Positions 1-64,000 are shown, counted from the stretch's first letter. The stretch: 64,000 nucleotides of DNA from Botryllus schlosseri (GCA_051294905.1 CM119371.1:37078001-37142000), one strand, 5' to 3'. Notes: generated by a model from the letters alone, not told the origin. A program made the numbers and translations.

Positions 1-469
1 CCTTCGCATTAGAAATGCATTTAATATGAATGAACAGTATCAAAAAGGAAACTTGAACGTGCCGGGGCATGATCATGCGAAACATTTGGTGATGAGGAAA
101 ACTGGCTTGTCGTGATCGATGAACGAAGAAGTGCCGCTTGATCTTCCACAGCTCCGATTTCACATACAACGACAAGATCCATCTTCTCAAAACTTGCACG
201 ACACAGCCCCGTCACTCACGCCATCGATTCCAAGCAGACCACGCGTGGTCGGTATATGAGCGCTGCGTCATTTCCCGCGGCTACGCAATCCGTGATCTAA
301 TCACGTCGTGACTGCGTGATCTGCGGATGCCCTGACCTCCTTACAAGATTGACGAATCACTTGATAATACTATTATTAGTTTAATAATTCATATTAATAG
401 CTGGTAATACACTTAATTACAAAATTTCCCGAGGGCCGAATTCACCAAGTGCCGAGTTCATCGGGAACC
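1..469. mobile_element. Partial TIR DNA transposon (family with GG..CC ends and repeated GCCGAGTTCACC subterminal units); the other end lies outside the window
   Basis: Ends in ...GCCGAATTCACCAAGTGCCGAGTTCATCGGGAACC (469). Bases 235-430 align with 13500-13700 and with the reverse complement of 53540-53710. Confidence 0.7.
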
Positions 470-779
470 ATCTGCCCACTTAGAGCACGGCCCACTCCTA
501 GGCTTTTCAAGTCATGGCTATGCGTATCAGATGGCGAGGAGGAGCCTAGATAAACGGCCAACACTTCAGTAGGAATTATGCAGTTGACGTGTCAGGCTCG
601 TGCCCGCAATTCATTGGTGTTTAGCTATAATGGAACGTACCACTACGTTACCTCGCCATACCTTGTAACATGGGACCGTAGCATTTGGCATTTTGTGTGG
701 CAATAGAATTTTGTGTGGAAAATTGTGTTCGCTTTAGAACTTATCCGAAACTTTTATTCCGCCATAGATTGTATATGAT

Positions 780-1230
780 TAAACGATATCGGAATTGATC
801 CTAGAAGAATTTCAAAGCCACTCACCACAAAGGAGGATTAAAGAAGTTTGAGGACAAATTGAATGAAAGCAAAAGCCTTTTCAAGAGATGTGGTATGTTG
901 AATCTGTTTTGTTATTTTTAAATACTTTGTTGTGCAGATAGCAGACGGTATATATAAACGTAAGATGTGGAAGCTATCAAGGTGTTATGTTTATTATTTT
1001 TAGAAAGTCAGTCAATCAAAGTGGACGATCGTATTGCTTGGATTATATTTAGGCTTATTTTAGCATCTTTAAGATCAATGCAACTCTGAACGTGGACGGT
1101 CATGAACACTTGAGCAGTGAACTAATTCTGTTCCTATATTGACATATCAGACATTTGCACTCAGTACCGTTGGCGGCGACAATATTGGTCAGTCAGCAAG
1201 AAGCATCATGAAGAGGGTTGCCAGTCTGGT
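780..1230 (+). pseudogene. Possible decayed fragment of a DUF4806-like (CACTA/EnSpm-associated) gene
   Basis: Broken frames read KPLTTKED/KKFEDKLNES, then a GTATGT donor, then LSTVGGDNIGQSARSIMKRV. Resemblance is from memory only. Confidence 0.3.
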
Positions 1231-1385
1231 GTAATTATAGCAGAGTCGGAAAGAATGGGAAATACGCTTTCATCGACCTAATTTGAACAAGATCACATAA
1301 AGTAAGAGACATTCATGATATGCTGCAAATGTGACTTTGTTCTTTGTCTAGTCACCCCACTTATGTAACAATTCAGGCTTCATGC

Positions 1386-3536
1386 CCGGGTTGTAACCAA
1401 GTCACAAGGCTCCGAGTCGCAAGTCAATCTCACTTTTATAGTTTATACTCGAGTCATTTTCAATTCACCATTGAGTCAAGCCCGAATCGAAGTCAGCGAG
1501 CTGAGGGCCTAGTCCGAGTCGTGGTATTATGACTCGAGTCAGAGTCTAAGTCGTTGTGTTAGCTGATCAGTTTCCAATTTAAGTCTTGTTCAACCAACTT
1601 TTTATATATTTTTTGTGAAATCGAGTGGGTCGCATTTATAATATACTAATTTTCCTTACTTTTAGCCAGGGTTATAATGACTCGAGTCATTTTCTCAAAA
1701 TACGGAAATGACTCGACTTGGACTCGAGTCATTGCGCATGACTCGAATCAAGTCATATGACTTGGGACTCAGATGGCCAACACCGACATTTCATTGTAAT
1801 TTCGAAGAACAGTAAAGTAACCACCCTATTGGGATTTGTCTATGGGTACTGGTACTTAATAATGCGACCAGAAACTGCTGAAAGTGAGGGAAATTAGTTT
1901 ATTGTGAATGCGAACCATTCGATATCACCAAACAGAGTTATAAAAGTGGGTTTTACAAGACTTTAACTGGAAACTGAGCCGTCAACACCAGGCGCGTATC
2001 CAGAGCGCAAAAAAGGGGGGGTTTTGCGTTACGAAATTGGCTATTGTGATGTCATCATTGCTATCACTCGGCTCCACCCCGTGGCGAATATTTATAGTTT
2101 AATAATAAACAGAGATTTGCGGTGAGTGGGAGATGTACGAATACGATACAGACATTGCCTGAAAATCGCGTTTCTTTTACGGTATGATTGAAAGAAATTC
2201 GTAAATACTCGCATTTAGTCATGAGCCGGCAAACGCCGCCTGTCTTCAAGCGCCTAGTTCCAGCCAGAGATGCGCGATTTTGTTGGGTTTTGACGATATT
2301 ATGCACACGGTCGGTAGTATCGCAGCGGACGAACAAGCGCGGAATAAGGCGGTAGCATAAACGAGGGCGATCGTGATCGCCATAGAGAGGTGTGGTGTGA
2401 ATAGTGTACGTCGTACACGAATGCGTGCTTTTCGATTGCTTTACTAGCCATACGGCTGAGCGTGTAGTACGCTCGAAGATAATTAGACTTTAATTGCAAG
2501 CACGCAAGTCAGTCAATTAATACAGAGTACACACTGGGATAATAACTAGATCGACAGAGCAACTTGTCATCCTATATAATTAGGTTAACTTTACTACTAG
2601 GCCTTCTCAATTCTCCCGTTCAGCGACAACATAGGCCTGTATTTGGACGACAGCAAGCCACCTAACAATCGAGAACGTGGATTGCTAGGCTTGTATTTTG
2701 AAATGTGAATGTCAATCGTAGGCCATTTCTCGCCAATAATCGCGAATACAATGTGGATTTGAGAATAGCATTGTCGTACTGGTGCCGTCGTGTCTGCGTC
2801 TCGCTGATCAATCAACACGCCGTGCAATTCTTAATTAGGATTTCAAGGCGAGCAGGTGCAGCGAATTCGCGAGCGATGTTGATTGCCGACAACTTCGTCT
2901 TTGCAATTACGTATCGCGTCGGCCAATTAGATTAGATTTTCCTAAAATGCATCTCTCGTTTTAGCAAGGCGATAGAGAAATCGAGGGAAGAAAGTTGAGA
3001 ACGTCAGCAACCGCCACAGCTGAAATGTAGCTGACCAGTGACCAAGCGCAGAATTCGTATGGAATTAGCGAATTATAATGACCTATTTTATCCTTTCGAG
3101 GCGCATAATTCCAATATTTTGTAGGGGTGTTAGTCCCCTTAAATAACATTAAGACGCCATATTCGCCTTCTCATACGTAAAAACGAATATGTTAAACTGA
3201 TAAATTAGCAAATATTAGAGGCTATATTTGACATTAATTTTTAGGATTTTGAAAAGGGGGGGTTCCGACCCCCTAAAACCCCCCCTGGATACGCCACTGG
3301 TCAACACGATGACTTGGACTCGGACTCCAGTCATAATACCATGACTCTGTCTGGAACCTCTGCGAAATCCCAGTAGCGATTTACTGTACTATTCTTTGAA
3401 ATAACCATGAAATGTCGGTCTTGGCCGTCTGAGTCTCAAGTCATGCGCAATGAGTCGAGTCATTTCCGTACTTTGAGAAGATGACCTGAGTCAAGTCGAG
3501 TCAACAGAAAATCGTGACTCGAGTCTTACAACCCTG
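1386..3536. mobile_element. Adjacent copies of the GACTCGAGTC-rich MITE family (TIR CAGGGTTGTAA)
   Basis: CAGGGTTRTAA/TTACAACCCTG termini with many GACTCGAGTC palindromes. Other copies at about 5756-6276, 6700-7195, 8553-9010, 26160-26325, 32770-33104, 33530-34023, 39789-40325 and 63228-63416. Confidence 0.75.
1989..3299. mobile_element. Non-autonomous hAT-type element nested in a MITE
   Basis: Imperfect TIR CAGGCGCGTATCCAG / CTGGATACGCCACTG; perfect 8-bp TSD GTCAACAC. Confidence 0.85.
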
Positions 3537-4307
3537 CTTCAGGCAATGAGCATTTACTTTGAAGATAAATAGTAATTGAATAACTGGTTGGTGGTACAAA
3601 ATTTTAATACTGCTTTCAAAAGTAGGCCTACCTTCATGATAAACGTTATTGAAACCCAAAGAACTTTTTGTGTGCCAATTATCAAGAGCTACCGGCACGA
3701 TAAAGGAAGTAAAACAGAGTTGAATTCAAAACCAGATGGAGAATTATGACGCATTAATGTCGAATTTAGAAATAACATCAAAGGAGCCAGAACACAGCAA
3801 CAATGCAGTGTATAACTACGGTTTATAACTTCGGGTTTTAATATGAATATATTATTAAAATGTATATTAAAGTTCTGTACCCCAAAGAGTCTCTTCAACT
3901 ACGGTTGCGTAAAACAGTATGACAGCGTGACACAATTCTTAATTATTTATTATAGTGGTGCCCACCGTAAATACTATTTTATTCAAATCCAAATTTTTCG
4001 ATGGCAATAACTCCGCTTCCACTTGTTTGAATCGAACCAAATTTGATGAACATCGTTTCTATACATAACCTCATACTTTCATGGGGTGAACAGTAAATTT
4101 TCAAATTTTTTCTATTTATTTTTCTATTTATCACGAGTCAATCAGACTTTCATAGTTTTGACTCGAGTGGTCCAGTCGAGTCCTTTTTAATTCACCACCG
4201 AGTCACCACCAAAAAATTCGAGTAAATAAAAACCCATTGAGTTTAAGCACTCTCTTTGCTTTGATTATGCGAAATTTATTGTCGGTGACATCATATTCTG
4301 GGAGATC

Positions 4308-7300
4308 CGACCCACACCACTTCCTGACATGGTGTATCCGATCGGTGGCCAGGTATGATTTTTAATTTCGGGGCTGGTACGGGAGGAAGCCGTGGAGATT
4401 TTGTTCGAACAGGTTTGATTTTGTTAGTTTTCAAATTTGTGCTAGGGCAATGGCTCTCAAGTGCTGCTTTGCCAAATACGCGAAATGCCGGGAGTTTTAC
4501 AATTGCCCATTAATTGGAGAAGTGAAACATCCGATTTTATATTGATTGAGAAATTTAGAATGTATTCTTTTTAATCTATACTAGAATCTGAATCAAGCAT
4601 TATTTTTAGATGATTCTTGCGAATACCCAAGTTATGCGCTCCTTACCACTGAGAGTTTCTTAATTAACGAGATCGAGAATTATTGTTTGGAAGTAGTGAA
4701 TCTCTATTGGTCGTATCGTAGCATACCAAACATGTAATATGCCTACTATGCACCTATGATCGTTAGTGATATATCGGTGAAGTTGTGATCAACCCACAGC
4801 ATTGACACAAAGTGCAATGAACATATGTTCGAACAATTTACCAAATTATCTTTCATACGATGTAGAACTGGCGTGCTATTCTTTGTGATAGCTCAATAGG
4901 TACATATTCAAACTTTCCATATCTTTCATACTCGAATACTCGACTCAAATGTAAGTTTAATATATGATTCAGAATCGAATTACTCAGACACTAGATGTTG
5001 CCTTGCCCACTCGGTAATAAATGTGTAGTGTGTACGCAGCGATGATGCGAGTGTAGTACAGCACAACTTGAAAGCAGCCGGGGTCTTGTTTAAGACGAAA
5101 TCTGCGAAATCTAAGGAGACTCTACGTAATAAATAATCAAAATTCATTGGATTTGGTCAGTCCAACTTACCGATATTTGGCAGTATAGACCTGATTTCGT
5201 CTCGATTCGCGGAGTAGTTGGTTAGGCGTTGACATTTTGAATCCAACGATATATTACTCATTGGTTTCGCATCCCATTAAGGTCGTGTTTTACAGTTTTG
5301 AGAAGTGGAGCATTATTGCCGTCGAAAAATTTGGATTTGAATAGAATAATATTTACGGTGGGCACCACTATAATAAATAATTGAAGAATTGGTCACCGTA
5401 AATACTAGTTTATTCATAATTCATATTTTTCGACGGCTATAACTCCGCTTCCACTGTTTGGAATTGAACCAAATTTGGTGAACATCGTTTCTACAGACGA
5501 CCTAACATTTTCATGGCGTGAACAGAAAATTTTCAAGTTTTTTGTTATTTATTTTTATATGATAAATAGAAACTTTCTTCTCCTGTAGCAATGTGGCTAC
5601 TGTTTGGAATTGAACCAAGTTTGGTGTGTAGTCTACAATTTAGAGACATTTGGCAGTGTAATAGAGGCTTGCAAACGGCCTAGTCGTAATTCTGACGAAA
5701 TATACTAAACTGAAGTTCATGATTTTAAACGGGACTTCGCCTTGCAGATACCATGCAGGGTTGTAACCAGGTCACAAGGCTCCGAGTCAATAGTCAATTT
5801 CACTTTTATAATTTTGACTCGAGTCGGGTCGAGTCATTTTCAACTCACTACCGAGTCAAATCCGAGTCCAAGTCAGCGAGCAGAGGCTCAAGTCTGAGTC
5901 ATGGTATTGTGACCCGAGTCCAAGTCATTGTGTTGACTGCTCAGTTTCTCGATGAATACTTGGTAAACAGACTTTTTATATTTCTGTGTGGTGATATCAA
6001 ACAGTTCACATTCATAATATACTAATTTTCCTCACTTTTAGCAGTTTCTGGTCGCATTTTCAAGTACCAGTACCAATACACGAAATCCCGATAGTATGGT
6101 TACTTTACTATTATTCGAAATTACAACGAAATGTCGGTCTTGGGCGTCTGTGTCTCGAGTCCAAATCGAGTCAATACACAGATTATCTCGAGTCGAGTGA
6201 TTTCCGTAATTTGAGAAAATGACTCCGAGTCAAGTCAAGTCATCAGAAAACCGTGACATGAGTCATTACAGCCCTGGAACCCTGTATGAAAGGTGTGATG
6301 TCACAAATGTGGCAGGAATTGAAATTTGGAATATTTACCTTCCAGTTGCATACATTTGTTGTAATTACCTGTTTGGTCAATTTTGATATTGGAATTTCTT
6401 AAAATATGTTTTGAAATACTGCTCCCCACGCTAAGATAGTTGAGAACCACAGTGTTAGGTTGTGATTTCCAGTTGACAATCGAATGTATTTTATATTATT
6501 CCAGGACGACGATCGGTCATCGCCGCCAACTCTAGTGCTGGATGCCATTTAAAATGCCCAGTCGACTTGAGAAAGGCTCTCGCCCCGAATCTCGTTCTGT
6601 CAGGTAAATTATTTTATAGCTGTGTAATGTTAGAAGAAATTTTGTTCGGGTAACAAACGGACTTGACTATACATCCGCAAAATCTTTCTTGATCTTACTC
6701 AAGTCACGATTTTTTTGGTGACTCGACTCGACTAGGGTCATATTTTCAAGTGCGTAAGATGACTCGACTAGAGTCATTTTCTGTATTGACTCGACTTGTT
6801 CTGGAGTCATTGTGCATGACTCGAACCAAGTCACATAGCTCGAGACTATGACGGCCAAGACAGACATTTTATTGTAACTTTGAAGAATAGTAAAGTCACC
6901 ATATGATTGCTGTTTCGTCTATCATTCCCGATACTTGGAAAATTGGGCCAAAACTGTTGGGACTGAGTAAAATGACGATATTATGAATTGGAGTCATTCT
7001 ATATCACATGAGCAGAGTTGTAAACAGTGGATTTAACCAGATTGAACTGAAAACTGAACGGTGAACATTGTGACTTGGACTCGGCCCTCTACTAGCTGAC
7101 TTGGACTCCATAGTGAATTGAAAATGACTCGAGGCAAAATCGTAAAATTCGGAGTGACTTGTGACTCACAGACCTTGTGACTTGGTTGCAATCCTGGTTT
7201 CAACTAGTCGTTATGACAATTTCAATTTCACCCGTGAATGCGACAGACGCTTGTTTCAAAAGTACTATTTGCTTTACAATATCCAAAAGTACAGGTGGAA

Positions 7301-9400
7301 ATATTCAAAACACACTACCTCTTGGGTAATTAGTGCAAGTTCACAATGTACAAGTCAACATACTTCGTTGCTAACAACCTCTATATGAGGTATATTTCTT
7401 GAATTATAAAACGAATTGACCTCAGTGCCTTTTATGTGTCTGAATGCATCTGTTGCAGGTGGAACGTCCATGCTTACCAGCTTTTCGCACAGATTGTTGT
7501 CAGACCTCGAAGATCTGGTTGCGATCGGGGAACGATACAAGCCCGTGAGTTATGCTTTTGTTATCTGCAATTACTTCTAATTACAAAGAGAGTTTGACGA
7601 ATAATAAATTTTAAACTATTCCGAATTAGATTATAAATTACACCTATAGCTACACAGTTTTTTCAAATTAAATTAGTATTAGAATTAATTACTGAATTAT
7701 CATAAACTGGAAATTGAATTAAATTCCTGATTCCATTGATGTATTTCACATTGTCAGTTGTCCGAGTGTCGGTGTTGCGTCCATAACACTCCGGTCCGTG
7801 GAAATATCGTGTCGTGGTTGATAGCCTCTATGCCTCGCTAGAGACCTTCCCTCACAGATCCATAACGAAAAAATATTCTATCGAGGTGAGGGTAATTGTC
7901 TGTTTTGGCTTGCGTTCAAAATAGCTATGTTTCATAATATCAAGGCATTCAAAATAGTGAGTGTACAGTGTACTGACTGGGCAGGACAAGCAGGGCTGTG
8001 GAGTCAGTTCACTATATCTCTGAGACTTTTTGAATATGCCGATCAATATTTTCTTCACGGAACTGAGACTCAAGCATTCCTGTTAATCCTCTCAAGTAAT
8101 TTTACATTTATTACATATTTAGTTATTATTATTGAGACTTTCGGAGGTACAAAGCTCAACGTACAAATCATATATTCATATTGAAATAATCCGTAATATT
8201 TCAGCTGATACTCATCAGTGGTGATCGTCAACAGCTAGTGAAGAATTGGAAAGAACATTGTATGTCAACAATCGTATCACAAATGCTCTTTCTAATTCAC
8301 TACCAGTTGCTGAGGATTGCCGCTGATGTGTGCCATCAGCCTAAAATATTAATGTACATTTCGATATGAATACACTATTTAATTGTATATTGAAGTTTTG
8401 TACCTCCAAGAAGCTCTGCAAATAGTGAAGAATCGGAAAGAACTTGTATGTCAACTATCATATCACCAAATATGACGTCACATTCAAAATAATTCAAGAA
8501 TTGGAAGAGAATAGATGGCTTGACCCAAATGTACTATTTGTAGAGTATAGAACAGGATTGTAACCAAGTCACAAGTCAATATCACTTATGGTTTTGACTC
8601 GAGTCAAGTCAAGTCATTTTCAATTCACCATCGAGTCAATCCCGAGCCGGTTAATAGATGGTCGAGCCAGAGTCATAGTGTTTTGACCCGAGTCCAAGTC
8701 TTTATGTTCAATTTTCAGTTTCCAGTACAAGCGGGTTCAACTCATTTTTCAGGTCTGGTCGAGTAATATAGAATGGCTTGCATTTATGTTATCGTAATTT
8801 TTCTCAGTCCGAACAGTTTCTGGCTCTATTTTTCAAGTATCAGGACTGATAGACGAAATACCAACAATGTGGTGACTTTACTGTTCTTACAATGAAGACA
8901 CTGTCTCGGCCGCCTTAGTCTCGAGTCAAGTCATTTTACAGATCTGAAAAAATGACTCGAGTCATCAAAAAATCGTGATTCGAACCTATGTCAAATCGAG
9001 TCAATGCCTGCACTAATATAGTCTTCCCTTATTTCAGAACAAACTTCGATTCCGGATTGCGTATTGGATCTGCAACCTCCCGAATTTCAGCCGTAAAACC
9101 AGCGGCGATAAAGTCCAGCCGTAAAAGCCTGCCTTACCTCGGCTCGTCAGGGCTGAGAATGTCGTCAAGGTCCAGTGTCGGATCGGAACCAAGAAATTCC
9201 GCCGCAGTTTCGGTCCTGGCTGCGTTCCGCAGGCCGAGAAGAAGTAGCTCGGTTTTGTTCAAGATAGGATTGTCGGTTGCTTGTTCTGTGGAAATATTGC
9301 AGTCTGCTGATATACAGGCCAAGCCAGGGATGTTCCTGTGTTGGCCGATTGGTTCTGCGACTAGGGTTGGGCAATATCGAGTATTTGAGTATCGCTAATT
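4308..9400 (+). pseudogene. ACTR10: ACTR10 (Arp11, dynactin actin-related protein) pseudogene, 3' exons, copy 1
   Basis: Exon pieces: 4308-4412 (RPTPLPDMVYPIGGQV*FLISGLVREEAVEILFEQ; donor GT, acceptor not identified), 6505-6603 (DDDRSSPPTLVLDAI-fs-KCPVDLRKALAPNLVLS), 7459-7544 (GGTSMLTSFSHRLLSDLEDLV), 7758-7885 (VHNTPVRGNIVSWL...HRSITK) and a last exon from 9038. The internal exons have AG/GT borders. Colinear with the ACTR10 C-terminal half (VEILFEQ, CPIDxRKxLAxNLV, GGTSMLPGFxHRLL). Stop at 4356-4358 plus frameshifts. Confidence 0.88.
8130..8416. mobile_element. Foldback/palindromic MITE in an ACTR10 intron
   Basis: Long imperfect inverted repeat (GGAGGTACAAA...TTTGTACCTCC). Paralogous copy at about 34945-35232; a third copy at about 44119-50530 is split by the hAT. 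Confidence 0.65.
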
Positions 9401-10302
9401 ATGACATGGCAACAGTATGAATGATGTGGAAGGTTCATGTATATGCCTTTTATGAGACCACTATTATAGGGTTGCGATATTTTGGGTTGCAGAAAGTAGG
9501 ACACTTTACAAGTTACAAAATTCGCAATACTGAACCCGAAAAGTGCTGATGCTACAATTTTTACGGGAAATCATGCTGCTTTAACTAAAAGAAGGCCATA
9601 CTTCCAGTCCTGATCCGAAAAACCTGCCTGAACATCCACAGGAGTGACAATTTGCGTACATATTTCTTGAATCCAGCCACTGGGAACAGTGGTTGCGTTT
9701 GTTGTCTAAATTGTTATCCCAATAAAGTACTATATTTAACAGTGCTAGTATTTTTGCTGATTGTGTGCGCTGGAGTGGGTCAACATTGTAACTGCGGTAA
9801 AAGTAATGCCTCGAATTTCTACTCATTTACAAGTAAAAGCATTAATTTTGAAGACCTGTCCAAACTACTTGAAGTAGAATGTCTATATTCCGATAAGTAG
9901 TTTTGGAAGTTTATTTATAGTTCTGTGCCAGTAGCGTGCTGACTTACCATACTTACTTTACTGACGTTCGCTCCTGATGAAAGTCAGCCAAATAGCTCAG
10001 AGTGGAATACATATGACGATATGATTTTGAATCTGTTGACGTGGAAATACTATACTGACATAATCTCTCAAGTAAGCAGTACAGGTGGACTAAAATCTAC
10101 TAGCATGCTAAAAAAAGCAGCACTTTGATACTGGCTACCTCTGAGGAAAGTTTCTGATGCTACTCAAGTACAAGTCTTCCTCAGAATTTATACGCAAGCA
10201 GACGACATATTAGCTAAGTAGATCAAAGCTACTTCGCGTAGTAGCAGAATACAACATAGTTGAAAAGTCCTAAAAGTAAATCTGATCTGGACGATAGGGC
10301 TA

Positions 10303-10440
10303 TAAATCAATCAGGTTTATTAATATTTTCATCGTCAAAACACCACAAGACTGCGATACAATGAAAAGATAGGAAGGTGTCGAAACAACATTCTTTTGGA
10401 TCAGACACCCACTATATGACTTCCACCTCGGCCTAGGGTG
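10303..10440 (-). mobile_element. 3' tail fragment of a CR1/L2-group LINE (or derived SINE), minus strand
   Basis: Reverse complement contains CCTAGGCCGAGGTGG...TTCGACACCTTCCT.TCTTTTCATTGTATCGCA...AATAAACC, matching the LINE 3' UTR at 37575-37696. Confidence 0.7.
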
Positions 10441-10578
10441 CCCGATGGTCCAGTTCTTTTCGATGTTGATCTTTTTTGAAGCCGCGGTCCTTTCTATACT
10501 AGTTCTTTCCATTTCTTGTGAGTGCTTTCTTTCTTCGGGTCTTTTTTCTGGGCTTTTTTGTCGCCGTAAGTCCACGAC

Positions 10579-11959
10579 CAGGGCCGTAACTGCCGCACCC
10601 CAAGCCCCCCAATTGGGGGGGGGGGCTCGAGCTCGAAGGGGGCCCAAATTTTTTCGTGAATTTGCATAAATTATAGAGTATTATTTTAAACTTCATGCAA
10701 CTTTTTCGATTTCAACTTGCCAAGTGTTATGATTATTGGGTAGGCTTCTCTTCCTCCAAGGAAAAATACGCAAGATTTATAGATATGGGCATATCGGCGC
10801 TAGTCATTACCGCGCTACGACGCACCAAGACATATACAGTTTTAGGTCATGTAACACGCGACTCCAAGAAGTGTGCCAGAACGATCGGCAGCGAGAACCC
10901 TTGGCCGGAAAGGACTGCCCTTATGGTGACCGAAAACTTCGTTATATATACGAAATACATATGGGTTTATTTGTCCATAGGCGCCTAAGATAGAGAGGAC
11001 AATAAATTGATTGAAATATATATGCAATTCCCGATCTTATTGGCCGATTTTATCATGAATTATCAAAAATTTCCGCGCTTGGCGCTGACTAACTGAACAA
11101 TACAACTGTAAGTTCGTGGCAAAAGCGAACAACGTGATTGGGGGGGCGAGTCGGTTGATCACCCTATGGAAGCTCAAGACTCAAGTTTTTTGATGAGCCT
11201 GACGAAGTGCTCTTTCGTTCCTGCCTACGGGTATACACACGGAGATGTTCAATTACTATTGAGGGGTCATATACCTTTTCAAGCACACCTTACTCAGCTT
11301 ACCGGTAAATCAGATTACGGGAGCAGAGAGAGGATAAAAATTGATAGCAATATATAAGCAATACCGATCATATTGACCGATTCATTCATGAACTATAGAA
11401 ATTTCTCGCGCTTCGCGCGATTAGGCAATCAAAGCTGATTCCCTAAACGGACACCCAATGAAGAAACAACGTATAGCCAATGTAAACACATAAACAGCGT
11501 ATAGTCGGAGGGGGGTCTGGGGTCCCCCCCAGAAGTTCGCTTTACCGCCATATGGGGGGGCCCGAGACCAACGTTTGGGGAGGCCTGACGAAGTGCTGTT
11601 ACGTAGGCTTACCATATTTTGAAAATGCAAAAAGAGGACACTTTTCAGAAATTTGCAAGATACAAAACCGGAGTAGAATTCTCAAAAACCGGTGAATTTT
11701 TCCCACTTTGCGGTCGGTTGACTAAAAAAAAAAAAAGGTCATCACTTCTGCTCAGAGCTAAATTCACCGTTTTTCACTCCGAAATATCCGCCTGACCGTC
11801 ACTTCTGTGCTAATTTGCGGCATATCAGACCTAAATTTTCAAAAAAGAGGACAAAATCTCAAAAAAGAGGACAAAAGGGCGTCCTCCGAGGACACTTTCA
11901 AAAAAGAGGACAAATCCTCTTAAAAGAGGACGTATGGTAAGCCTACTGTTACGGCCCTG
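10579..11959. mobile_element. hAT-type MITE
   Basis: TIR CAGGGCCGTAAC / GTTACGGCCCTG; perfect 8-bp TSD TCCACGAC. Confidence 0.9.
11604..11945. mobile_element. hAT-type MITE (TAGGCTTACCATA family, AAAGAGGAC subterminal repeats)
   Basis: TIR TAGGCTTACCATA; 8-bp TSD CTGTTACG. Relatives at 27573-27909, 30355-30787, about 55389-55511 and about 58983-59340. Confidence 0.9.
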
Positions 11960-12226
11960 TCCACGACTAACCTATCGATCTCGCTTCCCATGACATGCCG
12001 CCCTATTTCTTGTCGCTTTCTTTTTCTATACTACCTTCTTTACTTTCATTCAGTGTGCAGTGCATGCCTCCTCTTTACATCGCCTAGGCCAAGGTGGGTG
12101 TCATATTCCATAGACTTCTCCTTCTTCTTGTCTCTCTCCTTCTTCTTCTTCATGTCTTTTCATTGAATCGCATTTTTTGTGGTGTATTGAACTGATAAAC
12201 TTGCTAATAAACCGATGATGATAATG
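11960..12226 (+). mobile_element. LINE 3' UTR fragment, same family as 35740-37718
   Basis: Near-identical to 37460-37718, including AATAAACC followed by a GAT-repeat tail. Confidence 0.85.
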
Positions 12227-13053
12227 ACGGTCAGCTGATGCGATTGTGGGATTTTGTGATATCATCGATAGACCACTGCTTTGCCGTTTAGTATTACGAG
12301 TTCCGCCGTTTAGATTCATCTTCCTTGACTCAAGTGTATTTGTCATAGTCCATCCTGTCCGCAGTTTTGCCTGGTCAGTGGTTAACCTTCCTGTAATGAA
12401 AGTTGGAGTGATTTTGAGATGGTTGGATTTGCTCGGTCCGCTGTGAAGTGTTCAACTATCGAATGTAAACATGAAATGACAACGACCGACTTTTCTGTTT
12501 CTTTAGTTCGTTCCGCTTCGCTGAGGCATGATTCAGAATTGTTTAGCGGCAGCGCCTTTAGTATTTCTGGCAATCCAAAAGTTGAGAGCGCAGAATTTTG
12601 AACGAAAGTTACGGTCGCAACGAGGCCGACAATTTCACATTCGATAGTATAGCAGTGTAATTAACGCCTTGTGTACGGTTCGCCCGGTCCGCCGTTTAGT
12701 GTTGGCCTCGTGATGTGATTGCAATACCAACAATACCGTGAATATTATAGTAAAGTGTCAGTCAGTAGTTCAGAGCTCAGTTCAGTACCACTCACGAGGA
12801 GGGTGGCAGTGATTATTTCGCAATAAGATCAGTCTCTACGGTCAGTATGTGGACAATAAGGTCAGTCCACGGTTGAGGGTTTATGGCATTAGGGGGAAGG
12901 GTTGGGGACGAGGGTTGTATCCCGAGGTCGCTCACCACTACGGTACGCTATCTCCCCGTTATGACAGTAAATCCTAATCTAATGACCCGAGCCACCAACC
13001 TAATGACACTAACCCTTAATCGTGGACTGAAAGTATTGTAGACATAGCAGCTC

Positions 13054-13767
13054 GATTACCAGAGAACCCGGCCCTTGGAGAACTCGGCCTTCGGAGAACC
13101 CGGCCCTTGGAGAACCCGGCCCTCGGGAAATTTTGTATATCAAGCACGCGTGGTCTACTTGTTGTGGTATTCACGGAGTTTTTCGACTACTCTGGACCTC
13201 GGAGAATGCGGCCCTCGAACAATTTTGAATTAAAAATGCATTAAATGTGAAGCTGGCCCTCGGGAAATATTTTATTCACTGGCAACCCTAATTTCCCACC
13301 CCCGGCAACCCTAATATCCCACCTCCACCAACCCTAATATCCCCCCTCCCCCAACCCTAATATCCCACCCCGGCAACCCTAATATCCCACCTCCACCAAC
13401 CCTATTATCCCACCCCGGCAACGCTAATATCCCACCCCCGGCAACCCTAATATCCAAATCACACGTCTGCTTCTCGCCAAGTCAATTCAACAATGAGCCG
13501 ACCACGCGTGATCGATATGTGAACGTCGCGTTCTCTCCCGCGCCTGGAGCTTGCACAATCCGTGATCTGATCACGCCGTGACTGCGTGACCTACGCATGC
13601 CCTGAGCTCCTTAAAAGACCGACAAATCAGTTGATAATAACATTATTACTTTAATAATTCATATTAATACTTGTGAATACACTTAATTTGAATTCACCGA
13701 GGGCCGGGTTCTCCAAGGGCCGGGTTCTCCGAGGGCCGAGTTGGTAGGGCCGGGTTCTCCGGCAACC
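13054..13767. mobile_element. Non-autonomous TIR element (Merlin- or Mutator-like) with an internal CCCTAA-containing minisatellite
   Basis: Ends GATTACCAGAGAACCCGG / CCGGGTTCTCCGGCAACC with repeated subterminal units; 8-bp TSD AGCAGCTC; empty site in the paralog at about 56260. Confidence 0.8.
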
Positions 13768-14429
13768 AGCAGCTCAACTGACTATATTGTGAACGTAACC
13801 GCACCAAAACCTTTAGAATGAGCTGCACGTGACAGAAGGGTTTCTTCCATGGAAGAAGTAATTTATTAAACAGAAAATTGCGTGCGAGATTACCAATAAT
13901 TCCACTCTGGCACCCACCCATTAACCCAATTTGATCTAGAACAGGGTGTCCCACCTTTTTGACCAAAGGGCCATATTCGGTTAAAGAATGATTACAAGGG
14001 CCACTTGATTATTGATGATTTTTTTGCTGTTTGTCTTCATGCAATGGAGCTCAATTGCTAATATTTATGTTATTAGAAATAAGTGTGCATCAATTTATCA
14101 GTAGCGCCAAAAATCTACCAGCAATCTAATTTCTTTCTCCGCTTAAGGGTTCAATACATCAGTAGATGTTTTTAGTGTGACATTTACGAGTCCAGTGTGT
14201 TGGGTAGGCCTACTATACCCAAGAAGTACCACGTGTAGAAAGTTCCAGCTAACTTGCACAGGTCGGTTTGTTGTCACAGTAAAATTCGTATGACATTTGG
14301 AATCTCTGGAAAGCTTCAACTGCCCCGGGTAATTGACGGACATGGTAGAAGAATGGGGTGAGGTAGTTGGTGTCAGACTTGGTAAGGTTAAGTCATCGAT
14401 ATCGCTGTGAAGTTTTATGTCATATAATA

Positions 14430-14985
14430 ATTAGGTTGGCTAAAACAACGCTGGCTCAATTTCAAACAGCAGAAGCGAAGTTCTTGCAGTAAAACGTTTT
14501 GAATTATTTATATAAGTACGGTAGTAAATGAAAAAAGGAAATTGAAATTTTCTGCCAACTACATTAAATTGTTTCGCTGTCAGTAGAAACGTTGCACACC
14601 AAATTTATCTCCAGTCCAACCACTACAAGCGACGTTATTGCAGTGGAAAATTTTGGATTTAAATGATATAGTATTTACGGTGGCTAACTCTTTCATTATT
14701 TATTATAGAATTTTTCGCCTCCAATAACTTCGCTTCTATAGGTTGGAATTGAGCCGAATTCGGTGTGCATCATCTCCACTGACAGCCCAACATTTTTGTG
14801 GTGGACAGAAAAATTTCAATTTCTATGGTTTTTATATAATAAACCCATATTTTTCTACTGTTGTAATTTCTATTCTACCAGTTACATTGAGTCAAATTTA
14901 GTGTGCAAGTTTTTTTTTAGCCAACGTAACAATTTTGTCAGGTAGTCAGTGAAATTTGAAGAAAATGTTGTTTTAACAGCCCTAA
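14430..14985. mobile_element. Palindromic MITE (AATTCCAACC / TTTTAACAGCCCTA family)
   Basis: Internal inverted symmetry. Related copies at about 3940-4110, 5310-5640, 31057-31535 and 57610-58175. Confidence 0.6.
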
Positions 14986-15334
14986 TGCACAAACTAGTAT
15001 TTCAGCATTAATAACTGTTGAGATAGAAGTAGTAGCCTGCGATATATGAAAATAAATACTTGAGCAAGTGAAACTAGTAGATAATCCACCCGAGTATTAT
15101 GGAAAAGCAGAAATACTTCCAAACTGATGCCTCTGTTAGGTGGGCAATAAAAATATGCCATGCGTGATGAGCAGAGCTGGGCAAAATCAATTTCCTGAGT
15201 GGATCGATTCTGAATCGAGTGTTTCGACTCGACTCGAGTGTTCGGGCATCACTCATTGTGACATCACCAAATTGTGAATGATGCGGAAAGTTCAAATACG
15301 GTTTGTGTCTTTTATGCGACCAGAATGTGTAGAT

Positions 15335-16124
15335 TACCGACATTTTTCATGTGAAATACCCCTCCATGTATAATATGCACCCTTAAAATGACATGCAAGT
15401 TCTGGGAAAATCCTGTACCCATGTATAGCACTCACCCTGCATTTGCAGTACATGAATACTAGTTATGTTTTATGTTCGATGTCATTCTGTATTTGAAACG
15501 TCACTGTTGATCAATCATGACATAACGATCGCTAATCATAATATACTTAACGGCATTGTCTCTAAACGATAGTAGATAGCAGCCGAAGTCTGTTCGGCCC
15601 TCAACGCGATAGCTCAGGCAGCGACATGACATCTTGCGCACTAGGCCTATTACAGACGTGATTACTGGGGCCAGCGATTATGTTGGGCCTACCAGGCCTG
15701 TTGAAGATGTGACTCTAGTGTTTAGGCCAGCGACTACATCTTCCGGACAGGGTGTGTTGTATATGCGATTGTTCAGGCCACAGGCCAAGCACGTGTGCAG
15801 CAATCAATGACCTAATTTCGGTTGCGTCCAAACGGCAAACCAACTCATCAGGTGATTGCGTGCTGATGTGCAGCGCAGACGACTCTAGCAAATTGGCAAC
15901 AGTCATCTCGCTAATTGGCAGCGTGTAACACTGATAATACGTATCACTGGGCATGCTGGCTGAATGTGATGCGCGATTAAAATAAACATCAAGAAAGGTG
16001 TGAATTCAAGTTTTATTTCGGGGGAGATTTTAATAAAGGCTTCTTGTAACCATGCATCATATGCACCCCCACATTTCAGGACAATAAAATCGGTAAAATT
16101 TTGCCAATTATACATGGAAATATG
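15335..16124. mobile_element. pogo/Tigger-like non-autonomous element directly upstream of ZF array 1
   Basis: TACCG.CATTTTTCATGT start, ATACATGGAAATATG end and internal GCACCC boxes. Partial paralog at 59355-59530. Confidence 0.45.
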
Positions 16125-17414
16125 AATATCCCTACTGGCGTCAAAAATCATGAATGTGCTGTGTGCGGGAAAGCATTTACTCGGAAGGGTCACCTGAAGC
16201 GTCATATGGAGATACATGCTAGCGTCAAACATCAGGAGTGTGATATATGTGGAAAAGCATTTCTTCATAAGCGTAGCCTCAAACTTCATGTTGAGATGCA
16301 TGCTGGCGTCAAAAATTATAAATGTGTTGTGTGTGGGAAAGCATTTACTCAGAAGGGAGCCCTCCAGCTTCATATGAAGATCCATGCTGGCATCAAGAAT
16401 TATCACTGTAATGTCTGTGAGAAAGCATTTACTCAGAAGGGATCCCTCGGGCTTCATATGAAGATCCATGCTGGCGTCAAAAATCATGAATGTTATGTAT
16501 GTGGGAAACCATTTCTTCATAAGGGTCACCTGAAGCTTCATATGGAGGTGCATGCTGGCGTCAAAAATCAGGAGTGTGATATATGTGGAAAAGCATTTCT
16601 TCACAAGCGTAGCTTCAAACTTCATATTGAGATGCATGCTGGCGTCAAAAATCATAAATGTGTTGTGTGTGGAAAAGCATTTACCCACAAGGGTAGCCTC
16701 AACCGTCATATAAAGATCCATGCTGGCATCAAGAACCATGACTGTAATGTGTGTGGGAAAGCATTTACTCAGAAGGGATCCCTGAAGCTTCATATGAAGA
16801 TCCATGCTAGCATCCAGAATCATGACTGTAATATCTGTGAGAAAGCATTTACTCGGAAGAGATCCCTCGGGCTTCATATGAAGATCCATGCTGGCGTCAA
16901 AAATTTTGAATGTGATGTATGTGGGAAACCATTTACTCAGAAGAGTCACCTGAAGCTTCATATGGAGGTGCATGCTGGCGTCAAAAATCAGGAGTGTGAT
17001 ATATGTGGAAAAGCATTTCTTCACAAACGTAGCTTGGAACTTCATATTGAGATGCATGCTGGCGTCAAAAATCATAAATGTGTTGTATGTGGGAAAGCAT
17101 TTACCCGCAAGGGTAGCCTCAAGCGTCATATAAAGATCCATGCTGGCATCAAAAACCATGACTGTAATGTGTGTGGGAAAGCATTTACTCAGAAGGGATC
17201 CCTCAAGCTTCATATGGAGAACCATGCTGGCGTCAAAAATCATGAATGTGATGTATGTGGGAAAGCATTCACTCTGAAGGGTCACTTGAATCTTCATATG
17301 GAGATGCATGCTGGCATTAAAGATCATGAATGTGATGTTTGTGGGAAGGCATTTACTCGGAAGACAACCCTTACCGGACATATGCGGATACATGCTTGCA
17401 TAAAAAAATCATAA
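16122..17414 (+). CDS. Tandem C2H2 zinc-finger protein (15 fingers, no effector domain visible)
   Basis: Uninterrupted 84-bp repeats CxxCGKAFxxKxxLxxHMxxH with AGVKNHE linkers. First ATG at 16122; the frame is open from 16101. Confidence 0.9.
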   Translation: MNIPTGVKNHECAVCGKAFTRKGHLKRHMEIHASVKHQECDICGKAFLHKRSLKLHVEMHAGVKNYKCVVCGKAFTQKGALQLHMKIHAGIKNYHCNVCEKAFTQKGSLGLHMKIHAGVKNHECYVCGKPFLHKGHLKLHMEVHAGVKNQECDICGKAFLHKRSFKLHIEMHAGVKNHKCVVCGKAFTHKGSLNRHIKIHAGIKNHDCNVCGKAFTQKGSLKLHMKIHASIQNHDCNICEKAFTRKRSLGLHMKIHAGVKNFECDVCGKPFTQKSHLKLHMEVHAGVKNQECDICGKAFLHKRSLELHIEMHAGVKNHKCVVCGKAFTRKGSLKRHIKIHAGIKNHDCNVCGKAFTQKGSLKLHMENHAGVKNHECDVCGKAFTLKGHLNLHMEMHAGIKDHECDVCGKAFTRKTTLTGHMRIHACIKKS

Positions 17415-17962
17415 ATGTGGTGTATGAGGGAAGGCATTTACTCAGAAGAGTCACTTCGAACTCCGTATGATTATTTTGCTGACATCAAAAATCTAGTATG
17501 CAATATTGGCAACCAAGCTCGAACATGCTCCAGACGTGGTATCGAGTGGCAGTTCAGTCCACATATACCCCGTACGTAATGCTGTCCTGTCGCTGGTACG
17601 CAATATCTGTTTACGAAGCGAAAAGCAATCGCTACCTACAACTGGGTACTCATCCGTTAATCATGTGTTGCGCCTCCATCCATAGGTTAGTTATCGATAG
17701 TTGAACGTTTCGTAGACAGTCTGCCTCGTCTGGCCTCTGAGCGGGTTCAGCTTCTGTTGCACTCATGTGCAAGGTCGTATTGAACTTACTGGATGCCAAA
17801 CACCCATGTCCAATGTCCATTTCTGGTGAACTCCCGAATAATCTATTTTTCCATATCAGCTTTCTATGTGCACGAAACTCACGAGTGGTTTTGTTATGAA
17901 CAGTTACTGGAAGTCAACACGATCGCTTGAATTCACTAATGAATTTCGTCAATAATATAGAG

Positions 17963-19519
17963 CAGGGGTTCTCAACTTCCCTTGTATATCGGGCCGCATT
18001 TTAACAGCAGAAGATGCTGCATGCCGCACAAAAAAAAATCACATGTATTTTTGGGCTAATGTTAAATTTAGGCTAATGTAGCCTATTTACCAGTCGTATA
18101 CGGCCATGTAGTACGTTTTTATGCATTCTAAAGCATTATTGGACAGCGTTCGTAAGTTTGCAGCTGCTGCTTGTTGTAAGACTATGTATCTTCTTGCGGC
18201 GCAAGTAAATCACTTCATGGAGCGTGCATTGCATTCGATACCAAGTCGGTATATTCAACTTCAAACCCTTCCACAAGAGAACCGAACTCTCTGTTTCAAT
18301 GCGTGAGAGAGCAAGTATCAAATTACGGTAACGTTTGCGTTACGGAGGCCATTATCACATTGAGCTCTGAGTGATATATGAAGAAGTCTGGTGATCGGGG
18401 CCATTTCTGAGCAAACCAATCGGCCCTTTTTCTTTCCTTCCAAGCCTGGGGCCCTGCATCATTAATTACAGTAGTCAGCTTTGTCAAGTTGATATTTTTA
18501 CTGGTCCCCTCCCCACGTTTGCCCAGCCTGCATTTACTCTGCATATACGTCCACTCTGATAAAATTCAACCAGATTATTAGTTATGCAATATCGGTGGAT
18601 TCGTCCGAGGCTGGGTTAAGTAGTCTACGCGGCAACGTGTTTCAGAACATGCTATAAAATACCGACTGACATTGATGTTTCTCATCTGGTCACGATTGAA
18701 TCAGACGACTGTATCTTCGCAATTCGTCGGGTGATGTTGTCCTTGCTACTACGTTCCGGAAACAGCAGATATTCGCACAGAATGTTGAGGTTTTATTGAA
18801 ATAACACCTTCTTTAGCAGATTTCTTGGGTTTAGCGATATTCCAATCAATTTTGAACGATGCGTCTGTAACCTCATCGGCAATCTCAACAACAGTTTGCA
18901 CTGAGTCTGACACTCTTTAAAAGTGTAGGCCTACTACGTTACGGAATTCTCTTGAACTAGAGTCCAGTCGAATACCGATTCAAATCAATACCAATCTTAA
19001 GTCGAGCATGCATCAAGAAACGAGAACACATTAAAGCAGTGGTTCTCGAACTATTTTAGACATGCCCCCGTTTTTGATAGGTAAAATTTAGTGCCCCCTT
19101 ATCGTCATATAACAAAATGCAACCAGAATGCTAGCAACACAAACGGCTAGTTCGATGGCAAGGAAGGTTATGGCTGTTGATGAGAGAATTCTCAAATATG
19201 AAATTCTGACTATACACCGAGAAATAACTAGTAAACGGAGATAAATTGCGCACATCGCAAATTTTTTTTGTTCAGTTGACCGCATCTTCTCCCCCCCCTC
19301 AGATGCTTTCAGACCCCCAAGTCAGCGCATCCTCCAGTTTGAGAACCACTGCTTTCAAGAATGAGTAATCAAATGAAAGAGAGACGGTGCGATAAAAGAG
19401 CCAAGTATCTAAATTAATTTGTAAAAATACCGTGTCAGAAGTAATTGCGTTTATAATGAAAGATGGCCGCAAAATAATCGTCTGCGGGCCGCATGCGGCC
19501 CGCGGGTTGAGAACCCCTG
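17963..19519. mobile_element. Charlie/Buster-type hAT non-autonomous element in the ZF1 3' region, with a nested MITE at 19037-19351
   Basis: TIR CAGGGGTTCTCAAC; perfect TSD ATATAGAG; absent from the ZF2 and ZF3 3' regions. Confidence 0.9.
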
Positions 19520-20681
19520 ATATAGAGTTTCATGTATTACTAACAAATATTTAAATGATGACCCCTTTCAAAAGTTTACGGCAAGGTATGAATGATGATG
19601 CATCTTCGGACTTTGTTGCATGCTGTTTTTTCGTGAGCTCCTGTCAGGATTTTCGGTATAGTGGTAAAATGTTGGAATGGTCCAATGGTACCAGAAACAA
19701 AATTTCTTTTGTGAGGAGCACACGGTTACAAATACGTATTCACAATATTTTCCTCTGCTGTTCGCATCTGTACTGTGTGGCTCCGATTGCAAAGGGCGCT
19801 ACTATATTGAAATTGAAAATTTAATGAAGTCGCAATAAATCGCGTATAGCGCATGGAAAATCTGAAGTGTAATCAAAATCTCTTTAAAATTAGGTAGTCA
19901 ATCCATAAATTCAATTTGTATGTCATAGGTCGCCAACACATACTATGTGAATTACGTGTTGACAGCGGCTCAAATTTCGTTCTACGACCACAGGTTGCAA
20001 GATTGTAACCAAGTCACAAGGTTCCAAGTCAAGAGACAAGATACCAATAATGTGTTAAATTTACTATTCTTCGAAGTTACAATGTAATGTCTGTCCTGGC
20101 CACCCTAATGTCGACTCATATGACTTGGTTCGAGACAACCTTGGCAGGTTAGCCAGCCCATAGCGAGAGTATCGATTTCCAGTTCTTTACAACAAGTATT
20201 TCACATGACATGCTGTTGTGTTTCAAATTGCCATAAATATTCTATTACTATTGTTGCAGATTAGTTGTTGCAGTCGTCGAAAATTCAAAAGTCTGTATAC
20301 AGGATAACGTGACTCTGACTGGTGATTGGCGACGAATGGGAACTGTGAATGACGAAGGGGGCAAATTGGGTCGAAAATGGACAAAGGGGGCGAAAATATC
20401 GAAGGGGGTGATGATGCGTCAAAGCGGATGACCTTTTTTTTTCAGTCAACCCGCCGGTGATTACAGTTTGTATGCCCAATTTTCGGTACACAAAATTTGG
20501 GGGGCGATGATCGATGTTAACCTTGAAAAGGGGGCGATGGGTTGAAAAAGGTTGGGAACCACTGAATTAGACAATATGATTTTGAAAATATTTTGTTTTT
20601 TGACATAAAAGTTGGCCAGCAGTTTGAATCTGTAGATGTGAAAATATTTTGCTGGCATAATATCTCAAGTAAGCAGTACAG

Positions 20682-21090
20682 CAGAGATGAGCGGATTTGA
20701 AATTTCTATATCCTAATCCAATCCAAATCCACACCTTCAAATCCAAATCCTAATCCATAACTTTTTCATATTCCAGTCCATGTCCAATCCTAATCCGATT
20801 CCAACTGGAAATTCAGAAAAAAAACTAATTTATGCAATGGAGGGATTCGAAAATTTTCTTTTACAACCAACGATTCACTTGATTCAAGATAACCTAGTAA
20901 CCATAAGTACGTTAATAACTGATTTGAATAAAGTTTGTCGCCATTCGCCACACGATATTTCAATCTCCCAGAGAATAGATGAATCCAATTTAAATCCTAA
21001 TCCGTTCTGAAAAAATGTCTAATCCAAATCCGACAAAATTTCACAAATCCTGTTTTTTCAAAACCTAATCCTAATCCATGCTCATCTCTG
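20682..21090. mobile_element. hAT-type MITE with AATCC subterminal repeats
   Basis: TIR CAGAGATGAGC; perfect TSD CAGTACAG; empty sites at about 10077 and 41822. Confidence 0.9.
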
Positions 21091-21929
21091 CAGTACAGCT
21101 ACACTAAAATATACTAGCATGCTCCGAAAACGCAGTATTTCGCTACTGGTTAGTGGTTACCTCAGAGGAAAATTTCTGATGCTGCTCAAGTACAAACCCG
21201 CAGAATTTTACTCAAGTGGACGCGATAATATTGAAGTATATCAAAACTACCTCACGTAGTAGCAGAATGGAACGTTGTTGAAAAGTCTAAGAAGTAAATT
21301 GAAACTGGACAATAGGGCTACATGACTTGATAATGAGTTTAAAAATGAAATACGAACATTAGAAATTCTGAAAGTGGAAGTAGTACAAGACCACTTGCGG
21401 AGGGACGGTCCGCTGTTGTGATTGTGGGATTTTGTGATATCATCGATAGACCACAGCTTTGCCTTATAGTATTGCGCATTCCGCCGTTTAGACTTAACTC
21501 ACTCAATGGATTTTGTCATTGTCCGTCTGGTCCGCCGTTTAGTCTTGGCCGTGATGTGATTACAATAACAAAAATATAATGAATATTATAGTCAGTCAGT
21601 AGCTCAGTACCTAGTTCAGTACGAATCACGAGTGGTGTTGCTGTGATTATGTTCAGAATAAGGTCAGTCTCTACTTTGAATATAAGATCAGTGTTGTCGA
21701 TTTATTTTAGTTGCAGACTTTCACGGATATCATGCAGCCTACATGAATAAACTCCAGTCGTGTATATAAGTATTTACATAGATACTCAAATAACGTGGCA
21801 ATAATTTAATCAGTTTTACGTCAACCACCTACTGCAAATTTGAAATAATCAGTTGAAATAGAATATTATTTATTTTATAGCACAATTGTTTTTGTACGAT
21901 GTTCGCCCGTAAGCTATTTAGTGCAGTTT

Positions 21930-22340
21930 CTTGGCAATGGTCTGCCATAATATGTTCAATTGTTCATCTCATCTGCCCTGATATCCTTCTTTTGTAGTTC
22001 TGATGTCTTGGTAGAACCTTTCCCCTTGCTAATCAACTATAGATCTTCAGTAAATATATCAATATGACTGAACAGGAAGCTCAAGTTCGTGCTCAAGTTT
22101 TCGATATGCAGGGACAAATTTTCGGACCAACTGTTCTTAGTTGGGTGCTTTGTGATCATCTAAAAAGTTTTATTCACTACATCTCAGGAGAAATTTCATG
22201 TAGTGAACTCCTTCCTAATGTGAAATTGGAATCTTTCATCGATATCCGAATATACCAGATATTATTTCAACTGAAGACGCAGATGCCCAATATGCAGTAC
22301 CCAAGATACAAAGAATATAAACAAGGTGTCTAATCGTTGA
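21930..22340 (-). pseudogene. Decayed Sola-like transposase fragment
   Basis: Minus-strand broken frames: IRISMKDSNF, FLDDHKAPN, SFLFSHIDIFTEDL, RFYQDIRTTKEGYQGR, MADHC. These resemble the HFLHSHLDFFP...GERFHQDI...YQGRW..MADYC motif series. Confidence 0.55.
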
Positions 22341-23401
22341 AACGCCCTAACATATCCATCAATCAGATATCTTTATAATATATAGGCCTACTCATCTTGG
22401 CCTACCGGTACTTTCGTAATGTCCAGCATGTCAGTGGCATTGACGGGCTAGCGGTCATGCTCTCTGTTATTCATCTTGTATTGTGAACATGTCGTAATTT
22501 AATGATCAAATATATCTTCATTTCGTTCATCCATCTTCAAGTTATCAACTTGAGGTTGAATCATTCTTTTTCTGGGCTTGTTGGATATCATACAGCCCCC
22601 TGAGTCAATCCCGTGATAAATTCCGCATCTGGTACACGAGTATGTTAAATTAGGAATTAGAACGATTAGAATAGATTGCAACAGCACAGTCGAGATAAGA
22701 CCGCGTGCTTATTTTCTACGGCGACTGAGCCCCCAACTCGCTACAAAGTTGGATTTTTTCAACTTTGTCTGCGAGTTGCGTAGCCCGCTCGCCGACGCTT
22801 TGTTGCGTTGTCCGGCGACGCGGTGTGCATGGTTTTGTCACAGACAGGCGTGATTCTCTCGTTTTGTTGTGTCGCGAGAGCCAGCGTGCAGCAGCCTTTG
22901 GTCATACTTGGGCAAGTGAAACTGGTAGATAGATCCACCTGAGTACTGCGTAAAAGCAGAAATACTTTCCACCTGATGAACTATTTTAGGGGCACAATAG
23001 ACATGTGTCAAGCGTGATAAGGGGTGATATGCCGGGCTGAAATCCCCGTTACGTTTAGAGTAATATCATTGGTGTGCCAAGGCGGTTCTCAGCGTCACAC
23101 CTGTGTGTAGTCAGTAGAATATTTGGTGTGCACGAGACACCGATTCCATATTGGGTGATAAGTAGCCTACTTGGTTTCAACTCGAGTCGAGTATTCAATT
23201 ATCACTGGTTACTACCTTTTGTGCCACCACAATCACTCTAATGCTAATTCTACATCACATTGAAGATTTGGTATAGTTTGCCATACCTGTATGCGACCGT
23301 TTCCACAAGTGAGTGACACACAGACTCTAATTTCTAACTATTCATCATGACTTGAAATATCGTTTAGGTGATATTTAGAGAGTGGTGGAGGATTATAGGA
23401 C

Positions 23402-24604
23402 ATGCATTCCGGTGTCAAAAATCATGAGTGTGATGTATGTGGGAAAATATTTACTCAAAAGCGTAACCTGACGCGTCATATGGAGATGCATGTTGGCGTC
23501 AAAAACCATGAATGTGATGTGTGTGGAAAAGCATTTACTCAGAAGTATAACCTCAAACGTCATATGGACATGCATGCTGGCGTCAAAAACAATGAATGTG
23601 ATGTGTGTGGAAAAGCTTTTACCCAGAAGGGAGACCTGAAGCTTCATATGGACATGCATGCTGGCGTCCAAAATCATGAATGTGCTGTGTGTGCGAAAGC
23701 ATTTACTCGGAAGGGTGACCTGAAGCTTCATATAAAGATGCATGCTGGCGTCAAAAATCATGAATGTGTTGTTTGTGGCAAAGCATTTACTCGAAAGGGA
23801 CACCTGAAACTTCATATCGAGATGCATGCTGGCGTCAAAAATCATGAATGTGATGTATGTGGGAAAGCATTTGCTCAGAAGGGTCACCTGAAGGTTCATA
23901 TAAAAAAGCATGCTGGCGTCAAAAATCTTGAATGTTGTGTTTGTGGAAAAGCATTTACTCGAAAGGTTCACCTAAAACTTCATATGGAGATGCATGCTGG
24001 CGTCAAAAATCATGAATGTTATGTATGTAGGAAATCATTTACTCACAAGAGTAACCTGAAGCTTCATATGGAGACGCATGCTGGCGTTAAGAACCATGAA
24101 TGTGTTGTGTGTGGCAAACTTTTCACTCGGAAAGGAGGCCTCAAGCGTCATATGGTCATGCATGATGGCATCAAAATTCATGAATGTGCTGTGTGTGGAA
24201 AATCATTTACTCGCAAGGATCATCTCAAGCTTCATTTGGAGATGCATATTGGCGTCAAGAATCGTGAATGTGCTGTGTGCGGAAAAGCGTTTGATCTGAA
24301 GTGTAAGCTCAAGCTTCATATGCAGATACATGCTGGCGTCAGAAATCATGAATGTGCCGTGTGTGGAAAATCATTTACTCACCAGAGTGACCTCAAGCGT
24401 CATATGAAGATACATGCTGGCGTCAAAAATCATCAATGTGCCGTGTGTGGAAAATCATTTACTCACCAGAGTAACCTCAAGCTTCATATGAATATGCATG
24501 CTGGCATCAAAATTCATGAATGTGCTGTGTGTGGAAAAGCATTTACTCGGATGGATCACCTGAAGCTTCATATCGAAATGCACGCTGGCATCAAAAATCA
24601 CTAA
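23402..24604 (+). CDS. Tandem C2H2 zinc-finger protein (14 intact fingers)
   Basis: 400-aa ORF of 28-aa repeats, ended by TAA where the paralogous repeats have GAA. Confidence 0.85.
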   Translation: MHSGVKNHECDVCGKIFTQKRNLTRHMEMHVGVKNHECDVCGKAFTQKYNLKRHMDMHAGVKNNECDVCGKAFTQKGDLKLHMDMHAGVQNHECAVCAKAFTRKGDLKLHIKMHAGVKNHECVVCGKAFTRKGHLKLHIEMHAGVKNHECDVCGKAFAQKGHLKVHIKKHAGVKNLECCVCGKAFTRKVHLKLHMEMHAGVKNHECYVCRKSFTHKSNLKLHMETHAGVKNHECVVCGKLFTRKGGLKRHMVMHDGIKIHECAVCGKSFTRKDHLKLHLEMHIGVKNRECAVCGKAFDLKCKLKLHMQIHAGVRNHECAVCGKSFTHQSDLKRHMKIHAGVKNHQCAVCGKSFTHQSNLKLHMNMHAGIKIHECAVCGKAFTRMDHLKLHIEMHAGIKNH

Positions 24605-25260
24605 TGCCCTGTTTGTGGAAAATCATTTACTCACCTGAGTAACCTCAAGCGTCATACGGAGATACATGCTGGCGTCAAAAACCATGAATGTAATTTGTGT
24701 GGTAAAGCTTTTACTCAGAAGGGTGACCTCAAGCGTCATAGGGCCATGCATGCTGGAGTCAAAAATCATGAATGTTCTGTGTGTGGAAAAGCATTTACTC
24801 GGATGAATTACCTGAAGCTTCATATGGAAATGCATGCTGGCATCAAAAATCACGAATGCCCTGTCTGTGGAAAATCATTTACTCACCAGAGTAACCTCAA
24901 GCTTCATATGAAGATGCATGCTGGCGTCAAAAATCATGAAAGTGCTGTGTGTGGAAAAGCATTTACTCAGAAGGAAGGCCTCAAGCTTCATATGAAGATC
25001 CATGCTGGTGTCTAAAATCATGAATGTGCTGTGTATGGAAAAGCATTTACTCGGAAGGGAAACCTTGAGCGTCATGTGGAGATGCATGCTGGTGTCAAAA
25101 ATCATGAATGTGCAGTGTGTGGGAAAGCGTTTACTCAGAAGGGTCACCTGAAGCTTCATATGCGGATGCATGATGGAATCAAAAATCATCATGTGATGTG
25201 TGTGGGAAAGCATTTATTGAGAAGACAACCCGGACATATGCGGATGTATGCTAGCATGAA
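24605..25260 (+). pseudogene. Eight further finger repeats decaying downstream of the ZF2 stop
   Basis: The repeat continues in register with a second stop (25013-25015), C>S and C>Y ligand losses, and indels in the last unit. Confidence 0.85.
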
Positions 25261-26985
25261 AAATCATCTTGTCTGCAATATTGGCAACAAAGCTTGAACA
25301 TGCCCCAGACATGGTGGTCGAGTCGAGTCGCATTACAGTCCAAATATACCCCATACGTATTGCTGCCCGGTCGCTGGCATGCAATGTAACAATCGCTAGC
25401 TAAAACTATGTACTCATCCGCTAATCATGTGTTTCGCATCTATCCGTAGGTTATTTATCTATAGTCGAACGCTTCCCTAGACACTCGGCAGCGTCTGGCG
25501 TCTGAACGGGTTCAGCTTCTGCTGCACTCATGGGCATAGTCGTATTGAACTTGCTGTACGCCAAATACCCATGTTCAAAGTCCATTTCTGGTGAACTTCC
25601 GATTAATCTGTTTTTTTCATATCAGCTTACTATGTACACCAAAATCGGAAGTGGTCTTGTTATGAACAGTTACTGGGAGTCCAAATAATCGCTTGAATTC
25701 ACTAATGAATATCGTCATTGATATTAGTAGTTTCACATATTACTATCAAATATTTAAATGATGAAGGAGGGGTTTTCAAAAATCTAGTGCAAGTTATGAA
25801 TGGTGATGCATCTTAGGACTTTGTTGCATGCTGTTTTTTCTTGAGATTACGTCAGGATTGTCGGTATAGTGGTAAGAAGTTGGAATCGCCCAAACGTACC
25901 AGAAACAAATTTCTTTCGTGAGAAGCACATGATTACAAGTCGATATTCATATATTTTTCCTCTGCCATTCCCATCTGTCCTGTGGGGCTGCGCTACTATA
26001 TTAAAATCGAAAATTTTATGAAGTCACGATGAATCGCGCATAGCGCAAAGAAAATCTCAAGTGTAATTAAAATCTTTGGAGTCAAATCATAAATTCAATT
26101 TGCATGTCGATGGCCGCCAACACATACTAAGTGAATTACGTGTTTACAGCCGCAGGTTGCAGGGTTGTAACCAAGTCACTATTCAATAAACGAAATACCA
26201 ATAATATGTTAACTTTACTATGAAATGTCTGTCCTGGCCGCCCTAGTGTCGAGTCATATGACTTGGTTCGAGTCATGCACAATGACTCGAGACACTAAAA
26301 TATCTTTAACGCCATTACAACCCTGGCAGGTTGACCAACCCTGAGCTGGAGTATCGATTTTCAGTGCATTATAACAAATGTTTCACATGACATGCTGTTG
26401 TGTTTCAAATTGCCCTCAATATTGTGTTTCTATTGTTGCAGATTAGTTGTAGTTGTCGAAAAATTCAAAAGTTCTTTGCACAGGATAACGTGACTATGAC
26501 TGGTAATTGGCTATGCTGCTGCATCAGCCCCTTTACAGCGGTGGTGTTTCACATAGGGCAAGCATATACGAAAATTGGGATTGCTGCAGACTCGACGCCC
26601 CACTGTTCTCAAAATCCATGGTGAGTTGATGAACGCTGAGTTGTGCGTTACTATTACTCAAAGTAATTTAGATATACATTTTCTGATTCATAATTAGTGG
26701 TTTTATAATCTTCATCAGCCCTTACCAGGCAATCCAATATAAAATGCTAAACACATAGCCTATAACTGGATTTCTAAACGAAGCGATCAAGTCAGTCCAG
26801 TTCAATTTATTAATAAATGTAAGGTAGGAAGGAAAGGAAGTCGAAACGGCCGAGTAGTTTTCAACGAAACACCCACCTTGCAAAGAACATAACCATCTTG
26901 GTTGAGTTAGAATGGAAGTCATTGTTTCTCGTTGTTGTTGTTGTTGTGAGTATTCATGAATCATGGTGTTTCGACTCCTTTGTAC

Positions 26986-29568
26986 CAGGGCTTTGGAGCA
27001 GCCGTAAATTTGCATTGCTCCAGCTCCGGCTCCGGAGCTTTCTTTTATCATACATAAGCTCCAGCTCCGGAGCCGCATTATTACCACAGCTCCGGTTCCA
27101 GCTCCGTCTCCGGCTCTGAAAACGATCGAAGATGTCTGTCTATATCAGGGGTGGGCAACCCGCGGCCAGCGGGCCATATGTGGCCCGCGAGAAGATTTAG
27201 ATTAGCCCGCGAGCTAATTTCCCATTATATTATCGAAATTTTGTTATATTATCGAAATTGAGTCGCTCAGATTGTGAACTTGCAAGGCCAACCAAAAATA
27301 TGATTAGTCTGCTAGCAAAACTTGGGATGTTGATGACTAAAATATCAGTTTAGACGCATTCGCAGATCCAGGGTCCAGTCACAGTTTTATTACATCGTCG
27401 TACATCACAATAAGCTAAAATAGTAGTAATATTTTTATTCACGCTTCGCGTGTTTAATTGTCACACGCTTTCTTTCTTTGTAGCCTACCCCCCACCCCCC
27501 CCCCTGAAAATGAAAAAAAAACACCTGATTTAGCCGATTGAGTTTAACTATATTCGTAATTACGAGATAAAGTAGGCTTACCATACGTCCTCTTTTAAGA
27601 GGATTTGTCCTCTTTTTTGACTTTTTTGAAAGTGTCCTCGGAGGACGCCCTTTTGTCCTCTTTTTTGAAAATTTAGGTCAGATTTCAGATTTAGAGGAAA
27701 TTGCGAGTGATATGCCGCAAATTAGCGCAGAAGTGAAGCTACGGCGGGTATTTCAGAGGGAAAAGCGGTGAATTTAGCTCTGAGCGAAAAGACAACCTTT
27801 TTTTTTTTTTTTTAGTTAACCGATCACGAAGTGTGAAAAATTTACCGGTTTTTGAGAATTCTTCTCCAGTTTTGCATGTCTGAAATTTCTGGAAAATATG
27901 GTAAGCCTAAGATAAAGTATTTTCGCGTTTGCGCTCGCAGAAAGATCGTCGAGGAAGAAATGTAGGCACAAAATGATTGTCGTATATTAGCGGAAATCTT
28001 CGATATCGATATGTACACTGTACAGTCGACCAGCAATATACCCAAGGAGGTAATAATAATATTAACGTTGAAAATTGTACGTGCCTGGCGCGGCTAGTGG
28101 GCAGCGTACTCATTCGTCAATTTCATGTGTCCCTTTAGCCGAAAATGTGGACCAACCCTGGTCTATATAGATTACTAATTTACCCGTAGGTTAGTTATCT
28201 ATAGTAGGGTAATCTAGAGTCTCTCAGCCGTCAGTAACATCGGATGCAGTAACGAACATATGGGTGCCGCCGTACCGGCTTGTGACGACATAATGAATAC
28301 TTGTCAATTGTCGTAACATCATAGTTGCACTAGAACGCACTTTACTCCGTGCCATTGCTGTGTACAGCATTAAAATTCTGATGCGGCGTTTTAACACTGG
28401 CACTGTACTCGTTAACATTAAGCCATACAGCTCTATTCAATTTTTAAATGTGCGATTATTATTCGTCTGTAACTGTAGTAAAAGCAATATGGGCGGATAC
28501 TACGACGTGATCAATAGAAATTCGATTTGTACCAAATGGCCTACGGTTTGACGTTCGATATTGGTGCACTCGTTACCAGTCCATCCGGTGCCGATCATGT
28601 TCATCTGAATATAATATTTTCCGGTTGAAACAAATCGAATAAATTGAATGAAACACTGTGCCATGCACATTGCGCCATGCCCATAACGAATTAAACTATG
28701 CGGTATGCACGTTGCACATTTACAAGTCAAAGCGCGCGATAATACGGGAATACAAGAGTATCAAGCAGACATCAAGAATGAATTAACGGAACATATGATT
28801 ACAAAATAGAAATCGCGTACCAAATCAGTAATTTGTCTCCAACATTAAATACCATGGCGTTTCGGGCTACTCTTCTGCCATCCCCTATTTACGCTCGAAA
28901 ATCGTTACTGGAGTGAATGGCGATGATGCGCAGTAATGAATTCCAATTAGCATGCATAATTGCATACTCAATAACACTGTCCAATTTCGCGGCCCGATTA
29001 AAGAACTATCACGAAAGAACGAGTATTTGCTCATCCGATTCATAGCAACGATAAGATATAATTTCTCGGCTCGTGCTCGCCATATCGACATGTGCAACGA
29101 AATCCTCTCTCCCATTTCGCATAGTGATACATAGTGATCATTATTTTCGTACCGTATACAATTGGCCAACAGGGTTGTGTTGGTGATGAAATTGCGGGTA
29201 TGCCGAATACCCGCAATATTCACCGGCATATTTCGCATACCGAGGTTCGGCACTCATTGATGATAATTGAACATTGAACATATGACTGATCTGCTGTTAA
29301 ATCCCCGGGAACATGGTTAGTCGGAAAAGGTAGAGTCAAAGAGGAAAAGATTCTTAATTTCGCGAAAGGCCTGATATTTAATTATGTGAACTTAGTAGAT
29401 ATGGTTGTTGCATATATAATAGCATCTTATGACATAGGTCGGAGCCGGAGCTACCCCTAAAATTACTGGCTCCAGCTCCGGCTCCGGCTGAATTTTATGT
29501 AGAGCTCCGGCTCCGGCTCCTGCTCCGGCAAAAATGCACGGCTCCGGGGCTCCGGCTCCAAAGCCCTG
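26986..29568. mobile_element. hAT-type element with (GGCTCC)n subterminal repeats, containing nested MITEs
   Basis: TIR CAGGGCTTTGGAGC; TSD CTTTGTAC/TTTTGTAC. Confidence 0.8.
27146..28160. mobile_element. Charlie/Buster-type MITE containing a TAGGCTTACC MITE (27573-27909, TSD AGATAAAG)
   Basis: CAGGGGTGGGCAAC...CCAACCCTG; perfect TSD GTCTATAT. Confidence 0.85.
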
Positions 29569-30354
29569 TTTTGTACCCATATGACAGTTTCCCTTTAGTT
29601 TTTTTTTACTTTTGGTGTCATATTTGCTATCATCATTTCGATTTCTGCTTTTGTGAAGTACTAAATGCATCAATTCAATTGTTCGGTCATAGTAGTTCCT
29701 TCATTCATTGGAAGTTTCAATTCTATGTACGTATTGTATCAACCTCATTGTTTGGTCACCTTAGTGATCGATTAGCTCTCGGTCCTCATTCAGGGTTGTA
29801 ACCGAGTCACAAGGTTCCGAGTCCAAAGTCAATCCTACTTTTATATTTTTACCTGAGGCAAGCCGAGTCACCAAAATATCACGACTCGAGTCATTGCAAT
29901 CCTGTCCACATTTCCTTCAAAAATTTAGAAACTTTTTCTTTTTAAGTTTCCATTGCCACTGTGTTTGTGATTACTTTAACACATGGAAATCAGAGCATGA
30001 ACTTGAATGACACAGTTGCCTGTAAATAAGTTGACTTTGTGATTGATTAGATAGTAAATAGATGGATACAGTATAACACTCCACTGAGTATCATGTAGCA
30101 TGTAGACAAGCAAGAAAAAATAGGTGTATTGAGACGGTTGGGGGGACTGGAGGGGAGGCGGAGCCCCCCAGAAGCTGCATTTATGGAAATATATTTTTTT
30201 AATTTAATCACAAATTGTGATAATTCAGGTGTCATTTAGCTTGAAAATTCCTTGCAATGCGTCCGTGACTAGAAAGCAATATAGCCGTACAGTAAAATAC
30301 TCTGAAGGAGAAATTTCAGTCACATCGACCTCACTGAATTGATGACCTTTATTG

Positions 30355-30787
30355 TAGGGTTACAACTTACCGTATTTTGGAAATCTGAAAAGAGGACACA
30401 TTTAAAATGTCGAGACTTGAAATTCTGGAGTAATATCGGGGAAAAGAAGTAAATTTTTCCTGATTTCATGGGTGGTTGACTAAAAAAAGTCAACTTTCCG
30501 GCTCAACTGCCGAGATAACGTATTTCTATAAGCTTTTCTGTTGGTAAGACTAAAAAAAAAAGGGTAATTTTTCTGGCTCAAGTCCCGAAAAGCCCGCCGA
30601 ACCGTCAATTCAGCGCTGATTTACTATAAATCTTGGTCCAATTGTCACGTACATTTAACATTAATTTCCAAAAAGAGGACAAATTCTCAAAAAAGAGGAC
30701 ATTTTAGGCGCCCTCCGAGGACATTTCAAAAAAGTCAAAAAAGAGGACAAATCCTCTTTAAAGTAGACGTATGGTATGGTAACCCTA
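30355..30787. mobile_element. hAT-type MITE (TAGGGTTAC variant)
   Basis: TIR TAGGGTTAC / GTAACCCTA; TSD CTTTATTG/CTTTATCG. Confidence 0.8.
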
Positions 30788-31374
30788 CTTTATCGTAATG
30801 AATTAATTTTCATCGAATTGCGTAGCATATAGCTGGTTGTCTGCATCTCGTGCATGCCCACAAGAACCAAGAACACAGCATAGTAACATTAGGTATGCTA
30901 TGCTTTTTTGTCACGGTGTGAGGCTAGATTCTTCAGATAGTAAACCTCGGGTTGAGTTCTAAAAAGTTTGAGATCCACTGCATTACACATATTGTAAGCC
31001 TAGGTACTTGCTTCGTAACTCATTGAAGTGCACATCAAAAGACTATGTATACATAATAGGGCTGTTAAAAAAAATTCATTTGCAACAGCATAAAAGTTAG
31101 GTTGGCTAAAACAACGCTGCACACCAAATTTGGCTCAATTCCAACCAGTAGAAGCTATTTCTTGCTGTAGAGAGTTTTGGATTTATGGTATAAAAAATGA
31201 CTTTAAAAAAATCAAATTTTCTGCCCACCCCATAAAATTGTCAGGCTGTCATTAAAGACAATGCACATCAAATTCAGCTCAATTCCAACCAGTAGAAGCG
31301 AACTTATTGCAGTAGAAGAATTTGGATTTGAATTAAATAGTAGTTATGGTACGGTGGCTACCTCTTTCGTTTTG

Positions 31375-31411
31375 ACACCTGATGAAGGAGCAGCGCTCCG
31401 AAAGCTCGTGT
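31375..31411 (+). ncRNA. Minimal type I hammerhead ribozyme motif of Penelope-like retroelement type
   Basis: ACAC-CUGAUGA-A-GGAGC(AGC)GCUCC-GAA-AGCU-C-GUGU: stem I ACAC/GUGU, 5-bp stem II, palindromic AGCU in place of helix III, predicted cleavage after C31407. Confidence 0.8.
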
Positions 31412-31537
31412 AACTAATAAAGTTATATTCATTCGCAAGTGGACGTTAAATAGAGTGTGAAAGCTACTAAGGTCTTACGTTATTACCACTGTGATTCTAA
31501 TAAAATCAAAGAATAAGAAATCTTTCTACTGCATTAC

Positions 31538-31630
31538 GAGTGACACAGACTTTATACTATTCTGACTATTCATCATGAATTGAAAGATCGCTTTGGTGAT
31601 ATTTACAAGGGTATTAGAGGGTATGCATAC
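31538..31630 (+). pseudogene. Remnant of a fourth ZF gene: leader intron and start region without fingers
   Basis: Aligns with 23309-23407 and 60825-60923 (GAGTGACACAGACT...TCATCATG...GGTGATATTTA...ATGCAT); splice sites mutated; no finger repeat follows. Confidence 0.7.
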
Positions 31631-32149
31631 TAGAGGTAGATTGTAATGCGGAAAGTATAGTTTCTCTGCATGCTCGCCCAGTTAAACTCGTCCTGCAAGG
31701 GTATATCTGTCATGTATCGCCCTTGCGTCGTCGATTTCTTGAGATTGAGAACACGGAGCATTGAATTTCCACTATTTTTGAATTTTTTTATATATAAAAA
31801 TAGCGGCCTTGCTAGGCCGATCGATAATCGAGAAAGTTCCAAATATTTGCCTCCATAACACTGGCGAAAAAAAAAAGTTTTTGGAGTGCTAAAGATATTT
31901 GAATGGTTTCTAGGTATGTTTGGGCTGCTGAGTCCGAGAATGACATCCGTTCCTCTGAATTGCCTCAACTTTTTGAGATATCGATATATTTTATTTATTC
32001 ATTTATTTAATATTTATATTATTTAATCATAAGTAGAATACTTGGAATTACTCACATTTAGAACCTTCTCGGTGATCTGTGCCTCACTCCAAGCTAGTAC
32101 GTGACTCAAAGACGAAAGCTGCCCTCGAACTGGAGCTTGAATAACATTT

Positions 32150-32760
32150 TACTGTTCAAGAGAGAAAGAATTACTTTCGTATTTTAGTCAACAAGACGAA
32201 CTTTTTTACTGCAAAGACATCGTAGGGCTTTTTCTGAAAATAGAGGTATATGGTTGATTACTGATCAGCGTGCTTTGACAGCTTCCTAACTGAACTTTGA
32301 GCACCTGTTTTTGATTTATGCTTGATTTTGACATGAATTGACTCGCCTATAGAGGCTTTCTACGTTAACAATTGCGTCTTCAACGATATTGCCTCAGAAA
32401 TAAAACAATACTGTATTCGCACACTTGAAGAGACAGATGCGACTCATCAAACTGAAATTTACCTATGCCAAAATTCAAGTATTTTGAGCACTTTTCCAAA
32501 CAAAAATGTGGAATATCTCAAAGAACAGGGTCTATTCGGGAAAACTAATGTCATTTTAGGATTCAGCGACAAAAGAATGGTCTAATAACCGTAGTTCCGG
32601 TATACAAAGATCCGTAGTGTACAAAGAGCATTTGCCTATGTCACAAGTTGCGTATTTTCAGCACTCTTCGAACCAAAAATATGGAATATTTTAAAATTGA
32701 GCCAATTCAGAAAAGCTAATGTCATTTTTGGATTCAGCGACCTCAAAATGCCCTAAAACC
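32150..32760 (+). mobile_element. Sola-like transposon relic
   Basis: Broken frame FSQQDELF-YCKDIVGLF and a duplicated terminal-like motif CTAATGTCATTTT.GGATTCAGCGAC. Confidence 0.4.
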
Positions 32761-35723
32761 GTATTGTGACGGTATTGTGACTCGAGTCCGTGTCGTTGCG
32801 TTGACTGCCAAGTTTCCCGTTGAAGACTTGTTAAACAGACTTTGTATAACTCTGTTTGATGATATCGAAAAATTTGCATTTATAATGTACTAATTTTCCT
32901 TACTTCTAGCAGTTTCTGGTCGCATTTTCAAGTACCGTTCCAGTACAAATAGACGAAATCCCAATAGTGTGGTTACTTTACATTCTTCTAAATTACAATG
33001 AAATGTCGGTCTTGGACGTCTGTGTCTCGAGTCATTTCTGTAGTTTGAGAAAATGATTCAAGTCGAGTCATCAGAAAATCGTGACCCGAGTCATTACAAC
33101 CCTGGAACCCTGCTTGAAATTTGTGATGTCACAAGCATGGCAGCAATTGAAATTTGGAATATTTACTTTCCAGCTGCATACATTTGTTGTAATTACCTGT
33201 TTGGTCAATTTTGATATTGTAATTTCTCAGAATTTGTTCAAAAGTTTTACTACTCCCCAAGCTAAGATAGTTGAGAACCACTGTGTTAGGTTGTGATTTC
33301 CAGTTGACAATCAAATCTATTTTATATTATTTCAGGACAACGACAGGTTATCTCTGCCAACTCTGGTGCTGGAGAAAGGCTCTCGCCTCGAATCTGGTTC
33401 TGTCAGGTGAACTATTTTATGGCTGTCTAACTAATGTTAGAAAAATTTTTGTTCGGGTAACAAACTGACTCTAGAACTTGACAACATCCGCTAAATCTTA
33501 CTTGATCTGTACTTACCTAATCTTACTCAAGTCACGATTTTTTGGTGACTCGACTTGACACGGGTCATATTTTCAAATGCTTAATATGACTCGACTCGAG
33601 TCATTTTCTGTATTGACTCGACTTGTTCTCGAGTCATTGTGCATGACTCGAACCAAGTCATATAACTCGAGACTATGACGGCAAAGACAGACATTTCATT
33701 GTAACTTCGAAGAATAGTAAAGTTACTACATGATTGCTATTTCATCTATCAGTCCTGATACTTGGAAAACAGGGCCAAAAACTGTTAGGACTGAGGAAAA
33801 TTACGATGTTATGAACGCGAGCCATTCTATATCACATGAGCAGAGTTGAAAAAAGTAAGTTGAACCGGATTAAACTGAAAACTGAACAGAGAACATTGTG
33901 ATTTGAACTCGACCCTCTACTAGCTGACTTGGACTCCAGAGTGAATTGAAAATGACTCGAGGCAAAATCGTGAAAGTCGGATTGACCTGTGACTCGAATC
34001 CTTGCAACTTGGTTACAATCCTGGTTTCAACTAGTCGTTATGACAATTTCAATTTCACTCGTAAATGCGACAGACGCTTGTTTCAAAAGTACTATCTGTT
34101 TCACAAAATCCAAAAGTACAAGTGAAAGTGGTCAAAACGGACTACCTCTTGGGTAATTAGTGCAAGTACGCAATGTACAAGTCAAAATACTTTGTCACTA
34201 ACAACCTCCGTATATTTCTTGAATTATAAAACGAATTGACCTCAGTGCCTTCAATGTGTCTAAATACATCTGCTGCAAGTGGAACATCCATGCTTCCCAA
34301 CTTTTCGCACAGATTGTTTTCTGAGCTCGACGATCTGGTCGCTATCGAGGAACGATACAAGCCTGTGAGTTATGTTTTTGTTATCTGTAATTACTTCTAA
34401 TTACAAAGAGAGTTTGACAAATGATAAATTTTAAACTATTCCAAATTGGATCATAAATTACACTTATAGCTACACAGTTTTTTCAAATTAAATTAGTATT
34501 AGAACTAATTAATAAGTTCGTATAAACTTGAAATTGAATTAAATTCCTAATTCCATTGATGTATTTCGCATTCTCAGTTGTCCGAGTGTCGGTTTCGCGT
34601 TCATAACACGCGGAAATATCGTGTCGTGGTTGGGAGACTCTGTTTACGCCTCGCTGTAAACATTTCCTCACAGATCCATAACGAAAGAATATTTTATCGA
34701 GGTGAGGGTAATTGTCTGTTATGGCTTGCTTTCGAAATAGCTAAGTTTCATAATATCTAGGCATTCAAAATAGTGAGTGCACTGGCTGGGCAGGACAAGC
34801 AGGGCTGTGGAGTCGGTTCACTGTATCTCTACCTGAGACTTTTTGCATAGGCCGATCAATATTTTCTTCACCGAACTCAGACTCAAGCATTCCTGTAAAT
34901 CCTCTCAGATAATTTTACATTTAGTATATATTTAGGTATTATTATTGAGACTCTTGGAGGTACAAAAGCTCAACGTACAAATCATATATTCATATTGAAA
35001 TAATCCGTAATATTTCCAGCTGATACTCATTAGGGGTGATCGTCATCAGCTAGTGGAGAATTGGAAAGAACATTGTATGTCAACAATCGTACTACAGATG
35101 TTCTTTCAAATCCTCTACTAGTTGCTGACGATTGCCGCTGATGAGTGTCATCAGCCTAAAATATTCGGGTTCATTTCGATATGAATATACTATTCAATTG
35201 TATATTGAAGTTTTGTACCTCCAAGAAGCTCTGCAAATAGTGAAGAATTGGAAAGAACTTGTTTGTCAACTATCATATCGCCAAATATGACGTCACATTG
35301 ACATAAATTCAAGTTTTCGAGTAGAACAGTGGGGTGGAGCTAAATGTACTGTTTTTAGAATATATAACAGGATTGTAACCAAGTTACAAGTCAATATCAC
35401 TTTTATAGTTTTGACTCGAGTCAAGTCGAGTCATTTTCAATTCACCGTCGTGTCATTTTATATTCACCATCGAGTCAATTCCAAGTCAGTTAGTAGATGG
35501 TCGAGTCAGAGGCATAGTGTTTTTACTGCAGTCCAAGTCATTATGTTCACCGTTCAGTACAATCGGGTTCAACCCACTTTTTTCAGCACTGCTTGAGTGA
35601 TATAGAAAGGCTTGCATTTGTAATATCGTAATTTTCCTTTGGGTAACAGTTTCAGGTCCTATTTTCACGTATCAGGACTAGTAGACGAAACACCAACAAT
35701 GTGTTGACTTTGCTGTTCTTATA

Positions 35724-37469
35724 ATGAAGAGACTGTCTTTGTCTGTTTCGGAAATTGTGAATTCGGATACCGGAAACAAACTTTCAGACCCGGCGGCCAT
35801 CGCGAATCACTTCAATGAATATTTTTGTAACGTAGGCCCAAATATTGCTTCTTCTATTACAAAACCTGTGTCGGCCAGGTCAGAGGTGAGATCGATATCC
35901 CAGTCAATTGTGCTTGAACCTACGACCAAATACGAAGTAGAAGTAGCCATCCACAAACTGAAATCGCACAAGGCCGACGGCTATGACCAAATCCCATCAT
36001 GGTTTTTAAAAATGATAAGCATGCATATCGGTCAATATATGGCCCATTTTTTCAACTTCATGATAGAAAATGGAGTCTACCCAAGCTATCTAAAAAAAGC
36101 CAGAGTAGTCCCTGTACACAAAGCTGGGGATAGAACTAATGTCACCAACTACCGTCCGATATCCGTTCTCCCATGCATCGGGGTTGTATTCGAAAAGTTG
36201 CTCCTCTCCCGCCTGTCCTCATTCCTCGCCAAAATGTCTGTCATTTCCCCTCAACAATTTGGCTTCCGAAACAAACACCAAACCGCACATGCCCTCCTAA
36301 CAGTGGCCGAACAGTATTATGATATCTCAGAGAAGCGAAATGTGGGATGTAGCATTTTTCTCGATCTAAAAAAAGCGTTTGACTGCGTAGATCATAAAAT
36401 TCTCATCTCGAAATTGGCGCGCTACGGACTTCGGGGCCCACAACTTGAGCTCATGAAGAGTTACCTCACTGGACGCCAACAAATGGTTGCGATCTCAGAC
36501 ACCTTGTCCTCTCCTCACCTGGTGACCTGTGGTGTGCCCCAAGGCTCAGTACTTGGACCGGTCCTTTTCACCTTATATGTCAACGACATTTTTGAAACCT
36601 CTTCATTGAACACCACACTTTTCGCTGATGATACTCACCTCCTCTCTTCAGCATCTTCGACGGCAGAGCTGGATGCCCTGACTGGTGACCAAATGCCCAA
36701 AGTCCATGAGTGGACGGCCCAGAACAACCTCTGCATAAACGCCTCGAAATCGCAATTGCTGACAGTAAATTCAAAAAATAACCTAACCGTTAATATCGCT
36801 GGTCAGCCCGTTTCCAACACAGATAATGCCAAATATCTCGGGGTTTTACTGGACTCGAACATGTCCTGGAAGAGTCATATTCAGTCCCTAGAAACTAAAT
36901 TATCACCGAAGTGCGGCCTGTTCTACAGCCTTAGGCGCTTCATGCCAGCATGGGTTCTTCTGATACTCTTTAAATCCTTAATCCAATCGAAGTTACACTA
37001 TGGCATCCTCTGTTGGGGGGCTGCCAGTAAAACTGCACTCAAGCCACTGCAAAAACTACAACATAAAGTACTCCGAATCATAGCTAGGGCCCCAAAGGGG
37101 CCTGGCTGCCCATCCAACAAGTCGCTGCTGAAGAGATTCGGCGTCCTAAACATAGAAGATATGCGGAAACTAGAAATCGCCAAGTTTATGTATCAGTTCC
37201 ACTGCGGTCGTTGCCCCGAATATTTCAATGACTTCTTTACCTCGGAATCAAAAGCGCACAAGTACAACACACGCGCGTCCACGTCGTCCAAATATCATAT
37301 GATCGACCGAAAAGATCATCGCTCTATCAAATATGCCGGACCTGATGTGTGGAACAGTATCCCGCCGGCCATCCGACAGTCGACGACCATGTCCACATTC
37401 AAGTCGAAATACAAGCAATTACTACTAAATAAATACAGTCCATCCTCAAGATTACCGGACCACGACTGA
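35724..37469 (+). CDS. LINE ORF2 reverse transcriptase and C-terminal part (endonuclease missing)
   Basis: NYRPISVL, QFGFR, FLDLKKAFD, GVPQGSVLGP, FADDT, KYLGV motifs; no stops in 581 codons. Confidence 0.9.
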   Translation: MKRLSLSVSEIVNSDTGNKLSDPAAIANHFNEYFCNVGPNIASSITKPVSARSEVRSISQSIVLEPTTKYEVEVAIHKLKSHKADGYDQIPSWFLKMISMHIGQYMAHFFNFMIENGVYPSYLKKARVVPVHKAGDRTNVTNYRPISVLPCIGVVFEKLLLSRLSSFLAKMSVISPQQFGFRNKHQTAHALLTVAEQYYDISEKRNVGCSIFLDLKKAFDCVDHKILISKLARYGLRGPQLELMKSYLTGRQQMVAISDTLSSPHLVTCGVPQGSVLGPVLFTLYVNDIFETSSLNTTLFADDTHLLSSASSTAELDALTGDQMPKVHEWTAQNNLCINASKSQLLTVNSKNNLTVNIAGQPVSNTDNAKYLGVLLDSNMSWKSHIQSLETKLSPKCGLFYSLRRFMPAWVLLILFKSLIQSKLHYGILCWGAASKTALKPLQKLQHKVLRIIARAPKGPGCPSNKSLLKRFGVLNIEDMRKLEIAKFMYQFHCGRCPEYFNDFFTSESKAHKYNTRASTSSKYHMIDRKDHRSIKYAGPDVWNSIPPAIRQSTTMSTFKSKYKQLLLNKYSPSSRLPDHD

Positions 37470-37718
37470 CCTATCGATCTCGCTTCCCATGACATGCCGC
37501 CCTATTTATTGTCGCTTTCTTTTTCTATACTATCTTCTTTACTTTCATTCAGTGTGCATGCCTCCTCTTTATATCGCCTAGGCCAAGGTGGGTGTCAGAT
37601 TCCATAGACTGCTCCTTGTCGCTTCGACACCTTCCTGTCTTTTCATTGTATCGCATTTTTTGTGGTGTATTGAACTGATAAAATTGCTAATAAACCAATG
37701 ATGATGATGATGATGATG
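35740..37718 (+). mobile_element. 5'-truncated CR1/L2-group LINE (Crack/Daphne-like)
   Basis: RT ORF, about 250-bp 3' UTR, AATAAA at 37689 and (ATG)7 tail. Empty site at about 8905-8912 in the paralogous unit; no TSD. Confidence 0.92.
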
Positions 37719-39788
37719 CCGCCTTGGTCTCGAGTCAAGTCATTTTACGGATTTGAAAAAATGACTCGAGTCACCAAAATATCTTGACTCGAATCTGTGT
37801 CGAGTCGAGTCAACGCCTGTGATAATATAGTCTTCCCTTTTTTCAGAACAAGCACCGACTTCCGTATTGCGGATGGGATCTGCAACCTTCCGAGTTTCAG
37901 CCTGAAAATCCAACGGCGACAAAGTCCAGCCATAAAAGCCTGCCTTATCTCGGCTCGTCAGGGCTGAGAACGTCGGCAAGATCGAGCGTCTGTTCAGTAC
38001 CAAGTAATTCCGCAGCCGTGTCCGCCCTGGCTGCGTTGAGACTGGCGCAAGCCGAGAAGAAGTACCTCGGTCGGGTTCAAGATGGGATTGTCAGTTGCTT
38101 GTTCCGTGGAAATATTGCAGTCTGCTGATATACAGGCCGGGCCCGCGATGTTCCTGTGTCGGCCGATTGGGCCTGCGACCTAGGCTAGGCAATATCGAGC
38201 ATTTGAGTATCACTAATTATGACATGACGACAGTATGAATGATGTGGAAGGTTCGAGTGTGTACCTTTTATGCGACCATAATAATAGTGTTGCCATATTT
38301 TGGGAACCGGAAAGAAGGAGACTTTTTACAAGCTGAAAATTCGGGATACCGAACCAGAAAAGTGCAGATGCTGCAATTTTATAGGAAATCCTGTTGCGGT
38401 AACTAAAAAAAAGACAGCGTTTCTAATCGGCTCCAAAATGACTAAAAGAATTGATAAGAAAGGTCATTTTTCCGGTCTCGAAAATCCGCCAGAACATCCG
38501 CATTACAAATTATGCGTCATTTATGGCGTTATTTAGTTCTGCCTGTCAAAGCTATAAAGGAGGACGTGTTCCCAAAATGGAGTACATTCCGATCTCCTTA
38601 AAAAGGAGGCCATATGGTAACACTACGTTCTCTTTTGAATGGGTCTGTCCTCTTTGAGAATTTTGGTTGAGATATAGGAAATTTTTGTCAATCAACCGAA
38701 AATCTCATAGAAAACCAGTAAATCGGGATTTGAGCCGGAAAGATGACCTTTTTTTAGTCAACCGACCACGCAGTCGGGAAATGTCCATCATTTCTTCAGG
38801 ATATGACTCCGGTACTTGAAGTCTAAAAATTTTGAAAAAGTGTCCTCTTTTCAGATCCCCAAAATATGGTGACCCCACTACACTATCAGTGAAATAATAC
38901 ATCTACAACGTGGGCAAACGACCTTTTTTTGGACAATTCACCAGCGATCAGACTTTGATGAATAAATTTCCCGTTTATATGTCCTATTTTTGGATACATA
39001 AATATGGGGGCAAAGTTTGTGTCGAACTTGGTAGGGGGTGAAGAGTCGAAAAAGGTTGGGAAACACTGATCTACATTACATTGAAGGTAGTGGGGATTTT
39101 TTAGTTGTTCTTATGTCATTGCACTTAGTGATCACGAATTCACGGATATGTCATTCCTTCTAAGACGGGACTTAGTGCTACATGTCTCGTATGCTACGAT
39201 ACAACCAATCCACGTTTGAAGGCTTCCACGGTGGTAAATTAACTCGAATGGCAAGGATCGTGTGATTTCATTATTTGAAAGAATTGTCTCTCTACTCGAA
39301 TTATTAGGATTAATACTCAATAATGACGCGAGTACACATATTGGACATCACCAAGCTACGAGTCGGGAGTGACAATTTGTGTACATTCTTGAATCCAGCC
39401 ACTGTAGATATAGTGGTTGCGTTTTTTGTCGAAATTTTTATCCCTATAAAGTACTATGTTTCACAGTGCTGGTATTTTTGCTGATTTTGTGCGCGGGAGT
39501 GGGTCAACATTGTTACTTAGTATAGAAGTAATGCAATGAATTCCTACTCATTTATAAGTAAAAGTATTGGTTTTGAGGACCCGTCCAAACTACTGAGAGT
39601 AGAAAGTCAGTATTCAAGGTAATAGTAGCGTGCTGACTTTGGTCTGCAATACTTTGCTGTCATCTGGGTGGATGTGGACAGTGATAAAAAGCGTCTCTTC
39701 GGTTAAACAGAGTCTCTTAATGCATTGTCAGGACAGGATACGAATAATGACAACCTCGTTGTTTGATTTGTTATGATAACGTTGCAAA

Positions 39789-40325
39789 CAGGGTTGTAAT
39801 GACTCGAGTCACGATTTTCGGATGACTCGACTCAGTCATTTTCTAAAAATACGGAAATGACTCGACTCGACTTGAGTCAATCTGTGTATGGACTCGAGTC
39901 ATTGCGCATGACTCAAAGCAAGTCATTGACTCGAGATTCAGACGGCGAAGGCCGACATTTCATTGTAATTTTGAAGCCAACACACTATTGGGATTTCGTT
40001 TGTTGGTACTCGTGCTTGAAAATGCGACCAGAAACTGCTAAAAGTGAGGAAAATTGATATATTATAAATGCGAACCATTCAATATCACCAAACATAGTTT
40101 AAAAAGTGGGTTTAGGAAGACTTTAACTGGAAACTGAGCAGTCAACACAATGACTCGGACTCGAGTCATAATACCATGACTAGGACTCGATCCTCTGTTC
40201 GCTGACTTGGACTCGTAGGCTACTTGACTCGGTAGGAATTGAAAATGACTCGACTTAACTCGAGTCAAAAATATAAAAGTGAGATTGACTGTGACTCGGA
40301 GCCTTGTGACTTGGTTACAACCCTG
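39789..40325. mobile_element. Complete GACTCGAGTC-family MITE
   Basis: TIR CAGGGTTGTAA; TSD GTTGCAAA/GTTGCAAC. Confidence 0.85.
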
Positions 40326-40778
40326 GTTGCAACAACAAAATTGTTTCTGTATTTTGAGATTGTATAACAATGTTACCATATTTTGTAATCGGAAAACCAT
40401 GACACTTTTACAAAATCAGAAAAAGTTAGGTGATCAAGGCTGCAAACGGCGGAATATGTGAAGTTGACAAAAATAAAGTTTATCACTTTCGTTCCACTCA
40501 CGATTTACCCACTTTTTACTTATATTTAATGGTGTTGACTGAAAAAGGACGTTGCTTTCCGTAATGTCCGTATTCGGCGTCATTTCTGCCGATTTTAAGT
40601 CGAACCTTCCCATTATCCTAGCTGTAAAGGAGGACGGATTGGCAAAAAGGAGGACATTTTCAAATACCTGAAATAATAAGGGACAAATCCCCCCGAGGAG
40701 GCCGTATGGTAACCCTATTGTATAACCGTATTTACTGCGACGTACGCTCCTGATGAGAGTTTTTCAAATAGCCTAGAC

Positions 40779-41721
40779 CAGCGGTTCTCAACCGGGGGTC
40801 CGCGGACCCCTGGGGGTCCGTGAAGGATTTTCAGGGGGTCCGCGAAGCCTCTGCCTAATTGCTGCCTAATTGCAGCTACAACTTCATGACTCACATCAAC
40901 ATAATTGCCGTCTATGCAGACTCATTTTAATTGCAAACTTGCCAATAGCCTACTGATAAAAAACATATTGCCGTTCACAGAGGTTTTTTAGGGTGATATA
41001 AATAATCACAATCCCAGACCAACCTTAAGATTGATGAAAATGACTAGGATTGACGTTATATGTTCAATGAATAATCTGAGTCTCAATTTTGGTGATATAT
41101 ATGCTGCGATCATAATCAAATAGGTCGTCGGTGCCCGTTATTGTACCATTCGCTACCACCTATATTTGTGGAAATAAATTTTCGGCACTCGTTCATATCA
41201 AACCGAAGAGTCAGATTTTCCAGACACGACCACGTATTTCAAGAAATGCAGCAACAGAACTCGCTACCGTCAACCCAATTTCCATATAAATAGTGTGATG
41301 TTAATTTTTTGCTATATTTGGCACTAGCCTGCAATTAATATTCGTAAAACACAGATGACGGTTGCACGATAATTGAGCTTGTTTGCGGTATTCATGGTGT
41401 TTGTTGAATACTATATTCATTCACACCAGGTCAATTTTCTTCATTTTTATTCCGTAGCTGCCGACTTAAATCATGACCCACATCTCGGCTTTTATAAGAC
41501 ACCTTTTACACGGATGAGATGGCGAGGAGAAACTTTGATAAACCGCCGAAACATTAGTAGGTATTCTGCAGTAACCGCAACCCAGTGCTGTTGCTGCTGT
41601 TGATTATACCACTACGCTATCCCGCCAAATTGAGCTTAATTTAAACTAAAATTTTTGGGGTCCGCGGGGTCCTTGACGCTCCAAAAGGGGTCCGCGAAGA
41701 CAAAAAGGTTGAGAACCGCTG
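40779..41721. mobile_element. Charlie/Buster-type MITE
   Basis: TIR CAGCGGTTCTCAACC; perfect TSD GCCTAGAC; GGGGTCCGCG subterminal repeats. Confidence 0.92.
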
Positions 41722-42561
41722 GCCTAGACGATATAATTTTGAATATATTTTGTATCTTGACATAAATTTGTTAATGTGGAAATACTCTGTTGACTGAACC
41801 GAACATAACCTCTCAAGTGAGCAGTACAGGTACACTAAAATCTACTAACGTGTTCTGAAAAAGCAGTACTTCGCTATAGGTTACCTCTGAGAAAAATTTT
41901 TGATGCTGATGCTGATGCGGAGAGTCGCAACAGGACTTGTTACGGCCATGTTGCGGTTACCCGATTGTTCTGAATAATGCCGATATTTCAGACATGGAGG
42001 ACGGATTCAGTGCCTGATCATTATTTTAATTTATATTTTCGGAATCGGTGCAACAGTAGCTTTCGATCAAGACCTGATTAAATAATTTCTGCGCTCGGGA
42101 AGATAGCTTTTAGCAAAATTTGATAATGGAATATGTGAAGTTTGAAAGTATTTCCATACCGAGATGGATGACGAAATTTGGCATGACCTTGGTTGTGTTA
42201 TGCAGCTTCGCAGTAAGTTTCAGTGTCGCCACCCAATGATTAGCATAGTAATTCCGTTATCAAAGTCGACAATATATCGGTGCGCGCTGATTTACTCGAT
42301 ACTCGACTCCGACAGCGAAATTACTACGCTAGTCATAAAGCCATAGTCTTGAAACTTTGGTACTGCGCCAGCTAACAGCATCAAAATATACCATATGAAA
42401 TTATGTCACCCAACTCGATATGGAACATAGTTAAAATCAACGAAGAGCAATAGCGACTTTGCCCTTAATTACTGTTGTAAACGGATCGACAATAACAGGG
42501 TCGTCAAAGGTTTCTGGGCGTGACAGTCACGTGATTTTACGAGTGTCCGCACCACCTTTTG

Positions 42562-42819
42562 AGTACACGCTGGTGTAATGGTGATGCGTCCGGCTTCTCG
42601 AGCGGTAGGTCGCGGGTTCGATCCCCGGGCGGGTCATACCAAAGAGTCGAAAATTGGTATCCGCAGCTATCCTGCTAGGCACTCAGCAATCACGGATAGC
42701 ATGGAGGAGAAAAACGGGGGTACAGACTAGATGACCTCACGGCCGTATCGCAACTCCGTCGTCAAAGCATCTCTATGGTACAGCTGAAAAAGAATATCAT
42801 CTCTCTCTCTCTCTCTCTC
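42562..42819 (+). mobile_element. tRNA-derived SINE with a conserved central core (MetaSINE-like) and (CT)n tail
   Basis: A box TGGTGTAATGG (42571), B box GGTTCGATCC (about 42615), core GGTCATACCAAAGA...CCTGCTAGGCACTCAGCA, LINE-like tail. Confidence 0.8.
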
Positions 42820-44196
42820 GTTCATAAAATCTCCAATCCTAACCAAATCCGACAAAATTTCACAAATTATGTATTTTCAAATCCTAATCCTAATCCAAGT
42901 CCATGTGTTTATACAGCTCAGTGATCCATGTACGACATTGTACATTTATAGAATGTAAACGTGGAATGGCAACGACCGATTTTGAAGCTTCGTTCCGCTT
43001 CGCTGAAGCTTCACTCAGACTTATTTTACGGCAACTACTGTAGGATTTCTGGCAATCCAAAAGTTGTCTTCCAGGGCTCAAGATTTACTGAATCTGGTCT
43101 TAATCGAAAGCTACTGTCGCACTGATTCCGAAAATATCAATCAAAATATGGTCAGGCTCCGTACATGAATGAAAAATCACCCTCAACTTCTCAAATCTGC
43201 ATTGTTCAGAACAATTGGATGACCGCAAACAATGGCCATAACATTGACCCATTGCCCTGTTCGATTGTTCGAACAATGCCGATAATTCAGACTTGGAGGG
43301 CGAATTCTAAGTGGTTCAGTCCCTGATTATATATTTTTATTTGCATTTTCGGCGTCAATGTGACTATAGAATGTAAACGTGGAATGGCAACGACCGATTT
43401 TGCAGCTTCGTTCCGCTTCGCTGAAGCTTAACTCAGACTTATTTTACGGCAGCAACTGCAGGATTTCTGGCAATCCAAAAGTGTCTTCCAGAGCGCAGAA
43501 TTTACTGAATCTGGTCTTGATCGAAGGCTACTGTCACAGCGACACCGAAACTATCAATCAAAATATGGTCAGGCTCCGTACTTAAATGAACAATCATCCT
43601 CAACATCTAAAATCGGCATTGTTTAGAACAGCGGTTCTCAACCGGGGGTCCGCGAAGCAATTTCAGGGGGTCCGCGAGACCTCTAAATTTTTAGAATGGT
43701 TGATAACCTAATTTTTTTTTCAATTTGAGAAAGCATGAGGCAGTTTCGCACCACAACTGCTAAAACCTTATGACTCATATCATCATAATAATCGTCTGAC
43801 ATGAACTATCGTAGTGTCAAAATTCATTTTGATTGCCAATTTTCCAATAACCTGCTAATAGAAACATATTGCTGTTTAGAGACGCTTTGTGGGGGGTTTA
43901 TGGAAAAAATAAAAATATGGAGATAGTAACGTCAATCAGGGTGACTTCGTAATGTCTGCGAAACCTTCTCGATTTGAAGTTGTCAGTCTCATCAAATTAG
44001 TGAACAGTGGCTTGAAATAAAAATTTCCAAAGCATTTCCCTAATTTGCCCCATTACCGGAATTGAAACCTCGCCACCAAACCCATTATATCCTGTAATAT
44101 ACAGAACCACTATTTGAACAGCTTCTTGGAGGTACAGAACTTCAATATACTATTGAATAGTATCAGTGGCGGCTCGTGACAATATCGGGTGGTGGG

Positions 44197-44724
44197 TAGG
44201 GCTGGGCAAAATCGAGTACCTGAGTGATTCGATTCTGAATCACGTAAAATGCTTCGAGTCGAGTCGAGTAATCGAGTATCACTCATTATGACGTCATAAC
44301 ATAATGTAATATGTCAAAGTTCAAATACGTACTTTTGATGCGACCATAAAGAATATAATGCATATTATTATCCATCACATTGAAGATACTTTGGTATTTT
44401 TTCAACCATACCGATTTTATTGCACTTTGTGACAATGTTGTGGGATGATCATCACTTCGAAAATGTGCTATTTCCTGTAACGTTCGTAGCTTTGTACTAA
44501 AAAACGACATGTTTCGTATGCTACAATACGGCCAATCAAGGTTTCAAGGCCTCAACAGTGAAAATTAGTATCGAAACTATAATTCTCGTTGATAAATTAA
44601 CTTTCGGTGGCAAGGAGCGTAAAATTTCAGTACTCGGAAAAATCGTATTTTACTACTCGACTCGAATCATTAAAATTAATACTCGATTCAGATTCGAGTA
44701 CTCGAATCATTGTGCCCAGCCCTA
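44197..44724. mobile_element. hAT-type MITE nested near the end of the full-length hAT
   Basis: TIR TAGGGCTGGGCA; perfect TSD GTGGTGGG. Confidence 0.9.
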
Positions 44725-45625
44725 GTGGTGGGGCAAGGGCCGCAAGCGACTTGTTATCAATATGACGTCACAGTAGCGTTTTTCAACGTTCATGATGGCC
44801 ACATGAATTTCCCGTAAACAATGATTTTTAACGTAGGTGCCGCGAGAGGTTTGCCGGTGGCGTGACTTGAAGTGCGGTAACAAATGTTTTATTCATTGTT
44901 TTTTATTCAAATGATTATTTTACAAAATGTACGCGAACTAAGAATCGTTCCCATGCCACGAATCAATCATCAGGTTATCCTTAGTAGCATGCGTTATGAT
45001 TTCGTGGTAGAGATTACGCAAGCGCCGAGTAAGACTATACCAAAAATACACAGACCAACTACCTACAAAGAGCATTCGCATGACACCTTGTGGTGTTTTA
45101 ATCGTTCCATGCTCAGCAATTCTGCAAAGTGCTGCAGCGCCTCCGACCCGATTTGTATATGGATTCTCGTCCCGAAAGCGAGTCAAATCGATTTGCCCTC
45201 GTCCGAAAGTGTTTGGTACACGATCCTGATGCGTTACGACCAGGGGATAGGCAATCAAAGCGGTGGCACCCATAAACGTGTAAAACATTATAAAAAGCCA
45301 GCTGTTATCCATGGAAGATTAATTACGAGTCTGCCTGCCATCATTCAAGCAGGAATCAAAGCATTGTGTTAAATTGAAATGCGAGCACATATCGCATTAA
45401 ACAATTTCATGAATAAATTATTTCATCTTGATGAATTTTTCACTTTTTTTCCATAGCCATAACAAAATATATCGGTAAATTAACTGTCAGTGTGCCTCGA
45501 GTAATAAGGATGAAAACCACTCACTTTTCCTTAGCCATAGACATGGTTGAGTTACCTGGGCTGACTTGATTGAAATTATTCGGAAAGAACATGATGTGTA
45601 CAGTCGTCCGCCCACCAGCATTAAT

Positions 45626-47720
45626 TTATGTCTTGTATAAGTATTGTGCGCGACGTGATTTCTTATTAGCAAAATGTTCAATAACGAGTTTATTGAAATC
45701 TGGAATTCCCAGAACCACGTCGTTGTGAATCGAGAGAACAGCCAACGCATTAAGCCTATCTTGGCCCATCCTGTTTCTGAGAAAGGTCTTGATACGTTTC
45801 AATGTGCCGAAACTGCGCTCGGATTCCGCAGATGAAATCGGGGTGGTCAAAATGATATTCAGAAAGCTAGTTACTGTAGCAAAGTTGATCGAAAGCGAAT
45901 TTTCAACTAGGAATTTTGAAAGTTCACTAGTGGTTTTAATTTCCGAAAAGGATGTGTTAGAATACAAACAAGTCAACTCGCTCTCCAACCGAGCAATGTC
46001 GATCATCGGGTAATAACGAGGCACGCTGCGCAGTAGTCCAGAAGGAAAATGAATTTTGTAGGCAGGGAAATTTCTCGGATTTAACAGGGCGAAAGTAACC
46101 AACTGGTCACTATTCAGACGATGTTGGATTTGGGACATCAGTATATCGCAACATTCGTAAGCCGCAACAAGCAGGTTTTGCACACTTATCCCACGACGTA
46201 AAAGCGCTGTGTCACCAGCGAAGTGTACATTCGCCCGGATATGCGAAATTGCCTCACAAAAATGTGCAATACACAATTGCGCAGTAGTACCATCGGCCAT
46301 ACGCGACTGAAAAGTGCTGTACAGTGTATCGACGTGCATGAAGATGTCACAAAAAAGCTTCAAAAAGAACAAAAATTCTTCGTCTTCCAGGAGTCGTTTA
46401 AGCCCCGCCGCTTCACGTATGGAAGTATCATCCCAGACAGGAGAGCTCTCAATCACTGAGAAGCATTCCAGAAGCTCCACCCTACTCTCTGACACTCGTT
46501 GCACAACTCTGGATTGGAAGTTCCACCGTGTTGATACGCATCTAGGTAACCGGTGCTTGCATATGTCGCGCAATAGATCAGATCGCTTTGGCGAAACAGA
46601 GAAAAAGGAGGAGAACCCTGAAAGATTTGCAAAGAATATCTTGACAGAAGATATTCCTAAGCACATTTTTTTCACTACAAGATTGAGCTGATGCGCGTAG
46701 CAATGCAAAAAATGCGCATGCGGGTAAACTTCTTTCATTAAAACTTGTACGCTATGTCGCGATCCGCTCATGACTGCTGCGCCGTCGTAGGTTTGCGCAA
46801 TAAGTTTCGACTCAACTGAATAGGGCTGTAATGTTTTTTTTTAATACGTAAGAAATTCCGACAGCAGTGCGATCGCCAACAGCCACAAAGCTGTGGAATC
46901 GTTCGACTGGCATACCAAATTTCGTGAACCGAAAAATCACGACTAGTTGTGACAAACACGTAATGTCAGTTGTTTCGTCAGACTGAATAGATAGAAATTC
47001 AGCGTCAACAATCTCGGTAAACAAATGCTGTAGATAGATGTGATATATCGAATCAAGCACATCATTTTGAATAGTCTTTGAGGTACCCTTAGCTACTGTC
47101 GCGGTGTCGAGATGTTCGCGCAAAATGCTATCAATGGAAGCCGTGTATTTAATTAGATCCAAAAATACCCCCCTATTGAGAGAGCATTCCTTCTCATCGT
47201 GGCCTCGAAGGGGCAATTCATGAACTCCAATAAATTTAATGGCATCAATCACCCGAGAGAGAACATGCCTATTCTTATCTACAAGCTCATTGTGCTTGCA
47301 GACTGATACGCGATAACTTTCATTGAGCTGCGACATTACATTTACTCTGCCAAACAATTTATATTTAACTGCACTAGCCATGTGCACTTGGGATTTTTGG
47401 TGCGTTTTCAGACGCTCTGACAAATGCTTCAGATCGCGATAACCAATTTTGTTCCAACAAGAGCCACTGCTTCCGGTACCGGCACTGTCGAATAAAAGAC
47501 AGTAAAAGCAAAACAAGGCGTTTTTATCCTCGCCATAAGTAAGCCATTCATTTTTATCGAAATGCGCTGAAGAAAAGGCACGAGTGCGCTTTCCTCCGGC
47601 GTACGATTGGATCAATGGGCAATTTCTAGGCTGATACGGACCTAGTCGCTTTACCTCTAATTTTTGCTCTAAAGGCAGCTGGCTAAACGGCGTACGGAGC
47701 AAAGATTCAACACGATTCAT
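45626..47720 (-). CDS. hAT transposase, about 697 aa if one extra A in the A9 run (46834-46842) is removed
   Basis: TTF-type zinc finger (WLTY...LFCFYCLLF), LRGHDE, catalytic DETTD / YDGA / SAESERSF, HCYAHQLNL, TRW and the C-terminal dimerisation region (RNRMGQDRLNALAVLSI). Confidence 0.9.
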
Positions 47721-47990
47721 GTTCGCACTTGACCTGACTACTTATCTGCAGAAATGGAAATGACTATAAATCGAGAGATTGCGTATGCCTAACTGGAAAG
47801 GTCAACGAGTTCGGACACATACGCAATTGTTATCTCATAGATTGGACAAGGAAATGTCATATTGAATCCAAAACATCATTCTGAAGAACTACGGATAGCA
47901 GCCTCGGAAATTCGGTCCCGGTACAGCTTGGGAGATTCTGGCCTTGAGGCTGGAGACTGTCACACGACACATACGGCTTACGGTCTATAG

Positions 47991-49204
47991 CAGGGGTCTC
48001 CAACACGCGGCCCGCGGGCCGCATGCGGCCCGCGAGGTCCTATTTTGCGGCCCGCGACCTGATTTGAAAAAAATTCAGAAAAACGCTTCGTAAATCATGT
48101 TGAAACGCTAAAATTGATTTCAGTTGAAACATAATGTTGTTGTTTTTCAAAGTGAGCCATTCTATGTGCCCACTATCACTATTACTCACTAGTTGATACG
48201 GCTTCGGCATGGTAATATCATTCCATGGATGAAGAATTTGCTGGTACGAATGGGCATATTGCCTTGACGTGCAATGGCCCACCACTGCCAAGACCGAGAC
48301 GCCTGCAAAACGACTTCGGGCGCTCCAAAAGACCATGCTTTACGAGGAGATAGTTGTCTAGCAAGTAGGCCTACCGTGTATAGCTAACCCCAATATTGAT
48401 TCTTCAATCCATGGGTGGCCAATCTGCAGCAGTAGAAGGAAAATTATGCGGCTGTCGACACTTGTAATAACAACCCTAAGTTTTCGCAGATAACCCCTGC
48501 ATCAGCTGTATCTGGGAATCTGATCACATTGGCCGAGAAAGGATAAATATTTTATAGTAATATGTGAAACTATACTAATATTTATTGACGAAATTCACTC
48601 ATGAACATGAAAAATTTTTCGCGCTTCGCGCGACTACAGATTGATTCTCTGTGGCTCTTTACAACATGGTTCTCTGTGGCTCTTTACAACATAACTATAC
48701 TAACGATTTGGTGCGCTTAGTAAGCCGATATGTGCATATAGATTAGTTCGGAGTGTACCGGCAATGGACATGGACATGATAACGTGGGTATTTGGCCCCA
48801 GCTAGTTTATCACGACTATAAACCACCGGTATGCGGCCGCAGGCTACATGAGTACGCGAAATGCGGCCGTGAATTACAAAAATGTTGGCCACCCCTGTTT
48901 TAGCGGCTAAAGAGTGTTGTCATTGTCAGGTATCGTGTACAGCTCATAGTCCAAAATATAATGACATTGATGATCATGATACTTTTTGTTGTATTTGTGT
49001 TTGTTCAATAAAATATTAGTTCTTTTGTGGTGACTATAACCGTCGCCTATGTTAGAAAGCACAGCGTTGTAATAACGTAGAGTTATCAGACGTGGTTGTT
49101 GAACTGCGTTGCCTACTTTTATATCGATATTGATGTCATGCGGCCCGCGGCCTCCAGGAATTTGGAAAAGTGGCCCGCGACCTATTTTGAGTTGGCGACC
49201 CCTG
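47991..49204. mobile_element. Charlie/Buster-type MITE upstream of the transposase, with an older nested piece at about 48410-48897
   Basis: TIR CAGGGGTC(T/G)CCAAC; perfect TSD GTCTATAG. Confidence 0.9.
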
Positions 49205-51541
49205 GTCTATAGTGTCTATATGTCTGCTGCAAAATCGCCTTCGGAAAATATATTACCGAATAAATACGTGGATGAAAGCCGAAAACTTGGTACACTGTTA
49301 CATGAAATCATCGAGAAGTATAGCCTCATGACCGTTTTCGGTATGGTACACTGTCAAAATTAATACGAACAGATCAACGCCGAATTTTGCGTAATATTTA
49401 CTGAGGAATCGGCTGATCAAGCGATCAGCTGTTAGCCGCCATCGAAAACGAAACAGCTATCGCGCTTGACAGGGGTTGTAATTGCGAGCAAATGGCCCGA
49501 AGGCCACCATTCCACGGTGAAATTGACATTGGAGAATATAAAATAAAACTAAATATTTGAATGCAAACCGAGGATGTTAGTAAACTGTTTCATGATATCA
49601 TCATCTCATCACCTATCTCAGTATGGAACACAGATACACCGGCTTTTGCGTGAAATCCGCAATGCGTTAGGTAGGCTAAGTGTCAGATCAGCGCACATCT
49701 CTACCATACTCGAACTTAATAACGAAATTGCTGCCCTAATCATTGAGTGTCAACCTTGAGACTTGGCACAGCGTTCGATACTAAAATCAAGACATACCAT
49801 GTAAAAGTTCATGACGGATCTAGCTAAGGAGCATCGTTAAAATCAATGAAGACCAATACCGGCTTTGCGTGAAATATGTTTGCGATACATGACCGATCAG
49901 CACACACTCGACTTTGGAAACGGAATTACTACCCTAAACTTTGAGTAGAAATCCTGAAACTTAGGACAGTGTTAAATACCACCATCACGACATGACATAC
50001 CAAGTTTCAAGAATTATCATGGTGTGAAACACCATCAAAATCGACCTGTACCAGCAACGGTCGACTCAACGCATATCACGGTATCCGAGTTCAGATATAG
50101 ATACGATTGTTACATCACACCTTAGGGGCGAGCAAGCATATTTGCCCCGGTTGCTCGGCCATTTTACGAATAGGAGAGAGTAAAGCAACGTTTCTTAATT
50201 GTGCGCAGCTTTGAGAGAATAGATAGTGAAAGCTTGTTATGAGCGCTACCGGGGCAAGCCCCGGCTAGGCATTCACAAAGCGAAAACACAGAAGAGAATT
50301 CGATATTCGCGGAGACTTCGCTATGTATGGGCATTTGCAAGCGAAAGCACAAGAAGAACGCGGGTTTCGCTGTGATCTCGATATATATTGAGCGCTGTGC
50401 GTCTATAAATGGTTAAATTGTTATTGAACAGAATTTTAGGTGGGGCAATGCCCCAGTTGCCCTATAGGACGAGCCGCCACTGAATAGTATATTCATATTA
50501 AAATGAACCCGAATATTTTCGGCTGACATTCGTCATAAATTGGACAATGATATACCAGCTCTTAAAGCTTGGCTATCAGATTTGGTGCATTCTTATTGCG
50601 GATGCCCTATCGACAAGGCTGGTTTTTTGATAAACAAAGAGTGTTTCGTTGCTATCAAAGAATCATGCTCCAAGCCTGTCATTCATATCACCAGTTATAT
50701 TGGTATGCAGCCTTGTCTTGTTAATGCTTAATTGTTCATGGTCGAAAATGTTTCCTCGTAAATATATATATGTAAACCCAAACAGAACAAGTCGTTTCAT
50801 GACAGTCTTTCTCAGGTTGGAAAACTTGGATCCATTCTTTGGCGCATAACATTTGTCTATACTTTTAGATTAGGATTTCACTTTGACGGTAGAAACTCTC
50901 TGCGGGTCGATCAAAATGCCGTCGCGGGCCGAATCCGACCCGCGGCCCGTATGTTGCCCGTCCCTGCGCTAGATGCTGGGCGTGATATGTTCATAAAATA
51001 TATGTTTCCTCAATTTGGTGCCATAAATGTTGCGACCACACCAAAAGTATCTTCGGAAGCGTTAATATTGCATTAGCCTCCATCTATCTTTGCGGAAATG
51101 GTTTCCGGCACTCCTCGTTCATATCAAAACGAAGACGCGGATTTTCAAGATACGACCACGTACTTCAAGAAATACAGCAGCAAAATTAATAAAATAATAA
51201 AAGGCTACAAATTTCTACATAAATACCATCATGTTATTTTCAAGAATAATTATTATTTTGCTGTTTATCACAAGCCTACAGTTCATATTTGCACAAAACA
51301 GATGAAGGTTGCACCATAATAGAGCTAAAATTGAACTAAAACTTGAGGGGGTCCGCGAAAGTCCGTGACGGTTAAAAGGGGTCCGCGAAGCCAAAAAGGT
51401 TGAGAACCACTGGTTTAGAACAATCGATTGACCGCAAAACAATGACCTTAACAATGGTTGCCGGTAAACTCGGCACTTGGTGAATTCGGCCATTGGTGAA
51501 CTCGGCCATCGGGAAATTTTGTAATAAAGTGTATTAACAGC

Positions 51542-53540
51542 TGTTTGCGCTTGCGCATTTGTTAATTATGATTTTAGTAATCATTTGTAATCAAGCCTTT
51601 TCAGATAGGCTGCTGTTCTTACCGCTATATAAAGCGTCTGCGAACCACCATTTGTTGGTTATTTACGTTGACGCAAAATTAATTGTAAATCTTAATTTAG
51701 TTACGTTTATCTTGATTCTGTTACGTTCGCCGGCTGTATGTTGCTGTTGCTGTTGCTGTGCTAAGTGTCAGCTATCATCATCAAGTTGGGCGTGCTATTT
51801 TGTTATTAAAGTCATGGATCACGTGTATGAATTACAACGATTAGCATCCGTAGATAACCCCATAGACAGGCTTCTGCGCCTCTAATCGGCAGCGCAGGAT
51901 TCAGACTGCCGCGCAGAAACAATTTACAATTAATTTGCAATTTGCAATCAATTCGCCGGTGGAAGATTTCCGTCGAATGTTCTCTACATTGAAGAGGGCG
52001 TTTTCCTCTTGGACGGAGGGGACGAATGCGATAATTCCACAGTCTATGCTCACCGTTTCGAGAATCGGGAGCTCTGTTTCATTTGGTCAGTTCAGTTTCC
52101 GTATTTCGACAATGCGTTGATCTTGTCTACAGCATTCTCCGTTTGTCTGAAAGTCGCATCGATTGCATGGCTGCCACATTCAGGATCATTGCAAAGATGG
52201 CAGCGCAACTGCATGGGGAGTATATTCTTTTCTCTCCAGATGATATCACCCGGGACCATATTCACTCGGGTGCTTGAGTCACAGTTGCCGACAGAGATGC
52301 ACAGACGTTGGATGCGGAAGACTGGTCCGTTGCGTGAAACCGACGAAGACGAAGGTTCTGTGTTGTGTGATTCCATTTCAACAGAAACGACCTCTTGGAG
52401 ATGAATGAGAACTCCACCTGACGATGAAGCTGATTGGCATTCAAGGCAGCATAGGGTCGAAGGCAGCATAGGGTCGAGACGGAACAATTTATCTGCACAG
52501 ACATTCATTCCTCTGCGCAGTCGCTTCAGTTTCGCCCTCGCTACCGTTCCCTCCAGGTATTAACGCTCATCGTCTGTTAGATTTGTGTCAGGCACCTCGC
52601 ATCGAAAGGGTAATTTGGCTATTTGAAGAATTGTACCGAGCAAAGCCTGAAATTGTTATGATTCCGAAATAATCATTTCGAGCTGTTGCACGTTGCGGGG
52701 ACTCTAAGATCATTTTGACTTCTCCGATTGTGACGAATTTTCGAGTCTGTGATACGATTCATCCGACATCGAGAGTCATCATCACGCGCTGGGGTGAAAC
52801 TGTCCAGGTTGAGTCGCGTTCGATTGTCTGCGCTCATTCATAGTGATTTATTCTCGTCGCTTGTAGACATGCTGAACGCCTCTGTACCAATTCAAAGTGA
52901 TCTATTATCATCGCTTGTGTAGAGTTGCTGACTGCTTCCATATTTATTCCAAATGATTTATTTTTCTCGCCTGTAGAGATGTGAACGCCTTTCTACTATT
53001 TAGGGTGATATATAGAATGTATTTTGGATAGGAGGTTCAGCAGCTCTTTGTACGTTGCTCATGGTACAATCTCACTTTGCGTATGAGGATGATGATTCGA
53101 GTGATCGGAACGTGTATTACATTGATAATTCTGTTGACTAGGATCAGTCAAATGGAGGAGTGTTTGCGCTTGCGCATTTGTTAATTATGATTTTAGTAAT
53201 CATTTGTAATCAAGCCTTTTCAGATAGGCTGCTGTTCTTACCGCTATATAAAGCGTCTGCGAACCACCATTTGTTGGTTATTTACGTTGACGCAAAATTA
53301 ATTGTAAATCTTAATTTAGTTACGTTTATCTTGATTCTGTTACGTTCGCCGGCTGTATGTTGCTGTTGCTGTTGCTGTGCTAAGTGTCAGCTATCATCAT
53401 CAAGTTGGGCGTGCTATTTTGTTATTAAAGTCATGGATCACGTGTATGAATTACAACGATTAGCATCCGTAGATAACCCCATAGACAGGCTTCTGCGCCT
53501 CTAATCGGCAGCGCAGGATTCAGACTGCCGCGCAGAAACT
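51542..53540 (+). mobile_element. Short non-autonomous LTR retrotransposon (380-bp LTRs, 1.24-kb interior)
   Basis: Direct repeats 51542-51921 and 53161-53539 identical by eye; TGTTT...AAACA ends; TATATAAA at 51626; ATTAAA; purine tract AATGGAGGAG abutting the 3' LTR. Confidence 0.88.
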
Positions 53541-53889
53541 ATTAATATGAATTATTAAACGAAGAATAGTCTTATCAAGTGATTGGCAATCTTGTAAGGA
53601 GGTCAGGGCATGCGTGGATCACGCAGTCACGGCGTGGTTAGATCACGTGATCACGGATTGCGCAAGCGCGGGAGATAACGCGACGTTCGCACATCGACCA
53701 CGCGTGGTCGGCTCAGTGTTGATTTGACTTGGCGTGGGACGGACGGACGACTTTTGAGAAGATGGATATCTGTGTTTTATGTAATAACGAAGTTATAAAG
53801 GATCACCAATAAACGTTTCCCACGAACACGAACAAAAATTTATAAACGTAAAAATAAATTATTTTTTTTGTGCCTTTGGAGAGACGGAT

Positions 53890-54450
53890 ATTAGGGTTGG
53901 GGTGGGAGTATTAGGGTTGGGGAAAGAGGGATATTCATATTAGGTTTGGGGTTAGGGGGATATTAGGGTTTGGAGAAAGGGGGATATTAGGGTTTGGGGA
54001 AAGCGAGATTGGAGGTGGGTTAGGGTATCCCAAGATTAGGGTTGGGGATGTTAGGGAAGGGGAGATACTAGGTTGGGGAATTGGAGGTGGGTTAGGGTAT
54101 CCCATGATTTGGGTTGGGGGATTGGAGGTGGGTTAGGTTATCCCAAGATTAGGGTTGGGGGAAAGGGGGGTTGGAGGTGGGTTAGGGTATCGCAAGATTA
54201 GGATGTGGGGATGTTAGGGAAGGGGGGATATTAGGCTGGGGGAAAGTGGGTTAGGGTATCCCAATATTAGGGAAGGGGGGATATTAGGTTGTGGAAAAGG
54301 GTGATTGGAGGTGGGTTAGGGTATCCCAAGATTAGGGTTGGGGGATGTTAGGAAAGGGGGATATTAGGTTGGGGTAAATGTGGATATTAGGGGAAAGGAG
54401 GATTGGAGGTGGGTTAGGATCAAAGTTGGAGTTAGGATATCCCAAGATTA
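53890..54450 (+). repeat. G-rich degenerate minisatellite containing TTAGGG
   Basis: Units such as ATTGGAGGTGGGTTAGGGTATCCCAAGATTAGGGTTGGGG; strong G skew. Confidence 0.85.
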
Positions 54451-54859
54451 GTGCCGAGTTCACCGGCAAACATTCCAGTAACCAATCATGGTGACCGGTA
54501 CCGTTACGCGATCTATCACGGCACGTGATTCTTCTTTATCTGAGATATATATTTAATGCATTTTTATTATAAAATTTCCCGATGGCCGAATTCACCAATG
54601 GCCGAATTCACCAAGTGCCGAGTTCACCAAGTGCCGAGTTCGTCCGGCCGAATTCACCAAGTGCCGAGTTCACTGGTAATCTTAACAATGACCCGTTGCG
54701 GCTCTTCGATTATTCGGACAATGCCGATATTTCAGACTTGGAGGGCGAAGTCTAAGCGGTACAGAGCCTGATCATATTTTCATTTACATTTTCAGAGTCA
54801 GTGTGACAGTAGCTATCGATCAAGACCAGATTCAATAAATTCTGCGCTCTGGAAGACGA

Positions 54860-55333
54860 CATTACACGAGATCCTCGTCAAAGGGGAATATCTACTTACC
54901 CCCACCCAATAGCAACCTAACTAAGAGATCTATCGACTACTCGGGACCTATCATTTGGAATGCATTACCGCCACATATCCGTGAATTGCCTTATGATAGA
55001 TTCAAAAAAGCCCTACTTGATCACCTCTTATCGTTACACTAACACTGTCGCCTTACCTCGCCCAGACATTGCTTCATTGATCATTTGCTACCATCGTTTA
55101 ATTTTTCTTCTATTTTATTTTTTTTAACTACTGTAACTTTTTTTACAGCCAGACTGTTTAGAGTCAAGTGTACCTGTTTGATGCTGGTGTGATCAGACTA
55201 GATGACCCTCACGGTCTTATCGATCATTCCTATCTAATACCGAATACTGTGCATGCATATTTTCTGTACCACCACCACTGCCGTGTGTTATGTATTTTGG
55301 TTTGATGAAAAATAAAGACTCTCTCTCTCTCTC
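54860..55333 (+). mobile_element. 3' end of a second CR1/L2-group LINE family with a (CT)n tail
   Basis: HYTRSSSKGN...RSIDYSGPIIWNALPPHIR...FKKALLDHLL* (stop 55040-55042), then 3' UTR, AATAAA and CT repeat. Confidence 0.85.
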
Positions 55334-56559
55334 TTTTTGGATTGCCAGAAATCCTACAATAGCTACCGTAAAGTAAGTCTAAGTAAAGTAGGCTTACCGG
55401 TTACAAAATGGGAAAAATTCACCGGCTTTTGAGACTTCTACTCCAGTTTTGGAAGTCTCAAATTTCTGAAAAAGTGTCCTCTTTTTAGATTTCCAAAATA
55501 TGGTAATCCTACCGTAAAATAAGTCTGAGTAAAGCTTCAGCGAAGCGGAACGAAGCTGCAAAATTGGTCGTTACCATTCCACGTTTACATTCTATAGTAC
55601 ATCGCTCATCTCTGGGAAACATGGAATGGCAACGACCGATTTTCTGATTCGTTCCGCTTCGCGGAAGCTTGATTTAGAATTGTTTAGCGCCAGCGACTGT
55701 AGGATTTCTGGTAATCCAAAAGTATTCATCGAGAGCGCAGAATTTTCTGAATCTGATCTTGATCGAAAGCTACTGCTGTATCGATTCCGTAAATCTCACA
55801 TTCAATAGCTTGCATTGCAAATTGCAATGCAAGCGTTGTCAAGGTCCGCTCGGTCCGCTGTTTAGTGTGGCCGTGATGTGATTACAATAACAACAATATC
55901 GTGTATATTTAATTATTTATAGAATATTCGCAGTCAGTGGCTCAGTACTCAGTTCAGTACGACTCACGAGGAGGGTTGTCGTGATTATATTCAGGATAAG
56001 GTCAGTCTCTACGTTCAATGTAAGATCAGTGTGCTGACAATAAGGTCAGTCCACGGTTGAGGGTTTATTGCATTGTAGGAGGAAGGGTTTGACACGAGAC
56101 GAGGGTCCTATTCAGGGGTCGCTCACCACTACACGCGATATCCCCCTAATGATAGTAACCCCGAACCGATCCGAGCATCCAACCTAAGGACCCTTCCCCC
56201 CTCCCCTCAAAAAAACCTAATGACACTAACCCTTAACCGTGGACTGGAGTTATTGTTAACATAGCAACTGACCTTATTGTGAACGTAATCGCACCAAGAC
56301 CAACGCTGTAGAATAACTTGTACGCTACAGAAGGGTTTCTTGCTTGGAAGAATTAGTTGAACAGAAAATTGTGTTTGAGATTGCCACTAATTCCACTCTG
56401 ACACCCACCAACTGAACCACTTTGGCCTAGAACAGGGTGTCCAACCTTTTTGGGGTCTATAGTCTACTTTCTTATGAATTTAACCATAACAACATGACCA
56501 TCACCAATCAAAGTTCCTCGTCAACATGTCTAAATCTATAGCGTTGTTTATAATCAAAA

Positions 56560-56890
56560 TAGGGTTAGGGTATCATAGGAGCATTCTTCACCCTTACTCC
56601 CAACCCTAATCCTGCGACACCCCGACCTAAATGATAATTACCAACCACCAACTTCGGACCTCATTCCAACCCTACTCCACCTTAGCCTTCCAATACCCCA
56701 ACAAGCCTAACTAACCCTCAACCATAATTTGAATATACCCTAACTCTCAATTTTACTATACCCTACCCATCCTCAGCCTAAACGGCTAAACCTAACCCTA
56801 ATTTTATGTGACCCAACCTAACCCTTACCCCAACCCTAATTCTATGATACCCCAACGGGTCAACCTAACCCCTAATCCCAAACCATTTAT
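56560..56890. repeat. Degenerate (AACCCT)n-like repeat
   Basis: Repeated CCCTAA/CCTAAC units. Confidence 0.6.
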
Positions 56891-58771
56891 AAATGCCAAA
56901 ATTTCGATATGTTTATTGGGGACCCTGGTTCGTGATGTTGATACTTTTGTGGATAAGAATGTAGACGAGACACCCTTTTTGTTCAAAGAGAGAGAGAGAA
57001 TTTATGCGGTTCCATGAACATTGATAATATACATAGATAAATACAAAGCAAGGTATATATAATTCAATTCAGAACCAGGCTGCAGCGAAAGGATCGGGAG
57101 ATCTTCAAATCAGCAACAGCCTAGGGCCATATTCGGTTAACGAGAATGGTTACACGAGCCACTTGATTAGTGATGAACTGATGATTTTTGTGCTGTTTGT
57201 CTGCATACAACGGAGCTAAATTGCTATGATATAGGAAATCAGTGTGCATCAATTTGTCACCATATTCACGTATGCAAAATGAAATTTCTTGCAAAAAAAT
57301 TCTTCGCGCAGTCTTCTGTTAGATTTTGTACATTTCCAAGTCCAGTGTGTTGGGTACTATAAACAATAAGTGTCACACGTAGAATGTTGTTACGGCAATA
57401 TGGATCGATTGTTAAAAATATTCATGTCCCAACTTACACTTACACAGGTCGGTTCGTTGTCACAGTAACATTCTTATGACATTTGGTATCTCTGGAAGCT
57501 TAAGCTGGCCCGGGTAATTGGCGGACATGGTAGAGTGGGGTGAGGTAGTTGGTGTCAGACTTGCCAAGGTTAAATCATCGATATCGCAGCTGACGTTTTA
57601 CGCCATATAATAGTTAGGTTGGCTAAAACAACGCTGGCTCAATTTCAAACAATACCGGTAGAAGCGAAGTTCTTGCAGTAAAACGTTTTGGATTTATTAT
57701 ATAACAAATAAACGAAAAACAAACAAAATTTAAATTTTCCGCCGCCTCATAAAATTGTTAGGCTGTCAGTCAGTAGAGACGGTACAAACCAAATTTATCT
57801 CAATTCCAACCACTACAAGCGAAGTTATTGCTGTAGAAAAATTTGGATTTGAATGAAAGAGTATTTACGGTGGCTATTTCATTATTTATTATAGAATCAT
57901 AGAATAAGAAATTTTTCTACTGCAATAGCTTCTAGCTTCTAGTGGTTGGAATTGAACCGGATTCGGTGTGCATCATCTCCACTGACAGCCTAACATATTT
58001 TGGGGTAGATTAACATTTTTTTTTCATCTTTTACATAATAAATCGAAATTTTTCTACCGTGGGAATTTCGCTACTACCAGTTGGAATTGAGTCAAATTTA
58101 GTGTCAAGCGTTTTTCTGAACAATTTTGTCACGTAGTCCGTGAAATTTGAAGAAAATGGTTTTTTAACAGCCCTAATGCACATATTAGTATTTCGGCATT
58201 AATAACTGTTGAGATAGAAGTAGCACGGTATATGAAAATAAATACTTGAGCAAGTGAAACTAGTAGATAAATCCACCTGAGTATTACGGAAAAACAGAAA
58301 TACTTCCCAACTGATGACCTCTTTTAGGGGGACAATAGACACATGGCGTGCGTGATAAGGAGTGATGAGTAGAGCTGGGCAAAATCGATTACCGTACCTG
58401 AGTCCTGAGTAGATCGATTGTGAGTCGAGTATTCGAGCATCACTCATTATGACGTCATCAAAATTTGAATGATGCGGAAAGTTCAAATAAGTGCTTTTAA
58501 TGCGACCACAATGTCTAGAATGCCAACTCTACATCACATTGAAGATTTGGTATTTTCCGACCATACCTATGTGATCGCACTTTGTTACAATGCTGTGAGT
58601 GATCACGACTTCACAGATATGTCATTTCAACTAACGTGCACAGCTTTGTGCTACCGGTTTCGTATGTTGCGTTATATATATATATATCGGCTTTTCAATT
58701 AGATATAATAACAATGAAAAGGGCAAAAGAAAACAGGAAACAAAAAAACATCGAGATAATCAGTTTTAGGC

Positions 58772-58982
58772 TCATATTAAGCGTCTCCAACGTAGGCGGT
58801 CGTGGGCGTCTTCAAGCGACAGCCACCGCTGCTCCGTGGGAATGTGATTGATGATGGCGGCGGCTGGTTGCTCGTCTTGATGCCGCACTAGATGGCCAAT
58901 TAGGCGGAAGCGTCGCTCAGCTGCCAGTAGACGGCATGGGACCGTTCCTGTGAGTTCTCGCAATGCATTCGTGGATATATGC
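58772..58982 (-). mobile_element. RTE-clade LINE C-terminal fragment
   Basis: RRFRLIGHLVR and DRLRWRRLI* resemble the RTE RRLRWxGHxxR...DRxxWR motifs; internally deleted. Confidence 0.65.
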
Positions 58983-59679
58983 TAGGCTTACCATACGTCC
59001 TCTTTTAAGAGGATTTGTCCTCTTTTTTGACTTTTTTGAAAGTGTCCTCGGAGGACGCTCTTTTGTCCTCTTTTTTGAGATTTTGTCCACTTTTTTGAAA
59101 ATTTAGGTCAGATTTAGAGCAAAATGCTAGTGATATGCCGCAAATTAGCACATAAGTGAAGCTCCGGCGGTTATTTCGGAGTGAAAAACGATGATTATAG
59201 CTCTGAGCGAAAAGATGACCTTTTTTTTTTTTTTTAGTCAACCGATCACAAAGTGGGAAAAATTCACCGGTTTTTGAGAATTCTATTCCGGTTTTGCAAG
59301 TTGCGAGTTTCTGCAAAATTGTCCTCTTTTTAGATTTCCATATTTTGGAAATATTATGGGAAAAAGCCTGTACCCATGTATTGTATAGTACGCACCCTGC
59401 ATTTGCAGTACAGGAATAGTTATGTTTTATTATTCGATGTCGTTCTGTTTTGCGATGTCACTGTTGAACAATTATGACATAACGATCGATAATAATTATA
59501 CACTCAACAGCATTGTCTCTAAACGATAGTGTCGGAACTAAAGAACGAGTCTGTATTTGTTTTATCCAACCAAAATACCGAACAAACAGACGATATGATC
59601 AACCGAGATTCACAGCCGTACACAGTGTGAAAATTGCATCGAAATTGTAATTGGATAACTCAAATTTTAGCGACTAGAT

Positions 59680-60559
59680 CAGCGGTTCTCAAGCGGGGGT
59701 CCGCGGACCGCTGGGGGTCCGTGAAGCATTTTCAGGGGGTCCGCGAAGCCTCAAAATATTTGATAACCTAATTTGTATTTTTTTTTAATTCGGAAAATGA
59801 CGAGGCAGTCAGTTTCGCTTCATTACTAGTAAAAGTGTAGAGTTCACACATACATAATGGCCGTCTGAGATGAAATATTACTGTGCAGACTCATTTTAAT
59901 TGCTAAATTGCCAATAGCCAACTGATTCAAATATTTTGCTGTTTAGAGATATTTTTTCGGGGATTGTGAGAAAGAAAAGTCGGATGAGTAAGGTCAATCA
60001 CGGCGACTTCAAAATGTTTACAAAAATCCACTCTCGCATGCGATACACAACCATTTTTTATAATAACTCCAAAATAAACTGCTAGATAAAAATGACCAAG
60101 CTTGACGTTATATGTGCATTAAAAAAATAGTTTGTCAATTTTGGTGCCATATTTGTTGCGATCATGTCCAAATGTGTCGCCGGAAGCGTTCCGCGTTATT
60201 AGTACATTTGCCACCATCTATATATGTGGAAATGGATTCTTGGCACTCGTTCATGTCAAATCGAAGGTGCGGATTTTCAAGACACGACCACTTATTTCAA
60301 GAAATGCAGTTGCAGAATTCGCTTAGAAATAATAAAAGTCAAATCAATGTCGATGATTCGATGATTTGTATGATCCTATGTTCAAGAAAAGTCATTTTGT
60401 TGAAGTTTATCAACAAGTCTCTACAGTTATCATTTTGCACAAGACATATGACGATTGCACGATAATTGAGCTAAATTTGAACTAAAACATCGTGGGGGTC
60501 CGCGGGGTCCGTGACGGTCCGAAAGGGGTCCGCGAAGACAAAAAGGTTGAGAACCAGTG
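59680..60559. mobile_element. Charlie/Buster-type MITE
   Basis: TIR CAGCGGTTCTCAA; perfect TSD GACTAGAT. Confidence 0.9.
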
Positions 60560-60824
60560 GACTAGATCATATAATTTCAGTGCTCGACAATATCATCTCT
60601 CACTATTCAACTCTAATCTTTAGAATTAATACTTGATTCAGATTCGAGTATGGTTCTCAAATCATTGTGCCCGGCCATAGTGATGAGTTGATTAGAGTAA
60701 ACAAACTTTGTTACAAAATCTGTTGGTAATTTGTGCCCAACATTTAACACCTAAATACTTCAAGTATGATGTTATCTCAATTGCTATTTCTAGATAGTAC
60801 ATCCAGTAGCGATCATTTCAACAA

Positions 60825-60882
60825 GTGAGTGACACAGACTTCAATATTCTAACTAGTCATCATGTCTTTAAATATCGTATAG
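60825..60882 (+). other. Predicted 58-nt intron upstream of the ZF3 start
   Basis: GTGAGT donor, CTAAC branch point and TAG acceptor; the same elements occur at 23309-23367. Confidence 0.65.
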
Positions 60883-60917
60883 CTGATGCTCACGAGAGCA
60901 GTGGAGGATTAGAGGAT

Positions 60918-62216
60918 ATGCCTACCAGTGTCAAAATTCATGAATGTGATGTATGTGGAAAATCATTTACTCGCAAGAGTAACCTGAAGAGTCATATGGA
61001 CATGCATGTTGGCGTCAAGAATCATGAATGTGCTGTGTGCAGAAAAGCTTTTACTCAGAAGGGTCACCTGAAGCGTCATATGGAGATTCATGCTGGCGTC
61101 AAGAACCATGAATGTGACGTGTGTGGAAAATCATTTACTGACAAGGGTAACCTCAAGCTTCACATGAAGACCCATGGTAGCGTCAAGGATCATGAATGTG
61201 CTGTTTGTGAGAAATCATTTACTCATAACTATCACCTGAATCGTCATATGGAGCTACATGCTAGCGCCAAGAACCATGAATGTGCTGTCTGTGGAAAAGC
61301 CTTTCCTCAGAAGCGAAACCTCGAGATTCATATCGGGATGCCTGTTGGCGTCAAAAATCATGAATGTGCTGTGTGTGGGAAAGCATTTACTCACAAGAGT
61401 AACCTCAAGCGTCATATGGAGATACATGCTGGCGTCAAGAACCATGAATGTAATGTCTGTGGAAAAGCTTTTACTGAGAAGGGAAACCTCAAGCTTCATA
61501 TGAAGATCCATGCTGGCGTCAAAAATCATGAATGTGCTGTGTGTGGGAAAGCATTTACTCACAAGAGTACCCTCAAGCGTCATATGGAGATACATGCTGG
61601 CGTCAAGAACCATGAATGTAATGCCTGTGGAAAAGCTTTTACTGAGAAGGGAAACCTCGAGCTTCATATGAAGATCCATGCTGGCGTCCAAAATCATGAA
61701 TGTGATGTATGTGGGAAAACATTTACTATGAAGCATCACCTGAAACTTCATATGGAGATGCACGCTGGCGTCAAAAATCATGAATGTGCTTTGTGTGGGA
61801 AATCATTTACTCAGAAGGGTCACCTAAATATGCATATGCAGATGCATTTTGACATCAAAAATCATGAATGTGATGTATGTGGGAAAGCATTTACTCAGAA
61901 GAGAGACCTCAAGCTTCATATGAAGATCCATGCTGGCGTCAAAAATCATGAATGTGATGTATGTGGGAAAACATTTACTATGAAGCATCACCTGAAACTT
62001 CATATGGAGATGCACGCTGGCGTCAAAAATCATGAATGTACTATATGTGAAAAAACATTTACTCATAAGGGTAACCTCGAGCATCATATGGTGATGCATG
62101 TTGGCGTCAAAAATCATGTATATGATGTGTGTGGAAAAGCATTTACTCAGAATACAACCCTTACCGGACATATGCGGATACATGCTTGCTTGAAAAATCA
62201 TAAATGTGGTGTATGA
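60918..62216 (+). CDS. Tandem C2H2 zinc-finger protein (15 repeats, 13 with all ligands)
   Basis: ATG at 60918 is at the same position as the ZF2 ATG. Finger 5 has H>P and finger 15 has C>Y; stop TGA replaces a Cys codon of repeat 16. Confidence 0.9.
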   Translation: MPTSVKIHECDVCGKSFTRKSNLKSHMDMHVGVKNHECAVCRKAFTQKGHLKRHMEIHAGVKNHECDVCGKSFTDKGNLKLHMKTHGSVKDHECAVCEKSFTHNYHLNRHMELHASAKNHECAVCGKAFPQKRNLEIHIGMPVGVKNHECAVCGKAFTHKSNLKRHMEIHAGVKNHECNVCGKAFTEKGNLKLHMKIHAGVKNHECAVCGKAFTHKSTLKRHMEIHAGVKNHECNACGKAFTEKGNLELHMKIHAGVQNHECDVCGKTFTMKHHLKLHMEMHAGVKNHECALCGKSFTQKGHLNMHMQMHFDIKNHECDVCGKAFTQKRDLKLHMKIHAGVKNHECDVCGKTFTMKHHLKLHMEMHAGVKNHECTICEKTFTHKGNLEHHMVMHVGVKNHVYDVCGKAFTQNTTLTGHMRIHACLKNHKCGV

Positions 62217-63724
62217 GGGACGACATTTGCTCAGAAGAGTCACTTTGAACTCCATATGACTATCCTTGCCGGCATCAAACATCTTGTCTGCAATATTAAC
62301 AATAAAGTTCGAACATCCCCCAGACGTGGCGTCCGAGTGGCATTACAGTCCAAATCTACCCCATACGTAATGCCGTCCGGCCGCTGGCATGCAATATCTG
62401 TTTACGAAGCGACTAGCAATCGTTAGCGGCAACTGGGTACTCATCCGTTAATCACGTGTTGCGCATCTATCCGTAGATTAGTTATCCATAGTCAAACGCT
62501 TCGTAGACACTCGGCCTCGTCTGGCGTCTGAGCCGGTTCAACTTCTGTTGCATTCATGGGCATAGTCGTATTGAACTTACTGGAAGCCAAACACCCATGT
62601 TTAAAGTCCATTTCTGGTGAACTCCCGATTAATCAATTGTTTTCATATCACCTTACTGTGTGCACCGAAATCGGGAGTGGTCTTGTTATGAACAGTTACT
62701 GGGAGTCAAGATGATCGCTTGAATTCACTAATGAATTTCGCCATTGATATTAGTAGTTTCACATATTACTATCGAATATTTGAATGATGAAGGGTGTGTT
62801 TTCAAAGATCTAGGGCAAGTTATGAATGCTAATGCATCTTAGGACTTCGTTGCATGCCGTTTTTTCTTGAGATTACGTCAGGATTGTCGGTATAGTGGTA
62901 AGATGTTGGAATCCCCCAAACGTACCAGAAACAAATTTCTTTCATAAAGAGCACATGGTTACAAATTGGTATTCATATCTTTTTCCTCTGCTGTTCACAT
63001 CTGTCCTGTGGGGCTTGCAAAGGGCGCGGCACTATATTAAAATCGAAAATTTAATGAAGTCACAATGAATCGCGCATAGCGCAAAGAAAATCTCAAGCGT
63101 AATTAAAATTCCTAAAAAATTCGAGAGTCAAATCATAAATTCAATTTGCATGTAGACGGCCGCCGACACATACTAAGTGAATTACATGTTGACAGCCGCT
63201 CAAAATTCTTTCTACGGCCTCAGGCTGCAGGGTTGTAACCTTGTCACAAGTCAATTGACGAAATGTGTATCAATAATATGGTAATTTTACTATTCTTCGA
63301 CGTTACAATGAAATGTCTGTCCTGGCCGCCCTAGTGTCGAGTCATATGACTTGGTTCGAGTAATGCACAATGACTCGAGTCACTAAAATATCTCGAGTCG
63401 AGTCATTACAACCCTGGCAGGTTGGCCAGCCATGAGCGAGAGTATCGATTTCCAGTGCATTACAACAAGTGTTTCACATGGCATGCTGTTGTGTTTCAAA
63501 TTGCCATAAATATTGTGTTACTATTGTTACAGATAAGTTTTAGTCCCCGAAAATTCAAAAGTTCTGTATACAGGATAACGTGACTATGACTGGTAATTGG
63601 CTATGCTGCTGCCACAAGATTAAAAGAAATGTAAGGTCGGAAGGAAAGGAAGTAAAAACGACCTAGTACTTTTCAACGAAACACCCACCTTGGAATAGAA
63701 CATATATATAAGAGGAATGCACGC

Positions 63725-63976
63725 TTAATTGATAGTATAACATACTAGAATCTGTATGTATAATGACTTGAACGTTGTCATCAAATGCTCAACCCTCTGC
63801 TTGAGTGAATGAAGATTGAGGAAATCGTTAGATTTTACCGGGCAGTAATCGCAGGGGAACTTATGCATTGATTTATCAATCTCTAGCTTACTCATATCTT
63901 CTATGTTTAGAACTCCAAAACTTTGGAGTAGGGTAATTATTTGGTAATGTAATATTATTGTGCTGAAATGTTGCAA
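63725..63976 (-). mobile_element. Decayed LINE ORF2 C-terminal fragment
   Basis: LLQSFGVLNIEDMSKLEI..MHKF.C..CP...NDF aligns with LLKRFGVLNIEDMRKLEIAKFMYQFHCGRCPEYFNDF of the 35.7-kb LINE. Confidence 0.8.
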
Positions 63977-64000
63977 TATTTTAAATTTTTTGCTGTAATA

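Follow-up and report, generated by a model that had tools for sequence, protein, structure and literature searches.

The window analysed here, a 64,000-nt stretch of Botryllus schlosseri DNA, contains an ORF-less LTR element of 1,999 nt (about 2 kb) at positions 51542–53540, all of whose features are given on the plus strand. Its 5' LTR (51542–51921, 380 nt, TG...CA) differs from its 3' LTR (53161–53540) at the last base only, which is A in the former and T in the latter. The internal region (51939–53149) has no ORF of 150 or more amino acids, the longest being 138, and carries remnants of a BEL/Pao gag gene; it is followed by AAATGGAGGAG (53150–53160), which adjoins the 3' LTR and reads as a polypurine tract, and whose place is taken by GGGGAGGAG or GGGAGGAG in the autonomous copies described below. 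A putative TATA box, TATATAAA (51626–51633), is common to all four LTR types found in this work and occupies (nearly) invariant columns of a 27-sequence alignment (A2). A hexamer scan gave ATTAAA at 51805–51810 as a candidate polyadenylation signal, replaced by AATAAA in some copies (L003, L004 and L007); if used, it would put the end of the R region well beyond the LTR segment at 51676–51690 that is the subject of much of what follows. Flush with the end of the 5' LTR lies a putative primer-binding site (51922–51938), in which 15 nt exactly complementary to that segment are followed by 2 nt that can pair with the LTR across a bulge. A search of 51400–53700 against Rfam gave no matches at E values up to 1.

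Copies of the short family in the genome

The 495-Mb genome (219 contigs) contains at least 40 matches to the LTR, mostly in pairs about 1.6 kb apart. Perfect 5-bp target duplications surround the TG...CA ends in seven of the eight other short-family pairs that were checked, and the eighth belongs to a tandem array. Of the first 14 copies aligned across the LTR junction, 11 have an exact site and 11 an exact LTR segment, and every difference is a singleton. One old copy, L038 (about 75% identity), has lost the LTR segment by deletion.

Several groups of copies depart from this simple plan. In a subfamily (L042 and L045–L049) a repeated TGTTGCTG-rich module, placed between segment and polyadenylation signal, lengthens the LTRs by about 90–155 nt; the two arms are unchanged there except for single LTR-arm changes in L047, L048 and L049. 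Two diverged short relatives, L034 (G000:C4:11342000-11351900, about 3780–4340) and L040 (G000:C6:28490000-28499900, about 3900–4080), have directly after the LTR end three to six tandem 22-nt units, each starting with the site motif (of the ATTTACAATTAATTCGACTGCA type), and in L034 a piece of the LTR R region stands inverted ahead of the first motif, as though the stretch between the arms had been inverted. In L033 (G000:C14:1861000-1870900, about 4400–4500; 70% identity) a 32-nt imperfect inverted repeat in the leader replaces the simple site.

Two longer copies, L031 and L032, with 5–6 kb between their LTRs, were considered as autonomous partners and rejected, as they are short elements with a 3–4 kb foreign insert and no ORF above 190 amino acids. 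Reverse transcriptase-like ORFs near L038 and L036 (RVT_1 only) were set aside as unrelated insertions; none of 11 neighbouring ORFs matches any Pfam family, and L037 has a LINE-type endonuclease.

The autonomous relative is a BEL/Pao element

With up to two mismatches allowed, 49 places in the genome match a pattern that runs across the LTR end into the site, compared with 10 for a reversed control; at least 13 of the 49 lie in the LTR/primer-site copies examined, and of 10 others that were fetched 5 are without an LTR. Some of the matches lie outside the short family, where a strongly diverged LTR of about 327–330 nt is followed by long ORFs. This autonomous element is about 6.6 kb long, its membership being assigned on L054 together with L080. 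Its gag ORF encodes a SAP domain and DUF1759 (6e-23), its protease ORF DUF1758 (3e-6), and its pol ORF of 1,100 amino acids Peptidase_A17 ("Pao retrotransposon peptidase", 7e-48), Integrase_H2C2 (8e-9) and DUF5641 (3e-26), as well as rve at 6e-6, a value below Pfam's cut-off. We note that the SAP domain (E 2e-9 to 2e-12) opens the gag ORF, upstream of DUF1759, in L054 (704–2590) and also in L052 and L053.

The earlier note had asked whether the partner's reverse transcriptase would be of BEL/Pao, Gypsy or chromovirus type, and Peptidase_A17, DUF1759, DUF1758, the integrase and DUF5641 answer in favour of the first; judged by these domains, the autonomous partner is a BEL/Pao element. The Pfam search gave no chromodomain or Gypsy-type matches in the partner pol, so it is not a Tf1/sushi chromovirus. 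The same gag, protease, peptidase, integrase and DUF5641 set is found in canonical BEL/Pao elements (Belpaoviridae, Semotivirus), with which the partner also shares TG...CA LTRs (about 330 nt), a polypurine tract and short target duplications, the latter being 5 bp in both of the two autonomous pairs checked. It differs from them in that the tRNA site is absent from the lineage found here.

Positions 52230–52347 of the window are 73% identical in DNA sequence to the autonomous gag region over 122 nt (tblastx E 9e-13). The gag remnants of the window element are only related at this level, so it is an internally deleted relative and not a copy of the exact autonomous family. The short and long LTRs can be aligned in islands only, namely the TATA box and following bases, the segment, and the last ~80 nt, and the LTR body is about 76% identical in two short blocks only. 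The window element resembles the TRIM/LARD class of non-autonomous LTR elements in its length of 2 kb, its lack of any ORF of 150 amino acids or more, and in sharing LTR ends, primer site and type of polypurine tract with an autonomous family; it differs from that class in being a deletion derivative with gag remnants, whose LTR body is strongly diverged from that of the partner.

The putative primer-binding site is complementary to the element's own LTR

The 15 nt after the terminal CA of the 5' LTR (51922–51936, ATTTACAATTAATTT) are an exact match, in reverse complement, to LTR bases 51676–51690 (AAATTAATTGTAAAT), and G51937 and C51938 are able to pair with C51674 and G51673 past one bulged A; an RNA fold of the site agrees, with 17 contiguous 3' bases paired and one bulge. 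The LTR segment's 3' end, base 51690, stands opposite base 51922, the first past the LTR, which is the geometry that priming needs. The TATA box ends 43 nt upstream of the segment. These four points (the exact complement, its prolongation by GC over one bulge, the pairing of the segment's 3' end with the base abutting the LTR edge, and TATATAAA about 45 nt upstream) had been made in the earlier note, and all are borne out by reading the sequence.

The zero-order expectation for such an exact match to the LTR is 1.6e-6. At 12,660 control positions in the flanks, reverse-complement matches to the LTR reach 11 nt at most, and 20,000 LTR shuffles gave no match of 15 nt, the longest anchored match being 13 nt, found once. 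A chance origin of the 15-nt complement is excluded.

The site also lacks the mark of a tRNA-type site, as the earlier note had pointed out. There is no TGG in the first 37 nt after the 5' LTR (the site begins ATTTAC), and the first TGG past the LTR (51959–51961) is 38 nt downstream and is TTG in the autonomous relatives, i.e. it is not conserved. The 18-nt tRNA-complementary site by which the ICTV profile characterises BEL/Pao elements (PMC8742986) is not found, and the site matches the element's own LTR. In a comparison limited to two tRNA calls in 340 kb, the longest word shared with the site is 6 nt.

The two arms covary

Each of the four LTR types has a segment and a site that pair with one another. 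Besides the 15-nt arms of the window family given above, the arms (segment first in each case) are TAATTAATTGTAAAT and ATTTACAATTAATTA in the autonomous family (L052, L054, L063 and L064; 15 nt), AATTAATTGTGAAT and ATTCACAATTAATT in L058, a third LTR type (14 nt), and GATTGTGAGC and GTTCACAATC in L079, a fourth type that is 81% identical to L052 (10 bp, one of them G-U); L062, a copy of the autonomous family, has the variant arms TACTTAATTGTAAAT and ATTTACAATTAAGTA (15 nt). Between the window and autonomous families A-U is changed to U-A, in L058 A-U is changed to G-C, and L079 differs from the canonical pair of arms by three double changes and by the shortening of both arms. In L062 A-U is changed to C-G, and the change is present in both LTRs (L077 is the 3' LTR of this copy). 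Since the two LTRs of L062 are identical at 330 of 330 positions and are bounded by a 5-bp target duplication, the changed pair predates the insertion and was passed through retrotransposition. A mismatch in L053, on the other hand, is present in its 5' LTR only and absent from its 3' LTR (L078), which is the pattern predicted by decay after insertion. The L058 and L079 types are single copies in this assembly, so propagation of their variant pairs is not demonstrable there.

In a formal count over 27 sequences, from which L079 was left out because it is not in register, 97.2% of 392 cells are in standard pairs and three pairs are changed on both sides (shuffle mean 1.0). None of 500 shuffles reached either that degree of pairing or that number of double changes, tests that are inflated by the relatedness of the sequences to each other, and when the partner column was slid by 1–3 columns pairing fell to 20–50% of the cells. 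Unpaired positions, one or two in each case, are present in 9 of the 26 alignable copies and are singletons, as decay after insertion would give. The earlier note had held that its proposal would fall if the complementarity were not conserved or if related copies had a normal tRNA primer-binding site. Neither is the case: the pairing is conserved and covaries over the four LTR types, and the relatives carry the same flush site. By this comparison, the pairing of the two arms is maintained by compensatory changes.

The same data bear on whether the arms might be something other than an RNA duplex, either DNA sites for one host DNA-binding protein, lying in the two opposite orientations and made up of AT-rich motifs of the AATTA type, or an inverted repeat that arose by chance or recombination and plays no part in replication. 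The motif ATTT[AG]CAAT[TC]AATT is tandem in the L034 and L040 leaders and occurs twice in the window (51922–51935 and 51940–51953), as a protein site could. However, chance is excluded, a protein site need not stop at the LTR edge, and neither the private complementary double change in the young copy L062 nor the matched shortening of the arms in L079 is predicted on these grounds. We regard such an origin as very improbable.

Predicted RNA start and fold

The autonomous LTR of L054 has an initiator-like motif, TCAGTT (348–353), 28 nt past the start of its TATA box. Alignment with this motif predicts that the RNA of the window element starts near 51650–51654, and we give the predicted start zone as 51647–51656, since an inverted copy of the LTR in L006 (see below) reaches 51647. 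The segment would then begin about 23–27 nt into the RNA and span approximately +23 to +41. The autonomous LTR has AATACA at a distance similar to that of the short family's ATTAAA. RNA run X21 gave no reads. In a single-cell RNA run (X24) there are 78 LTR reads, the depth being no more than 14 for one strand and 3.4 for the other; if the second mate in libraries of this kind reads in RNA sense, these reads represent sense transcription. All four X24 reads that cross 51695 carry the family variant, and there are no pile-ups of read starts or ends on the LTR among the 78.

RNA running from the predicted start to just beyond the site was folded for the four LTR types. All four have the helix between segment and site in their minimum-energy fold and also in their centroid fold. 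A second helix is predicted in three of them (L054, L058 and L079), in which AGUUGG, AGUCGG and AGUUGGG, respectively, at the predicted start pair with CCGAUU past the site; with it, the entire 5' leader would be aligned with the site and the sequence past it. The overall fold energies are no better than those of shuffled sequences (z -0.3 to -2.2); it is thus the covariation, and not stability, that carries the argument.

Covariation proves the pairing of the arms and not priming as such, and a conserved leader structure that serves packaging, dimerisation or translation control, with some other primer for reverse transcription, would also account for it. The second helix and the further structure predicted in the leader are in keeping with this, as are the leaders of related short families, with their tandem motif copies or long hairpins. 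Against it, the helix stops exactly at the LTR edge in four LTR types, which is the obligatory spot for the 3' end of a primer, no tRNA-type site lies nearby as an alternative, and the one-step LTR-to-site change in L062 is a prediction of primer copying. A role confined to leader structure therefore seems unlikely to us.

It is also conceivable that the LTR serves as primer through a natural 3' end of the RNA. Polyadenylation in the 3' LTR would then cut near 51690 and give an R region of about 40 nt, and this end, in cis or supplied by a co-packaged RNA, would anneal to the site and be extended without RNase H cleavage. The paired region and the second helix together cover approximately the predicted start to 51690, so that R would equal the primer, U- and GU-rich bases follow 51690, and an inversion in L006 that extends beyond the predicted start fits a primer that continues into U3. 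However, none of the four LTR types has an AAUAAA-like hexamer 10–30 nt before 51690, where the only candidate upstream is the TATA box, 44–57 nt off, and the short family has a canonical ATTAAA or AATAAA at 51805. In addition, GCAGAAACA before the site cannot pair with a poly(A) tail, so that a polyadenylated end would be an unpaired flap, and single-cell reads span 51695, with the sense depth going on to the LTR end. We rank a 3'-end primer below one made from the 5' leader and think it improbable.

A model for self-priming

The best reading of these sequences is that a BEL/Pao lineage and its non-autonomous derivative carry, where a tRNA site would be expected, a primer site that is self-complementary and covaries, and that it works in a Tf1-like manner outside the Tf1 clade. 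The window element is a non-autonomous, internally deleted BEL/Pao element, and it is probable, though by no means certain, that it and its autonomous relatives start minus-strand synthesis from their own RNA and not from a host tRNA. The earlier note had proposed a mechanism analogous to that of Tf1, and the comparative evidence (a flush site, its conservation and its covariation) favours that proposal; the start of transcription, the cut, the enzyme that makes it and the priming itself are what we infer from the sequences.

In the proposed scheme the 5' leader of the transcript, about 35–44 nt from a start at 51647–51656 to 51690, would fold back on the site at 51922–51936, so that 51676–51690 would form the 3' part of a self-primer with its 3' end at 51690. 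A cut after 51690 would leave a 3' OH paired to the base beside the LTR edge, from which reverse transcriptase would extend from 51921 down to 51691 before transfer to the 3' copy of the repeat. Plus-strand strong-stop synthesis would then copy the primer into DNA, and the site would be rewritten from the LTR segment in each cycle, which would explain why the arms covary. One feature counts against a strictly Tf1-like course: the paired segment is not at the predicted 5' terminus of the RNA, and because it is internal an internal cut of a longer leader must be assumed.

One copy may preserve a product of such copying. In L006 an inverted copy of LTR bases 51647–51675 follows the site directly and seamlessly (44 nt in total, with one mismatch), and is in turn followed by an internal deletion of about 150 nt. 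This is possibly the product expected from plus-strand copying of a whole 5' leader primer and a microhomology join. L006 is a single copy, and a DNA-level fold-back at the inverted repeat could be another source of its structure. The inverted leader reaches 51647, possibly 51642, which is 3–12 nt upstream of the start given by TATA spacing.

A further-reaching version of leader priming, which we put forward tentatively and consider doubtful, is that the whole capped leader of about 40 nt is the self-primer, that it is kept on the minus strand and copied fully into a single-stranded plus-strand tail, rewriting the site in each cycle and driving integrase-independent insertions, and that it has replaced tRNA priming in a BEL/Pao lineage. 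If true, this would give one explanation for the covariation of the arms, the inversion in L006, the tandem arrays and the lack of a target duplication around the window copy.

The arrays and the window copy are as follows. L006 and L014 (G000:C1:24482556-24485984) form a tandem array with shared LTRs, comprising three LTRs and two internal regions, in which the inverted leader follows the site of the first unit. In a second tandem array, L013 (G000:C9:27767548-27767988), a polypurine tract precedes the 5' LTR. The window copy has no flanking target duplication (51530–51545 and 53536–53555). Contigs of X1 and X2 run from 51542 directly into the 12 bases past 53540, and so represent the empty site; the insertion is therefore missing from some genomes under the same organism label, i.e. 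it is polymorphic. By analogy with what is described for Tf1 (PMC11042837), the window copy may have entered without integrase.

Relationship to known self-priming and tRNA-primed elements

For Tf1 self-priming has been demonstrated, and Tj1 and further members of the Tf1/sushi group have been proposed to use it (PMC4600332). Like Tf1, Tf2 and Tj1, which belong to the Ty3/Gypsy chromoviruses, the elements described here have no tRNA-type site, a site adjacent to the 5' LTR that is complementary to the LTR-derived 5' part of the RNA, and a proposed fold-back and cut (PMC4600332). About half of Tf1 cDNA is reported to retain a single-stranded copy of the primer site, and this primer copy at the cDNA end has been associated with insertions that are tandem or independent of integrase (PMC11042837); here, too, there are tandem arrays and one copy that lacks a target duplication. 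The Botryllus elements differ from Tf1 in that the partner is a BEL/Pao element and not a chromovirus, in that self-priming is here predicted from sequence, and in that the segment lies about 23–41 nt inside the predicted RNA, compared with the first bases in Tf1, with an extra helix predicted at the very 5' end. The paired segment of Tf1 is 11 nt long, compared with 15 nt here.

In plants, sequence alone has likewise led to the prediction of self-priming in the Tcn1 clade (Ty3/Gypsy) and in the TAR lineage (Ty1/Copia), whose relatives are tRNA-primed (PMC6317226). Those elements belong to other superfamilies and another kingdom, and that survey does not take in BEL/Pao.

BEL/Pao elements have been described as metazoan-only (PMC3601003). 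The ICTV profile of the Belpaoviridae describes their replication as tRNA-primed, with an 18-nt site for tRNA-Arg or tRNA-Gly (PMC8742986), and insect BEL/Pao elements with a tRNA-Asn site (PMC3212995) or a tRNA-Tyr site (PMC4580426) are on record; the main survey of the superfamily (PMC3118150) leaves primer sites unmentioned, a search for the term giving 0 occurrences. As the partner is BEL/Pao, which that profile presents as tRNA-primed, the suggestion in the earlier note that this could be a lineage in which self-priming is not described holds good. In the openly searchable literature consulted, no paper was found that ascribes self-priming to BEL/Pao.

To date, the superfamilies with demonstrated or predicted self-priming are Ty3/Gypsy (Tf1/sushi and Tcn1) and, in plants, Ty1/Copia (TAR). 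If our reading is true, there has been a further independent origin of it, in a third LTR superfamily, and the description of BEL/Pao as tRNA-primed would need correction. Tools that search for a tRNA site would miss or mislabel such elements. Host tRNA fragments may restrict retrotransposons via their primer sites, a restriction that self-priming would escape. The system is open to direct testing through its copies with identical LTRs, the polymorphic insertion in the window and the LTR RNA in public runs.

Other repeats in the window

Two further repeats were noted in passing. Just upstream of the element, at 51459–51517, is a different short repeat, whose contig depth in X1 and X2 is very high (about 325–350) and which has RNA reads on both strands. 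Positions 60830–62321 hold an 84-nt unit repeated in tandem, in at least 15 copies that are 63–84% identical to the reference copy.
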